From assembly GCA_038087875.1 (NCBI GenBank), contig CM075991.1, positions 7,194,001-7,258,000 on the forward strand: a stretch of 64,000 bases of DNA, given 5' to 3'. The number at the start of each line of letters is the position of its first letter. Position 1 is the first letter of the stretch. Below are positions 1 through 64,000 of this stretch, in pieces. The stretch is from Malacoraja senta (taxonomy: Eukaryota). The notes under the pieces were generated by a model that saw only the letters and a list, made by a program, of their open reading frames with translations, was not told where the DNA came from and ran no database searches. The translations under genes were made by a program, and so were the position numbers.

Positions 1-3000
1 CAACGCAATGGAAGTCAAAATAAGGTTTTTTCCCACCTACAGGTGGGTCACTTGCTACAGTGCCGACTATAGACACTGTAGCCTCACTTTTTTAGTTTTT
101 TTTTTATTACATAAAATCACTTGTTTGTGTTTTGTGTTTAGTGATAAGAATAATATGGACATACCAACAAAAGTTAATAATTCAAAAACTCCCCCAATAC
201 CTAAAGACGTGGGATATGGACGCACCACAAGATTCAAAGGTACTATAATTATTCAAAATGCATGACACCACACAAAAGAACCTAGGAGGAGTCTCATTTT
301 GTAGTTGGAATATAAGAGGTATTAATGAACCTATCAAAAGGGGTAAGATATTAGCTCAGCTAAAAATGTATAATTCTGACATTACCTTCCTACAAGAAAC
401 ACACCTAAAACCTCAGGACCAAGTTAGGCTGAGGGCGAAATGGATAGGTCAAACATACCACTCTTCATTCACTTCAAAATCTAGAGGCACGTCAATTATC
501 ATAAGAAAAGGTATACCATTTAAAGCAAAGAATATTATAACAGATATAGAAGGGAGATACCTAATAGTTAATGGAGAAATCCATGACACTCCACTTACTT
601 TGGTAAATATATATGCCCCTAACTTTGATAACCCCCACTTTTTCAATAAAATCTTCAATATAATTGCAGAGTCAAACTATCAAAATGTTATAATAGGCGG
701 AGACTTTAATTGTGTTTTAGACCCGTACTTAGATAAATCAAGTCAAAAACAGAGAGGGAATATGAAATCGAAAACTGGGGAACTCCTCAATACCTACATA
801 AACAACACTAATATAGCAGATGTTTGGAGAATTGTGAATCCAACTGGCAGGGAATATTCGTTTTACTCAATGGTACATAAGACATACTCACGTATAGACT
901 ACTTTCTGCTGGATACAAAATTAATCCCCCAAACATCTAATGCAATATATCATACAAATTCAATTTCAGACCATTCTCCACTAACTTTCTTTTTAAAACT
1001 GGAAGGATTGTCTAAGAATAATTCATTCTGGAGATTTAACTCTCAAATTTTAAAAGATCCACAAGCGAGTATATATTTAAAAGAACAAATGGAGGTCTTT
1101 TTTCAAACAAATGATACTTCAGATATATCGCCTACTTTACTTTGGGAATCTTTTAAAGCATACATTAGGGGTATTATAATTTCATATCAAGCTTTTCAAA
1201 ATAAAAAGAATAAGAATGAACAAAGACAGTTAGAAGAACTTATTAGACAAATGGATATAGATAATGCTAAAGATCCAACAATAGATAAACATAATAAAAT
1301 AATAATTTTAAAATTTAAATTAAATAAATTATTATCTGCCAAACTTATAAGACTTTTTCAAATTACAAAACAAGAGCACTTTGAATTTGGGGATAAACCG
1401 CATAAACTTTTGGCTCGCCAGCTAAAAAAACGAGAAAAGGAACATACTATACCAAAGATCAAATCAGATAAAGGGGAATTATTAACAACACCGAAGGATA
1501 TTAATAAAAGATTTGCGCAATTTTACGAGAATTTGTATACATCTAAAACGATAATTGATTCCAATAATATCACAAAGTTCTTGGATACCTGTAATCTTCC
1601 AAAGTTAGAGCTGAAGGAACAAGAGGAACTGGGTGCACAAATCTCAATTAAGGAATTAGAAGATACAATAAACTCACTAAAAAATGGAAAAACACCAGGC
1701 CCTGATGGATTTACTAATGAATTTTATAAAAACTTTTATGATAAAATAATACCAAGATTACAAAAAATGTACCAATACGCTTTTAAAAAACGAATACTAC
1801 CTGATACATTAGCGGAATCAACGATTACATTAATACCTAAGAAAAATAAGGATTTAGAAGAACCTGGCTCATATAGAGCTATAGCATTGTTAAACACAGA
1901 TCAAAAAATATTAGCGAAAACATTAGCCAGAAGATTAAGTAAATACATTAGTAAATTAATAAACCCAGATCAGACAGGGTTTATCCCTAAGAGATACTCT
2001 TCTAATAATATGAGACGTCTACTCAACATAATGCACTCACACAAATCTGAAGATCAAGAATTATCAATTATTTCGCTGGATGCTGAAAAAGCATTTGATC
2101 AAGTAGAATGGAATTATATGGATAAAGTATTACAAAAATTTCAACTGGGAGAGAATTTTATTTTATGGATTAAGTTACTATATAACAAACCTACAGCTAG
2201 AATACTTACTAATAACATATTATCCTCGAAATTTCAACTATCAAGGGGAAATAGACAAGGATGCTCATTATCACCACAGCTGTTTGCTCTCATTATTGAA
2301 CCGCTAGCAGGAAAAATTAGAATACACCCTGATATTCATGGATATAATACTAAAGACTCATATAATAAAATATCTTTATACGCGGATGATATATTATTGT
2401 ATATTACAAAACCTCAAATCACTATACCAAATATATTAAATTTAATTGAAGACTTCGGATCTTTTTCTGGATATAGAATAAATTGGAATAAAAGTGAAAT
2501 TATGTCAATAAAACCGAAAGATTCAACACATCTTTTAAAATTCCCTTTTAAAATAGCTACAGAAAAATTTAAATATTTGGGAATCGAAATTACCAGAGCA
2601 TATCAAGGTATGCTCAGGGCAAATTTTGACCCCCTACTTAATAAACTGAATACATTAATTAAATTCTGGAAAACGCTTCCGATGTCTTTAATAGGCCGAA
2701 TAAACGCAATAAAAATGATCTTTTTACCACAAATTTTATACCTATTTCAATCAATTCCTATATACTTACCTAAGAAGTTTTTTAAAAAACTCGACTCAGA
2801 TATCACTAATTTTATATGGGACTATAAATCACATAGAATACAAAAAACCCATCTGAATAAATCTAAAGTATTGGGGGGTCTAGCACTACCCAATTTTATG
2901 TATTATTATTGGTCAGTAAATATTAAAAACATGATTCAACTGATGGATAACTCCGCCCAGCAAGTAGACTGGATTGTAATGGAGAAAGAGGATTGCTCCT

Positions 3001-4466
3001 CTAGAAACATTGGAGCGATCCTCCTCTCTCCAATGAAATTGAATAACATAAACTATAATAAGAACCCAATTATTCATAGTACAATCCGTATTTGGAAACA
3101 AATAAAACAAAATTTAAAATTAAGAAACTTATCACTTTTATTACCTATAGTCAATAACCCTTCGTTTAGTCCTTCTATTATAGATAAAGCTTATACACAA
3201 TGGGATAGACTAGGAATTAAAACGCTTGGTGACTTGTATGAAACTGGAAAATTACTTTCATTTCAACAATTACAAATAAAATATAAACTCGGAAATAATC
3301 AATATTTTAAATACTTTCAAATATGCGACTATTTGAAAAAATATATAAAAGATCATCATAATAACCCAGCAGATGTACTGGACGAGGCAATGCAGACAAA
3401 AGCGGAATCAGCAAACTTAATATCATATTTGTACAATATTATCTTAAATGTACAAATACCATCTACGGAGGGTATCAGAAGAGACTGGGAACAAGAGTTA
3501 GCTATTAAAATTTCAAAGGAAAGTTGGAATGAATACTTATTAAAAGTACATAAATGCTCGATTAATGTAAGACACACTTTAATACAATTTAAAATTTTAC
3601 ATAGATTATATTATTCGAAAACTAAAATTCATAAAATTTTCCCAAACGTATCATCTATTTGTGATAAATGTCAATCCCAAGAAGCAACTATAGCGCACTC
3701 ATTTGTCTTCTGTACAAAAATTCAAAAATTTTGGAATGAAATTTTTGAAATCTTTACAAAGTTATTTAAAACAAGACTGATACCCAAAGCAGAATGGATT
3801 ATCTTCGGAATAACGGAAGATGATCCAGAACTAAATGTGTTTCAAAAGAAATTAATGGATTATGGGTTAATAACTGGAAAAAAGCTAATTCTAAAATTTT
3901 GGAAGAAGGCTCCAATACCAACTATAAATATGTGGATTTCAAATATGTTTGAAACACTACACCTTGAAGAGATAAGACTCCTCCTAGCAGGTAAACCAGA
4001 TCACTTCCACCTGACGTGGTCTGCATTTATAGAATTATTACAAACATAGGGTGCAAAAGTACTTTAAAAAAATAAAAAATTGAGGTCGGGTAAGGGGGGA
4101 TGATAGTTGAAGAGTTGGTATGTCCTATTTACGTGATGCTCAAAAAAAAACATTTGTTTTTCTTTTTTTCTCTCTCTCTTTTCTTTTCTTAGGGCCTATT
4201 TCTTAACTCTTTTTCTTTTTGTTTTTAATTTCGCTCTCATAGGGTCCTCGTCCTTTTTTTTTGTTGTTACATTTTCTACACTTTTCTACACTTGCACTTT
4301 TTCCTTCACTTTCTTCTCTCTTTCAATCTTTTCTTTCTTTAGTGTAAAAAAAATAAATAAAGGGAGTACATTAATTGTAAGAAGATATAAATGACGAGTA
4401 TTAATGTATGTGGCTGTGATGTAATGTACTTCTAATAAATAAAAATTAAAAAAAAAAAAAAAAAAA
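1..4466 (+). mobile_element. L1 retrotransposon (upstream spacer, ORF2, T-rich 3'UTR, poly(A)); 5' part lies outside the window
   Basis: ORF2 followed by ~400 nt 3'UTR, AATAAA-type signals near 4433-4443 and A-tail to 4466; 3'UTR recurs at 26511-26899 and 45437-45790. Confidence 0.93.
258..4049 (+). CDS. L1-clade LINE ORF2 (APE endonuclease, reverse transcriptase, C-terminal zinc knuckle), uninterrupted 1263 aa
   Basis: APE motifs SWNIRG, LQETH, GGDFN, SRIDY, SDH; RT motifs PGPDGF, SLDAEKAFD, RQGC, LYADD, YLG; C-terminal CDKC-x8-H-x4-C. Confidence 0.96.
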   Translation: MHDTTQKNLGGVSFCSWNIRGINEPIKRGKILAQLKMYNSDITFLQETHLKPQDQVRLRAKWIGQTYHSSFTSKSRGTSIIIRKGIPFKAKNIITDIEGRYLIVNGEIHDTPLTLVNIYAPNFDNPHFFNKIFNIIAESNYQNVIIGGDFNCVLDPYLDKSSQKQRGNMKSKTGELLNTYINNTNIADVWRIVNPTGREYSFYSMVHKTYSRIDYFLLDTKLIPQTSNAIYHTNSISDHSPLTFFLKLEGLSKNNSFWRFNSQILKDPQASIYLKEQMEVFFQTNDTSDISPTLLWESFKAYIRGIIISYQAFQNKKNKNEQRQLEELIRQMDIDNAKDPTIDKHNKIIILKFKLNKLLSAKLIRLFQITKQEHFEFGDKPHKLLARQLKKREKEHTIPKIKSDKGELLTTPKDINKRFAQFYENLYTSKTIIDSNNITKFLDTCNLPKLELKEQEELGAQISIKELEDTINSLKNGKTPGPDGFTNEFYKNFYDKIIPRLQKMYQYAFKKRILPDTLAESTITLIPKKNKDLEEPGSYRAIALLNTDQKILAKTLARRLSKYISKLINPDQTGFIPKRYSSNNMRRLLNIMHSHKSEDQELSIISLDAEKAFDQVEWNYMDKVLQKFQLGENFILWIKLLYNKPTARILTNNILSSKFQLSRGNRQGCSLSPQLFALIIEPLAGKIRIHPDIHGYNTKDSYNKISLYADDILLYITKPQITIPNILNLIEDFGSFSGYRINWNKSEIMSIKPKDSTHLLKFPFKIATEKFKYLGIEITRAYQGMLRANFDPLLNKLNTLIKFWKTLPMSLIGRINAIKMIFLPQILYLFQSIPIYLPKKFFKKLDSDITNFIWDYKSHRIQKTHLNKSKVLGGLALPNFMYYYWSVNIKNMIQLMDNSAQQVDWIVMEKEDCSSRNIGAILLSPMKLNNINYNKNPIIHSTIRIWKQIKQNLKLRNLSLLLPIVNNPSFSPSIIDKAYTQWDRLGIKTLGDLYETGKLLSFQQLQIKYKLGNNQYFKYFQICDYLKKYIKDHHNNPADVLDEAMQTKAESANLISYLYNIILNVQIPSTEGIRRDWEQELAIKISKESWNEYLLKVHKCSINVRHTLIQFKILHRLYYSKTKIHKIFPNVSSICDKCQSQEATIAHSFVFCTKIQKFWNEIFEIFTKLFKTRLIPKAEWIIFGITEDDPELNVFQKKLMDYGLITGKKLILKFWKKAPIPTINMWISNMFETLHLEEIRLLLAGKPDHFHLTWSAFIELLQT

Positions 4467-5150
4467 TCAGGCCTAGTGACAGAAACAAGAACATTATCAT
4501 CTGCGACAAGCATTTGAATTGTGTTTTTTGAATGAAATTAACAGCAGGATGCCATGAAAACACAAGCAATTGTGATATCTAAATGGAGCCAGGCTCATGT
4601 AAAGTATTGTACAGTAAATGGATAATGAGGGCACATTCAGAGGTGCTTCAGACAAACATCACTGATTAAACTGAAAATGGCTCAAAACCATGGCCCAATT
4701 TGGATAAGTAGGGTTAAGTACAGTGAAAAAATTCCACACTGTGTGGAATATATTTAATAACGTTGCTGACACGATTTATGTGACCTACATTTTTTATAAC
4801 AAATATTCATGCAAAAGAATGCATTATAACAAGGCCAGGAGTGGTGTAAATCGCAGCTCGCTGCAGTTCAATGTTTTATGGCTGTGGCACGAAGGATGAT
4901 TAATACTATGGTATGTACGAGAAATTTTATAATATATTCAGTCTCGCTTTAAAGAATACTTAGTCATCAATTCAACACAAGAAGTTTAAGTATGTAACTT
5001 GGAGAATGCAAAACAATGGTAGATGCAAGGGTTTGATAATTACTCTTTGGAAACATGGTAATTTGTTTAAAGTCAATGTAGAAGAAGAATGTAAAGAAGG
5101 TTCAATAATGAGAAGCCCTCCAGAAACGAATGAGTGACGGTTTCATGCTT

Positions 5151-5457
5151 CGTTTCATTTACAGATACAGCGCGTAAACAGGGCCTTCAGCCCACCGACT
5201 CTGCGCCGACCAGCGATCCCCATACACTAGCACTATCCTACACACGAAGGACAAATTACAAATGTACCAAAACCAATTAACCTACAAACCTGTACATCTT
5301 TGGAGGGTGGGACGAAGCCAGAGTTCCCGGATAAAATGCAGGCGGTCATGGGGAGAACGTACAAACTCCATACAGACAGCACCCATAGTCAAGGATCAAA
5401 CCCGCGTCTCTAGCGCTGTAAAGCAGCAGCACTACCGCAGCGCCACTGTGCCACCCC
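5151..5457 (-). mobile_element. tRNA-derived V-SINE (HE1-like)
   Basis: Minus strand: tRNA-like head GGCACAGTGGCGCTGCGGTAG with B-box GGTTTGATCC, V-domain GGAGTTTGTACGTTCTCCCC, CR1-like tail GAAGGGCCTGTTT..GCTGTATCT. Confidence 0.85.
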
Positions 5458-5527
5458 TCTGGGAATTAAAAATTAAAAATTGTCTTAAAGGGTAACCTAA
5501 AAATATTTAAGGCGGGTAAATCTGACT

Positions 5528-5712
5528 TAAGACACAAAATGGTGGAGTAACAGCAGCATCCGTGGAGAGCATGGATAGATGACATTTCTGACATAAGAAG
5601 GGTCCCGACCCGAAATGTGTTCCTGTCAATGTGATACTGCCTGTCACACTGAGTTACTCCAGCATTTTGTGTCTTTCCTCAGTAAACCTGCATTTGCAGT
5701 TCCTTGTTTCTA
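5528..5712. mobile_element. Penelope-derived short inverted-repeat element, degenerate hammerhead-like core
   Basis: Inverted arms gacacaaaatg..ggagtaac and gttactccagcattttgtgtc around aagaagggtcccgacccgaaa. Confidence 0.65.
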
Positions 5713-5929
5713 CCTCTCTATTCGATAGATGGACTATCTTCCCTCTCCACTCTCAGTCCTGATGCAGGATCTTGTTTCTACAAATATGATGTTACATTGT
5801 GAGTGGGTTCATTTTGCAGAACACAATTGCAGTTAGTTTGGGTGCACCACACACAAAGGCAGAGCAGGGGAAATGACACAGATGCAAAGGGAACACAAAA
5901 AAATCTTGAATCATTCTAGGGATGGATTG

Positions 5930-6235
5930 ATTGAAAGATACAGCATGGAAACATGCCCTTCTGGCCCACCGAGTCCATGACGACCATTGATTCACAATAG
6001 TTCACACTAGCTCTTTATTATCCCACATTCACATCCACTCCCTACACACTAGCAGCAGTTTACAGAGACCAACTAACCTACAAACCCTTGCATCTTTGGG
6101 ATGTGGGAAGAAATCAGAGGAAATCACAGGGAGAATATGCAAATTCCACACAGATGGCATCCAAGGGCAGGATCGAACCCTTGTCTTTGGCGCATTGAGG
6201 CCTGAGGCCTACCAGCTGCACCACTGTGCTGCCCT
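5930..6235 (-). mobile_element. V-SINE (older subfamily)
   Basis: Same head/core/tail layout as 5151-5457, more diverged. Confidence 0.75.
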
Positions 6236-6532
6236 CACAGGTCACAGGCATAAGGAAAGGTGAGCCTGTAAAGAAATTTGAAAAGAAGGAGGACAATTTT
6301 AACGAGGAATAATAATCAGGAGGGGGATCGGCACCTACAGGGGTAATGGTGCAACACAGTCAAACAGAGGGCCATGGAGAGATACAGCATGGAAGCAGGC
6401 CCACTGAGTCCTCAATTAATATCAACCATACTTTTAACTGCAATTCTACATTAATCCTTTTCCCTTGCATTGTTATAAGCTCCTCCACTCACTTACACAA
6501 TTTAGGCAATTTACAGTGGCCAATTAGTTTCC

Positions 6533-6667
6533 CAGTCTGAAGAATAGGTCGAGACCCGAAACATTACCTATTCCTTCTCTTCAGAGATGCTGCCTGTCCC
6601 GCTGAGTACTCTAGCATTTTGTGTCTATCTTCGGTTGAAACCAGCATCTGCAGTTCCTTCCTACACA
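6533..6667 (+). mobile_element. Penelope-derived 3' terminal fragment with hammerhead-like core
   Basis: ctgaaga..gacccgaaacatt followed by the conserved tail gatgctgcctgtcccgctgagt..cagcatctgcagttccttcctacaca. Confidence 0.7.
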
Positions 6668-7087
6668 AATTCCCATTCTGCATGTCTTTGGAGTTTGGGA
6701 AGAACTGGGACCACCTAGATGAATCTCATAACACTGCGACTTGTGTTTGGACATGCGCTTGCATGATCTTGTTTGGAGGAGACAAATTACTTTGGATTTG
6801 GGGATCCTCTCAGGAGAACATTCTATCCTCACCTCCAATTTCATTGCCTTACTTGACCTTCAACAAATTGGAAGGCAAACTAGGGATAAGTCATAAATAA
6901 AACACAAAGTGCTGGGGGAACTCAGCAGGTCAGACGACATCCGTGGAAGGAAAGGGTAGGTAATGTGCTTGAGTAAAACACAAAGTGCTGGAGGAACTCA
7001 GAGTGTCAGGTCAGGTCTGTCACCTGTCCATTCCATCCACAAATGCTGCTTCACCCACTGAGTTCCTTCAGCACCTTCAGCAACTTT

Positions 7088-7370
7088 AGGGAGGCACGGT
7101 GGCGTGGCAGTAGAGTTGCTGCCTTAGAGCGCCAGAGACACGGGTTCTATCCTGACTACGGGTGCTATCTGTACGGAGTTTGTACTTTCTCCCCATGAAC
7201 TGCGTGGGTTTTCTCCAAGATCTTTGGTTTCTTCCCACACTCCAAAGAGGTTCATTGACTTGGTGTAGTGTGTGTAGGATGGTGTTAATGTGTGGGGATC
7301 GCTGGTCGGTGCGGACTTGGTGGGCCAAAGGGCCAGTTTCCACGCCTTATCTCTAAACTAAAGCCAACTA
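7088..7370 (+). mobile_element. V-SINE (HE1-like)
   Basis: ggcacggtggcgtggcagtagag head, V-domain, tail ctctaaactaaa. Confidence 0.85.
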
Positions 7371-7559
7371 AACCTTTCTCTAGGTTCCAGCAGTTCCTTG
7401 TGTTTTCTAGAGATAGACCATGGGTATTTTCAAGAAATGTTGTGCTTCTGGACCATTGCGATGTTGGTTAAAATGAGCACCATTGTTCTACTGCAAAAGT
7501 GAACAATTTCATAGTATTTGATTGGTATTCTGATAAATACAATGAGATAAATAAAGTTA

Positions 7560-7848
7560 AAGTCGTCGTACTAATTTCATAGTTGCCCTGGTGAGTTTCG
7601 CTGTCTGTAAAACTAATCACCTACCCACAGCCAACCATGGACCATTGTGGCTTCCACCTTTCGTTGATCATTGTTGCTTTTTGCACATTTTTCATTCATT
7701 TGTTTTATGTACCTTCTCTACCTCTGGTTTCCCTTTCCCCTGACTCTCAGTCCGAAGAAGGGTCTCGACCCGAAACGTCACCTATTCCTTTTCTCCAGAG
7801 ATGTTGCCTGATCCAACTGGGTCACTCCAGCTTTTTGTGCCTATCTTC
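7560..7848 (+). mobile_element. Penelope-like element 3' region (pLTR-like)
   Basis: Homologous to the reverse complement of 40610-40860; contains ccgaagaagggtctcgacccgaaacgtc at 7752-7779. Confidence 0.7.
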
Positions 7849-8708
7849 TAAATTAAGTTTATTTTCTCTGCTGAGTGAGTATTTTGAGGATGGAAGATTT
7901 TGTTCCCCCAACTCTCTCACTGTAGATTAGGTTGCACAATAACCCTTTTCCCTGTAGCTTTAAGTGTGAGAGTCTGGATATTTTGGTTGTGAATTGTGAA
8001 TCCAGGCATTTGCTGCTACTGGCAAACTTTCTACATTCTTAAATGACTGCCTTTGATTATAACTGTGATATAAATTTGCAGTTTGGTGTTTGAAGTGCTG
8101 AATGTATGAATTGTGAGCAGTTTTTAATTACTTTTGTTGGTAAGGCACATGCCATTTGACACAAATAATATTGTAAAAATCTGCAGCGTGCCTTAAATTA
8201 GAATATTTCTGTGGAGCCTTTTGAACAGCTTTGATCCTGCTCATGGCATTAGGGTTATTAAATCAATTCTGTTTGAAAAGGGTCAATCTGTATCATAAGG
8301 TACCTTTCAAATGAAAAGGCAGATTTTTAAATAATTCATAAAGTGATATAAATTCATCACATGGGCTGTCTCACAATCGCAGCACCTCCAACAGAAGAGA
8401 TGAAGCCATCAGGAATAAAGTATGCAACTGCACAAATATGTACAAAATGTTCCATTTAAGAACATAGAATATTGAATAGTACAGCACAGGAACAGGCCCT
8501 TCAGCCCACAATGTCAGTGCTACCAAACTTTGCAACCCACCCTAGACGTCCATCCTAAAGTTGTGTTACTTGAACTGATAGCCTTGCTAATTGTTCTATG
8601 GAAGTATATTTGATCATATTTCTGCAAGAATTAGTTGAGCCTTATGACATTGACCACAATATACATGGTGTTTACGTCACTGGGCTGACAATCCACAAGC
8701 TTGGATGT

Positions 8709-8736
8709 CTGAAGATGGGCCTCGACCCGAAACGTC
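8709..8736 (+). ncRNA. Minimal type I hammerhead-ribozyme-like core in a Penelope-derived repeat
   Basis: CUGAAGA-U-GGGCCUCGACCC-GAAAC-GUC; conserved core nucleotides present, palindromic ACGU stem III; stem I weak. Confidence 0.5.
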
Positions 8737-8812
8737 ACCTCTCCATGTTCTCAAGAGATGCTGCCTGGCCTGCTGAATTACTCCAGCACGTTGCGTCCTT
8801 TTGTATATAGGC

Positions 8813-9160
8813 TGAAATCTCGCCATAGCATCCGGGGAATTTAAATTCACTGAGTTAAATAAATGAATAAAATGCCCCCATCAATATTTTGAGTGTGAGA
8901 TGATCAGATTGTTGAAGCCCCATCTGCTTCACCAGCATCTGCAATTCCTTGCGTCTACATTTTATTGCTTTGCCAGTATCGTTCAGGAAAGGAAAGGCAA
9001 TGTGGAGTGTGTCCTACTCCAAACCAACAGCATTTGTATATGATGCTCAACTGCCCTCTGAAACGGCCCATTAAACCACTTGGTTCAAGACAATTAGGGA
9101 TAGATAGTAAATACTGGCATTACCAATGGCCCCGAGTCTGTGAACAAATTATAAAAGAAA
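8813..9160 (+). mobile_element. Decayed Deu-SINE (SacSINE1-like)
   Basis: Tail aactgccctctgaaacggccc..aaccacttggttcaagacaattagggat..tggcattacc resembles the shark Deu-SINE tail as I recall it; not aligned. Confidence 0.5.
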
Positions 9161-9872
9161 CGGTTAATGACAAGAATGCTGTATTGGGCAATGGAGATGG
9201 ATTGATCATATAATAATCTCCTTCTTAATAGACCTTTACCAATGAGCAGAGATATGAAAATCAGTGTTCCATGGAGATGGAACTGTGTTTTAAGTAGTTT
9301 CTGACTATTAAGACAATTTGTGTAAACAGCACAGTTCCTGAATTTGTGCTTTTAATTACTAACTCTTCCCCTTGGGGGAAGAAAGTGCTTAAATAACTAT
9401 GTCTCAATGTCATTCTGGTACTGTTTCCAGGGCAAATTGAATCAGTAATGCTAGCCCTCTGCTTAACACTCAGGAAGGGTTTATTGACATCAAGACATTC
9501 TGGTTTTAGAAATCTTATCTTATAAGGAGAAACCAGCTTATCACTGGCTGAATGAACACATAGGAATTAAGTTGCTTTTATTTTTCTCACTGTAATACTT
9601 GGGGAGAAAAAGTTGTTGTTATAAGCAGCCAAATATTTACAAGTATATAAAATTATGAGAGGCATAGATAGGGCAGTGAGTCAGAACCTTTTTATCCAGG
9701 GTGGAAATATCAAATTAAAGGGCGCAGCTTTAAGGTCATTGGGGCACAGATTAAAGCAGATGCAAGGGGCAAGTTTTTTTTTAACTGTTTCTATGTTCCT
9801 TGCTTGATGTCATGTTTCAAGTGAAATATCTGCAGAGTGATGGTCATAACAAATGCAAACCTCCCTTGCCCT

Positions 9873-10118
9873 CAGATGCTGGTTTACACCAAAGATAGAC
9901 ACAAAAAACAAGATTAACTCAGCGGGTCAGACAACATCTCTGGAGAAAAGGAATCAGTGACGTTTCAGGTCGAGTCCCTTCTTCTGACCTCGATCCGGTC
10001 TCGACCCAAAACGTCACCTATTCCTTTTCTCCAGAGATGCTGTCTGACCCGTTGAGTTACTCCAGGTTTTTGTGTGTATCTTAGGTGAAAACCAGCATCT
10101 GCAGTTCCTTCCTACACA
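9873..10118. mobile_element. Palindromic Penelope-derived element
   Basis: Arms cagatgctggttt..aactcagcgggtcagacaacatctctggagaaaaggaat and attccttttctccagagatgctgtctgacccgttgagtt..aaaccagcatctg. Confidence 0.75.
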
Positions 10119-10919
10119 TCACTTGGCCTTGCACGTACTCTCACAAGGTGTTCCATATTAATAAAACAAATGTAACAAGCACAGCATGTTTTAGATAAGA
10201 ACCCCTTGCAAGCTGAAATTGCTAATTGCTTCATGTTTTGAAACTGAATGGTGAAAGCTAGGGCAATGGATAAGTGATTTTGATTAATAAATCAAATTAG
10301 AATGTGTGGACCTTGTGGAAGTAGTGCTGCCGAATCAATAATATAGTCTATCCCTAAATGTTTGCAAGTTGTCCTTATTATTAGTTCTAACCGTGTGCAC
10401 CAACTGCACCCTGCAAAAATGTGTATGGAAATATCTGATTTTGATTCTATCTAACTGTAAATCAACTATTATTTACAACTGTGAAGTCATCGAGTCATAC
10501 CGCACGGAAACAGGCCCTTCAGCCCAACTTGCCCTTGGCGACCAGCATGCCCCATCTACGCTAGTCGCGCCTGCCCACATTAGCCGACATCCCTCCAAAC
10601 CTCTCCTATCCTTGTACCCGTCCATTATGGATATCTCATAACTTGACCAATGTCTTACAAAATAATTTGTTCTTTGAATTCTGTTCTTGGAAATAGTTCC
10701 TGTTTTACTCTCTTGACAATTACAGTTGTCCTCCTTTCAGTGCCGTTTTTCCCTCTCATCTGGTGGTTACTATATTAGGAAATATTTTCCATTGGGCTTA
10801 GATGCCCGATATTTTGAAGTTGTGATATTGTTACTTCTGTTTTTGATTCCCGTTCAGCACACTGCAGACCTCACTTTCTTGCATTCAATCTACTATAAGA
10901 ATCAAATCATTTTGGCAGC

Positions 10920-11207
10920 TTTGGAAACAAGCCCTTCGACCCACCGAATCCACACTGACCAGCGATCCCCGCACATTAATGCTATCCTACACACACTAGG
11001 GGCAATTTTTATATTCATACCCAGCCAATTAACCTACAAACCTGTACGTCTTTGGAGTGTGAGTGGAAACCGGAGCACCCGGAGAAAATTCACACGGGTC
11101 ACGGGGGAACATACAAACTCCGTACAGACAGCACATGTAGTCGGGATTGAACCCGGGTCGCTGGCGCTTTAAGTGCTGTAAGGTAGCAACTCTCATGCTA
11201 TGCCACC
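10920..11207 (-). mobile_element. V-SINE (HE1-like)
   Basis: Reverse complement of head, V-domain and tail. Confidence 0.85.
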
Positions 11208-11705
11208 TTTGAAAGACGAAAATAATCCCGAAACAACTTTGATAAGATTGGTTTGCATCTTTGATAATGAGCACTGACTGCGAGATGGAGAGCGCACACA
11301 TTATCCTAATTATACAGACAGTTTTTACTTTATTGTGTTTGTGCTAGGCTTGAATCTGCTGAATTATTTTTAGTGCATTCTAACTTAAATCTTGTTGCGG
11401 TTGTTAAAAAAATGTATGAAGTCAAGGTGAGGTTGAGTAAATCTCCCTATGATTAAAAGTGGCACAGGAAATATGTCATGGCAGGTGTTTTATGTCAGCC
11501 CTTCCATAGGTAGCGCATTGGTTTGGATGTTCACAGAAAAATTGGGCTTTTTATAGGTTATTTTTATTTGTGCTATTTTAATTTAATACTTTGCCCCAGG
11601 CATTTGCATTAGCCTATGCATCACTTCAGAAGGAAGTGGTTAAATAATAGTTATTAATTTTTTTTAGTTTAGTTTAACTTCCGAATTCCAAACTTCAAGG
11701 TATGT

Positions 11706-12008
11706 GGGCGACACCGTGGTGTAGCGGTAGAGCTACCGCCTTACAACGCCAGAGACCCGGGTTCGATCCCGACTACGGGTGCTGTCTGTACAGAGTTTGT
11801 ACGTTCTCCCCGTGACCAGTGTGACTTTTCTCCGAGATCTCCGGTTTCCTCCCACGCTACAAAGACATACAGGCTTGTAGGTTAATTGGCTTGGTATAAT
11901 TGTAAATTGTCCCTAGTGTGTAGGGTAGTGTTAATACGCGGGGATCACTGGTCGGCATGGACTCGGTGGGCCGAAGGGCCTGTTTCCGCGCTGTATCTTT
12001 AAGCTAAA
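11706..12008 (+). mobile_element. V-SINE (HE1-like), near full length
   Basis: A-box tggtgtagcggt, B-box ggttcgatccc, V-domain, tail gggccgaagggcctgtttccgcgctgtatc. Confidence 0.88.
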
Positions 12009-12994
12009 CGTGATATCTCTAAGTTTCCCAGCCATAATAACTTGCTTAGAACTGTCATAGATAGGATCTTCTCTCATATGATTGTCCACACTGACAATTT
12101 CCTTGCTTCTGCGCTAAGGAACAGAGGTATAGGTTTGAACAGTTTGAATAATATGACACAAATATCTTGGACGATTTTCTCAATTTTTCTGCTGCAGTCT
12201 CAGAGGAAGGAACTGAAGGAAGAAAAGAAGCAATATAAAGTAAAACAACAAGCTTTATGTGTTAATGAATCTATAGGACCCGCTTGGGAAGGCATTGTTG
12301 GATGGCAGACGATATTGCTGAGAATTTTGTGGAGAGTTTTCTTTTAATTTAATGACTGTTGCTTCTTCTAGACAAGTTGTGGCCAATCTTCAATCCACCT
12401 AAACTGGAAAATATGATAAACCTGCCAAATTTTACCTCAGAATCAGCAGTAATGAAATATAAAAAATCGGCACTCTCTCTTGAGCACGTTATGGGAAAAA
12501 ATTAATCATGACATGGAAGATATACACAAAGAACAAATGTCCTTTTCCAAAGTTGAGCAACATAATTCCTTTGCTATGGAGAGAAGGAATGGGTGACATT
12601 TCGGGACTCAACTCGAAACGTCACCCATTCCTTCTCTCCAGAGATGCTCCCACTGAGTTACTCCAGCATTTTGTCTCTATCTTCAGTTTTGTCCCTATCT
12701 TCATTTTGTCTATCTTCAGCATCTACAGTTCCTATCTACATAATTCCTTTACTTGCAGTCTCTTTAATTATTATCTCATTACCGAGAAGGGTGTTATTAT
12801 GCTCAAGGAAAATTGATTTGCCTGGATACAGTGGGCCGGAGGGCCTGTTTCTGCGTTCTATGATTTATATTAAAGATTTTGAACTTGTTTGCTGCAAATT
12901 TCTAGATGCACATAACGGAATGAATTCCTTAGGACTTTTAGGATGGATTAACGACGGGATATTCTGAAAACCATTATGTAGTATCTCTGTCAGG

Positions 12995-13345
12995 TAGTCC
13001 ACAGGCGGCTGTGGAGGCCAAGTCAATGGATAATTTTAAGGCAGAGTTTGATAGATTCTCGATTAGTACAGTTGCCAGAGGTTATGGGGAGAAGGCAGGA
13101 GAATGGGGTTGAGAGGTTAAGATTGATCAGCCATGATTGAATGGATTTGATGGGCCGAATGGCCTAATTCTGCTCCGATCACTTGTGAACAGGTGCAAGC
13201 TGATGAGACCCTTTGTTGGGAATGGAGGAGGGATATGGATCCTGTGCAGGCAGAGTTGATTACTTTAACATGGCATCATGTTTGCATGGACATTGTGGGC
13301 CGATGGGCCTTGTTCCTGTGCTATACTGTTCCATGTTCTGTGTTC
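12995..13345 (+). mobile_element. Two CR1 3'-end fragments
   Basis: ggttatggggagaaggcaggagaatgggg..gggccgaatggcctaattctgctcc tail, then a second CR1 subfamily tail. Confidence 0.7.
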
Positions 13346-13349
13346 TAGA

Positions 13350-13787
13350 ATTTAGAATTTTAGAATGCTATTTATTGTCATTCAAACCTAGGCTTGAACG
13401 AAATATCGTTACTACAGGTCTTTTTTTTTTCTTTTTTTTACATTACAAAAAAACCCAAGACCCACACTTAACACAGTTTACATAAACATCCATCACAGTG
13501 AGTCTCCAACACCACCTCACTGTGATGGAAGGCACTGTGATGGAAGTCTTATCTCTTCCCTTTATTCTTCACCCGCGGTCCAGCAGTCCAACTGCAGCGT
13601 CTAGGCGAACTGGGGCTCCGGTGTTAAAGCCCCCGGCGGACGATGGTAAGTCCTGTGGCCATTTAGCCATGCCGGGCGATGTTAGGCCCTGGCTCCGTGT
13701 CCTTCAAACCCCGCGGTTCAAGCAGTCCAACCCGCAGTCCAACTGCAGCGTCTAGGCGAACTGGGGCTCCGATGCTAAAGCCCCCTG
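13350..13787 (-). mobile_element. Non-autonomous retroelement with AATAAA + microsatellite tail and an internal 52-bp direct repeat
   Basis: Shares tgtcatt..aacgaaat..catccatcaca..ctgtgatggaaggca with 45134-45327; gcagtccaactgcagcgtctaggcgaactggggctccg repeated at ~13583 and ~13734. Confidence 0.6.
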
Positions 13788-13789
13788 TA

Positions 13790-15560
13790 CCTTGTGTGGT
13801 ACCTTGTCGAAAGCCTTCTGAAAGTCCAGATACAACACATCCACTGGTTCTCCCCTATCCACTCTACTAGTTACATCCTCGAAAAATTCTATAAGATTCG
13901 TCAGACACGATTTACCTTTCGTAAATCCATGCTGACTTTGTTCAATGATTTCACCACTTTCCAAATGTGCTGTTATCCCATCTTTAATAACTGACTCTAG
14001 CAGTTTCCCCACTACCGATGTTAGACTAACTGGTCTGTAATTCCCCGTTTTCTCTCTCCCTCCCTTCTTAAAAAGTGGGGTTACGTTTGCTACCCTCCAA
14101 TCCTCAGGAACTACTCCAGAATCTAAAGAGTTTTGAAAAATTATCACTAATGCATCCACTATTTCTGGAGCTACTTCCTTAAGTACTCTGGGATGCAGCC
14201 TATCTGGCCCTGGTGATTTATCGGCCTTTAATCCATTCAATTTACCCAACACCACTTCCCGACTAACCTGGATTTCACTCAGTTCCTCCATCTCCTTTGA
14301 CCCGCGGCCCCCTGCTATTTCCGGCAGATTATTTATGTCTTCCTTAGTGAAGACGGAACCAAAGTAGTTATTCAATTGGTCCGCCATATCCTTGTTCCCC
14401 ATGATCAATTCACCTGTTTCTGACTGCAAGGGACCTACATTTGTTTTAACTAATCTCTTTCTCTTCACATATCTATAAAAACGTTTGCAGTCAGTTTTTA
14501 TGTTCCCTGCCAGTTTCCTTTCATAATCTATTTTCCCTTTCCTAATTAAGCCCTTTGTCCTCCTCTTCTGGTCTCTGAATTTCTCCCAGTCCTCTGGTAT
14601 GCTGCTTTTTCTGGCTAATTTGTACGCATCATCTTTTGCTTTGATACTATCCCTGATTTCCCTTGTTATCCACGGATGCACTACCTTCCCTGATTTATTC
14701 TTTTGCCAAACTGGGATGAACAATTTTTGTAGTTCATCCATGCAGTCTTTAAATGCCTTCCATTGCATATCCACCGTCAACCCTTTTAGAACTAATTGCT
14801 AGTCAATCTTGGCCAATTCACATCTCATACCCTCAAAGTTACCTTTCTTTAAATTCAGAACCATTGTTTCTGAATTAACAATGTCACTCTCCATCCTAAT
14901 GAAGAACTCAACCATATTATGGTCACCCTTGCCCAAGGGGGCACGCACAACAAGTCTGCTAACTAACCCTTCCTCATTACTCAATACCCAGTCTAGAATA
15001 GCCTGCTCTCTCGTTGGTTACTCTACATGTTAGTTTAGATAACTATCCCTCATACATTCCAAGAAATCCTCTTCCTCAGCACCCCTCCCAATTTGATTCA
15101 CCCAATCTATATGTAGATTGAAGTCACCCATTATAACTGTTTTGCCTTTGTTGCACGCATTTCTAATTTCCTGTTTGATGCCATCCCCAACTTCACTACT
15201 ACTGCTAGGTGGCCTGTACACAACACCCACCAGCGTTTTCTGCCCCTTAGTGTTTCGCAGCTTTACTAAATACCGATTCCACATCCTCCAAGCTAATGTC
15301 CTTCCGTCCCACTGCGTTAATCTCCTCTCTAACCAGCAACGCTACCCCACCTCCTTTTCCTTTCTCTCTATCCCTCCTGAATATTGAATATCCCTGGATG
15401 TTCAGCTCCCAGCCTTGGTCACCCTGGAGCCATGTCTCTGTGATCCCAACTATATCATAATCATTAATTGCTATCTGCACATTCAACTCATCCACCTTAT
15501 TACGAATGCTCCTTGCATTGAGACACAAAGCCTTCTGGCTTGTTTTTACAACGCTCTTAC
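13790..15560 (-). pseudogene. CR1 ORF2 (APE + N-terminal RT), disrupted
   Basis: LNARSIRNK, GITETWL, GGGVALLV, YRPP, MGDFN, GDHN, SPGPD, NYRPVSLTS, QHGF, YLDFQKAFDKVPH; frameshift near 15270 and stops at 15030 and 14799. Confidence 0.9.
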
Positions 15561-15845
15561 CCCTTATACAATTACGTTGAAAAGTGGCTCTTTTTGATTT
15601 TTGCCCTGGATTTGACTGCCTGCCACTTTTACTTTTCACCTTGCTACCTATTGCTTCCGCCCGCATTTTACACCCCTCTGTTTCTCTGCTCACCCATTTA
15701 AGAACCCCACCACCTCTTATTCTCTGTTTATTATTGTTTTCTTCTTCCCCCCCTACATGTTGGGTCTGAGTGCTTTCCTTCTCTGCCTCCTGCCTCACAC
15801 ACTGTCTAATAGCATTCTCTATTTGAGTCCCTCCCCCCAACCATT

Positions 15846-16808
15846 CTAGTTTAAAGTCTCCCCAGTAGCCTTTGCAGATCTCCCCGCCAGGATATCGGTC
15901 CCCCTCAGGTTCAAGTGCAACCCATCCTTTTTGTACAGGTCGAACCTTCCACAAAAGAGGTCCCAATGATCCAGAAATTTGAATCCCTGCCTTCTGCACC
16001 AGTCCTTCAGCCACGCATTTATCCTCCACCTCGCTCCATTCCTACTCTCACTGTCGCGTGGCACAGGCAGTAATCCCGAGATTGTTACCTTTGCTGTCCT
16101 TCTCTTTAACTCCCCTCCTAACTCCCTAAATTCTCCTTTCAGGACCTCTTCTCTTTTTTTACCTATGTCATTGGTACCTATATGTATCACGACCTCGGGC
16201 TCCTCTCCCTGCCCTTTCTGGATATCTTGGACACGTTGAGACACATCACAGACCCTGGCACCAGGGAGGCAAACTACCATCCGGGTCTCCCGACTGCGTC
16301 CACAGAATCGCCTGTCTGACCCCCTAACTATAGAGTCCCCTATTAGTATTGCCCTCCTCTTCTTTTCCTTACCCTTCTGAGCAACAGGACCAGTCTCTAT
16401 ACCGGAGGCCCAGCTGCTGTGTCTACCCCCAGGTAGGCTGTCCACCCCAACAGTGCTCAAACAGGAGTACTTATTGTCAAGGTGTACAGCCACCGGGGTA
16501 CTCTCTAGTCCCTGCCTGTGCCCCTTGCCTCTCCCAACCGTGATCCACTTGCCTGCCTCCGGTGGTGTTGGAGTGACCACATCCCTGTAACTCCTCTCAA
16601 TGACTTCCTCGCTCTCCCTGACCAGACGGAGGTCATCGAGCTGCTGCTCCAGGTTCCTAATACGGTCCATTAGGAGCCCCATCTCGATACACCTGCCGCA
16701 GATGTGGACGTCTGGAGGGCTATCAGACTCCATGACTTCCCACATCTGACATCCCGAACAGTAAACTGCCCTGGCCCTCATACTCCCCTTACCCTGGATA
16801 GAATACAA
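15846..16808 (-). CDS. CR1 ORF1: N-terminal zinc finger, coiled coil, SGNH esterase domain
   Basis: CSGC..HICGRC; LIGDSIVRG, VIHIGTND, DGLHLN. Confidence 0.88.
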   Translation of the reverse strand: MYSIQGKGSMRARAVYCSGCQMWEVMESDSPPDVHICGRCIEMGLLMDRIRNLEQQLDDLRLVRESEEVIERSYRDVVTPTPPEAGKWITVGRGKGHRQGLESTPVAVHLDNKYSCLSTVGVDSLPGGRHSSWASGIETGPVAQKGKEKKRRAILIGDSIVRGSDRRFCGRSRETRMVVCLPGARVCDVSQRVQDIQKGQGEEPEVVIHIGTNDIGKKREEVLKGEFRELGGELKRRTAKVTISGLLPVPRDSESRNGARWRINAWLKDWCRRQGFKFLDHWDLFCGRFDLYKKDGLHLNLRGTDILAGRSAKATGETLN

Positions 16809-16948
16809 AACAAACTGCTACAATACAGTACAATCAGCAGGGATCTGACTCCCAATCAGCTGCTCCCTCTTGTCTGCTTCCACCAATCAGCGGCTTCCTC
16901 AAACCCACTTGTTTGTGAAGTGGAACTTGGAACGTTGCAGATTTCGGT

Positions 16949-17158
16949 TCCTCTTTAACTCCTACCGCTCGGGTGTAGCTCCTCCCTCTGCAACCTCTCC
17001 AACGGCTCTCGGGCCTCTGTAAGGAACAAGCCCCGCGCTCCTCTTTAACTCCTACCGCTCGGGTGTAGCTCCTCCCTCTGCGACCTCTCCAACGGCTCTC
17101 GGGCCTCTGTAAGGAACAAGCCCCGCGCTCCTCTTTAACTCCTACCGCTTGGGTGTAG
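16949..17158 (-). repeat. 90-bp tandem repeat (~2.3 units) in CR1 5'UTR
   Basis: ctctttaactcctaccgct at 16951, 17041 and 17131. Confidence 0.9.
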
Positions 17159-17172
17159 CGGTAGGAGTTAAA

Positions 17173-17300
17173 GAACTGCAGATGCTGGTTTAAACTGAAG
17201 ATAGACACAAAAAGCTGGAGTAACTCAGCGGGTCAGGCAGCAACTCTGGAGAATAGGGATAGGCGTCTGAAGAAGGGTCTCAACCCGAAACATCACCTAC
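17173..17300. mobile_element. Penelope-derived element with hammerhead-like core at 17267-17294 (+)
   Basis: Inverted tail gaactgcagatgctgg..ggagtaactcagcgggtcaggc, then CTGAAGA-A-GGGTCTCAACCC-GAAACATC. Confidence 0.7.
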
Positions 17301-17589
17301 TTGACCCTGGAGTTGCTGCTTTTTGATAGAAGCACATACAAAATAAACTGAGGTGCTGTAATCAAAGTTTTTAATGTTTTCTAAGTCAACTTCTCAGTTG
17401 TACAATCAAGAATTAACAACGTGACAGTACTTTGAGAACAATATTCCCAAAATCAATATGAAAAGTAGTGTAAATGGGCACCTCAGTACTGTCTGGAGAT
17501 GTTGTGGTACACAACAGTGCTGTTATGTTTAGCTGCATAATATTGCTTGAATATAATGTTATGTTCCGTTTATAATGACGGGCATATGA

Positions 17590-18277
17590 GTTTAGTTTAG
17601 TTTAGTTCATACATACAGCGTAGAAACAGGCCCTTCGGCCCAGCGAGTCCGAGCTGACCAGCAATCACTCATTCGCTATTTCTATCCCACACACTCGGGA
17701 CAATTTACAGAAGCGTGAAAAATATGCATCTTCTAGATGCTCTGGGACGCACCCTCAGTGATGTGACCTGGGATCATCGGGTGTTTCAGGTCTCACAACA
17801 TCAGACACCCTCGCCCAGACGACCCAGCCGGAGTTGATCAGGCCCCGACTTGCGTCCCAGCAGCAACCGCCCACGGATCAGCCATCTTAATAACTACTCT
17901 GCAGGGGTTGGGAGATCCTAGTGCGTGGAGGGACTGGGCTCTGTGGGGTGAGTCCTGACCGGGCTCCTCCTGCATCTCACCAGGTTCAAGGCCTGTGCGA
18001 TGCACCTCTTTCTCCTTCTCCGAGCATTTCATTCTCGCCTGATGGATTTTTAGGCCATGGTGGTTCATTAGGCCTTTCCTTAGCTTTATCGGAGCAAATT
18101 AACCTACAAACCTACACGTCTTTGGTATGTGGGAGGAAACCAGAGCACCCAGAGAAAACCCATGTGGTCACAGGGAGAACGTACAAACTCCATACAGACA
18201 CCACCCGTAGTCAGGATTGAACCCGAGTCTCTGGCACTATAAGGCAGCAACTCTACTGCTGCGCCTTTGTGCCGCCC
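17590..18277 (-). mobile_element. V-SINE split by a Hero-like insertion
   Basis: SINE breaks at ttacagaagc (17714) and resumes at aattaacctacaaacc (~18097). Confidence 0.82.
17715..18095 (-). mobile_element. Internally deleted Hero-like (RLE non-LTR) element
   Basis: Translation NHHGLKIHQARMKC..PGEMQEEPGQDSPHRAQSLH resembles Hero N-terminal zinc-finger region, joined to a 3'UTR-like gagggtgtctgatgttgtgagacctgaaacacccgatgatcccagg; family assignment from recall. Confidence 0.6.
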
Positions 18278-18934
18278 AAACGGGTATATGGGCAGAAGTG
18301 AGAAGGTAATCAACTTAAAAAATAATTATTACAGAGACAATTAGAAAGAAGAAGGATAATCAGTACAAGGAGAGTTGCAATATTGGTCATATGGCTGTAT
18401 GATGTTTGGCTATATTTTTTGAGATACTTTGAAATGTAGGCTAATTGTTAAAAAAGTTTTACTGAGCAACTTTATTGCAGATAGTGCAAAACCCGGGAGA
18501 GTAGAAAGGAAGACATTTCACAAGTCTATTTTCTTTGAAGTTATTTTGACAGCAATTATCAATGGATAAGAATGTTGGTTTCCAGTGGAATTAATCCAAT
18601 CCTTCAAATGGGCAGGAGCCAAGAACATTTAGTTTGTGTTGTGAGATGCTATTGCGGAAAATACAAAAATAACTTGGCCCAAATGGATGAATTGCATGTT
18701 GTATATTTTACACAGTTGACTGGAAGTGTATATTTACTTGCAATCCTTCCGAGCACCCTTGGTGCATAATGGGAACTTGAATCTAGCTTTGTGTAAATGT
18801 GGTTTGTCTTGACACGCAGACACTTGTCAAGTGTGATACGTTGAATCACCATTCGGCACACATTGGCTGCTATGTTGGTGCTCGTGTAGGTGGCTGGGAA
18901 ACAGTGTGAGACTTGCTGGAGGAGCACAGTCACG

Positions 18935-19135
18935 CAGTTTAGTTTATTGTCACGTGTACCGGGGTACAGTGAAAAGCTTTTGTTGCCTGCTATCCAGACA
19001 GTGGAAAGACAATACATGATTACAATCATGTCGTTTACAGTGTATAGACACGTGATAAAGGAATAATGGTTAGTGCGAGGTAAAACCCGCAAAGTCCGAT
19101 CAAGGATAGTCCAAGGGTCGTCAAAGAGGATACCC
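18935..19135 (-). mobile_element. Rex1/Babar-type 3' tail
   Basis: tttattgtcacgtgtacc..gtacagtgaaaagcttttgttgc; same sequence at 33155 and 43047, where it continues into Rex1-like coding sequence. Confidence 0.7.
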
Positions 19136-19874
19136 AATACATGCCCTGTTGCGTTGAGAGGCAGTGCCCATTGAGAGTAATGGAACAAACTGATGTCCAT
19201 TCCTTGTTCAGCAATATCGCAAAGAGGGTTGCAATTTAAACGCCTAATTAGACCTTCCGCTGTGCTAGCACCAACCCCAAATCCATAGACTCCTTACAGC
19301 GCACAATGCCTGCATTTACCAATAATGACGAGATCCTTAGCCAAGGCATGAAAGAATTGCAGTGACTTTCAGAAAGAACTTTCCAAAAAGATGCCCAAGC
19401 AGTAGAAAAGAACACAAAGTTCTGGAGTAATTCAGCAGATCAAGCAGCATCTCTGGAGAACATGGATAGGCAACGAAATTTCGTTCAGATCGAAAGGTCT
19501 GAATGACAATAAAGGAATCTAAGTCTAAGTCATCTAAGTGACGTCTATTGACTGATTGAATGGACCCGACCCGAAACATCACCTATTCAGGTTCTCCGGA
19601 GATGCTGCTTGCCTCGTCGTGTTACTCCAGCACTTTGTCTTTTTTTTTAATGGTAAACCAGCATCTGTGGTTCCTTGTTTCTACCCAAGATTGAAGGGGC
19701 ACAATTGCTTATTGAGAACTATTTTTTACCACTTGACTTTCCAACTATTTAAGCCCCATTTGCTATTTTTTATAGATAGATTTGTTGATTACCTTCCTGT
19801 CAGGAACTGTGCAGTTATTTTCCAAAAGAAACAAAATATTTCAAGGCACAACAACTTGCCGCTTTTATCCTTAA

Positions 19875-20073
19875 GGGTCTGTCCCACTTGGGCGTCATTT
19901 GCGCGTCACGCAGATGGCGCGCGAAGATTTTGCACATCACAAAATCCTGGGGCGCCGCTCGCGAACGCGCATCACTGCCTACGTCACCATGCACCATGCG
20001 CGCCTAATGCGCGCGTCGTGCGTCGTGACGCGTAAATGATGTCGCGCAAATGACGCCCAAGTGGGACAGGCCC
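19875..20073. mobile_element. MITE, probably PIF/Harbinger-type, CpG-rich
   Basis: ~30-bp TIRs gggtctgtcccacttgggcgtcatttgcgcg / cgcgcaaatgacgcccaagtgggacaggccc; TTAA on both sides. Confidence 0.85.
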
Positions 20074-20884
20074 TTAACCGTCCTTATCTGTCAACTTACT
20101 TGCTGCTGTGTCACAGTCAGATTACTGATCTAGAAAACACATTCAACATTAATAACATCAATTGATAAAGTGCACTGAAGGAAAATCTATCTCCGGTTGG
20201 TAGCTGGACTGGAAAAGCTGGATGTAAACGGTGTTATCAAACATGCTTTACTATGGTTGTAGGATGCTGCTTAATTCTCCAAATTCCTTCCAGAAAGGAC
20301 ATCTCACAGATGGGAAAATGAAGGCACAGGTGTTATTCCTGTAAGCTTCTTTGCCCCATGTGATCAAGCTGTGTGTTGTCTTCACTTGATCAGTCGCGTA
20401 ACCTTCTGAAACTATTTTCTTTGTTGGAAACTCAAGTGTTCTTAAGGCATGTGTAGGAAGGAACTGCAGATAAAGCAAAGATAGGCACAAAAAAGCTGGA
20501 GTAACTCAGCGGGTCAGACAGCAATGCGAGAGAAAAGGAATAGGTAACGTTTCGGCTCGAGACCCCACACAGATAAAGCAGTTGTGTTGTGATTTGTATG
20601 AAAAAGAACAAATTGTTCATGGTTGGCCCTTGAAGGTTTTCATTCACGGGACATAGAAATGAGTGGTTCGGTGACCGCAATGCAGTCAACGTTTACTGCT
20701 CTTCCCCAACTGAACAGAATGACTTGTAGAATCAAAGACACAAAGTGCTGGATGAACTCAGCGGGTCAGGAGCATTCCTGGAGGACGTACAGAAGTGATG
20801 TTTTGGGTCGAAATCCTTCTCCAGACGGAATAAAATGACTTGCTGGAGCTGCATGCAGGCGAGATTGGATGGTGACGGATTTCT

Positions 20885-21030
20885 TTCAAGAGTCAAGAGT
20901 GTGTTTTATTGTCATATTTCCCAAAATGGAACGATGGAACAATGAAATTCTTTCTTGCAGCAGCACACAGATATGTAAACATAATACTCCGTACAATCCA
21001 TTATAAACAATAAAAAAGTTCAGTATAGGC
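20885..21030 (-). mobile_element. Rex1-type 3' tail (ctcttga microsatellite end)
   Basis: Reverse complement of gctgctgcaagaaagaatttcattgttc..gacaataaaacacactcttgactcttga. Confidence 0.65.
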
Positions 21031-21486
21031 TTCGGTAAAAAAAAGAAATTGTCCTTATAAATTGTAATTGTCCTCAGGATAGTGCTCGTATATGGGATCA
21101 CTGGTCGACATGGACTTGGTGGGCAGAAGGGCTTGATTCCATGCTGTATCTCTAAAATCTAAAGTCTAACTGCAATAGTTGTTATTTCACTTTTCTGGCA
21201 TTTTTTTGCTCCTGTCTCTCTGCCTTTCCTCACTCATCTATAAAGTAGACAGTACCAAAAGAATCATTTAGTTTAAACCACCTTCATCTCCACCCTATTG
21301 CAGACATTGCCTTTGTTCTCTTGACCCATCTTCCTCTCTGCCACAAGATACAGAATTGTTTTCACACGTTTCCAATTCCAAGGAAGAGTTATTGACCGGA
21401 AGTGTTAATTCTGTTTTTCTCTCTGACCTGCTGAACATATCCACAGCTTTCAGTTTTTATTTTGTTTCCAGCATCTGTAGTTCGAT

Positions 21487-21795
21487 TGTAGAAACAAGGA
21501 ACTGCAGATGCCGGTAAATACACACAAGGACACACGGTGCTGGAGTAACTCAGCAGGTCAGGCAGCATTGCTGGAGAACATGGACAGGTGACGTTTTGGG
21601 TCGAGACCCTTCTTCAGACTGATTGCAGAAGGAAGCTGTAAGAGGGGAGAGGCAGGACAGAGCCTGGCAGGTACTAGGCGGACATCGGCGAGGGGGCATT
21701 TTGATAGGCAAGAGGATGGAACAAAGGCCAGAAATAATAGCAGGTGTAAGACAGGATTGAACAGCTCCAAATTATGAAGCCAGAGAGAGGAAGGA
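21487..21795 (-). mobile_element. Penelope-like element 3' region
   Basis: Tail plus hammerhead-like core with G12>A at 21590-21617. Confidence 0.7.
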
Positions 21796-22136
21796 AAATC
21801 TCCGGTATCATCCCGCACTCCAAAGACGTACAGGTTTGTAGGTTAATAATTATAAATTGTCCCTAGTGTGTGTAGGGTCATGTTAGTGTGCGGGGATTGC
21901 TGGTGGGTACGGACGCGATGGGCTGAAGGGCCTATTTCCAGCTGTATCTCAATACTAAACCGAACGAATGTGCATGGCTCATGGCCGGAATCTGTTAACA
22001 CCATGCTATTACTTATCCCTCATTTCATATTACAGTAAGCAGACTATCTGGTCAGCATCACTTATTTGTGATCTTGCTGTGCATACATTAGCTATATTGT
22101 TACACTGACTGCACAATGAGAGGACTTTAGACTTTA

Positions 22137-22630
22137 GACAATAGACAATAGGTGCTGGAGTAGGTCATTCGGCCCTGTGTGCCAACATCGCCATTCAATG
22201 TGATCATGGCTGATCATCCACAATCAGTACCCCGTTCCTGCCTTCTCCCCATATCCCATGACTCCGCTATCTTAAAGAGCTCTCTCTTGAAAGTATCCAG
22301 AGAACCGACCTCCACTGCCCTCTGAGGCAGAGAATTCCACAGACTTACAACTAACTCTCTGTATGAAAAAGTGTTTCCTCATCTCCGTTCTAAATGGTTT
22401 ACCCCTTATTCTTAAACTGTGGCCCCTGGTTCTGGGCTCTCCCAACATCGGGAACATGTTTCCTGCCTCCAGCGTGTCCAAACTCATAATAATCTTATAT
22501 GTTTCAATAAGATCCCCTCTCCTCCTTCTAAATTCCAGAGTATACAAGCCCAGGCGCTCCATTCTCTCAGCATATGACAGTCCCGCCATCCCGGGAATTA
22601 AGCTTGTGAACCTACGCTGCACTCCCTCAA
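22137..22630 (-). mobile_element. CR1 3' fragment inserted in the tail of a V-SINE (22124-22923)
   Basis: EGVQRRFT..LGLYTLEFRRRRGDLIETYK..RTRGHSL; (tattgtc)n tail. Confidence 0.88.
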
Positions 22631-22923
22631 TAGAGATACAGCGCGGAAACAGGCCCTTTGACTCATTGTGCCCGTGCCGATCAGCGATCTCCCCGTACAC
22701 TAGCACTATCCTACACATGAGGGAGATTTTTTTACCGAAGCCAATTAACCTAAAAACCTGTACGCTTTTGGAGTGTGGGAGGAAACCAGAGCACCTGGTG
22801 AAAACCCACACGGTTATGGGGAGAACGTACTAATTCCATACAGACAGCATCCATAGTCAGGATCAAACTCAGGTCCCTAGGACTGTAAGGCAGCAACTCT
22901 ACCGCTGCGCCACTGTGCCGCCC
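22631..22923 (-). mobile_element. V-SINE (HE1-like)
   Basis: Head, V-domain and tail on the minus strand. Confidence 0.85.
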
Positions 22924-23729
22924 GTTATTGATTGTAAAGTATCACGGGATATCCTGGGATTCGGAAATAATCGACATTACGTCTTTGTTTTCTATTAATC
23001 TTCATACTCACTACAAAGCTATCTTCGTATCAATTTATTTTTTCAGTCAGCCTCGACAACAATATTTGTGAGCAATCAAGTTCCTTTTTTTTGCACAGTG
23101 GTATACCAGTGAATTAATGAAGCAATTCTTTTTTTTTCTTTTTGAATACGAATGGGACGAATTTTATTCCCACGTTTGACATGTATTTCTTTCTCCGGGA
23201 GAATGTAACCAACAAAAAACATGAATCTGCAGCTGTGTTCCCTGCAATGCACCAGTATTTACGATCCTTAATGGGCAATTGTGGTTTGTAATCTGTTTCT
23301 GAGTATTTTTAGGTCTCTAGCTGCCAAGAAAGCTGCCAACAGGAACTAGAATTGTACCCATACTCTTTTCAAGTTTGCAAAATAACAACCAAAGACGACT
23401 TTCTATTGACCTATTACATGTTAAAAAATGTCTTAAGCCCCCAAATACACAAGGAGCCACTCCTTTGGATTTTAAAATCGATGTTAAAGAGAGTACCTCC
23501 ACAAAATATGTACCAATTTTACTTCAGTTGTTGTGGATGACAATATTGTGCGCTCTTTCATGTCCTCTCGTTCTTTAATTCCTTCTCGAGATATATTTTT
23601 CATTTCCAGCCTAGTTTATTTGGTTTAAGTTAAAAAAGCAAACTGCTGGGAGAAACCAATTGGGTCCAATTTGCATCTTTGGAGGAAAAGGGACAGTTGA
23701 TATTTTGGATTTGTTAAGCAATTTACATT

Positions 23730-24040
23730 GGGGTAGCGCAGTGGTGCAGCGGGAGAACTGCTGCCTTAAAGCACAAGAGGCCCATGTTCGATCCTGACTA
23801 CAGATGCTGTCTGTAAGGAGTTTGTACATTCTTCCTGTGACCGTGTGGGTTTTCTCCGGGTGCTCTGGTTTCCTCCCACATTCCAAAGATGTACAGGTTT
23901 GTAGGTTAATTGGCTTTGGTAAAATTGGAAATTGTCCCTTGTACGTAGGATAGTGCTAGTGTACGGGGTGATCGCTGCTCGGCGCGGACTCAGTGTGCTG
24001 AAGGGCCTATTTCCACGCTGTATCTCTAAAATGTCTAAAG
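23730..24040 (+). mobile_element. V-SINE (HE1-like)
   Basis: Head, V-domain, tail. Confidence 0.85.
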
Positions 24041-24218
24041 GGTTGAACCCCTGCATCTTTACCTTCACAAATGTTGCTTGATCCACTGAGCCCCAATAGC
24101 AGTTTTTCTTTGCTTCAGATTCCAGCATCTGCAGTCTCTTGTGTCTTGATCAAGTTCAAGTCTGAACTTGATCAAGACACAAACTCCTTGATCAACTCCT
24201 GAACTTGATCAACTTGAT

Positions 24219-24487
24219 CGGAGCCTGAAGACTGCAACGACCAGGTTCAGGAACAGCTACTTCCCCACAGCCATCAGGCTATTAAACCTGGCTCGGACAT
24301 AACACTGAACTTTATTAGCCAATACTGTTATTTGCACTTTATCAGTATATTGACCATTGTGTATATATTTATAGAATGCCTTGTAGTAAATGCCTACTAT
24401 GTTCTGTTGTGCTCAAGCAAAGCAAGAATTTCATTGTCCTACCAGGGACACATGACAATAAACTCACTTGACTTGACTTGACTTGAA
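24219..24487 (+). mobile_element. Rex1/Babar 3' fragment
   Basis: RSLKTATTRFRNSYFPTAIRLLN C-terminus, AATAAA and (acttg)n tail. Confidence 0.75.
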
Positions 24488-25214
24488 GTCTTGGTCGACT
24501 GGGGATCCAGTGCAGTGGTGAAGATTTGCCATTTTGCCAAAAGTCTCGCACTTCTCAGGAGACGTTTACATGGGGATCTCGTCTGCCTGTTTGAGTCACT
24601 CGGTTGAATGCTAAATACCCCCAAATTGCCGTGAGAATAAATGTACAAAAATCTCCTTAACTGGAACCGTTACCGAAGCAAAACAGATGAAAATTGCCAT
24701 GCATCTTATTAATGTCTGTGTGATTGTACTGCAATTAACATGGCTGCTCTATTTAGCAATACAACAATTAGGGTAAAGCATTTCTTGTGCAGATGGGCAT
24801 GTTAAAGCAATTGATAAAAATTACTCTGACTATCTCGTAAATAAAACCAGATCCTTTTGACACTTTTCCTTTCTAAATCTCCTTCAATGTATTTGCTAAA
24901 CACTGTATTGTGAAGGATTATAGGGAGAGCAGGGAAAACCTGGGTGTAGAGGGTGATGAGGTATCGGACACAGATTATGATTCATGGCTTCTCATATCGT
25001 AGCCTAACATTCCTCTGAGTCTTTGTCCTGACAGATAGTTTCAGTCAGACACTGGTAAAAATTATAGGCAGGAGGGGAGTTGAACTTTGTACAAGTTATA
25101 AAATGGTTTGCTGTGTCTCAGAGGAAAACCCCGCCAGCTAATTGGCGTTAGATCTGGGATATAACAACATCTGTGATCCGTGTGAATGTAGTGGCTGTTC
25201 AGAATCCTTGGTGG

Positions 25215-25885
25215 AACACAGAACAAAACAACACAGGAATGGCCCCTTTGGCCCACGCTGTTGGTGTCAAATATGATGCCAAGTTAAATATGATCTCATC
25301 TGTCTGCACGTGATCCATATCCCTGTATTCTCAGCACTTCCATGTGTCTCTAAAAGCCTCTTAAACGCCAATATTGTTTCTACCACCACCACCCCTGGCA
25401 ATGTTTTCCAGCCCTGCGTTACTCTCTGTGTAAAAAAACTTGACCCACATATCTCCTTAAATGACCTGTATTTTCCTCTCTCACTTATAGCTACGCCCCC
25501 TAGTGTTGGCAATTTCCACCCTGGCTGTCTCCCCTAACTACTCCTCTCATAATTCTGCATACAAATGTATGTGTATACAAGTGCACTCTAAAGAAATGCT
25601 TACATGAGTGTATAGACTTGTGTGTACAAGTGAAGGAGTGGGAAGCAGTTTATACAATAGACAATAGACAATTGACAATAGGTGCAGGAGTAGGCCATTC
25701 CGCCCTTCGAGCCACCATCGCCATTCAATGTGATCATGGCTGATCATCGCCAATCAGTACCCCGTTCCTGCCTCCTCCCCATATCTACTGACTCCGCTAT
25801 TTTTAAGAGCCCTATCCAGCTCTCTCTTGAAAGCATCCAGAGAACCTGCCTCCAGCGCCCTCTGAGGCAGAGAATTCCACAGACA
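25215..25885 (-). mobile_element. Two CR1 3' fragments (~25215-25530 and ~25655-25885)
   Basis: FFTQRV..W..LP and WNSLPQRALEAGSLDAFKRELD translations; tattgtc tail. Confidence 0.75.
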
Positions 25886-26510
25886 CACAGATCCACGTAA
25901 AGTGTATCTCATTTTTTTCTCCTTACCACTTCTTCTCTCCCATGTCACATTCTACGGTACCATTTTTGTTTTCTTTTCCACTACCGCCTCTCCCTGGCAT
26001 GACCATTTCCCTGCGAGAAAGAGCTATCCATGTTCTCCAGAGATGCTGTGTGACCCGTTGAGTTACTCCAGCACTTTGTCTCTTTTTTTCTCAGCAGAAC
26101 GGCAGCCCCAGTGAAATCATTGAGAAGAAACAGCTCTCCGCAGATCAATTGGTCGACAGTTTTATTTGATCTAATTAAGTTTTATAAGCATGTAAAATTA
26201 TGCTTTAATTTATTAATAATTTAAGTGAATATTTTTGCTTTAATTTTATGCTTTAATTTATACATTTTTAAAAATATTTTACTTTTTTTAATCCTTTGGT
26301 GTGTTTTTGAATATTGGCGATTGCGTGAACATTCTTCTCAGCTTTCTCAGCCGGTTCATCTGGGGATGTTTGCTCATTGGCTGTCTAAATGCCTCTTAAT
26401 TGACTACATACTGGGACAGGGCCTCAAATAGCAGCTGGTCTTCCAACACAAGGCAGGAGTTGGAAGAAACTGTGCTCCAACGGCACTCTGTTGGCAGAAG
26501 ACATTGTCCG

Positions 26511-26899
26511 TTTTTGTTGTTTTTTTTTTTGTTTTTTTTGTTTTAATTTTTATTTATTAGAAGTACATTACATTACAACCACATACATTAATACTCGTCA
26601 TTTGTATCTTCTTACAATTAATGTACTCCCTTTATTTTTTTTTTTACACTAGAAAAGGAAAAGATTGAAAGAAAGAAGAAAGTGAAGGAAAAAGTGAAAG
26701 TGTAGAAAAGTGTAGAAAATGTAACAACAGAAAAGGACGAAGACCCTATAAGAGCGAAATTAAAAACTAAAAAAAAAAAGTTAAGAGATAGGCCCTAGGA
26801 AAAAAAAGAGAAAGAGAGGAAAAAAGAAAAAAATATATATATATATTTTTTGAGTATTACGTAAATAGGACATACCAACTCTTCAACTATCATCCCCCC
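26511..26899 (-). mobile_element. 5'-truncated L1 3'UTR copy, same family as 1-4466
   Basis: Reverse complement of ~4094-4466 including the degenerate poly(A). Confidence 0.9.
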
Positions 26900-27079
26900 A
26901 GTTCAGTGATAGAGTGTGGAAACAAGCCCTTTGACCCTTTGACCCACCGAGTCCGTGCCGATCAGCGATCCTCGCACGCTAACAGACTTCAGATGCTGGA
27001 ATCTGATCAAAGACAAACTGCAGGAAGGACTCAGTGGGTCAAACGACATTTGTGAAGGTAAAGATGCAGGGTCTCAACC

Positions 27080-27387
27080 CTTTAGATTTTTTTGAGATAC
27101 AGCGCAGAAACAGGCCCTTCGGCCCACCGAGTCCGCACTGACCAGCGATCACCCCATACATTAACATTATCCTACACACACTAGGGACAATATCATTATA
27201 CCAAGCCTATCAACCTATCAACCTGCACGTGTTTGGAACGTAGGAGGAAACTGGAGCATCCGGAGAAAACCCACGCAGGTCACGGGGAGAACGTACAAAT
27301 TCCGTACTGACAGCCCCCGTGGTCAGGATCGAACCCGGGACTCTGGCGCTATAAGGCAGCAACTCTACCACTGCGCCACCGTGCCGC
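27080..27387 (-). mobile_element. V-SINE (HE1-like)
   Basis: Head, V-domain, tail. Confidence 0.85.
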
Positions 27388-27751
27388 TCACATTGTAAAA
27401 ATATCAAATGCTGTCCATGGCACCTCTACCTCGCTATTTGTGGTTCAATGGTTTCTTCATTATCACATGCACCAAGATACAGTGAGGTTCTTATTTTGCA
27501 TACAGATCATTACCATACATGAGGACAATCCCCGGTGAAACAGCCCACTGAGTCTATATGCAATAGTCGCCAGGTTTTGGCACCATTTCACAGTCCCAAC
27601 TGCAGCTGGCCATAAAGGCCCATTACAGCCCTCACCTCCAGCCTGTCATCCCATCAATCATCATCCTCCCCCCTGCCAGGTCATCTTCAAACTTTGTGCC
27701 CCGGGGACGCGTCCTGCAGCCGACCTTGAGTGGCGCGGAAGGTAAGTTTGA

Positions 27752-27955
27752 GGGCGGCATGTTGGTGTAGCGGTACAGCACCAGACACCCGGGATCGATC
27801 CTGACTATGGGTGCTGTCTGTACGGAGTTGGTTTTTTCCGGATGCTCCGGTTTACTTCCACACTCCACAGACATGCTGTTTTGTAGGTTAATAGGCTTCC
27901 GCTGGGCTGAAGGGCCTGTTTCCACACTGTATCTTTCAAGTTTAAAGTTTAAAGT
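27752..27955 (+). mobile_element. Internally deleted V-SINE
   Basis: Head and tail present, core shortened. Confidence 0.7.
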
Positions 27956-29037
27956 AAGACCTTCCTAGTTCTTCCTATCGTCCCTTGTCCAACGTCTGCC
28001 ACCAATGCTGAATCTCTCCACCTCCTCTCCGGTTCCCGGTCTTCGGAGCGAGCAGGGGTTGGGCTCAGCGGCTTCCCGCTCCTGGTTCCGAGGGGACGAG
28101 CCAGGCCTGATACCAGGGTCTGGCAGCGGCTTGCCCCCGGGAACTTCTGCCACTCATGCCGGGATCCGACACTGAATGAAGACATTCAGATGACATAGAA
28201 GGAAGATATTCAGTCCATTAGATCTCTCCGCCAGCTACCAGCACACAATCCCATTCACCTCAGTTCCTTCTGATCTACCACAATTCCCCTCGATTATCCC
28301 GCCACCCATCCGCACATGGAGTTTACAGTGGCCCATTAATCACTGGAATGCCTTTGGGATAGGGGAGGAAATGGGAGCACACAGTGGAAACCAATGTGAT
28401 CACAGGGGCAACATAAAGACACTGCCAAGATCAGGATCAAACCTGGGTGACTGGATAAAAAGCCACAAAGTGGTGGAGTAACTCAGCAGGTCAGGCAGCA
28501 TCTCTGGAGAACATGGATGGGTGACGTTTTTGGTTGGGAATCAGCCACATTGACTCTTTGAAAGAGCAACCCAGGGTCTCATTCCCTCATAAGTTTCTAA
28601 TAAACATGCAATTCATTTTTTTTAAAGCCACTTTTGAAATGGTATACCCCAGCTTTTCAATTCGGAGCATTTCCCACTGATAACAAACAGCAGTTTTGCC
28701 TGTTTATATAAATCTGTGGTTCTTTCCAGTGGCAATGGTCTTTCTTTACTTACTTTATCCAGTTTTTGAATAACTTTGAATTTTTTTAATTGATTTTTCC
28801 TTTACCTTCTCTGCTAAAACAAGAACATTTCCACTTTCTCTAGTCTTTCCACGTGGCCTGATTAAAATACTTCATCCTTGGTACATCCCAGTGAATCCTT
28901 CATCCTTCGTACATCCCAGTAAATCTTCTTTGGATCACATACCTGACATCTTTTCTAAACTCTGGTGTCCAAAAATGGACAGCTGAAGTAAAATCACTGA
29001 TTGATAATAATTTATTCAGTGGTACCAATAAATCTGG

Positions 29038-29091
29038 GGGGTGGGAGATTGAAACCTTCACATGGTCTGCCCTGTTTCGACAAATGCAATC
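29038..29091 (+). ncRNA. HDV-like ribozyme, minimal P4, decayed copy
   Basis: P1 GGGGUGG/CUGCCCU, P2 GAUUGAA/UGCAAUC (one mismatch), P3 ACC/GGU, L3 UUCACAU, J4/2 CAAA. Confidence 0.7.
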
Positions 29092-29178
29092 AACCCGGCG
29101 TGCACAATCAAATAAGATCAAATAGAACAAGTTGTCCTGCAACTTTAGGCTGTGCACGCCATAGGCAAGGAGAAGAAG
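29038..29178 (+). mobile_element. Ribozyme-headed short retroposon, family A, copy 1
   Basis: 11-bp TSD aataaatctgg (29027-29037, 29179-29189); (GAA)n tail; homologous to 47753-47891. Confidence 0.85.
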
Positions 29179-30442
29179 AATAAATCTGGAAATCAAATGG
29201 AGTTTGGAATTCTGAAGATACAGTGTTCATCACTTGCAACATGCAGATGCACAGGAGACAGAAATCTCTGCTGTAGCCTAGGATCTTGCTGAAGGGAGTG
29301 GGGCAGATTTTGTGGTGTGTGAGAGGCTTATAGATAGACACATGGATACAGGGAATTGAGGGATGTGGATTACATGCAGGCAGAGAGGATTCGTTTAAAT
29401 TGGCATTACGTCCTCACAGTCTCACAAACTCCCCCCCCCCCTGATTCTCCACTGTCCCCGGCACAAGGGGAGATATATGGAAGCGCATGAACCTGCCACA
29501 CAGCGTTTTTGGATTGTGGGTGTACCCTGAAGGAACTGGTCACAAGGAGGTCGGGATTGAACCTGGGATGTTGGCACTCCGAGGCAGCAGCTCCGTGCTG
29601 ACCTGCTGTGCCAGGCAATTCCCGTTCAATAAACAGAAACGGAAGAATTTGAACTGGTCATTTTAGAATTTGCAGTTCCTTGTTTTCTACAAGCGAGAAA
29701 ACAAGTTTTAGAATTTGAACTGGTCATTTTCATTCTGGCAGTTTAAGAAATCATGAAGCAGGTTGTAACAGTTTAATCCAGTAAAGTGTTAAAGTTGGGG
29801 ATGAGGGATCAGCAGGGATGGAGGGAGTAGTGGAACTAAACAAAACTAAATTATGAATCCCCCAAGTGAAGTCGAAAGAAGGATACTTTGGCCCAAACAT
29901 CATTTCCCTCCACAGATGCCACCTGACCCAATGAGTTCCTCCAGCAGTTTCTATTTTAAACAATACCCCTGAGTCCAACCTTAAGACCCCAAGCTATAAA
30001 GACAAATCTACGAACATGCACCAACTTCATGACCTCAGTACCAATCCCAAAGCATTTTCTGAAAGATGTGAAAAATGTGTTCTTTCACTTAAAGGTTTTA
30101 GTAGTGTTGAGAGGCAAGTGATAATGCCCAAGGCCTTATGAAGGCACGGATTTTTTTAGGCCAATATTTGTATTAAAGGATTGTCAAACAAATTTATTAA
30201 TAGTGCATCTACTGACAATGTAAATAATAATTCAAGTTGATCATTGGCATAATGTATGCCTGATCTAGATGTTTAAAGTATAAATTATACACTGTTCTTT
30301 AAAAATGTTGCTTCAGGATTATTAATGCTTTTCCTATGCAGGGTGCAATCCTATAACATTTACCACATCACTGCATTTGTCTTTAGTTTTCCCTGTTTGA
30401 TAAACTGCCTTATAAGATGAAAAAGCCCTTGGTTTTGACTCT

Positions 30443-30758
30443 GTTTAGTTTAGATCAGAGATACAGCGCGGAAACAGTTCCTTCGGCCCACCGAGGCCGC
30501 ACTGACCAATGATCCCCGCACATTAACAATATCCTACACACACTCGGGACAATTTACGCTTATACCAAGCCAATTAATCTACTTGGAACTGTCTCTGGGT
30601 GTTGGAAGAAACCGAATATCTCTGAGAAAAGCCACGTGTTCACGGGGAGAACGTACAAAGTCCGTACAGGCAGCACCCGTAGACGGGATCTAACTCGGGT
30701 CCCTGGCTCTGTAAGCTCTGTGAAGCAGGAGCTCTACCGCAGCGCTACTGTACCGCCC
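30443..30758 (-). mobile_element. V-SINE (HE1-like)
   Basis: Head, V-domain, tail. Confidence 0.8.
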
Positions 30759-30939
30759 ATGATTGTTAAAAATCTATTTCACAGTGGAATAAAATCAACT
30801 TTTAATTGTAATAGAATTAAACAGAAAAAAACAGTGTTCATATGGAATTCAGCAGGTCAGGCAGCATCTGCTGATAAATAAGCAGGGATAACATTTCAGA
30901 TTGTAGGTCCATGGTCACAGTTAGGTAAGAGTGAAAACA

Positions 30940-31152
30940 GAAAAAGACACAAGACACTGAAGTAACTCAGCGGGTCAGGCAGGATCTCTAGAGAACTAAG
31001 AGAGATGACATTTTGACGTTTCTGAAGAAGGGTCCTGGCCCAAAACATCCACTATCCATGTTCTCCAGGGATTCTGTCTGACCCGCTGAGTTACTCCGGC
31101 ACTTTGTGTCCTTTTTTGATAAACCAGAATCTGCAGTTCCTTGTGTTCTACA
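30940..31152. mobile_element. Palindromic Penelope-derived element
   Basis: Arms agtaactcagcgggtcag / ctgacccgctgagttact around ctgaagaagggtcctggcccaaaac. Confidence 0.7.
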
Positions 31153-32141
31153 AGCGAGAAAACAAGTTTGTTGTAAGTTGCAGTGAGAGTTGGTGACGAT
31201 AGATAGGTTGAGGTCAGGGTTGTAGTGGTGATAAGCTGCTGTTGAAGCCATCTGGCTGATTGGTTTCATGAGGAAAGTTGAGAAGAGAAGAACACAAAGA
31301 AATATGTTAAAACAGAATTGAAGAGCAGAATTGTATTGGAAAGGAAAATGTTGTTGCCATTAGCGTGGAATAACCTGCAGCAGAACTGGCTGGTTCGAAT
31401 GCAAAGAGAGATAACTCATTCAACTCAGCAGCTCAAGCAGCATCTGTGGAGGGGATTGACAGACAACATTTCAACCCTTTCTCCAGACTGATGGAACAGG
31501 GGGAAGAAAGCTAGAAAACAGAGGTGGGCGTAGGACAAAGCCTGCCAAGTGTAGGCGGATACAGGTGGGAAGTGGATGATTGGCAGATGGGTGGAGTAAC
31601 GAAAGCTTGAGCTGGAATTGACACAAACAGGTATCAAATGAGGAAGAGGAGGAGTGAAATGTAAAACTAGGAGGGAAATGGTGAAAGGGACAGGAAAATG
31701 GGGATGAGTGGGGTGGGTAGCGAGTTACCTGATATTGATGAATTCAATATTAAGTCCAGAAGTGTGCAAAATTCCCCCATGGAAGATGAATTGTTGTTCC
31801 TCAAGCATCATAGAAAACGTGCAGCCGGCTCTCAATATTCATGATACCCCTTTTGTTCTATCTCTTTATAGTCATGTATGCACTGCACAGTGAAATTCTT
31901 TTTGCATAGCTCACACAGGCACAAGTCACCATATTTTGGCGCCATTTACAAAAGTCCAAAGTGCTCGATGTCCTGGAGTGGCTCCTGATCCAGTGGAGTT
32001 CGCACGTTCTCCCTGCGAACGGGCGGGTTTCCTCTGGGTGCTTTGGTTTCCTCGCGCATCCCAATGATGTACGGGTTTGTAGGCTAATTGCCCTTTAGTG
32101 CAGGGAGTGGATGAGAAAGTGGGATTACATAAGAACATAAG

Positions 32142-33013
32142 TGTAACCTGGGATTACAAGTAACATCAGATCTGAACTGGACTTTGAACACTGCCGCAAC
32201 AGTGAAAAAAGCCCAGCAGAGATTGTACTTCATCAGGCTGCTCAGAAAAGCTGGTCTGCATTGTCGCCCTCTCACCCAGGTCTACAAAGGACTGATAGAG
32301 AGCATCCTCACCACAGGCATCACGGTGTGGTATGGAAACACCACACAGACAGAGAGGAAGGCTCTGCAAAGAGTCATAAATACTGCAGAGAGGATTATCA
32401 GAACGGAACTTCCCTCCATGGAAACAATCTACACACAGCGCTGTCAAAAAAGAGCAGAGGGAATCATCAGAGACACACTACATCCAGCTCACTCCCTGCT
32501 CAAACACAAAAACTGCACATACAACCTCAGGCACAGACGAGCGGACAGCATCGATGAAGAAGGGTTTCGGCCCGAAACTTTACCTATTTCCTTCGCTCCA
32601 TAGATGCTGCTGCACCCGCTGAGTTTCTCCAGCATTTTTGTGTACCTACGCTTTTTCAAGAGCTTCTTCCCTGCCACAGTGAAACTCTTGGCCAAAACAA
32701 AATGAACTGATGTCCTGACCCACCTCATAACATATCATATTATATTGTCTCCTGGGCCTTTGCAATTTACAATGCAATCGACACTTTTATATAGGGTTTG
32801 TGTAATTTACAATGCTCTTCACTTCCCCTTATATAGGGTTTTAGGCACTTTCTTTTTTTATTTCTAGAGAAGTTTATGTTTTTATAGATTATGTGTCTTT
32901 CTGTGTGTCGTTTTAACTTGACTTGACTTGACTCTCTGAACAACCGCACAAGAGTTCCTATGTGTGTAAGCACAAATGGCAAATAACGTTTTTGGATTTT
33001 TTTTGATTTTGAG
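32142..33013 (+). mobile_element. Rex1/Babar 3' fragment inserted in a V-SINE and interrupted by a Penelope fragment (~32553-32650)
   Basis: KKAQQRLYFIRLLRKAGL..IESILTTGITVWYGN..ALQRVINTAERII..LPS; SINE pieces at ~31990-32140 and ~33015-33105. Confidence 0.85.
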
Positions 33014-33154
33014 TGTGAATGGGTTATCAATAGTCAGTGTGGACTTGGTGGGCTGAAGGGTCAGGTTCCATGCTGGATCTCTAAACTAAATTAAATTAAA
33101 CTAAATTCTGTCATATTTTAAACACCCTTCCATTTTAAACATCCTGTCATCTTC

Positions 33155-33398
33155 AATTCAGTTTAGTTTATTGTCACGTGTACCGAGGGAGAGTGAAAAG
33201 CTTTTGTTGCGTGCTATCCAGTCAGCAGAAAGACAATACATGATTGCAATCGAGCTATTCACAGTGTATAGATACATGATAAGGTAATAACGTTTAGTGC
33301 AAGGTAAAGCCAGCAAAGTCCTATCAAGGATAGTCCGAGGGCCACCAAAGAGGTAGATGGTAGTTCAGCACTGCTCTTTGGTTGTGGTAGGATGGTTC
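33155..33398 (-). mobile_element. Rex1/Babar-type 3' tail
   Basis: Closely similar to 43047-43295. Confidence 0.75.
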
Positions 33399-34704
33399 AA
33401 AGGCCTCTTCATACATCCAAGCAACACATTTCCTGCATTATCATCTGCTTGTGAGCACGAAACATGGAGCAATGTGTAAATAACAGAGATAGATGTTAGA
33501 GCAAACATGTTAACAATTGATGACCAACCATTGCAAACCGGAGTGTTATCCTCCTTGCAACCATCCAATGCAAGTTGCAATTGCAACCTCTACACTTCCT
33601 GTTCAGTGCTGTTTTTCCAGGCAATACATGAAAGGATCTGGTTTGATATTTCTCAGGGCGGGCACAAAACGTATGGCATGAGTAAATAACAAGAATGCCA
33701 AATACGATTGCAAAAGCGAGGTACAGAGAGGGAAATTGCTGCTGTTGACACAAAAAAAAGACGGAAAAGAAAATAATTCCAACAAATTCATGTAGATATT
33801 AAACATTGACTCTGCAAAGTGAATTATTTAAAACAGATGAAATATTAATGCAACAGCAAAAATCAAGATTTTCTTTGCTCTCAACACGTCTTGCCTTTCA
33901 TGCACATTGGTGAAAAATTAGGATTTTTCCAGCATCAAGTAATTTTGTTCAGTTGTCATTTGTTGAAGAATTGATAAGCTCTGCCCATGTTGTTTTGTTT
34001 CTTCGTAAACCGCTTTGTCAATTTTTTATGCTGTCTATTTTAAAGATGAAAATAATTTACAGATCTTGAAGTTTATGCTAAATGCTTTACAACATTTAAT
34101 AGTTGGCGGCTTACAAACACTGATTATTGGCAGAAATATATCACACCTAATGTCATGCATTAATCAGGTTCTCATGTATTTTTAAATGCAATAAATATTG
34201 GCACATTCTCATTATGTTTAATTCATTGTAATGTTTTATTTGTACTGACCCCGAATATAAGTGACAGTACTGTACACCAATTTTGCTAGCAAAGTAAACA
34301 TCGTATACATAAAACTCACCTTCTTTGGAATATGTTTTATTTATCGCAGTCTTGTTTTTTTCATTTTGTGTTTTTTTTCACTTAGTGTGGTGTATTATTC
34401 ATTGCCGTGCAGATTATTTGATACCAAACATGACATCTTCATTTTATTAACTGCTATGTTATCTCTCAAATCATACAAAATGCAGACTAAAATTACAAAT
34501 CGTTCATCAAAAAAAACTTTGCTCTTGCATTTTCACTTTGATTAACTGGATCCGTGCATTGTTTATGACTTGAAGGAGGATATTATGTTTACTTGATTAT
34601 GAGAACGTCATTTGGACCAGAAAAATCCCATTTGTTGGGTGGGGGGGGGGGGGGGGGGGGGGAATCTCTTGTTAAACACAAATAATCCTGCCTTGGGTCC
34701 CAGA

Positions 34705-34915
34705 TCGACAAAAGTGCTGGAGAAACTCAGCGGGTGCAGCAGCATCTGTGGAGCGAAGGAAATAGGCAACGTTTCGGGCCGAAACCCTTCTTCAGACTGA
34801 TGTAGGGTGGGGAGAAGAAAGGAGAAAGGAAGAGGAGGAGCCAGAGGGCTGAGGGAGAGCTGAGAAGGGGAGGAGACAGCAAGGGCTACCGGAAATTGGA
34901 GAAGTCATTGTTTAT
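34705..34915 (-). mobile_element. Penelope-like element 3' end
   Basis: Minus strand: ORF end NNDFSNFR*, pyrimidine tract, hammerhead-like core, conserved tail. Confidence 0.8.
34768..34795 (-). ncRNA. Minimal type I hammerhead-ribozyme-like core (best-preserved copy)
   Basis: CUGAAGA-A-GGGU(UUCG)GCCC-GAAAC-GUU; UUCG-capped stem II, palindromic stem III. Confidence 0.6.
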
Positions 34916-35134
34916 GGCGTCCTGGTGAGTGCTGGAGCTGCTCCTCGTGGCCAAGATGGCGTCGCGGGACTCGGGCAGGCGGCGTGGGCTTTGGCGTCCT
35001 GGAGAGTGCTGGAGCTGCCCCTCGTGGCCATGTTGGGCGTCCTGGTGAATGCTGGGGCCCAGGTCGACAGAAGATAGACACACAGTGCTGGACTAACTCA
35101 GCGGGTCAGGCTGCTGGAGAAAAAGGATGGGTGA

Positions 35135-35340
35135 TGTTTCATCGTGGAAAAAAGGTTCTGACTCTCTACCCTATCTCTGCCTCTCATGAGTTTATATACT
35201 TCTATCAAGTCTCCCCTCAACCTTTGATGCTCCAGAGAAACCAATCCAAGTTTTTCCAACCTCTCTCTCGTGGCTGCAACTCTTGAACCCAGGCAGCATT
35301 CTGATAAACATCCAATGCATCCTCTCCAAAACATCCACAT
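35135..35340 (-). mobile_element. CR1 3' coding fragment
   Basis: ERLEKLGLVSLEHQRLRGDLIEVYK. Confidence 0.8.
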
Positions 35341-36859
35341 CCTCAGATGAAGGCCTCAGCGTGTCAAGCACTATCTTGACAGACAATCAAGTTAATGTTT
35401 TGGGTTGTTGACTGTCTTCCTCAGAATTGGAAGAAGACTGATTTATTGTGGAAAAAACGAATTAAAGTATGTAGAAATGGTTATTAGAAATGTTGACTGT
35501 TGTTTCTTTCCATGGATGCTGTCCGACTGGCTGAGTTCTTCCAGAATTTCTGTTTTGTTTAACTATAGGAAGGGTTGGCGTGGTGAAGAGAATGTCCAGT
35601 TTGTCCAGTGATGAAGCATGGAGATTGAATATAGTTATGTATATTTAATGGATTGAGATGCAATAGTTTGGCCTGTCTGGTCTGATAGTGTACACCTGTT
35701 GATGTGATGTTTAATGCTGTGGGAATGTATGGGGAGTCTGATAACAAATCAAGCAACTTATTGTTTGCTTTGAATTTGTCACCTTCAGCATTAGATATTA
35801 TTTTGAACTACAGGAGTCACCTTTGGAAGAAGGCTTCTTCAAATAACCATGAAAAGATATCTCATGAATGAGCATGAGTTACAAAAATAACCTCAAAATT
35901 GTAAATTGCCCCAGGTGTGTAGGATGGTGTTAGCGTGCGGCTTGGATGGCATGGACTCGTGGGGCCGAAGGGCCTGTATCTGTGCTGTATCTCTAAACTA
36001 AACTGGTCTCGTACCGAAACGTCACCCATTGCTTCTCTCCAGAGGTACTACCTAAGTTACTCCAGCATTTTGTGTCTATCTTCAACAATATTCGACACTG
36101 ATTGCCAGTATGTGGACAAAGTGATTACATATGTTGCCTGGAGTTGGACGATTAATTGAGTTCAGGTTACACAATTTAAGCTGAAATCTAGTGGTTCATA
36201 AAGGAAATCAAGTAATAACATTCATTATAAAAATAACCTGAGGAATTGATTGCAACATGTGTACCCACAGGGATTATTGTGAATTGAATATCTTTGTTGC
36301 TTTGTTTGGCAGCGGATGCTTATTAAATATCAAGGCAATGTACTACCAGTCAATCAACCGTCAACCCTGAGATTTCATAAGGCTGATTTCTAGTCGGAAT
36401 ATGGCTTTTTTTGGGCCAAATTCCTGGACGTCAGAATGTGCTGCAATTGCAACTGCTTCTCACACCTAACACCTTGAATTGTTTTAACCTTGAACTTGAG
36501 GAAAATTGTGGAAGATGCACAGACCTTTTAGATATCACCCGCACAGCTGTCACGTTCACTGACCCTTGCTGTCAAGGAAAGGTCCGGTGGGATTGTCTAT
36601 TCTCTCGCCTTTCAAAGGAAATATGTTATTATGCTGACAATGACACAGAGAGGAAATATGATGACAAATGTCATTATCAGATGGATTCTGATTCTCCAGG
36701 GTGTGTAGGCAATTGTATCAAGGATGTCGTTGAGATGTGGTAATAGAGGTGACCCCGGAATCATAAGTGGTTGACCATCCAACCCGTCAAGGCAGTTGTC
36801 TATGTTGGTTCCTCTTCCATTAGGACCGTAAAGAGCAGAAACTGGTCTTTGCACTTCCC

Positions 36860-37032
36860 TGGCCACACACTCATTTCACCCCTGCCATCGGGGAGAAGGT
36901 ACAGGAGCCTGAAAACTGTAACGTCCAGGTTCAGGAACAGCTTCTTCTCTCCAGCCATTTGGCTGTTAAACACCACAACCTCAAATAAGCTCTGAACTAC
37001 AGACTAATATTGTTATTATTGCACAAATAGTG

Positions 37033-37118
<86 letters not shown>

Positions 37119-37170
37119 TGTGTGTGCGTGCATGTGTGCGTGTGTGCATGTGCGTGTGTGTGTGTGTACG
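36860..37170 (+). mobile_element. Rex1/Babar 3' fragment ending in a (TG)n tract (37030-37170)
   Basis: PGHTLISPLPSGRRYRSLKTVTSRFRNSFF..LLN followed by ~140 bp of TG repeat. Confidence 0.78.
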
Positions 37171-37172
37171 TA

Positions 37173-38690
37173 CAGTGCCCTCCATTATGTTTGAGACATA
37201 GACCCATCATTTATTTATGTGCCTCAGTACTCCACAATTTGAGATTTGTAATAGAAAAAGAATCACATGTGGTTAAAGTACACATTGTCAGATTTTAATA
37301 AAGGCTATTTTTATACATTTTGGTTTCACCATGTAGAAATTACAGCAGTGTTTATACATAGTTCCGCCATTTCAGGGCACCATAATGTTTGGGACACAGC
37401 AATGTCATGTAAATGAAAGTAGTCATGTTTAGTATTTTGTTGCATATCCTTTGCATGCAATGACGGCTTGAAGTCTGCGATTCATGGACACCACCAGTTG
37501 CTGGGCGTCTTCTCTGGTGATGCACTGCCATTGCAGCCATCTTTAGCTTATGCTTGTTTTCGGGGCTAGTCCCCTTCAGTTTTCACTTCAGCATTTAAAA
37601 GGCATGCTCAATTGACTGGGTCACTCAAAAATTGACCATTTTTAGCTTTGAAAAACTCCTTTGTTGCTTTAGCAGTATGTTTGGGATCATTGTCTTGCTG
37701 TAGAATGAACTACAGGCCAATGAGTTTTGAGGCATTTGTTTGAACTTGAGCAGATAGGATGTGTCTATACACTTCAGAATTCATTATTCTACTACCATCA
37801 GCAATTGTATCATCAATGAAGATGAGGGAGCCAGTACCTTCAGCAGCCATACATGCCCAGGCCATAACACCCCCACTACTGCGTTTCACAGACGAGGTGG
37901 TATGCTTTGGATCTTGGGCAGTTCCTTCTCTCCTCCATACTTTGCTCTTGCCATCACTCTGATATAAGTTAATCTTCTTCTCTGTCCACAAGACCTTTTT
38001 TCCAGAACTGTTGTTGCTCTTTTAAGTACTCTTGGCAAACTGTAACCCGGCCATCCTATTTTTGCAGCTAACCAGTGGTTTGCATCTTGCAGTGTAGACT
38101 CTGTATTTCTGTTCATGAAGCCTTCTGCGGACAGTGGTCATTGACAAATCCACACCCGAAGAGTGTTTCTGATCTGTCGGACAGGTGTTTGGGGATTTTT
38201 CTTTATTATAGAGAAAATTCTTCTGTCATCCGCTGTGGAGGTCTTCCTTGGCCTGCCAGTCCCTTTGCGATTAGTAAGCTCACCAGTACTCTCTTTCTTC
38301 TTAATGATGTTCCAAACAGTCGATTTTGGTAAGCCTATGGTTTGGCTGATGTCTCTAGCAGTTGTATTCTTGTTTCTCAGTCTCATAATGGCTTCTTTGA
38401 CTTTCATTGGCACAACTTTGGTCCTCATGTTGATAAACAGCAATAAAACTTTCCAATGGTGATGGAAAGACTGGAGGAAAGACTAGGTGCTGAGATCTCT
38501 CTTATACCTGCATTAAGGATGTAATTACACACTCCTGAACAATTACAAACGCCTGTGAAGCCATGTGTCCCAAACATTATGGTGCCCTGAAATGGGGGAG
38601 TGGGGGTGGGATGGCCTTTAATAAAATCTGACAATGTGCACTTGAACCACATGTGATTTTTTTTCTATTACAAATCTCAAATTGTCGAGC
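37173..38690 (-). mobile_element. Tc1-family DNA transposon of IR/DR type, decayed, right terminus missing
   Basis: TA|CAGTG terminus; ~225-bp TIR with internal direct repeats (ccattatgtttgagaca, ccataatgtttgggaca) mirrored at ~38565-38690. Confidence 0.9.
37429..38428 (-). pseudogene. Tc1 transposase, frameshifted and internally deleted
   Basis: HTH with GRPRKT, VWRREG, GGVMAWAC, QQDNDPKH, C-terminal AVIACKGYATKY*. Confidence 0.9.
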
Positions 38691-39184
38691 AGAAAGATAA
38701 AAAGATAAATTTAAAAAAATCTGTGTTTGCTACCTCACTGTCACTTGAAATTTCTTACGTAAAGGAGGAGGCACAGAAACAGCACAAGGATTTATTAAGC
38801 ATTCTTTTACTCCTGTTGCGGTAGCACTAATTGTAAGGTTGTTTGTCACTTAGCAACATTACTTTTCTTGCAATCTTAAGCACTGATTATTGATGCAGGC
38901 AGCAAAACCAGTTGATGAGGTTTTTCGGAGCAATATTAAACTCTGTCTGCTAATCCCAGTGATCTGTCTTCATCGTGACCGCACTTGACCACAGCAACAT
39001 GGGCCACGCAGGGCAAGATCAAGCCCACTGCCCATGTGCAGTCACTGACCTTTCTTCGGGTGTGGATGGGTGAACAACTTAGCCCTCCACCCAATGGAGG
39101 TACCTCACAAGATGAAGCAGTATACCTCATCCATACTGAGGCCCAGCCCTGAGAAAGCCCTGATGCCCTCTGATAACTCACCTT

Positions 39185-39525
39185 TAAAAGGCCTGGATAG
39201 AGTGGATTTGAAGAGAATATTTCCAGTAGTGGGCAAGTCCAGGACCAGAGGGCACAGCCTCAGAATCAAAGAACATACCTTTAGAATGTTGAAGAGGAAT
39301 TTTCTTTAGGCAGAGGGTGGTGAATCTGTGGAATCCATTACCACAACTAGCTGTGGAAGCCAAGTTATTGGACATGGTTCGGGTCTTGATTTATAAGGGC
39401 GTCGAAGGTTATTTGAAGAAGGCTGAAGAAAGAGATTGAGAGGAAAAATAGATCAGCCATGATCGAATGGCACAGCGAGCTTGATGGGCTGAATGGCCTA
39501 AATCTGCACTTATGTCTTCTAGGCT
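39185..39525 (+). mobile_element. CR1 3' fragment
   Basis: KGLDRVD..SRTRGHSLRIK followed by CR1 tail. Confidence 0.8.
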
Positions 39526-40080
39526 TGATTAAAGCTTTGTAACCCTTTTAAATGTTGTTGATGTTTTAGATAATTGAAATACAATTAGCTAATTAAAAGA
39601 ATAATAATAATTAAAACATCAAATATTAAAATGATATTTTAATAAACATTAAAAACACATTTAAATGTTTAGCATGGACTCAGTGAGTCAAAGGGCCCAT
39701 TTCTATGCTCTGTCTGTAAACTGAACTATTTAGAAATTATTTGAACTGTAAAATAACATAAAATAGGAGTACCTTCGCCAGAAGGACTGCAGCTGTTCAA
39801 GAAAGTGGTTCACCGCCACTGTCTAAAGGGCATTTATGGAAGGCCTGGGAATATTGTTTTTATTCTCGAATGGCTCCAGACCCGGTACTTGCAGCATTCT
39901 GCCCTTGGTTATAAATCGGGTGCATGGACTGAATGATCAGACTCCCTCTGATTATTGCATATAAGCAGCCTGAAGCATCTTGCCCTTCCCCTCATGAACT
40001 CATCAGAGATACCCTGTGATCCTTAAGTTCCAGGAATGGAAACAGTCAAAACCTTGGCATCACTGGGAGCTGTCTTATTG

Positions 40081-40345
40081 AGGAGCACAGTGGCGCAGCG
40101 GTAGAGTTTCTGCCTTACATTGCTTGCCGTTCCAGAGACCCGGGTTCGATGCCGACTCCCTATGACCTGCGTGGGTTTTCTCCGAGATCTTCGGTTTCCT
40201 CCCACACTCCAAAGACGTACAGGTTTGTAGGTTAATTGGCTTGGTATATGTGTAAATTTGTCCTGAGTGTGTAGTGTTCATGTGCGGGGATTGCTGGTGG
40301 GCCGAACGGGCCTGTTTCTGTGCTGTATCTCTAAAACTAAAACGA
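40081..40345 (+). mobile_element. V-SINE (HE1-like)
   Basis: Head, partial core, tail. Confidence 0.8.
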
Positions 40346-40607
40346 AAACACCAACACATAGTGAATGAACACAAAAAGCTGGAGTATCTCAGCTACCAAG
40401 ACAGATGTGTACAGCAATTTGTTCTTCCCCCGCACAATTAAAGCATGGAATAATCTCCACCCTACTTTAGTTACCCAACCAGATGCAACTAAATTTAAGG
40501 TAGCTCTTTCTTCCCAAAAACCCTTTCTAGCTTAAGTCCTCCCTCCACCACCTCCAGTTTAAATTCCGCTTGGAATATTTTGGAGGACCAAGAAACCAAG
40601 AAACCAA

Positions 40608-40952
40608 GGTCAGACAGCCTCTCTGGAGAATAGGAATAGTTGACGTTTCGGGTCGAGACCCTTTTTCAGACTGAGTCAGGAGAAAGGGAAACGATGGATA
40701 TAGATGGTGATGTAGAGCGATATGGAACAAATGAATGAAAGTACTGCAAAAAAGTAACGACGATAAAGGAAACAGGCCATTGTTAGCTGTTTGCTAGGTT
40801 TGAACGAGTACAGACAATGAGACTCAACAAGACGACTTTGAATCTGGTACGACTTGGGTGGGGGCGGGATGGAGAGAGAGGGAATGCAGGGGTTACTTGA
40901 AGTTAGAGAAATCATTTTCATACCACTGGGTTGTAAGCTGCCCAAGCGAAAC
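40608..40952 (-). mobile_element. Penelope-like element: end of GIY-YIG ORF, 3'UTR and hammerhead-like core
   Basis: FRLGSLQPSGM C-terminus; core with G8>A at ~40642-40669. Confidence 0.8.
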
Positions 40953-41638
40953 CTAAACACATACTGCAGTGAATGCAATTAGTATCTTGCAATATCTACC
41001 CTTCACTCATTACCACAATGAAGCACATATTGATTTTGTTATTTAATTTGTTGTAGGCATATATCAATTGCCAAACTGTAAAATATTTTGCAGCTAATAC
41101 CTCCGTGAAGCATCAATGCCAATACATATTCTCATTAAAGGTAGTAATTTTGTGATTGTGTTAATTGAATAGCTATTAGCTTTTGTCCATGCTCCTAAAC
41201 TTTCTCCTTGGGGTGAATATTTCAAATGCAGTATAAAGCACGGCTCTGGCTCGTTAAATAGCAATTAACATAGAATGTGTAAATTTACTCATGATTTACC
41301 TCATTTCCATATCCTATTAATTTGACCCATTTACAAAAAGACTTTAAAAGTGCAATGTGAAGCATGGAAAATTGCAATGGTGAAAACAGTATTGACATTT
41401 GTCTGGAAATTCATTCGGGTAGTGCTTGTTTCTTAGTGCACTTACATGATTGATTTAAATTGCAAAGTCAGTCATTCAATGCAGTCTTCACTTCTGAGAA
41501 TGTGAAACCAAATTGTTGGCCACGGTTCATGTTCACTGCCTGTACACAAAGGGCACAGGTACACACGCTGGTGCCTGCACTCTATGTTCGGGGTAAAGGA
41601 GGCTCAGTGGGTTTACTGTCAATATATTACCAGGAGGC

Positions 41639-41767
41639 GTTAAAGAAGGAACTGCAGATGCTGGAAAATCGAAGGTACACAAAAATGCTGGAGAAACTCA
41701 GCGGGTGCAGCAGCATCTATGGAGCGAAGGAAATAGGTAACGTTTCGGGCCGAAACCCTTCTTCTTC
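41639..41767 (-). mobile_element. Short Penelope-derived insertion with 13-bp TSD
   Basis: attaccaggaggc at 41626-41638 and 41768-41780. Confidence 0.82.
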
Positions 41768-41784
41768 ATTACCAGGAGGCATTT

Positions 41785-42540
41785 AGAACACTGAACATAG
41801 AAGGACACAGCACAAGAACGGGCCCTTCGACCCACAATGTTTGCGCTGAACATAATGCCAAGTCAAACTGATCTCATGTGCCTGTACATGATCCACATCC
41901 CTCTATTGCAGGAGTCGGCAACAGGCCACATCTATCACGCGTACACATGGATCCCGCCCCTATCCCGCCCCGGATGGCAGGCATCAAATCACGTGTTCAC
42001 AGTAGGTAGACAAAAATGCTGGAGGAACTCAGCGGGTGAGGCAGCCTCACGCAATCCTTGCATGTCTCAACCGCTGATTTTCTCCAGCATTTTTGTTTAC
42101 CATAGATTTTCCCAGCTTCTGCAGTTCTTTCTTGAACGTGTTCGCAGAAGGTGCGCGGCCATGCCGGCGGCTTTGCGCAGTACAGCCAGAGCTCGGTGCT
42201 TGTTTACGCACGGCGGGCCGGATGATTTCGGGTTTCGGGCCGCATTCGGCCCAGGAGCCGTAGGTTGCCGACCCCTGCTCTATTACCTGCACTTTCACAC
42301 GCCTATCTAAAAGCCGCTTAAACGCATCTGCCACCACCACCACCCCAAGTAATGCATTCCACTTCTGCATTAAAAAGCTTGGTCCACACATCTCCATGAA
42401 ACTCTCCCCTCTCACCTTATAGCTATGCCCTCGAGTGTTGGACATTTCCATCCTGGGGAAAAAGGTTCTTCCTATCGACCCTATCTATGCCTCATAATTT
42501 TATATGCTTCTATCAAGTCTCCCCTCAACCTCTGATGTTG
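41785..42540 (-). mobile_element. CR1 3' fragment hosting a hAT MITE
   Basis: SNTRGHSYKVRG..WNAL..AFKRLLDR; CR1 tail at 41785-41900. Confidence 0.78.
41909..42277. mobile_element. Non-autonomous hAT (Charlie-like) element with nested Penelope-derived palindrome (42003-42135)
   Basis: TIRs caggagtcggcaac / gttgccgacccctg; 8-bp TSD ctctattg / ctctatta. Confidence 0.85.
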
Positions 42541-43046
42541 CATTTAATAAGGTGATTGTGGGAAATATAAGATTGACTTGCTAAAAGTAAAGAGATTAGC
42601 ATAAACGTCTTCTTTTAGTTATTTGGATATAATAATATACAGTGTGTTGGAAGGAACTGCAGATGCTGGTTAACACCGAAGAAAGACACAAAATGTTGGA
42701 GTAACTCAGTGGGACAGGCAGCATCTATGGAGAGAAGGAATGGGTGATGTTTCAGGTTGGGACAGAATCAGGGGAAAGGGAAACCAAAGGTACAGAAGGG
42801 TACAAAGAGCATGTAAGGTGTGAAAAGGACATCAAAGTAGACAATGGTCAAGGAAATGCCAACAATGAACCATTGTGCATTGTAAGTACATGACGTGTAC
42901 ATAATAATATACATTGTACGAGATCCTTCTATCGACCGGACATTCAACTGTGTTTTCACTTGTATTTAGCGTCATAGTCATATGGAGTTAAAGCAAGGAA
43001 ACAACCCCTTTAGGCTATCCAGTCCATGCCAATCATCAACCACCCA

Positions 43047-43573
43047 GTTCAGTTTAGTTTGTTTCATTGTCACGTGTACCGAGGTACAGTGAACAGCTTT
43101 TGTTGCGTGTTAACCAGTCAGCAGAAGGACAACACATGATTACAATCTATCCATTTACAGTGTATAGATACATGATAAGGGAATAACGTTTAGTGCAAAC
43201 TAAAGCCCGCAAAGTCCGATCAAGGAAAGTCCGAGGGTCACCAAAGAGGTAGATAGGAGTTCAGCACTGCTTTCTGGTTGTGGTAGGATGATTCAGTTGC
43301 CTGATAGCAGATGGGAAGAAACTGTCCCTGAATCCCTGGATATGTGCATTTTCACACTTCTCTACCTTTTGCCTGAAGGAAGAGGGGAGAAGAGGGAGTG
43401 GCCATGGTGCGACTCATCCTTGATTATGCTGCTGGCCTTGTCGAGGCAGCGTGAGGTATAACTGGAGGAGTCAATAGAAGGGAGGTTGGTTTGTGTGATG
43501 GTCTGGGCTGCGTCCACGGTTCGCTGCAGTTTCCTGCAGTCTTGGATGGAGCTGTTCCCAAACCAAGCTGTGA
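43047..43573 (-). mobile_element. Rex1/Babar 3' fragment inside an old V-SINE
   Basis: Minus translation ITAWFGNSSIQDCRKLQRTVDAAQTITQTNLPSIDS; (aaact)n-like tail. Confidence 0.8.
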
Positions 43574-43799
43574 TTTACACTAATGCCGCATTAAACTCTC
43601 CTCACATTCTCATCACCCCCCCAGATTTTACCACTGACTTACACACTCAGGCCAATTTACAGTGTCCAGTTACCAATAAACTTTGGAATGTGCCAGGGAA
43701 CCAGAATTCCCAAGGGAAATCTTTGTGGTCAATGGGATGATGTGGATACTCCACATGGAATGTAACCAGCTCCCTGGTGCCGGAAGGCAGTGGCTCGAT

Positions 43800-44662
43800 T
43801 AACTGCACCATTGTCTTCCAATCTATTGTATTGCACTGGGGACTCACAAAGTAGTCTCATCTATATATTGGAAAAACCAAACACACATCGGGTGACTGGC
43901 TTGCAGAACACTTCCATTCAGTATTCTTCGTCCAATCAGCAGAGAAGATTATCGGCTGCAACCTTCTCTCCATTGATGAACTGTACACTGCAAGGGCCAG
44001 GAAGCGAGCGGGCAAGATCATCTCTGACCCCTCTCACCCTGGCCACAAACTCTTTGAATCACTTCCCTCTGGAAGGCGACTCCAGACTGTCAAAGCTGTC
44101 ACAGCCAGACATAAAAACTGTTTTTATCCATGAGTAGTTGCTCTACTCAACAGCCAAAAATCTGTAGCCCCCTTTAATCTGGTATTTTGTTGGTTCACAT
44201 GCTTGATCAATGGTGTTTTATCATTAATGTTATATTATTATTAATGTTTAGTGTTTTCTGAGTCATTCGTAACTGTCACTGTATGTCATGTTGTTACTTG
44301 TGGGCGGAGCACCAAGGCAAATTCCTTGTATGTGAATACTTGGCCAATAAACTTATTTACTTACTCAGATCCAGTTGTCTGCCACTTTAATGCTCCACTC
44401 AACTCTCACTGGCCTGTCTTTGGCCTACTTCATTGTGCTAAAGAGATCCAATGTATGCTTGATGAACAACATCTCATTTGTTCTGGCCTTTTCCTACCTC
44501 GGGTTCCACCCCCCTCTTTCCTCCCCACTCTACTTTCAGTCTGAAGAAGGATTCTGAACCGAAACATCACCCGTTCCTTTTTCTCGAGAGATGCTACCTG
44601 ACTTGCCGAGTTACTCCAGCACTTTGTGTCCATCTTCAGCATCTGCAGTTCCTTCCTACACA
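43800..44662 (+). mobile_element. Decayed Penelope GIY-YIG region split by a Rex1 fragment (~43930-44362)
   Basis: NLLYC..tatattggaaaaacc (YIG.T), later PVVCHFN..GLLHC..EQHLI, then hammerhead-like core at 44541; insert encodes HPGHKLFESLPSGRRLQ. Confidence 0.7.
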
Positions 44663-44757
44663 GCTCATCTTCTGTCCGCGTACATTGAGCCTTCTATTTC
44701 AATGCCAGTAACTTGCTTTCTCAGTGTGTGTTAGAATCAATACTACTGCCGGTCAAA

Positions 44758-44973
44758 TGTTGCAGGAGGGAACTGCAGGTGTTGGTTTAAACCCAAGATA
44801 GACACAAAATGCTGGAGTAACTCAGCGGGACAGGCAGCATCTCTGGATAGAAATAGTGGGTGACGTTTCGGGTCGAGAGTCTGAAGAAGGGTCCCGACCC
44901 GAAACATCACCCATACCTTCTATCCAGAGATGCTGCCTGTCCCGCTGAGTTACTCCAGCATTTTGTGTCTATA
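44758..44973. mobile_element. Young palindromic Penelope-derived element with 14-bp TSD
   Basis: ~78-bp near-perfect inverted arms; core at 44881-44908; TSD tactgc(c/a)ggtcaaa at 44744-44757 and 44974-44987. Confidence 0.85.
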
Positions 44974-45074
44974 TACTGCAGGTCAAACAGGTGTAACACA
45001 GGTTTTCCTACCTCCACTTAAGACCACCTGATTGTTAAAGGGCCTTTCAGCATATCTTCCATGCCTAAACCCCT

Positions 45075-45748
45075 ATTCTAAAATTTTGGAAGAAGGCTCC
45101 AATACCAACTATAAATATGTGGATTTCAAATATTCCAATTCAATTTCCAATTCAATTTTATTTGTCTTTTGAGGGACAAATTTGTCATTTGGACCCCTTG
45201 AGGTCCAAACGAAATGTCGTTTCTGCAGCCATACAATACAAAACAAAGAAGACCCGAGACACAACACAATTTACACATACATCCATCACAACGCTGTGAT
45301 GGAAGGCAAAAATAACGTATCTCTCCACAAATATGTTTGAAACATTACACCTAGAAGAGATAAGACTCCTCCTAGCAGGTAAACCAGATCACTTCCACCT
45401 GACGTGGTCTGCATTTATAGAATTATTACAAACATAGGGTGCAAAAGTACTTTAAAAAAAAAAAAAAAAAAAAATTTGAGGTCAGGTAAGGGGGGACGAT
45501 AGTTGAAGAGTTGATATGTCCCATTTACGTAATGCTCATAAAAATATTTGTTTCTCTCTTTTTCCTCTTTTTCTCTCTCTTTCTTTCTTTCCTAGGGTCT
45601 ATTTCTTAACTCTTTTTCTTTTGTTTTTAATTTTGCTCTTATAAGGTCTTCGTCCTTTTTTTGTTGTCACATATCCTAACACGTTCACTTTTTTCCTTCA
45701 ACTTTCTTTCTTTTCTTTCAATCTTTTTCCTTTTCTAGTGTATAGAAA

Positions 45749-45790
<42 letters not shown>
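45075..45790 (+). mobile_element. 5'-truncated L1 copy (same family as 1-4466) with a nested insertion
   Basis: Matches ~3888-4350; ends in an A-run of ~40 nt. Confidence 0.92.
45134..45327 (-). mobile_element. Short retroelement inserted in L1, 7-bp TSD
   Basis: caaatat at 45127-45133 and 45328-45334; related to 13350-13560. Confidence 0.8.
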
Positions 45791-45793
<3 letters not shown>

Positions 45794-46597
45794 ATGCCCA
45801 AATCCCCGATTCTCTTCGCACACGTGCGTCCTGACCCGCTAAGTGTTTCCAGTACAACTCTGTTTTTGTTACTGGGTTTCCAGCGATTGCAGCTTTTTGA
45901 TTTTCTCGAAGTTTCCAGTGTTTCACAAGCTGCTGACAGAATAATTTTCAGAATATCGATATCTCTCGACCTGCGAGTTGAGTTGAAAGAAAAATCTTCA
46001 AACCTTTGAAAACAATCAACAACAACACTCCACAAGCAATCCCGCACATTGAATCTGGCTCCAGGAAACTTTCATCTCTGGAGATGAAACAGCCTATCCA
46101 AAAACCTATAGAGTTTAATGCTGAACTACAAAGTCAATGATTATGAACAGTAGAGCAACATGGCCTGCTGACTGACTGTTCGCGAAAGGAATCTTGTAAC
46201 TGTGAGGAAACGATTATTTTTAATTAAAATTTTGATTGTCGTGTACCTGAGTGAGCCAACAGGATATGAAAAGCTAACGATAGCAAAAGAACACTTGACC
46301 TGCATAAAGCTTCCTGCTCTGACCTTCCCAGAGTGGTGCACAACTGTGCTTCAAACCTTCACAAAGCCTCTCACTTGCTCCGAGCTTGATAGGTAGCAAA
46401 GACTTTAGGATCTGAAGATTTGGATGCCTGTGAGATAAATAATTCACCCACCCCCAAGCTAGCAGAGTGGAAAGAGCTGAAAAAGAAGTAGAATAAAAAG
46501 TAAGCACAGGGAAAGAATGGCTTAATGTATCGAGGAGGGGATCAGTATCTTTGCTGGTGTGAGGAATCAAAGCATTCAGACTTTAGATTTTAGACTT

Positions 46598-46764
46598 CTT
46601 CTTCCTCGTGACCGGCCATCTTCTATATCACGTCTTTCCGGTCGGTCAGTGACGGTTGACGGTCGGTGGTTGCAGAATTGGCTACTTCAGTCAGTCACTG
46701 TGGTACAGTTTCTGTCGTCAGCATTGCCCGGGATGCGCCACGTGGAGGCTTCTGCTTGCATCCC
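46598..46764 (-). mobile_element. Ribozyme-headed short retroposon, family B
   Basis: Inserted in a V-SINE tail, flanked by agattttagactt (46585-46597) and agatttttagactt (46765-46778); 3' tail cacgaggaagaagaag. Confidence 0.82.
46672..46764 (-). ncRNA. HDV-like self-cleaving ribozyme (genomic-HDV-like architecture)
   Basis: P1 GGGAUGC/GCAUCCC, P2 GCAGAA/UUCUGC, P3 GCC/GGC, L3 UCCACGU, P1.1 CC/GG, J1.1/4 GCAA, P4 UGCU/AGUA, J4/2 GCCAA. Confidence 0.88.
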
Positions 46765-47072
46765 AGATTTTTAGACTTTAGAGATACAGCACGGAAACAG
46801 GCCCTTCAGTTTGAGCTGACCAGTGATTACTCCTTACACTAACACTATCCTACACGTTAGGGATAATTTACAATCCACAGAAGCCAATTAACCTACAAAC
46901 CTACACGTCTTTGGAGTGCGGGAATACACCGGAGCACCCGGAAAAAACCTACGCAGATCACGGGGAGAACATACAAAATCCGTACAGACAGCACCCGCAG
47001 TCAGAAATGAACCCAAAAAGATCTCCTGCGCTGTAAGGCAAGAGCTCTACTGCTGCGCCACCATGCTGCCCG
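46765..47072 (-). mobile_element. V-SINE (HE1-like)
   Basis: Head, V-domain, tail; tail microsatellite continues to ~46577. Confidence 0.82.
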
Positions 47073-47752
47073 CTCAGCTCTTGAGTAGAAAACATTTGTG
47101 ATTTTTATCACTGAGATCATTTTCCCAGGAGGAACATTTTCCAGGAGGTGACCAATTTAATTCTCCCAAATGGACGTAGATCTGGAAATGCAAAAGGGAA
47201 TATGTTTGATTTGAAAAACAGGAAACCTGGTGAGCCTATTTTTGGCTGGAAGCTTGTTTCTTGTGGAACTCAATATCATTTGATTTCTCTGAGCACAACC
47301 TAAATAAAGCCAATACATTATGTATGCCTGTAGTTCCCAGTCACACTCCTGGAAGAAGTCAGTTATTTTGTGCTGTCAAGAGATTTTATGAACCTCCATA
47401 AAGAAAGGCGTTAGGACATGGAGAAAACATAAAACGAGAATGTTATTTACTGCCGAAGGAAATCGTTGAATCTCCACTGTATTTCTTCCAGTTTCGTGTG
47501 GAGATACAGCATGGAAACAGGCCCTTCGGCCCACCGAGCCCACTCTGACCATCAGTCGCCCTTGTTCGCACTAGTTCCCTGTTATCCCACTTTCGCAGCC
47601 ACTCCCTACCGATTAGGGATCGGTTTACAGCGGCCCAATTAACCTACAAACCCGCACGTTTTTGGAGTGTGGGAGGAAACGGGAGTATGCGGAGGAAACC
47701 CACGCAGGTCGCGGTGAGAAGGTTCAAACTCCACGCATCCGTACCCGAGGTT

Positions 47753-47806
47753 GGGGCGGGAGATTGCAACCTTCACGTGGTCCGCCCTGTTTCGACGAAT
47801 GCAATC
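47753..47806 (+). ncRNA. Minimal 54-nt HDV-like self-cleaving ribozyme
   Basis: P1 GGGGCGG/CCGCCCU (G1-U wobble), P2 GAUUGCA/UGCAAUC, P3 ACC/GGU, L3 UUCACGU, P4 reduced to U(UUCG)A, J4/2 CGAA. Confidence 0.86.
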
Positions 47807-47891
47807 AACCTGGTGTGCTCAATCAAATAAGATCAAATAGAACAAGTTGTCCGACAACTTTAGGCTGTGCACACCATCGCAAGAAAAAGAA
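47753..47891 (+). mobile_element. Ribozyme-headed short retroposon, family A, copy 2
   Basis: 11-bp TSD gtacccgaggt (47741-47751, 47892-47902); tail cgcaagaaaaagaa. Confidence 0.88.
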
Positions 47892-48638
47892 GTACCCGAG
47901 GTCAGGATCGAACCCGGGTCTCTAGCGCTGTGAGACAGCAGCTCCACCAGCTGCACCACTGGACTGCCTAAGTCATTTTTTTTTAAGATCACTTGTACGT
48001 CAATTTGTTTGAAACTGCACCGTCTGCAATCAGTTCATTCCAAGAGTTCTGGAAGATTGATATTGTGCTATCTTGATGCCAATTTTGATGTTAGGCTGCA
48101 GAAAACTAATGAATATACAGGCGGAATGAGATTTAGTGGACATGATTTGTGGACTTAGATCCTGCTGACTTTCACCACAGGATTTCCAGGCAGTACACGG
48201 TCTCGCCTTGCACTGTGACCAGCAGTTTGGACTAAGACAAATTAGACTCATTAGTTATATATTTCACGCAAAGCTACAACTTGAAGAGTAACAAATTCTC
48301 TAATTGCCATGGTGATGATGGTGCAGATTAATTTAAATTAGTAAAACTGATAATAATGGTCTGTAGAATAAATTTAAATCTGCACACACTTTTCAAATGT
48401 TATTGCTCACAGTGACCACAAGTAGAAGTATTGAGTTTGAAGAAGGGCCCTGACACAAAACATCACCTATCCATTTTCTGCAGAAATGCTGCCTGACCCG
48501 CTGCGTTACTCCAGCATTTTTCGTCGATCTATGGGATAAAACATCATCTTTTTTGTTACTTAAGAATTCTTACCATTTTATCTCCAAAGTTCAAGACAAA
48601 TTCTGAGGGTGTAACCATTTTCAAGCTTGTTTGTTTTT

Positions 48639-48645
48639 TGTGTGT

Positions 48646-48718
<73 letters not shown>

Positions 48719-49179
48719 TGTGTGTGTGTGTGTGTGTGTGTACGTGTGTGTGTGTGTGTGTGTACGTGTGTGTGTGTGTGTGTGTGTGTACGTGTGTGTG
48801 TGTGTGTGTGTGTACGTGTGTGTGTGTGTGTGTGTACGTGTGTGTGTGTACGTGTGTGTGAGTGTGTGTACGTGTGTGTGTGTGTGTGTGTGTGTGTACG
48901 TGTGTGTGTGTACGTGTGTGTGTGTGTGTACGTGTGTGTGTGTACGTGTGTGTGTGTGTACGTGTGTGTGTGTGTGTGTACGTGTGTGTGTGTACGTGTG
49001 TGTGTGTGTACGTGTGTGTGTGTGTGTGTACGTGTGTGTGTGTGTGTGTGTACGTGTGTGTGTGTGTACGTGTGTGTGTGTGTGTACGTGTGTGTGTGTG
49101 TGTGTGTACGTGTGTGTGTGTGTGTGTGTGTGTGTACGTGTGTGTGTGTGTGTGTGTACGTGTGTGTGTGTGTGTGTGT

Positions 49180-49256
<77 letters not shown>

Positions 49257-49317
49257 TGTGTGTGTGTGTGTGTGTGTGTACGTGTGTGTGTGTACGTGTG
49301 TGTGTGTGTGTGTGTAC

Positions 49318-49348
<31 letters not shown>

Positions 49349-49365
49349 TGTGTGTGTGTACGTGT

Positions 49366-49454
<89 letters not shown>

Positions 49455-49469
49455 TGTGTGTGTGTGTGT

Positions 49470-49524
<55 letters not shown>

Positions 49525-49565
49525 TGTGTGTGTGTGTGTGTGTGTGTGTACGTGTGTGTGTGTGT

Positions 49566-49628
<63 letters not shown>

Positions 49629-49875
49629 TGTGTGTGTGTACGTGTGTGTGTGTGTGCGTGTGTGTGTGTGTGTGTACGTGTGTGTGTGTACGTGTGTGTG
49701 TGTGTACGTGTGTGTGTGTGTGTGTACGTGTGTGTGTGTGTGTGTGTACGTGTGTGTGTGTGTACGTGTGTGTGTGTGTGTGTACGTGTGTGTGTGTGTG
49801 TGTGTACGTGTGTGTGTGTGTGTGTGTGTGTGTACGTGTGTGTGTGTGTGTGTGTACGTGTGTGTGTGTGTGTGT

Positions 49876-49956
<81 letters not shown>

Positions 49957-49977
49957 TGTGTGTGTGTGTGTGTGTGT

Positions 49978-50046
<69 letters not shown>

Positions 50047-50087
50047 TGTGTGTGTGTGTGTGTGTGTACGTGTGTGTGTGTGTGTAC

Positions 50088-50118
<31 letters not shown>

Positions 50119-50187
50119 TGTGTGTGTGTGTGTGTGTACGTGTGTGTGTGTGTGTGTGTGTGTACGTGTGTGTGTGTGTGTGTGTGT

Positions 50188-50242
<55 letters not shown>

Positions 50243-50261
50243 TGTGTGTGTGTGTGTGTGT

Positions 50262-50300
<39 letters not shown>

Positions 50301-50347
50301 TGTGTGTGTGTGTGTGTGTGTGTGTACGTGTGTGTGTGTGTGTGTGT

Positions 50348-50416
<69 letters not shown>

Positions 50417-50461
50417 TGTGTGTGTGTGTGTGTGTACGTGTGTGTGTGTGTGTGTGTGTGT

Positions 50462-50496
<35 letters not shown>

Positions 50497-50547
50497 TGTG
50501 TGTGTGTGTGTGTGTGTACGTGTGTGTGTGTGTGTACGTGTGTGTGT

Positions 50548-50586
<39 letters not shown>

Positions 50587-50699
50587 TGTGTGTGTGTGTG
50601 TGTGTACGTGTGTGTGTGTGTGTGTGTGTGTGTACGTGTGTGTGTGTGTGTGTGTGTACGTGTGTGTGTGTGTGTGTGTACGTGTGTGTGTGTACGTGT

Positions 50700-50736
<37 letters not shown>

Positions 50737-50799
50737 TGTGTGTGTGTGTGTGTGTACGTGTGTGTGTGTGTGTGTGTACGTGTGTGTGTGTGTGTGTGT

Positions 50800-50844
<45 letters not shown>

Positions 50845-50852
50845 TGTGTGTG
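48639..50852. repeat. 2.2-kb compound microsatellite (TG)n punctuated by TACG
   Basis: Direct inspection; roughly 85 TACG interruptions by hand count and about 6 GAG interruptions. Confidence 0.97.
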
Positions 50853-50971
50853 AGTACACAGTGAACTTTTGTTTCTCATTTATTATATTGTTTCCAGTGT
50901 ACTATGTTTACACATTCTGTTGTGCTGCTGCAAGTAAGTATGTCATTGCTCTATCTGGGACATATGACAAT
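50853..50971 (+). mobile_element. Rex1-type 3' tail, continuing at 51737-51758 after a CR1 insertion
   Basis: ctgttgtgctgctgcaagtaag..gggacatatgacaata | aaacactcttgactcttga. Confidence 0.72.
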
Positions 50972-51736
50972 AGAAACATAGAAACATAGAAAATAGGTGC
51001 AGGACTAGGCCATTCGGCCCTTCGAGCCTGCACCGCCATTTGATATGATCATGGCTGATCATCCAACTCAGTATCCCGTACCTGCCTTCTCTCCATACCC
51101 CCTGATCACTTTAGCCACAAGGGCCACATCTAACTCCCTCTGAAATATAGCCAATGAACTGACCTCAACTACTTTCTGTGGCAGAGAATTCCACAGATTC
51201 ACCACTCTCTGTGTAAAAAATGATTTCCTCATCTCGGTCCTAAAAGTCTTCCCTCTTATCCTTAAATTGTGACCCCTAGTTCTGGACTTCTCCAACATCG
51301 GGAATAATCTTCCTGCATCTAGCCTGTCCAACCCCTTAAGAATTTTGTAAGTTTCTATAAGATCTCCCGTCAGTCTTCTGAATTCCAACGTGTACAAGCC
51401 GAGTGTATCCAGTCTTTCCTCAGATGAAAGTCCTGCCATCCCAGGAATCAGTCTGGTGAACCTTCTCTGTAATCCCTCTATGGCAAGAATGTCTTTCCTC
51501 AGATTAGGAGACCAAAACTGTACGCAATACTCCAGGTGTGGTCTCACCAAGACCCTGTACAACTGCAGTAGAACCTCCCTGCTCTTATACTCAAATCCTT
51601 TTGCTATGAATGCTAACATACCATTCGCTTTCTTCACTGCCTGCTGCACCTGCATGCCTACTTTCAATGACCGGTGTACCATGACACCCAGGTCTCGTTG
51701 CATCACCCCTTTTCCTAATCGGCCACCATTCAGATA
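50972..51736 (-). mobile_element. CR1 3' fragment (ORF2 C-terminus in frame) with (tatgtttc)n tail
   Basis: RDLGV..KKANGMLAFI..LYRVLVRPHLEYCVQFWSP..GDLIETYK..WNSLP. Confidence 0.93.
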
Positions 51737-52384
51737 ATAAAACACTCTTGACTCTTGAAGTTGAGTACCTATGTGCCTGCAACCTTGTGTCACACTCTTC
51801 CACTTAAGTTCTTCCTACCCCTGTTCTTGATAAAATGTTAAAAAACAGAACTTGGATTCTTGATAGATAATCTTGATTCTGGTGTCTGATCGGAGGGGGT
51901 TAAATAACTTAGAAACAAAAGAACTGCGGATGCCTGCTTAATACTCAAAAGGGCACAAAGCACTGGAGCAACTCAGCGGGTCAGGCAGCTTCTCTGGAGA
52001 ACATGGATAGGTGACGTTTCGGGTCGAGACTCCTTTCCAGAATAACTTGCCATGAGTTCTAAATGTTAACTCCACTCCAGTGAGTAGATGGTTGAGATAC
52101 TTCGACCTTGTCAGAGAATCGGTGATCTGGAAATTTGATTGCATAGACCTGCTTATTTTGATTGCATAGACCTGCAATTGTGAAAACACAATTAGGATCT
52201 AGTGAAATGTTGTTATAACCATTTCTGGGTCATTTTCTGCACAGTCAACCGCACGGTGCAGTGTGATTCACGTTTGTCTATCGGATGTGGTTTTCGACAG
52301 GCACAGTGAGCCTATTCTCTGTGTAATGCTCTTTTCCAAAGCCTTGTAGGGTCACCTTAAGCCAGTTGTCCAGGGAGCTACTGT

Positions 52385-52935
52385 TATAAGGTCATATAGT
52401 CATAAGGAATAGGAGTACAATGAGGCCATTTGGCCCATCAAGTCTACTCTGCCATTCAATCATGACTGATCTATCTCTCCCTCCTAATCCTAGTCTCATG
52501 CCTTCTCCCCATAACCTCTGACACCTGTACTAATTAAGCATCTGTCTATTTCTGCTTTACAAATATCCATTGATGGCCTCCACAGCCTTCTGTGGCAAAG
52601 AATTCCACAGATCCACCACCCTCTGACTAAAGACATTTCTCCTTATCTCCTTCCTAAAAGAACGTCCTTTAATTCTGAGGCTATGATCTCGAGTCCTAGA
52701 CTCTCCATATCCACCCTATCAAAGCCTTTCACTATTCCGTATATTCCAAGGTGTCCCCCCCCTCCCCCCTCCATTCTTCTAACCTCCAGCGAGTACAGGC
52801 CCAGTGCCGACAAACGCTCATCATAGGTTAACCTACTCATTTCTGGGATCATTCTTGTAAACTTCCTCTGAACCTGCTCCAGAGCCAGCACATCTTTCCT
52901 CAGATACGGTGGGCAAAATTTCTCACAATGCTGCT
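52385..52935 (-). mobile_element. CR1 3' fragment
   Basis: LALEQVQRKFTRMIP..ERLSALGLYSLE and CR1 tail. Confidence 0.82.
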
Positions 52936-53396
52936 GTTGGGTACCCTTGGAACAATCATGTTTTTATTCTACAGAACTGGACTGGGACCCCATTAAAGAA
53001 AGTACTATGTGCCTTCTGTTCTGCTCAAAGATGTTGATCCCACTCTCCCAAGGACTTCACACCACCAGTCACTTCAATCCCCAAAGCCCTAATTGCGCCA
53101 ACCACCTCAACCCTCATGATATTCCTTGCGTAGGCTCCAGTGCGATTTACCTAGCCTTCCCCTCTCCACCCCATCAACGTATGCTGTGTCCAAATGGGAC
53201 ATTTTACTTTGGGTTTTCCACACTGAGTACGAGACTCAGCTGCAGGGCATGTCAGGAGTGCGATGGAATACGCTTCACTTCCTTGGATGAGTGTATCACC
53301 AGCGACACTTCGGAGATGGTGTCTCGGGGACTCTCAACAGTGCAACTTGTAAATGATCCATGTCGTTGTGTGCTAATGGTGCAACAGTGGACACTT

Positions 53397-53700
53397 GTAG
53401 TTTGGTTTAAAGATACTGCATGGAAATAGGCCCTTCGTTCCACCCAGACCACGACAACCATCTATCACCTGTTCACGGTAGTTCCATGTTATCCCACTTT
53501 CTCATCCACTCCCTGCACACTCAGGGCAATTTACAGAGGCCAATTAACCTACAAACCCACGCTTTGTGATGTGGGAGGAAACCGGGATATCCAGAGGAAA
53601 CCCACATGCCCACAGTGAGAACGTGCAAACTCCGCACAGACAGCACACGAGGTCATGATCGAGCCCGGGTCTCTGGCACTGTGAGGCAGCCGCTCTACCA
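53397..53700 (-). mobile_element. V-SINE
   Basis: Head, V-domain, tail. Confidence 0.8.
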
Positions 53701-53979
53701 TTTGGGAATCAACCAAACTTCCCTGTCCTTTTTTTTCCTTAACAAGGAGTTTTTATTTAATTAATCACAGATGGAGAATACTGAAAAGATCAAGACTGCC
53801 ATTGGCAGTTTGCAAACAGCAATTAGTTATCAAATAACGACTTTGTCCTGGGTATGATGAATAATATGAGTGTTGTAGATACACTTGTCCAGGCAAGTGA
53901 TGAGTAATCCATTGTCTTCCTGATGTGCTGTGTTCATGAGGAAATTTGTCGCTCAGTGCAGGACACCCAACCTTATTTG

Positions 53980-54370
53980 GGTCCTCATTGAAACTTACCG
54001 AATAGTGAAAGGCTTGGATAATGTGAATGTGGAGAGGATGTTTCCACCAGTGGGACAGTCCAGGACCAGAGGTCATAGCCTTAGAATTAAAGGACGTTAA
54101 AGGATGTTCCTTTGGGAAGAAGATGAGGAGGAATTTCTTTAGTTAGAGAGTGGTGAATCTGTGGAATTCTTTGCCACAGATTGCCGTGGAAGCTGTCAAT
54201 GGATATTTTTAAGGCATAGATAGATTCTTGATTTGTTTGCGTGTCAAAGGGAGAAGGTCGGAGAACAGGGTTTGGAGGGAGAGATAGATCTGCCATGATG
54301 GTATTGTGAAGTACTCGATGAGCCAAATGGCCTAATTCTGCTACTATCGCTTATGACTGACTATGACCTA
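53980..54370 (+). mobile_element. CR1 3' fragment
   Basis: ctcattgaaacttaccgaatagtgaaaggc..ggaccagaggtcatagcc..tail. Confidence 0.8.
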
Positions 54371-55609
54371 AACCAGCTGTTGTAGCCACGTTATTTATTC
54401 GTTTGATCCAGTTTCTGACAATGGTGCGTCACGCTTTCGAGCGCTAATATTGCTGGCACTAACATTACGACACACTGTCACTTTCTGCTCATCTTTCCCT
54501 TCCAATGTCATTCTAGAAATAATGGTAGAGCCACTTAAAACAGAGGCACATTTAAAAGCGAATAGACTTCAAAGAGATTAAAGAATATTTTTAAAAAAGT
54601 CATAAGGTATTTATGTCACTTTTTGTTCTTTTGGATGTCAGTCTGAACTGAAATATTCTGAGTTATTCCAAGGATATTAAAACTTTTTACTGTTGGGTTC
54701 AATTCATTACAGAGGGTGCGCAGCTCACATCAAGTTTAAAGGCAATTTTACTGATCTGTATCGAACCAAAACCTCAATTGAAATTCATTATTTGATGTTT
54801 CCCTTTGATTGTGCTTCCACACAATTTTTGTTCATTAGAAAATTCCTGTTCGTTAAAACTGATCACTATGGACATCTTGCCGTCAGTAATACGTAGCTCC
54901 AATACACAGACTAATAAGCTGCAAGTCGAAGATGGACAAAATAATGAATGATGCTCCCTGTAATCTATCATTACACAAGAGGAGGAAATCAACTCAACAC
55001 GTCAACAGTTCGGACGTTTCCCTTTACAAGATGAAAAATGTATGCTGAGCCTAGAGGGAAGAATCCTGGCCATTTTTACCTCTGTGGTAGGTAACAAGCT
55101 CATTAGTCTAGATGTGTGCTGACATGCAAGGCTCAAATTCAGTAAGCAATTTGAGAGACCAGAAAGAATTGTTAAACATGTCACAACTTTGGGCCTCGCA
55201 GACTGGAAGACACGCTGATTTGCAAGCAATGGGAAATTGCGCAAAGTATATCCCCTTCGTTGTTATGCTGGAACCGTCATCAACTGATCTCCCTTTTAAT
55301 GTCACTGGACCCAAATACGACACGGGCACATTCCCAGGTTAATTAGAAACTAAGTGCTGTAAGATAGAGACTGAAAAGATTAGCTGGTCTGTTGCACGTA
55401 GAGAAAAAAAAAACCGTTGAAAGCTGCTCCCTGGTTGCCTTTATTTAAAAAAAATTTAAGTCGATACAAAAATCAAATGTTGAGAAGTGACATCTGAATT
55501 GCGCTTGGTTGGGATTTGGTCAACTGTAAATGTTACATATTTGCCGAGCAAATAACATGCCTGAAAATTCATTTGTCACTTTCTAGACAGCGTTATCAGA
55601 TGTGGATAG

Positions 55610-56068
55610 ACAGGTAGACACAAAATGCTGGAGTAACTCAGCGGGCCAGGCAGCATCTCTGGAGAAATGGAATAGGTGACGTTTCAGGTTGGAACCCTTC
55701 TTCCGACTTCTGCAGTGCCATTGTTTGGGCCTTGGGTTCCATGAACCATGTTGAGGGCCGCACAGTGGCGCAGTGGAAGAGTTGCTGTCTTACAGCGCCG
55801 GAGACCTGGGTTCGATCCTGACTATGGGTGCTGTCTGTTTGTACGTTCTCTCTGTGACTGCGTGGGTTTTCTACGGGTGCTCCGGTTTCCTCCCACACTC
55901 CAAAAACGTCCAGGTTTGTAGATTAATTGACTTCTGTAAATAGCCTCTAGTGTGTAGGATGCGAAATTGGTCTCACATAAGAACTAGTCTACTGGAGATC
56001 ATTGGTTGGCACGGCGTTGGTGGGCTCAAAGGGCCTGTTTCCAAGCTGTATCTCTAAACTAAACTAAA
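55610..56068. mobile_element. Penelope tail (-, 55610-55708) and V-SINE (+, 55754-56068)
   Basis: Family motifs as in other copies. Confidence 0.78.
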
Positions 56069-56459
56069 ACCAACTCTCCATTCAATAGCTGGCTCCTTGA
56101 ATAAGGGGAGTAGGTTAGGACTTGGAATTACATACCCTTTCTCAACCTCAGGAGGTCCAAAAGCCAATAATTACAAGCATCTGCAGTTTCTTGTGTCTCC
56201 ATAGCCATTGAAGCACTTTTCAATTGTAATCCTTGTTTCAATATAGACCGACTGTAGCCATTTTGTGGCCACATATTAATGAGATCAGCATCATTGCTTT
56301 CTCTGTTGAGTTGGGCACCACTTGCATTTCACTCTCTCCTCTCCTCTCCTCTCCTTATCTGACACCCTTTGTCTCCTTTTCATCCCCCTACTACTATCAG
56401 TCTGAAGAAGTCCTGACCTGAAATGCTGCCTTTCCATTCCTTCCACAGATGCCACTTGA

Positions 56460-56760
56460 ATTGAGAACCAGGGGTTACAAGTTTAAGGTGAGGGGGGGAA
56501 AGATTTAATAGGAACCTGAGGGGTAACCTTTTTACTCAAAGGATGGTGGGTGTATGGAACGAGCTGCTGGAGGAGGTAGTTGAGGCAGGTAATATTGCAA
56601 CGTTTAAGAAACATTTAGAAGGAAATATGGATAGGATTGGTTTAGAGGGATATACAGTAGGCCAAATACAGGCAGGTGGGACAAATGTAGTTGAGGCATG
56701 TTGGTGGGCAAGTTGGGCTGAAGTGCCTGTTTCCACGCTGTACGACCCTGTGACTGTATG
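56460..56760 (+). mobile_element. CR1 3' fragment
   Basis: VGVWNELLEEVVEAGNIATFKKHL; tail gaagtgcctgtttccacgctgtacgac resembles the V-SINE tail. Confidence 0.8.
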
Positions 56761-57243
56761 ACCTGCTGAGTTTCTCCAGCACTTTTTGTGTTGCACTCAA
56801 GATTCCAGCATCTGCAGTTCCTTGTGTCTCCAGTTAGTTGTCGTATTTATCCCTCACAGGATTTGATAGAAAAAAGGTAATAATGTTGCTGTTAAAAACA
56901 AACTGCTGGAGGAACTCAGCGAGTCAGGCAGAATCTGTGGAGGTGAATGGACAGATGACATGTTGGGTTGGTTCTTCTGATAGTGTAAGGTGGAGCGAGG
57001 TGAGGGGAAGGGGTGGGCAAGAAATGGTGATTCAGTTGAGGAAGGATGCTTGGCAGATGGGGTGGAGATGGTAACCAAAGGCAGAGGTCCTCATCCCGCC
57101 TCACCTGAATCCACCTATCACTTGCAGATTCCCATCCCATCCCTTCCCCTCACCTCTCTTTACCAGCTTTCTCCTCTCTACTCCATTAGTCTGAAGACAG
57201 ATCCCAACCTCAAACGTCGTCTGGCCATCGCCCTCCATAGATG

Positions 57244-57334
57244 GTAGACAAAAGTGCTGGTGAAACTCAGCGGGTGAGGCAGCATCTATAGAGCGAAGGA
57301 AATAGGCAACGTTTCGGGCCGAAACCTTCAGAAT
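57244..57334 (-). mobile_element. Short Penelope-derived insertion inside an older Penelope tail, 12-bp TSD
   Basis: cctccatagatg 57232-57243 / cctctatagatg 57335-57346. Confidence 0.72.
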
Positions 57335-58684
57335 CCTCTATAGATGCTGCCCGGCCGGCTGAGCCCCTCTCGCAGTTTGTTCAAGATTCCAACATCTGTA
57401 ATGTCTTTTGACTTCACGTCACTGTTGGTGGGGGTTTGTTCACAAAGATGTGCGGGTCAAATTTTTTTACACAGAGAGCGGTGGGGGCCTGGAACACATT
57501 GCAAGAGGTAGTGGTGGAGTCAAATACAATAGTGGCGTTTAAGAAGCTTTTAGATAGGCACATGGAAATAGAAGGATATGGATCATATACAGGCAGATGT
57601 GACCATCTTAACTGGGCATCATGTGTACAAAGGATCTGTACATGGTGGGATATACCGAAGACAGACGCAAAGTGCTGGAGTAACTCAGTGGGTCAGGCAG
57701 CATCGCAGGAGAAAAAGGATGGGTGACGTTTCGGGTCTCCTAAAGCCTGAAGAGGCGTCCCGAACCGAAATATCACCCATCCCTTTTCTGCAGTTATAAT
57801 GCCTGACCCGCTGAGTTACTCCAGCACGTTGTGTCTAATTATGCATCATTGTTGGCACAAACAATGTGGGCCGAAGCACTCGTTCCTGTGCTATACTGAT
57901 CTATGTTCTATAAGTGACTGCCACATATCTCACTATACTACAATGGATCACACTGTTTGCCTCAGTGCTTTGGATCATCCTGAAAGGGATGTAATAAGTG
58001 CATTTGGTACGAAATGAGGTCAGTCTTTATTTAAATCCAACCGTAATGTGAATTGCAATTTTAATTTGTTAACAACCGTTAATGACTAATATCGAATTAG
58101 AAAAGTCTTCCAGTGAGAAGAATGCTTGTAATTTAAAAAAGCATTACTGGAGGTGTGAAAGAAATTGGAAAAATGGATGGATTTCTGTATGAAGTCAAAG
58201 ACAGAGCAGGTGTGAAAATTGCTTTGGGGAAGTGTGCCAAGTTTAGTGTTTAATATACACCTGCTCTATCCATCAATCATTGTGACTATTGGAGAGGAAT
58301 AATCACAGGCTAAAAATGTTTGTGTTTGGTTTTGGAAGTAAAGATTATAATTTAGTTACCATGTCTCATAAAGAGACCATTGGGTGCCAGCAGATTAAAT
58401 TCTCTCCCCTCTTCTTTTTTCTCTACAGTATGTACTCCCCCACATTCCCATCAACTTACTTTTGGCTTCTTACCAAAGCCAAGGGATAGTTTACAGGAGC
58501 CAATTAAGTTACCGGCGCATATTTAGAATGTGGGAGGAGACCAGAGCACCTGTGACATACACAGTCACAGGGAGAACGTGCAAACTCCACGCAGACAGCA
58601 CTTGAGATCAGGATCACACCTGGGTCCCTGGAGATGCAAGGCAACATCATTAACTGTTGTGCACCCTTGCTGCCTTTATACGTT

Positions 58685-58950
58685 TATTAGTTTAGATAAG
58701 TTTAGAGATACGTTGTGGAAACAGGCCCTTCGGCCCACTGAGTCCGCACCGACCAACGATCACTCGGACACTAGTTGTATCCTACACACCAGGGACAATT
58801 TACAGAAGCCAATTAACCTACAAACCTGCACACCTTTGGGATGTGGGAGGAAACCCGGCACGGTCACAGGGAGAACGTGCAAACTCCGTACGGACAGGAT
58901 CGAATGCCAGGTGCTGTAAGGCAGCAACTCTACCGCTGCACCACTGTGCC
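58685..58950 (-). mobile_element. V-SINE
   Basis: Head, V-domain, tail. Confidence 0.82.
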
Positions 58951-59235
58951 ACAGCATTAAAATGCTGAAGAGTTTTGCCATTAGGTGATACCTTTCATAT
59001 TTAATTGAAGATAATTTGGGAATACCTTGGTGCTTGTGAATTTAATGCGTATTGACACTTTGATGGGATTGTAAAAGCAAATTTGTAAAAGAGATCAACA
59101 ACAGTTTACATTAAGTAGTATATTTTATATTCTGAAATGTCCCAAGGTAGTTATTTTCAATGATTGCTGGAACAAAGTGTTATAGACTGCTTCCTGGAAG
59201 AGCATATCACAGTTTAAAGCAATCTGTATTCAAAT

Positions 59236-59740
59236 TTGCACTTGGTGTCTATCACGTTTGGCGCTCGCTGTGGACTCCACATCGGTGAGACAAACCATAG
59301 ACTAGGTGACCACTTTGCCAAGAACTTGCACTCTGCCGGGTGTGGATATCTGGATCTCCTGGTTGCCATCCATTTTAATTCCCTTTCCCATTCACACACT
59401 AACATGTCTGTCCTTGGCCTCCTCCACTGCCAGAGTGTGGCCACACGCAAACCAGAGGGGCAGCAACTCATATTTCACCTGAGCGTTCAGCAACCCAATG
59501 GTATGTTTACTGAATCATTAGCCTTCACCCCCTCTGTTCCGTTCGCCCTCATCTTATCTACCCTGGTGCTCACACAATCCCCCCTTTCTACCCCTCTTAC
59601 CGCCCAGCCGCCTATCACCGTTTCCTCACCCCCCCATCTCCACACACTCCTCCAGCACAATGCCCTTCACTCCTTAATGCTCGCTCCTCCCCTCCCTCTC
59701 AGCTGCACTCCTTTTTCCACTACCGATCCCAGTGCCTCTT
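59236..59740 (+). pseudogene. Penelope-like element GIY-YIG endonuclease fragment and pyrimidine-rich 3' region
   Basis: RCGLHIGETNHRLGDHF..VAIHFN..H..MSVLGLLHC..RK.E.QLIFHL...QPNGM. Confidence 0.82.
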
Positions 59741-59839
59741 GTACCTCTTAGGTCCAAAATGGTTGGGTTAGAGGAATATGGATCAGCGTAAATGAACACC
59801 CAGTAGACTGAGAAGTGATCTTTCCAGAAGTGTATAAGG

Positions 59840-61290
59840 AGGTGTACTGCATCTATTCATGAGGCGAATAGACCATGTGAATGCACGGGATCCTTCACCC
59901 AGGTGAGGGGAATCGAGAACCAGAGGACATAGGTTTCAGGTGAGAGGGGAAAGATGTAATGGAAACAAGGGACATTTTTTTCCACACAGAGGGTGGTGGG
60001 TATATGGAATGAGCTGCCATAAGTTTAAGGTGAGAGGGAAAAGATTTAATGGGAACTTTTTCATTCAGATGGTGGCGGGTATATGGAACGAGCTGCTGAG
60101 GGGATAGTTGGGGCAGGTACTATATAACAGCATTTAAAAGTCACTTGGTGTAATGAGTTGAGTCAAACACACATCAAGATGGAGCCGAGCTCTGCCCAAG
60201 AATCAGCACAGCATGATGGGATGAATGGCTGTGTGGTGCAGTAATTCCCTGCCACAGAGGGCAATGGAGGCCAAATCACTGGATGGATTTAAGAGAGAGT
60301 TAGATAGAGCTCTAGGGGCTAGTGGAATCAAGGGATATGGGGAGAAGGCAGGCACGGGTTATTGATAGGGGAAGATCAGCTATGATCGCAATGAATGGTG
60401 GTGCAGGCTCGAAGGGCCGAATGGCCTCCTTCTGCACCTATTTTCTATGTTTCTATGTTTTTATGTAAGATACAACACATGTTTATTAAAGTCCACTTAC
60501 AGCAGGACATTACAGTTCTTAGCAGCTACTCATACTGAATGGCTTAGGCAAGCTCTCTTGGTAATATGAATCGCATATTAGGTGGAGCAACTGCTAACAA
60601 GCACTGCAATTGATTAGTAGGAAATAACCAGTCTATACTTGGGTAGGCACATGGACAGGAAGTGTTCAGTGGGATATGGGCCAAATGCAGTCCAATGAGG
60701 CGGGATTAGATGGGTCCATGTTGTATGACTCTATGACTTCTGGCCTCTGTAGTATCTTGGGATCAAAATGGTTGGATCCTTTTACCCAGCGTAGGGGAAT
60801 CAAAAAATAGAGGACAAACCTTTCTGAGAGGAGAAAGATTTAGAGGAGGAATCTGAGTCACAACATTTCCACTCAGACGGTGGTGGGTGTATGGAACGAG
60901 CTGCCGGGGAGGTAGTTGAGGCAGGTAGTTGAACAGCATTTAAAAGACACTTGGACAGGAGTATGGAAAGGAAAGATTTAGAGGGAGTTAAGCCAAACAC
61001 ATGCAAATTGGTAGAATGGAACTGCAGATGCTGGTTATTACCGAAGATAGGCACAAAGTGCTGGCGTAACTCAGCAGGTTAGGCAGCATCTCCGGAGAAA
61101 AAAGATGGGTATGTTTCGGGTCAGGCCTTCAGACTTCTAGGAGAACTTCTTCAAAGTAGGCATACCTTGAGGAGATTTTGCACTGGTGATTTCACAGGCA
61201 AATTGAACTAGCCCTAGATGGAGTATCTTGTTCGACATGGCGGAGTTGTGCCAAAGGGCCTCTTTCCATGCTGTATGAGTCTATGACTCT
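59840..61290 (+). mobile_element. Cluster of CR1 3' fragments with a Penelope tail at ~61015-61135
   Basis: Repeated gagaaccagaggacat..gtatggaacgagctgcc motifs; (tatgtttc) and (tatgactc) tails. Confidence 0.72.
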
Positions 61291-61344
61291 CTAGCCACTA
61301 AGGACACAATACACTGCCAGTAATGCTTCAGGGGGCATGATAGT

Positions 61345-61655
61345 TGGCATGGTGGCGCAGCAGAGGAATTGTTGCCTTACAGCGCCAGAGACCCGGCTTC
61401 GATCCTGACTATATGTGCTGCCTGTAAGTTTGTACGTTCTCCCCGTGGCCAGGTGGGTTTTCCCCGGGTGCTCCGGTTTAATCCCGCACTCCAAAGGCGT
61501 TCAGGTTTGCAGGTTAGTTGACCGATAAAAATAGTAAATCATCCCTAGTATGTAGGATAGTGCTGGTGGATGAACATTGCTGGAAGGAGGACTCGGTGGG
61601 CCGAGGGCCTGTTTCAACGCTGTATCTCTAAACTACAAAAAACGAAAACTAAACT
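61345..61655 (+). mobile_element. V-SINE (HE1-like)
   Basis: Head, V-domain, tail. Confidence 0.85.
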
Positions 61656-62621
61656 AGTCTGCTTCAGCTTGCAGTTTTCAAGCATTACTCTTTTAAATGG
61701 TTTTCAAATGACCAAAAACTATTGACCCATCTAGTTTTGTTTTGTTGGGCAAAACAAATTTCACCATGAGTTGTGGTGAGACATCGTGCAATAAAATCCC
61801 AAGGCACACGCGGATCATATAAAACACGTGTTCAAACAGTAATGAATTATTTATTGACCTGCTGAAACCAAATTAATTCTGCCTGGAGAAACAGGAATGG
61901 TATTTAAGCAGTGCATTTAATGTAAGGTAGACAAATCTAAGGCTCTACACAGAGGCCTAATATGAAATAAATGGGCAATTCTGAAGGAAGCTACTAAAAG
62001 GATACGCTACAGGCTCAATCAAAGATTTTAGAGATAGATTTGAAATATGAAATGGAATGGTGCAGTGGTAAACAAAGACGCAGGTTTATGGCACTCTTAG
62101 TGACTTTAGAACATATCAAAGTGCTTCAGGGGCAGAACATATCAAGGGTCTATTGTTGAGCCCACTCGAGCATTCAGTTCAATCAAGGCTGATCAGTACG
62201 TTAACTTGCCGTTATGCCAGACACATTGACACTTACTAAATAAGGAGCGAGTTATCACAATCGTGAAAGTTCCAGAGTTGTTTCCATTATCAACAGTCTT
62301 TTGAGGTAGTCAAAGAGACTTTAATATTATGGCGGCAGAGTGGCACACATGCTGGAGACCCAGGTTCGACCCTGGCCTCGGGTACCGTCTGCATGGAGTT
62401 TGCACGTTCTCGCTGTGACTGCATTGGCTTCTTACTGGTGCTCTGATTTTCACTCATATCTCAAAAGCGTGAGGGTGTGTAGGTTAGTTGGCCTCTGCAA
62501 ATTGCCCCCAGTGTGTAGGGAGTGGATGAGAATATTCTCAAACTAAATATTTATTAGCCAACTGAGTACTGCCCGTTAACGAACAATTATGATGTCATTT
62601 AATTTTGAGGTAAGAGAGTTA

Positions 62622-62930
62622 AGGCCCTGTCCCACTTTCCCGAGTTACTCACGAATTCTCCCGAGTTTTCCCCTTGATTCAAAGTTGGAGAATGTCCGTA
62701 GCGAGTCCGTAGCGAGTCCGTAGGAGTCCGTAGATATTTCGTAGCGGCTCGTAATGCCAGCCGTAGGTACTCGGGGCATCAGGTAAGACGGGACGTTTTT
62801 TCAGCATGTTGAAAAATGTCCACGAGTAAAAAAAATAGCCCCGAGTACCCACGGCTGGCATCTCCGAGTTTGAATCAAGGGGAAAACCCGGGAGAATTCG
62901 TGAGTAACTCGGGAAAGTGGGACAGGGCCT
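62622..62930. mobile_element. PIF/Harbinger-type MITE
   Basis: ~70-bp TIRs aggccctgtcccactttcccgagttactcacgaattctccc.. / ..gggagaattcgtgagtaactcgggaaagtgggacagggcct; TTA TSD at 62619-62621 and 62931-62933. Confidence 0.9.
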
Positions 62931-63649
62931 TTACTGGTCATCGGAAACGTTAGGGCAGATGGTGTAGAGACAGGGAGAAGTGAGGTTTTGGAAGTAAAAT
63001 GTTTGGTGATAAATTTCTATTTATATCTCACCCTTGATTGAGAGTTTAATGCTAATTGTATCCTCTCCCTGGCCCTGACTTTGAGTATTTAGCAGTATAG
63101 TGAGAATAAGATTGGTGAGCTGACACCTGATTGTTCTGTTGTATATAACTCTGTGGAAATTAACTGCCTTTCAGTGGATGTAATATCTGTTAGTTCGAAA
63201 AGCTTTTGTTAAAATCATTGGTGCATAAATTGGGTGGGAACAGATTAATGAATGTTTTAATTTGACGATCCCTCGTGTGTTGACGAAGCTGCTACATATT
63301 TCCGCTACCAAAAGATTTTGATAAATTGCATCCAGTAACTTTTTATGTTGCTTGAAGTGATGAAAGCTGCGGCAAGTAATTTATAGACTTATAATGTTAC
63401 AGCGTTACATGAGCTGATATTAAATATTTCACTCTGTCACCTGGAATTAAATATGTAGAAATGTTACAGACTGAAACAATGAACAAAATGATTCTGGCAG
63501 TTGAAAAATGACACTCTTCACAAGATGTTCTTTCTAAAATAAATCTTCATGAGAGGATCAAAATTTGAGGTCAGCCCTGAGTAATCTGCCAAGTTTCAAT
63601 GAATGGCAAGACTAACTATTTTCACAAAAATGCTTGAAACTTAATTACT

Positions 63650-63978
63650 TTTCTCCCCAGAGTAAAGCGTAGCATCAATGGCAAGGAAGGCGTATGGTAT
63701 ACGCCTTCATCGATCAAGGCATTGAATATAGTAGTCAGGAACTCATGTTGCGGCTTCATACAACTTTGGTTTGGTTGCACATGCTGTTCTGGTGGCCCCA
63801 TTAAAGGAAGGATCTGAAAGCATTGGAGAAGGCGCAGAAGAGGTTTACCAGAATGTGGCCTGGATTAGAGGGTTTTAGCTATGAAGAGAGGTTGGACAAA
63901 CTTGGACTGTTTTCTCTGGAGTGTCGGTGAACTGAGGGGAGACTAGATAGAAGTATATCAAATTATGAGAGGCCGAGA
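63650..63978 (+). mobile_element. CR1 ORF2 C-terminal fragment, apparently followed by the start of another MITE at the window edge
   Basis: ALEKAQKRFTRM..EERLDKLGLFSLE; terminal aacccctgtctcac resembles the ctgtcccac TIR. Confidence 0.72.
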
Positions 63979-64000
63979 TAAACCCCTGTCTCACGGTGCG

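Follow-up and report, generated by a model that had tools for sequence, protein, structure and literature searches.

What is a 167-nt element that carries no coding capacity and begins with what reads as an intact HDV-like ribozyme, and which machinery would spread it? The element lies on the minus strand of the window, by which we mean the whole 64,000-nt stretch of the Malacoraja senta genome analysed here. An earlier note, made from the sequence alone, had described it as a SINE-like retroposon (family B) whose 5' end is set by the ribozyme and whose partner would be a LINE of the Vingi or Ingi type. Its parts and immediate surroundings are given below, nucleotides of the element being counted from G1 (position 46764).

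46598–46764, minus strand: whole element, read as a bipartite non-autonomous LINE (family B), 167 nt
46672–46764, minus strand: HDV-like ribozyme, 93 nt, with predicted cleavage 5' of G 46764 (descriptor, Rfam match at E-value level, pair count)
46758–46764, minus strand: 5' strand of P1, pairing with 46736–46730 (7 of 7)
46750–46755, minus strand: 5' strand of P2, pairing with 46677–46672 (6 of 6)
46737–46749, minus strand: P3 (3 bp) and L3 (7 nt), the latter with U19 and G24
46728–46729, minus strand: G37 and G36, pairing as P1.1 with C20 and C21 of L3 (pair count)
46683–46723, minus strand: P4 (4 bp) with an inserted hairpin (pair count and predicted fold)
46678–46682, minus strand: J4/2, with the equivalent of the catalytic C at 46681 (pair count, 8-family alignment)
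46643–46671, minus strand: linker after the ribozyme, 29 nt, no match to the 3' end of the parent
46598–46642, minus strand: 3' part, derived from the end of a Vingi-like LINE (final codons and stop, 3' UTR, (GAA)n tail; L135 matches these 45 nt at 93%)
46765–46778, minus strand: 5' copy of the target-site duplication, 14 nt (read from the sequence)
46585–46597, minus strand: 3' copy of the target-site duplication, 13 nt (read from the sequence)
46765–47075, minus strand: host repeat, a SINE of ~300 nt, with many copies in the window at 67–84%

The ribozyme fold in the window

The minus strand from 46764 to 46672 reads as the earlier note gave it, and the five helices proposed there (P1, P1.1, P2, P3 and P4) all pair, with 22 of 22 standard pairs. 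P1 has 7 bp, all Watson–Crick (nt 1–7 with 29–35), in which G1, the guanosine at +1, pairs with C35 and there is no wobble. P2 has 6 bp (nt 10–15 with 88–93), P3 has 3 bp (nt 16–18 with 26–28), P1.1 has 2 bp (C20–G37 and C21–G36) and P4 has 4 bp including one G–U (nt 42–45 with 79–82). The U and G expected in L3 are retained (U19, G24), J4/2 reads G83-C84-C85-A86-A87, and the equivalent of C75 is nt 84, at 46681, where it had been placed. The likeness of the GG-GCAA junction to genomic HDV is borne out by the RF00094 match, in which G-G-G-C-A-A and P3/L3 align.

Our own HDV descriptor found this site only, in two registers, on both strands of the 64 kb, and gave one match across six shuffled windows. 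At the Rfam gathering score there was no match anywhere in the window. At the E-value level the element matched HDV_ribozyme (RF00094) with 26.3 bits (cut-off 50), CPEB3_ribozyme (RF00622) with 25.1 bits (cut-off 35; E 0.00029, the best) and HDV-F-prausnitzii (RF02682) with 24.8 bits (cut-off 44). The modelled fold suggests that the element works like the HDV-type ribozymes of Rfam, yet it falls under all three gathering scores.

An energy fold calculated without pseudoknots recovers P1, P3 and P4 at z = −1.5, which is weak, and predicts the inner hairpin within P4. It also pairs nt 37–39 with nt 83–85, which occupies the catalytic C, and the upstream flank of the window copy can displace P1. 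Given these two alternatives, the window copy may cleave slowly; self-cleavage itself, 5' of G1, is predicted from the fold.

There is one copy of the element in the window, inserted in the same orientation in the tail of the host SINE, which we take to be an HE1-type V-SINE of cartilaginous fish. The two copies of its target-site duplication (46778–46765 and 46597–46585) differ by one A and adjoin G1. Taken alone this duplication is weak, since it sits in the short-repeat tail of another repeat, and the point is carried by the other copies of the element. Neither the descriptor nor a blast search with families X, Y and P (see below) found a second HDV-like element in the window.

Elsewhere in the window, an uninterrupted frame of 1266 aa (249–4049, plus strand) resembles by eye the endonuclease–reverse transcriptase ORF2 of an L1-type LINE and is probably a young copy, as its frame is uninterrupted. 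Broken pieces of CR1/L2-type LINEs, again judged by eye, lie on the minus strand at 13752–16817, with an esterase-like ORF1 at 15846–16817, and at 51068–51814. Positions ~48600–50900 hold a 2.3-kb simple repeat of the (GT)n type with periodic variants.

Copies, ends and insertion sites

In the 1.94 Gb of genome searched, all 40 scored matches to the element were 97–100% identical to it, and the 18-nt ribozyme core, allowing at most 1 mismatch, had 304 matches (control, 0). When each half of the element was searched separately, all of the 30 loci fetched per half were copies of the element. The element is 167 nt long and non-coding, with many dispersed copies, target duplications and a simple-repeat tail.

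The 89 fetched loci comprise 61 distinct insertions, and these share a 5' boundary: 50 start at nt 1, that is at G1, six at nt 2–3, and five are truncated. A target duplication was called in 56 of the 61, five of these calls being spurious internal matches, as against five of 61 in the control. The window copy is among the spurious calls, as its two repeats differ by that one A. Duplications were 10–13 nt long in 42 of the 56. The earlier note had placed the predicted cleavage site at the edge of the duplication. The duplication abuts G1 in the window copy, and in 28 insertions it ends exactly before G1; in 14 it runs 1–4 nt into the element and in seven it stops 1–3 nt short.

Two further observations concern these insertions. 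The base before G1 is T in 35 of the 50 full-length copies (p 2e-9, assuming a 29% background), which, as read from the sequences, may reflect a preference at the target site or at the second nick. Two copies (L035 and L040) are without the last ~20 nt of the element and run into other repeats, probably through later insertions.

All 22 pairs and the four core bases are intact in 37 of 63 aligned copies. After nine truncated or duplicate rows were set aside, the remaining 54 copies diverged from their majority sequence by 1.3%, with CpG sites changing fastest. The aligned copies are the top matches, so that the age of the family is biased low and it may be older on average. Outside CpG, changes per site were 0.011 in stems, 0.008 at other ribozyme sites and 0.012 in the tail. 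Stems are not spared among these copies, and no information comes from covariation inside the family. Such a pattern is expected of copies that decay neutrally once inserted, and it lends the ribozyme no support.

Near-identical elements occur in sequencing runs with eight organism labels, through either common descent of close species or horizontal spread. Contigs built from two of the DNA runs contain copies with 8–15 differences and the same ends. There was no RNA run among the listed sequencing runs that contain the element. Family B is a real, young, ribozyme-headed bipartite retroposon, its cleavage being predicted.

The parent LINE and its ribozyme-headed relatives

A genome search with the CPEB3 ribozyme model listed 60 places, 39 of them above the cut-off, and 20 were fetched. 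They include family X (L091/L110), a 3.1-kb LINE in which the ribozyme comes first and is followed by one frame of ~1000 aa with an APE-type endonuclease at its N-terminus and a reverse transcriptase; it ends in a (GAA)n tail and is flanked by a duplication of 11–12 nt. Among 12 upstream stretches fetched with the X endonuclease, nine carry a whole or decayed ribozyme, one only its 3' part and two none. Besides the parent family (P, below), five Vingi-like LINE families in the genome, X included, begin with the same fold; a ribozyme heads six or more LINE families here, as well as two short ones.

Some of these relatives deserve separate mention. The ribozyme at the 5' ends of family U (L115, L117, L119, L122) is the nearest to that of family B among the other families (83% over 42 nt), with the same P3, two P1.1 pairs, a long P4 and an ATG a few bases behind it. 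Family Y (L105–L109) is ~175 nt long, with a minimal HDV-like fold that has no P4, a (GAA)n end and a duplication; its 3' part is common to another Vingi-like LINE (3' ends L127 and L128). It may be the 'family A' of the earlier note, and it is absent from the window. One X copy (L100, G000:C8:937210-937790) has at its 5' end at least four tandem 26-nt repeats of the ribozyme front, perhaps through repeated template jumps.

The earlier note had envisaged an autonomous LINE with both ends of the element, and family P (L135/L138/L139/L141) is such a family, each end coming from a different copy. Among 14 3' ends fetched with the C-terminal region of family X, L135, located behind a match to the reverse transcriptase region, matches the last 45 nt of the element (nt 123–167) at 93% (E 1e-15), and L138 does likewise. 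The junction of the 5' and 3' parts thus lies near nt 123. The reading frame in the element ends in R-K-D-V-I-stop and that of the parent in W-K-D-x-I-stop; 86 of 120 database homologues of a sister family end in W-x(2,4)-I/V/L. Family P has at least 40 copies at 90–100%; a pattern made for its 3' end had one genome match.

For the 5' end, one 5'-truncated P copy joins the 3' end L138 to an endonuclease, L139, which lies 2.95 kb away and holds a stop. L139 has three genome matches: itself, one behind another repeat and one at C5841, the last being 92% identical to it. Upstream of the C5841 endonuclease, nt 1–18 of the element are matched at 16 of 18 positions, with a chance of about 4e-6 at that place, and the ribozyme would start 191 nt upstream of the homologous codon, vs 227 nt in family X. 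The 5' end of the parent is thus known from 18 nt in one copy, the two ends are linked through two copies, and family P has been read in pieces, with no copy seen end to end and none intact. Two further parent copies (L137, L140) are 5'-truncated and have no ribozyme. On C1–C3, 58 of the 304 ribozyme-core places were compared with the 40 listed 3' ends of the parent, and no pair lay 8 kb or less apart. The 150 rows of a genome-wide Pfam endonuclease search came from many LINE families and gave no pointer to the partner.

Since both ends trace to one LINE family, the sequences indicate a non-autonomous, bipartite LINE (SIDE) that arose by internal deletion, and not a SINE; the SINE-like label of the earlier note should be dropped. 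What that note had said of its nature otherwise agrees with the shared LINE ends and the starts at G1: the retroposon is non-autonomous, and its 5' end coincides with the site where cleavage is predicted. The 29-nt linker is probably the remainder of the 5' part of the parent.

It is possible, if doubtful, that the element descends from family P but owes the spread of its recent copies to family X, the youngest of the Vingi-like LINEs observed. This possibility bears on the driver alone and is compatible with the parentage given above. The sampled copies of family B are as little diverged as stated, and X copies are 96–99.6% alike; the X copy read has a late stop, and in two others the frame stays open over 1008 and 1014 aa. 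The 3' ends of family P are 90–97% alike, and only three copies of its endonuclease were found, L139 with a stop. The 7 nt that precede the tail are the same in family X and the element, and X has a duplication of 11–12 nt. However, the youth of family B is that of its top matches, and the contigs from the two DNA runs show a wider spread. Beyond the terminal motif, moreover, the 3' ends of B and X are not significantly alike, 855 of 1000 shuffles scoring as high.

Conservation of the fold among families

In an alignment of eight families, 97.5% of cells are paired in P2, P3 and one P1.1 pair, and five of the 10 pairs counted change on both sides (four of six in P2). Values this high were reached by 0–1 of 500 shuffles, and slid registers gave 34–50% paired. 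P1 and P4 were left out of the count, P1 because the length of J1/2 differs; P1 pairs in the individual parses. Five of the eight rows had been found with a ribozyme model, which biases the test, whereas families V and U were found by protein homology. C84, A86 and A87 are invariant in all eight families. The stem-covariation test suggested in the earlier note gives nothing inside family B, where neutral decay prevails, and succeeds across the eight families only.

This bears on what sets the 5' end. An internal promoter or a start at G1 could do so, with the pseudoknot slow or vestigial and kept as a 5' shield or protein-binding site. The element was presumed promoterless in the earlier note. 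In L1Tc and NARTc, promoter and ribozyme occupy the same 5' 77 nt (PMC3383444, PMC4035085), some well-folded SIDER ribozymes were reported to be inactive (PMC4035085), and here the energy fold and the upstream flank offer alternative pairings. We nevertheless regard this explanation as unlikely: the catalytic C and both As of J4/2 do not vary, the stems covary and insertion starts fall on G1. A promoter and a ribozyme, moreover, need not exclude each other.

The clade of the partner LINE

Vingi elements have one ORF, of 993 aa in the case described (PMC3708506), have no RNase H and are sister to Ingi (PMC13708176). Pfam matched no RNase H in the 813-aa frame of one X copy, and this copy ends ~230 nt beyond the frame; for family P, only the 2.95-kb span speaks for its absence. 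The X query matches a 22-member Anolis cluster at 51% over its whole length, and that Anolis protein shows 40% identity to the P endonuclease across 111 aa. The label leans also on what we take to be Vingi motifs at the N-terminus and the 3' end. The partner LINE would accordingly be Vingi-type by architecture, Anolis cluster and motifs, and in this sense the earlier suggestion of a Vingi/Ingi-type partner stands, with family P sharing both ends of the element and having a Vingi-like architecture.

If the partner belonged instead to the RTE or Ingi clade, a ribozyme would already be on record for it. RTE elements likewise have one ORF, and none of the matches in the databases, the PDB, the ESM Atlas or the cluster names is labelled Vingi. 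Still, a 3.1-kb element with one frame of ~1000 aa and no RNase H match is what Vingi would give, the anole is a known Vingi host and both X and P find their match there; we therefore hold an RTE or Ingi partner to be very unlikely.

A possible donor of the CPEB3 ribozyme

The top genome matches to the model of the mammalian CPEB3 ribozyme (L090–L104) are 5' ends of Vingi-like LINEs of families X, W and T, and they fit the consensus in the stems as well as in the core. Sister families score up to 64 bits (cut-off 35). When eight loci were compared with all of Rfam, CPEB3_ribozyme was the only match at E <=0.01, and six of the eight passed, with 37–59.7 bits, these six having been picked by the CPEB3 model in the first place; the families found without that model (B, U and V) score 23–29 bits. 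The likeness of the scanned loci covers stem letters and part of P4. Separately, family Z (L101, L103), known here without a linked ORF, is CPEB3-like in P4 too.

Whether CPEB3 acquired its ribozyme by domestication of a Vingi 5' end is, on these data, an evenly balanced question. Convergence is possible, since the R2 and HDV ribozymes have 21 of 27 core bases in common (PMC8256844). Vingi traces are recorded in the human genome as X12_LINE (PMC5753468). Domestication of the CPEB3 ribozyme has been proposed, though only in a general way (PMC7761336). In the accessible parts of three other papers, no donor is named (PMC10919898, PMC6765202) and the strings 'origin', 'transpos' and 'retro' do not occur (PMC8233481); in the literature searched we found no paper that names one. 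If the proposal is true, a memory-linked ribozyme acquires a named donor, for which the sister families are concrete and testable candidates, and gene-writing RNAs based on Vingi may cut themselves where their native 5' UTR is retained.

A model for mobilization

The element is very probably some 122 nt of the 5' end of a Vingi-type LINE joined to its last 45 nt, cut out by its ribozyme and mobilised in trans. A copy would be transcribed inside a longer transcript of the host or of a neighbour, its first 93 nt would fold as an HDV-like double pseudoknot, a fold that sequence and covariation support, and cleavage 5' of G1 would release an RNA of 167 nt whose 5' end is fixed and structured. The endonuclease–reverse transcriptase of a Vingi-like LINE would bind this RNA at its 3' end, (GAA)n tail included, and copy it in trans into a staggered nick by target-primed reverse transcription, a step suggested by the observed 3' homology and duplications. 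With an RNA this short most insertions would be full length and start at G1, and since they mostly do start there, a new copy could be cut out again wherever it is transcribed. Only its size would speak for an ordinary SINE with a tRNA or 5S head, or for a fold that arose by chance, and both readings have next to no probability: the two ends trace to a LINE, there was no tRNA call and no such Rfam match, and four simple patterns revealed neither an A box nor a B box. A strict SINE with a tRNA, 5S or 7SL head and a pol III promoter was rejected on the same grounds.

Comparison with known systems

The ribozyme-headed design, which the earlier note had ascribed to known non-LTR elements, has indeed been described in R2, L1Tc and Ingi. 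Among the LINE clades that have been listed as ribozyme-bearing, Vingi does not figure in the part available to us (PMC5786205), and the main text of a 2026 ribozyme preprint has neither Vingi nor shark. A review that covers the development of the anole Vingi-1 for RNA-based gene insertion with native UTRs mentions ribozymes, in its accessible part, only for R2 (PMC13708176). The literature searched held no report of a Vingi ribozyme, although patents, Repbase or Dfam could hold one. HDV-like ribozymes of lamprey and lancelet are on record (PMC8256844).

Among individual systems, the R2 SIDE and the R2/R1 hybrid SIDE of Drosophila consist of an HDV-like ribozyme and a LINE 3' end (PMC3414825). 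Like the R2 SIDE, the element has its 5' ribozyme joined to a LINE 3' end through an internal deletion and would be moved in trans. R2, however, is specific for a site in rDNA and its SIDEs are rare, whereas the element is dispersed in ~300 copies, has an APE-type parent and lives in a vertebrate. NARTc and RIME, the partners of which are L1Tc and ingi, likewise have a ribozyme at their exact 5' ends and dispersed insertions (PMC4035085, PMC3383444). L1Tc duplications measure 11–12 nt and those of the element mostly 10–13 nt, and Ingi is the sister clade of Vingi; but NARTc and RIME belong to trypanosomes, and Ingi has an RNase H, for which family X gave no match. Bipartite Vingi derivatives with 5' and 3' ends and no ORF, such as those of Vingi-1_EE, are known (PMC5786205), and the element resembles them.

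With the CPEB3 ribozyme (RF00622) the element shares a P2 that is identical to the model consensus on both strands. It differs in its 25 bits, two P1.1 pairs, HDV-like P3/L3 and longer P4, and the CPEB3 ribozyme exists as one conserved copy in an intron whereas family B is a retroposon. With genomic HDV (RF00094) it aligns in P3/L3 and the junction, yet it scores 26 bits against a cut-off of 50 and is part of a retroposon, while HDV is a circular satellite RNA. The kind of element is thus known, and its clade, its vertebrate host and the CPEB3 link may be new. Ribozyme-defined 5' ends would extend to the Vingi clade and to a vertebrate genome, and the element offers, in only 167 nt, a minimal natural template for a retrotransposon of the Vingi type, sufficient for ~300 insertions that are mostly full length.

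What the first reader, a model, noticed from the sequence alone, without database searches (positions are those of the whole stretch)
47753..47891. 139-nt retroposon headed by a 54-nt minimal HDV-like ribozyme almost lacking P4 (family A)
Seen: GGGGCGG-GA-GAUUGCA-ACC-UUCACGU-GGU-CCGCCCU-G-UUUCGA-CGAA-UGCAAUC. P1 has the canonical G1-U wobble, P2 is 7 bp and P3 3 bp. P1.1 is reduced to one C-G pair and P4 to a single pair capped by UUCG. The candidate catalytic C is at 47796. A perfect 11-bp TSD (gtacccgaggt) brackets the element, with only one extra T before G1. There is no tRNA A/B box. Inferred: this is an unusually small natural HDV-fold ribozyme acting as the head of a vertebrate SINE-like element, with stems unrelated in sequence to family B 1 kb away.
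Basis: partly seen in the sequence, partly recalled or inferred. Interest (0 to 1): 0.9.

Follow-up and report, generated by a model that had tools for sequence, protein, structure and literature searches.

The report
Tiny retroposon headed by self-cutting RNA
This is one of roughly ten thousand copies of a 139-base jumping element that starts with a stripped-down self-cutting RNA fold instead of the usual promoter, and it probably borrows the copying enzyme of a larger jumping gene in the same genome.

Summary
47753-47891 is one copy of a 139-nt retroposon with about 9,000-10,000 places in a 1.94-Gb genome. It has a (GAA)n tail and target duplications of mostly 11-12 nt. In 27 of 31 copies with a duplication, it ends within 1 nt of G1. 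The first 54 nt fit a CPEB3-type HDV-like fold without P4, and there are no Pol III boxes.

The head is not an orphan. An RTE-type LINE in the same genome shares the tail and duplication length. It starts at the first base of a same-layout fold: 17 of 20 core bases identical, all seven P1 pairs different, P1.1 flipped C-G to G-C, C1-G instead of G1-U, P4 about 95 nt.

Best reading: the ribozyme cuts the element out of read-through transcripts and the RTE protein pastes it. Cleavage is untested. Copies show no two-sided covariation, J1/2 is only 2 nt, and no direct parent LINE was found.

Ribozyme-headed non-autonomous retroposons and P4-less HDV ribozymes are each known. The combination at this size and copy number was not found in my searches. 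New variant of a known kind.

The parts
47741..47751 (+). left copy of the 11-nt target-site duplication
   Evidence: identical to 47892-47902; only two occurrences in the window
47752..47752 (+). one extra T between duplication and G1; U is also the commonest -1 base in other copies
   Evidence: -1 base T in 19 of 37 copies, 3 of 31 copies with a duplication have one extra base
47753..47806 (+). 54-nt HDV-like fold, CPEB3 type, without P4; predicted cleavage 47752/47753
   Evidence: descriptor hit with no mismatch; 95.8% of cells paired in 25 copies, 18-46% when partners are slid
47753..47759 (+). P1 5' strand (pairs with 47782-47788), G1-U36 wobble
   Evidence: pair 5:32 occurs as U-G, U-A or C-G
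47760..47761 (+). J1/2 linker, 2 nt; variable in sequence and length (2-4 nt) among copies
   Evidence: GA 21, AA 10, 3-4 nt 6, other 3 of 40
47762..47781 (+). P2 5' strand, P3 and loop L3 (47772-47778, same 7 letters as the Rfam CPEB3 consensus)
   Evidence: 17 of 20 letters identical to the RTE-a LINE head at the same offset
47789..47795 (+). G37 (P1.1 pair with C22 = 47774), U38 (likely U-U with U21), then a 5-nt linker in place of P4
   Evidence: length variants
47796..47799 (+). J4/2 with the candidate catalytic C47796; the next base is free to vary
   Evidence: C kept in 96 of 100, next base G 58, T 26, A 13, C 3 (hand tally); G47797T common in runs X1, X6, X14
47800..47806 (+). P2 3' strand
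47807..47880 (+). 3' body, a long hairpin closed by 47811-47821/47866-47876; carries most subfamily differences
   Evidence: similarity to the RTE-a 3' end not significant
47881..47891 (+). (GAA)n tail, one repeat changed in this copy
47892..47902 (+). right copy of the target-site duplication
47490..47975 (-). older tRNA-type SINE copy interrupted by the insertion; its B box (47904-47914) lies next to the target site
   Evidence: other window copies of this SINE run across the site without the insert; boxes
29038..29176 (+). second, more decayed copy of the same family (91% identical), also starting at G1 next to its duplication

Best explanation
A promoterless, non-autonomous retroposon that uses a minimal HDV-like ribozyme as its head and rides on the RTE-type LINE that ends in (GAA)n. 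Steps: (1) a copy is transcribed by read-through from host DNA (inferred); (2) the 54-nt double pseudoknot folds and C44 catalyses cleavage just before G1, giving every transcript the same 5' end (inferred from anatomy; the coincidence of element start and G1 is shown); (3) the compact fold shields the uncapped 5' end, so most new copies are full length (inferred; the high full-length share is shown); (4) the RTE protein nicks a target, primes reverse transcription on the GAA tail and leaves a 10-13-nt duplication (tail and duplication shown, the enzyme inferred). How the RNA's 3' end is made is unknown. The head shares ancestry with the RTE 5' fold but lost P4 and differs in P1; it is not a plain deletion product of either RTE family whose 5' end I saw.
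For: Copy number: 5' core 18-mer 8833 places, 3' 18-mer 9874, reversed controls 1 each. Ends: of 40 copies taken in genome order, 3 lack the 3' half, 6 show no duplication, and 27 of the other 31 have the duplication ending within 1 nt of G1; lengths 8-13, 20 of 31 at 11-12. Frequent variants in the head fall at tolerant places: J1/2, pair 5:32 (U-G 46 vs U-A 46 of 100, against 6 for the opposite CpG change), the P4 remnant and the base after the catalytic C. No Pol III boxes. Partner: RTE-a has endonuclease, RT and DUF6451, is about 3.2 kb in the one full-length copy seen (L055), ends in (GAA)n right after its stop, and has 10-13-nt duplications in 9 distinct insertions (picked by eye from 23 rows); these features match the RTE element SR3 (PMC1291365, passages). 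The 20 RTE-a 5' ends fetched start at or next to base 1 of a fold with the same layout: 17 of 20 core identities (11 of 13 in the P2/P3 strands, p about 1e-5), seven different P1 pairs, P1.1 G-C for C-G, one P2 pair C-G for U-A. Family B is a second short element with the same tail that also starts at G1 of an HDV fold (13 of 15 copies). Precedent: R2 SIDE ribozymes cleave in vitro (PMC3414825); an HDV-like 5' fold raises insertion efficiency of R2 templates (PMC11331408, abstract).
Against: No cleavage data. No pair with a change on both sides among 25 copies; covariation score not above shuffles (121 of 500). Rfam gives no ribozyme hit for this head even at E up to 10. J1/2 is 2 nt; in the Agam-2 ribozyme 0 nt was dead, 1 nt poor, 3-7 nt better (PMC4908430, Results). 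Retention of the catalytic C is not significantly higher than at a control CpG (3 vs 12 against 9 vs 15, Fisher p 0.31). In this window copy 50 nt of upstream SINE are predicted to sequester the head (P1 probability about 1e-6), so this copy may be inactive. The 3' body does not significantly resemble the RTE-a or RTE-b 3' end (1236 and 914 of 5000 shuffles). The RTE-a head has C1-G and an A-A mismatch in P3, so its own activity is doubtful. No LINE with this exact head or tail was found.
Confidence: 0.65

Rival explanations
1. Same mechanism, ordinary origin: the element is a bipartite internal-deletion derivative (5' and 3' ends joined) of an RTE family that is extinct, low-copy or absent from this assembly, like RTE-N or R2 SIDE elements.
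For: Head related to RTE heads; RTE, Ingi and R2 are the clades known to make such derivatives (PMC5786205, passage); RTE-a itself has many short internally deleted copies (532 candidates for its 5' end against 30 for its endonuclease region).
Against: Three exclusion-pattern searches found no long element with this head or tail (each would miss a family that matches one excluded letter, about 32% or 56% sensitivity at best); 3' similarity not significant; the third RTE family's 5' end was not seen.
Confidence: 0.4
2. The fold is real but no longer needs to cut: it serves as a nuclease shield or protein-binding element, and the 5' end is set by something else, such as an internal promoter overlapping the fold as in Pr77 of L1Tc.
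For: The RTE-a head also marks the exact 5' end although it has C1-G and a P3 mismatch; short J1/2; catalytic C not significantly over-conserved; Pr77 has a dual promoter and ribozyme role (PMC3383444, search listing only).
Against: All recalled catalytic requirements are met in both short families (G1, U20-G25, C-N-A-A), and amplified variants change the base after the C but not the C.
Confidence: 0.17
3. A Pol III SINE with a decayed tRNA head; the uniform 5' end is a transcription start and the pseudoknot is incidental.
For: Uniform 5' ends are expected of Pol III SINEs; a purine at +1 with a pyrimidine often at -1; the common form has no run of four T.
Against: A and B boxes no better than shuffles (1472 of 2000); no tRNA, 5S or 7SL hit; 18 pairs in HDV order at base 1 in two families with different stems; homology to a LINE head.
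Confidence: 0.06
4. The fold is a chance match in a repeat.
For: Descriptor written by me; no covariation within the family; 1 chance hit in 20 control windows.
Against: The fold starts at the element's first base, and related heads keep the pairs with different letters.
Confidence: 0.02

Closest known systems
R2 SIDE and R2/R1 SIDE (Eickbush and Eickbush 2012, PMC3414825; abstract and passages seen)
   Same: Non-autonomous, promoterless, 5' HDV-like ribozyme plus a 3' part read by a LINE protein; the hybrid type joins a ribozyme and a tail of different origin.
   Different: SIDEs are rare, tied to rDNA sites and keep the R2 ribozyme; this element is dispersed, about 10,000 places, 139 nt, with a 54-nt head.
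Bipartite non-autonomous RTE LINEs such as RTE-N2_Lch, Bov-A, MAR4_MD (Kojima 2018, PMC5786205; introduction, first half of results and discussion passage seen)
   Same: Short, RTE-mobilised, microsatellite tail, start at an RTE-like 5' end that may self-cleave.
   Different: Those align along their length with a parent LINE; here only the core of the fold matches RTE-a, P1 differs fully, P4 is gone and the 3' body has no significant match.
NARTc and SIDER elements with the 77-nt L1Tc/ingi ribozyme (PMC3383444, PMC4035085; search listings only)
   Same: Short non-autonomous elements with a compact HDV-like ribozyme at base 1.
   Different: Trypanosome, Ingi clade, head doubles as promoter; longer head.
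CPEB3 ribozyme (Rfam RF00622 consensus; PMC4836649 passages)
   Same: G1-U36, same L3 letters, one G-C plus U-U P1.1, same J4/2 letters.
   Different: CPEB3 has a P4 hairpin, other P2 and P3 sequences and is a single intronic locus; the model does not hit this head.
Minimal HDV-like and theta ribozymes (PMC10879173 and its preprint; passages), P4-less silkmoth R2 and abalone ribozymes (PMC3774820, passage)
   Same: P4 absent or replaced by about 5 nt.
   Different: Theta ribozymes sit behind phage tRNAs, and that search reported none in human, mouse or protist genomes; none of these is described as the head of a high-copy short retroposon.

Membership tests
HDV-like ribozymes | Nested double pseudoknot P1, P1.1, P2, P3 in order | tested here: met
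   cross-family pair changes
HDV-like ribozymes | G at +1 paired with U or C; U20 and G25 in L3; C-N-A in J4/2 | tested here: met
   (rule set partly recalled, partly from PMC4836649 passages)
HDV-like ribozymes | Covariation among family members | tested here: inconclusive
   none on both sides in 25 copies; present only against RTE-a and family B heads
HDV-like ribozymes | Match to an Rfam HDV-type model | tested here: not met
   family B does match below the cut-off; the three models shown there include a P4 region
HDV-like ribozymes | Self-cleavage before +1 that needs the catalytic C | not testable with these tools
   needs an in vitro assay
Minimal (P4-less) HDV-like ribozymes | P4 helix absent | tested here: met
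   7 nt between P1 and the catalytic C
Theta ribozymes | Adjacent to a phage tRNA 3' end | tested here: not met
   flanks are unrelated genomic targets
Non-LTR retroposons (TPRT) | Variable target duplications, 3' repeat tail, occasional 5' truncation | tested here: met
   short 5'-truncated copies among L092-L101
Classical SINEs (tRNA, 5S, 7SL head) | Small-RNA head with Pol III internal promoter | tested here: not met
Bipartite non-autonomous RTE | 5' part homologous to an RTE 5' end | tested here: met
   17 of 20 core identities at the same offset; limited to the core and J4/2-P2'
Bipartite non-autonomous RTE | 3' part homologous to an RTE 3' end beyond the repeat | tested here: not met
   against RTE-a and RTE-b; other RTE families not excluded
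Bipartite non-autonomous RTE | A parent LINE carrying both ends | tested here: inconclusive
   none found; searches of limited sensitivity
RTE clade (for the partner LINE) | About 3.2 kb, endonuclease plus RT, very short 3' UTR of short repeats, 10-12-nt duplications | tested here: met
   against the description in PMC1291365
RTE clade (for the partner LINE) | Placement in the RTE clade of an RT tree | not tested
   no named RTE reference sequences were returned

The most novel reading that the evidence does not exclude
A class of SINE-sized retroposons whose head is a free-standing minimal ribozyme instead of a Pol III gene, present here as two families with different stems on one LINE. The host RTE LINEs carry a flipped version of the same fold (C1-G, G-C in P1.1) that standard G1 descriptors miss, so self-cleaving or cleavage-derived heads would be far more common in animal genomes than catalogued; family B would be a living mobile relative of the mammalian CPEB3 ribozyme.
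Probability: 0.3. Interest if true: 0.8.

Novelty: new variant of a known kind. Interest (0 to 1): 0.56.

Why it matters
If it cleaves, this is a complete retrotransposition template of 139 nt, and about 10,000 genomic places carry a ribozyme close to the smallest HDV fold. It would show that a ribozyme can replace the Pol III promoter as the head of a successful short retroposon. Thousands of natural variants in different flanks give a ready test set for how J1/2 length, loss of P4 and upstream pairing tune activity. The LINE and short-element heads form a natural covariation pair that tests whether a C1-G HDV fold can cut. Many copies in introns could also cut host pre-mRNA, which is testable.

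Tried and rejected
Rfam at the gathering threshold over the window: no hits; at E up to 10 around the element only chance hits, including a phage DGR model, rejected. Metagenome pattern scan: 1 match, no P1 or P2 pairing by eye, rejected as chance. Sequencing-run search: no RNA holder listed; the four runs laid are contigs and cannot show starts or expression; rows with under 5 words that I did not lay were not used. Search for a LINE with this head or tail: 50, 38 and 4 hits, all read as family variants, deletions or short truncated copies; 10 of the 38 were fetched. Three of those 10 looked like a new upstream sequence but are truncated copies inserted in another repeat. Target specificity for the SINE B-box region: rejected, flanks are unrelated in 70 loci. 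A terminal 17-nt hairpin like that of RTE-a: suggested by eye, not supported by folding or shuffles. Selection on the catalytic C: not significant. First pair count used a P2 register shifted by one column and was redone (then 90). PDB and protein-atlas searches gave no clade name for the LINE; no paper holds 'DUF6451'. Papers not held: Ruminski 2011, Webb 2009, Webb and Luptak 2011, Cerrone-Szakal 2008, Jimenez 2015. Earlier-findings look-ups by place and by sequence were blank.

Full report
Observation. A descriptor for the HDV double pseudoknot, written from recalled rules, finds two places in the window: 47753-47806 (+) and family B at 46764-46672 (-). It finds 1 hit in 20 Markov copies of the window. 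Rfam has no hit for this head. The element sits inside an older tRNA-type SINE on the opposite strand, and other copies of that SINE run across the site without it. A second copy lies at 29038.

It is a large, young repeat family. The window lies in a 1.94-Gb genome. An 18-mer from the head with up to one mismatch occurs 8833 times and an 18-mer from the 3' body 9874 times, against 1 each for the reversed patterns. The ratio of 0.89 suggests most copies are full length. The 40 best-scoring matches are 96-100% identical. Sequencing runs from 9 coded organisms hold half or more of its words, one of which may be the source; contigs of two further organisms also align. I did not test the host taxon. 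The surrounding repeats recall cartilaginous-fish SINEs, from memory only.

The 5' end is fixed at G1. I took the first 40 exact core matches in genome order, so they were not chosen for their ends, although copies truncated inside the core are excluded by design. Conservation starts at +1. Three copies lack the 3' half and six show no duplication. Of the other 31, the duplication abuts G1 in 21, lies within 1 nt in 6 more, and is 4-8 nt off in 4. Lengths are 8-13 nt, 20 of them 11-12. Contigs from four runs also break off into unrelated flanks mostly at 47752-47754, some at 47756-47758, and run into a GAA tail. A uniform start also fits Pol III transcription. However, A and B boxes score no better than 1472 of 2000 shuffles, while the host SINE has both.

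The fold. L3 and J4/2 have the same letters as the Rfam CPEB3 consensus. CPEB3 has one G-C and one U-U pair in P1.1 (PMC4836649, passages), and fast natural ribozymes with one standard pair over U21-U38 are known (PMC13635239, passages). Frequent variants respect the fold. J1/2 varies in letters and length. Pair 5:32 is U-G or U-A: hand tally of the first 100 of 2326 matches gives CG 46, CA 46, TG 6, other 2 at positions 31-32. The base after the catalytic C is G 58, T 26, A 13, C 3, while the C is kept in 96 of the first 100 of 4535 matches. Against this: there is no two-sided change in 25 aligned copies and the covariation score is not above shuffles. The retention of the C is not significantly above a control CpG (Fisher p 0.31). 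A 2-nt J1/2 lies between the poor 1-nt and the better 3-nt linkers of Agam-2 (PMC4908430, Results section read). With 50 nt of its own flank, the window copy is predicted to pair with the upstream SINE, while 13 of 21 other copies form P1 or P2 with probability over 0.5 in a model without pseudoknots.

The partner. A DUF6451 search gave 772 candidates, 150 scored; I read 40 loci. They fall into three LINE families. RTE-a ends in (GAA)n straight after its stop codon and RTE-b in (GTAA)n. RTE-a carries endonuclease, RT and DUF6451 matches (the endonuclease match is under Pfam's cut-off). One full-length copy spans about 3.2 kb, and 9 distinct insertions, picked by eye from 23 rows with duplicates merged, have duplications of 10-13 nt. 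This fits the RTE element SR3 (3211 bp, 10-12-nt duplications, short repeat tail; PMC1291365, passages). No tree was built.

The link to the LINE head. I fetched 20 of 41 listed matches to the RTE-a 5' end. All begin at or next to the first base of a fold laid out like the short element's head. Positions 10-29 are identical in 17 of 20 letters, and in 11 of 13 for the P2 and P3 strands, which the fold does not constrain (p about 1e-5). All seven P1 pairs differ yet pair. P1.1 is G-C in place of C-G, a P2 pair is C-G in place of U-A, and the six letters up to and through J4/2 are the same. RTE-a differs in having C1-G, an A-A mismatch in P3, a P2 register shifted by one base and a P4 region of about 95 nt. 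The single RTE-b head seen (L059) is similar. So the heads share ancestry, and the comparison supplies the covariation the family lacks. But the element is not a plain deletion of RTE-a or RTE-b: its 3' body matches neither beyond the tail, and three exclusion searches found no LINE with its head or tail.

Family B, 1 kb away, is a second such element: 443 places, about 170 nt, GAA tail in 14 of 15 copies, start at G1 in 13 of 15. It has a two-pair P1.1 and a long P4 region, and matches the CPEB3 model at E 8.9e-5, below the cut-off. Two families with different stems both starting at G1 argue that the fold is what defines the 5' end.

Mechanism. Shown: copy number, tail, duplications, start at G1, absence of Pol III boxes, kinship of the head with RTE heads. 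Inferred: read-through transcription, cleavage before G1, protection of the uncapped end (an HDV-like fold improves R2 template insertion; PMC11331408, abstract only) and copying by the RTE-a protein. Unknown: formation of the RNA 3' end. I put the whole chain at 0.65, activity of the master heads at about 0.75 and RTE-a as mobiliser at about 0.7.

Comparison with what is known. Ribozyme-headed non-autonomous elements are described for R2 (PMC3414825, abstract and passages) and trypanosome L1Tc/ingi (listings only). [quoted passage not shown] A review says some SINEs use hammerhead or HDV-like ribozymes (PMC6765202, passages). P4-less forms are known from phages, silkmoth R2 and abalone (PMC10879173, PMC3774820, passages). 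Paper searches returned no description of this family or of a P4-less ribozyme heading a high-copy short retroposon. The key Luptak-laboratory papers, their supplements, Repbase and Dfam were not available and could already list it. One earlier AI finding in another genome reached a similar RTE reading (e1-7832045); it is a lead, not support.

Verdict. Real, probably functional, a new variant of a known kind. It works like an R2 SIDE or bipartite RTE derivative, but fails the 3'-homology test for membership among the latter. Interest 0.56.

Noticed in passing
window 46596-46764 (-); L142-L156: Family B: about 170-nt ribozyme-headed retroposon, 443 places, GAA tail. Its P2 strands are letter for letter those of the Rfam CPEB3 consensus (E 8.9e-5, 25.1 bits, cut-off 35), a possible mobile relative of the mammalian CPEB3 ribozyme.
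   Followed up: partly
L071-L090 about 55-200; L055; L059: RTE-type LINE heads form an HDV-layout fold with C1-G and a flipped P1.1 and start exactly at its first base; descriptors that require G1 miss them.
   Followed up: partly
L076, L078, L084, L072; RTE-a has many internally deleted short copies: 532 candidates for its 5' end against 30 for its endonuclease region.
   Followed up: partly
L092-L094, L098-L099: Subfamily with a shorter, different middle of the 3' body that keeps the closing stem and the whole head.
   Followed up: partly
G000:C5:3239914-3271497: Five copies with the same linker variant within 32 kb, in both orientations, probably multiplied by local duplication.
   Followed up: no
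window 249-4049 (+): Open frame of 1266 codons with endonuclease, RT and a weak zf-RVT match in AT-rich DNA: an apparently intact LINE of another clade.
   Followed up: no
window about 48630-50900: Long GT microsatellite regularly interrupted by AC, over 2 kb; it causes spurious long frames.
   Followed up: no
L102-L141 3' junctions: Many target duplications begin with A or AG letters that continue the GAA tail, suggesting priming by short pairing between tail and target.
   Followed up: no
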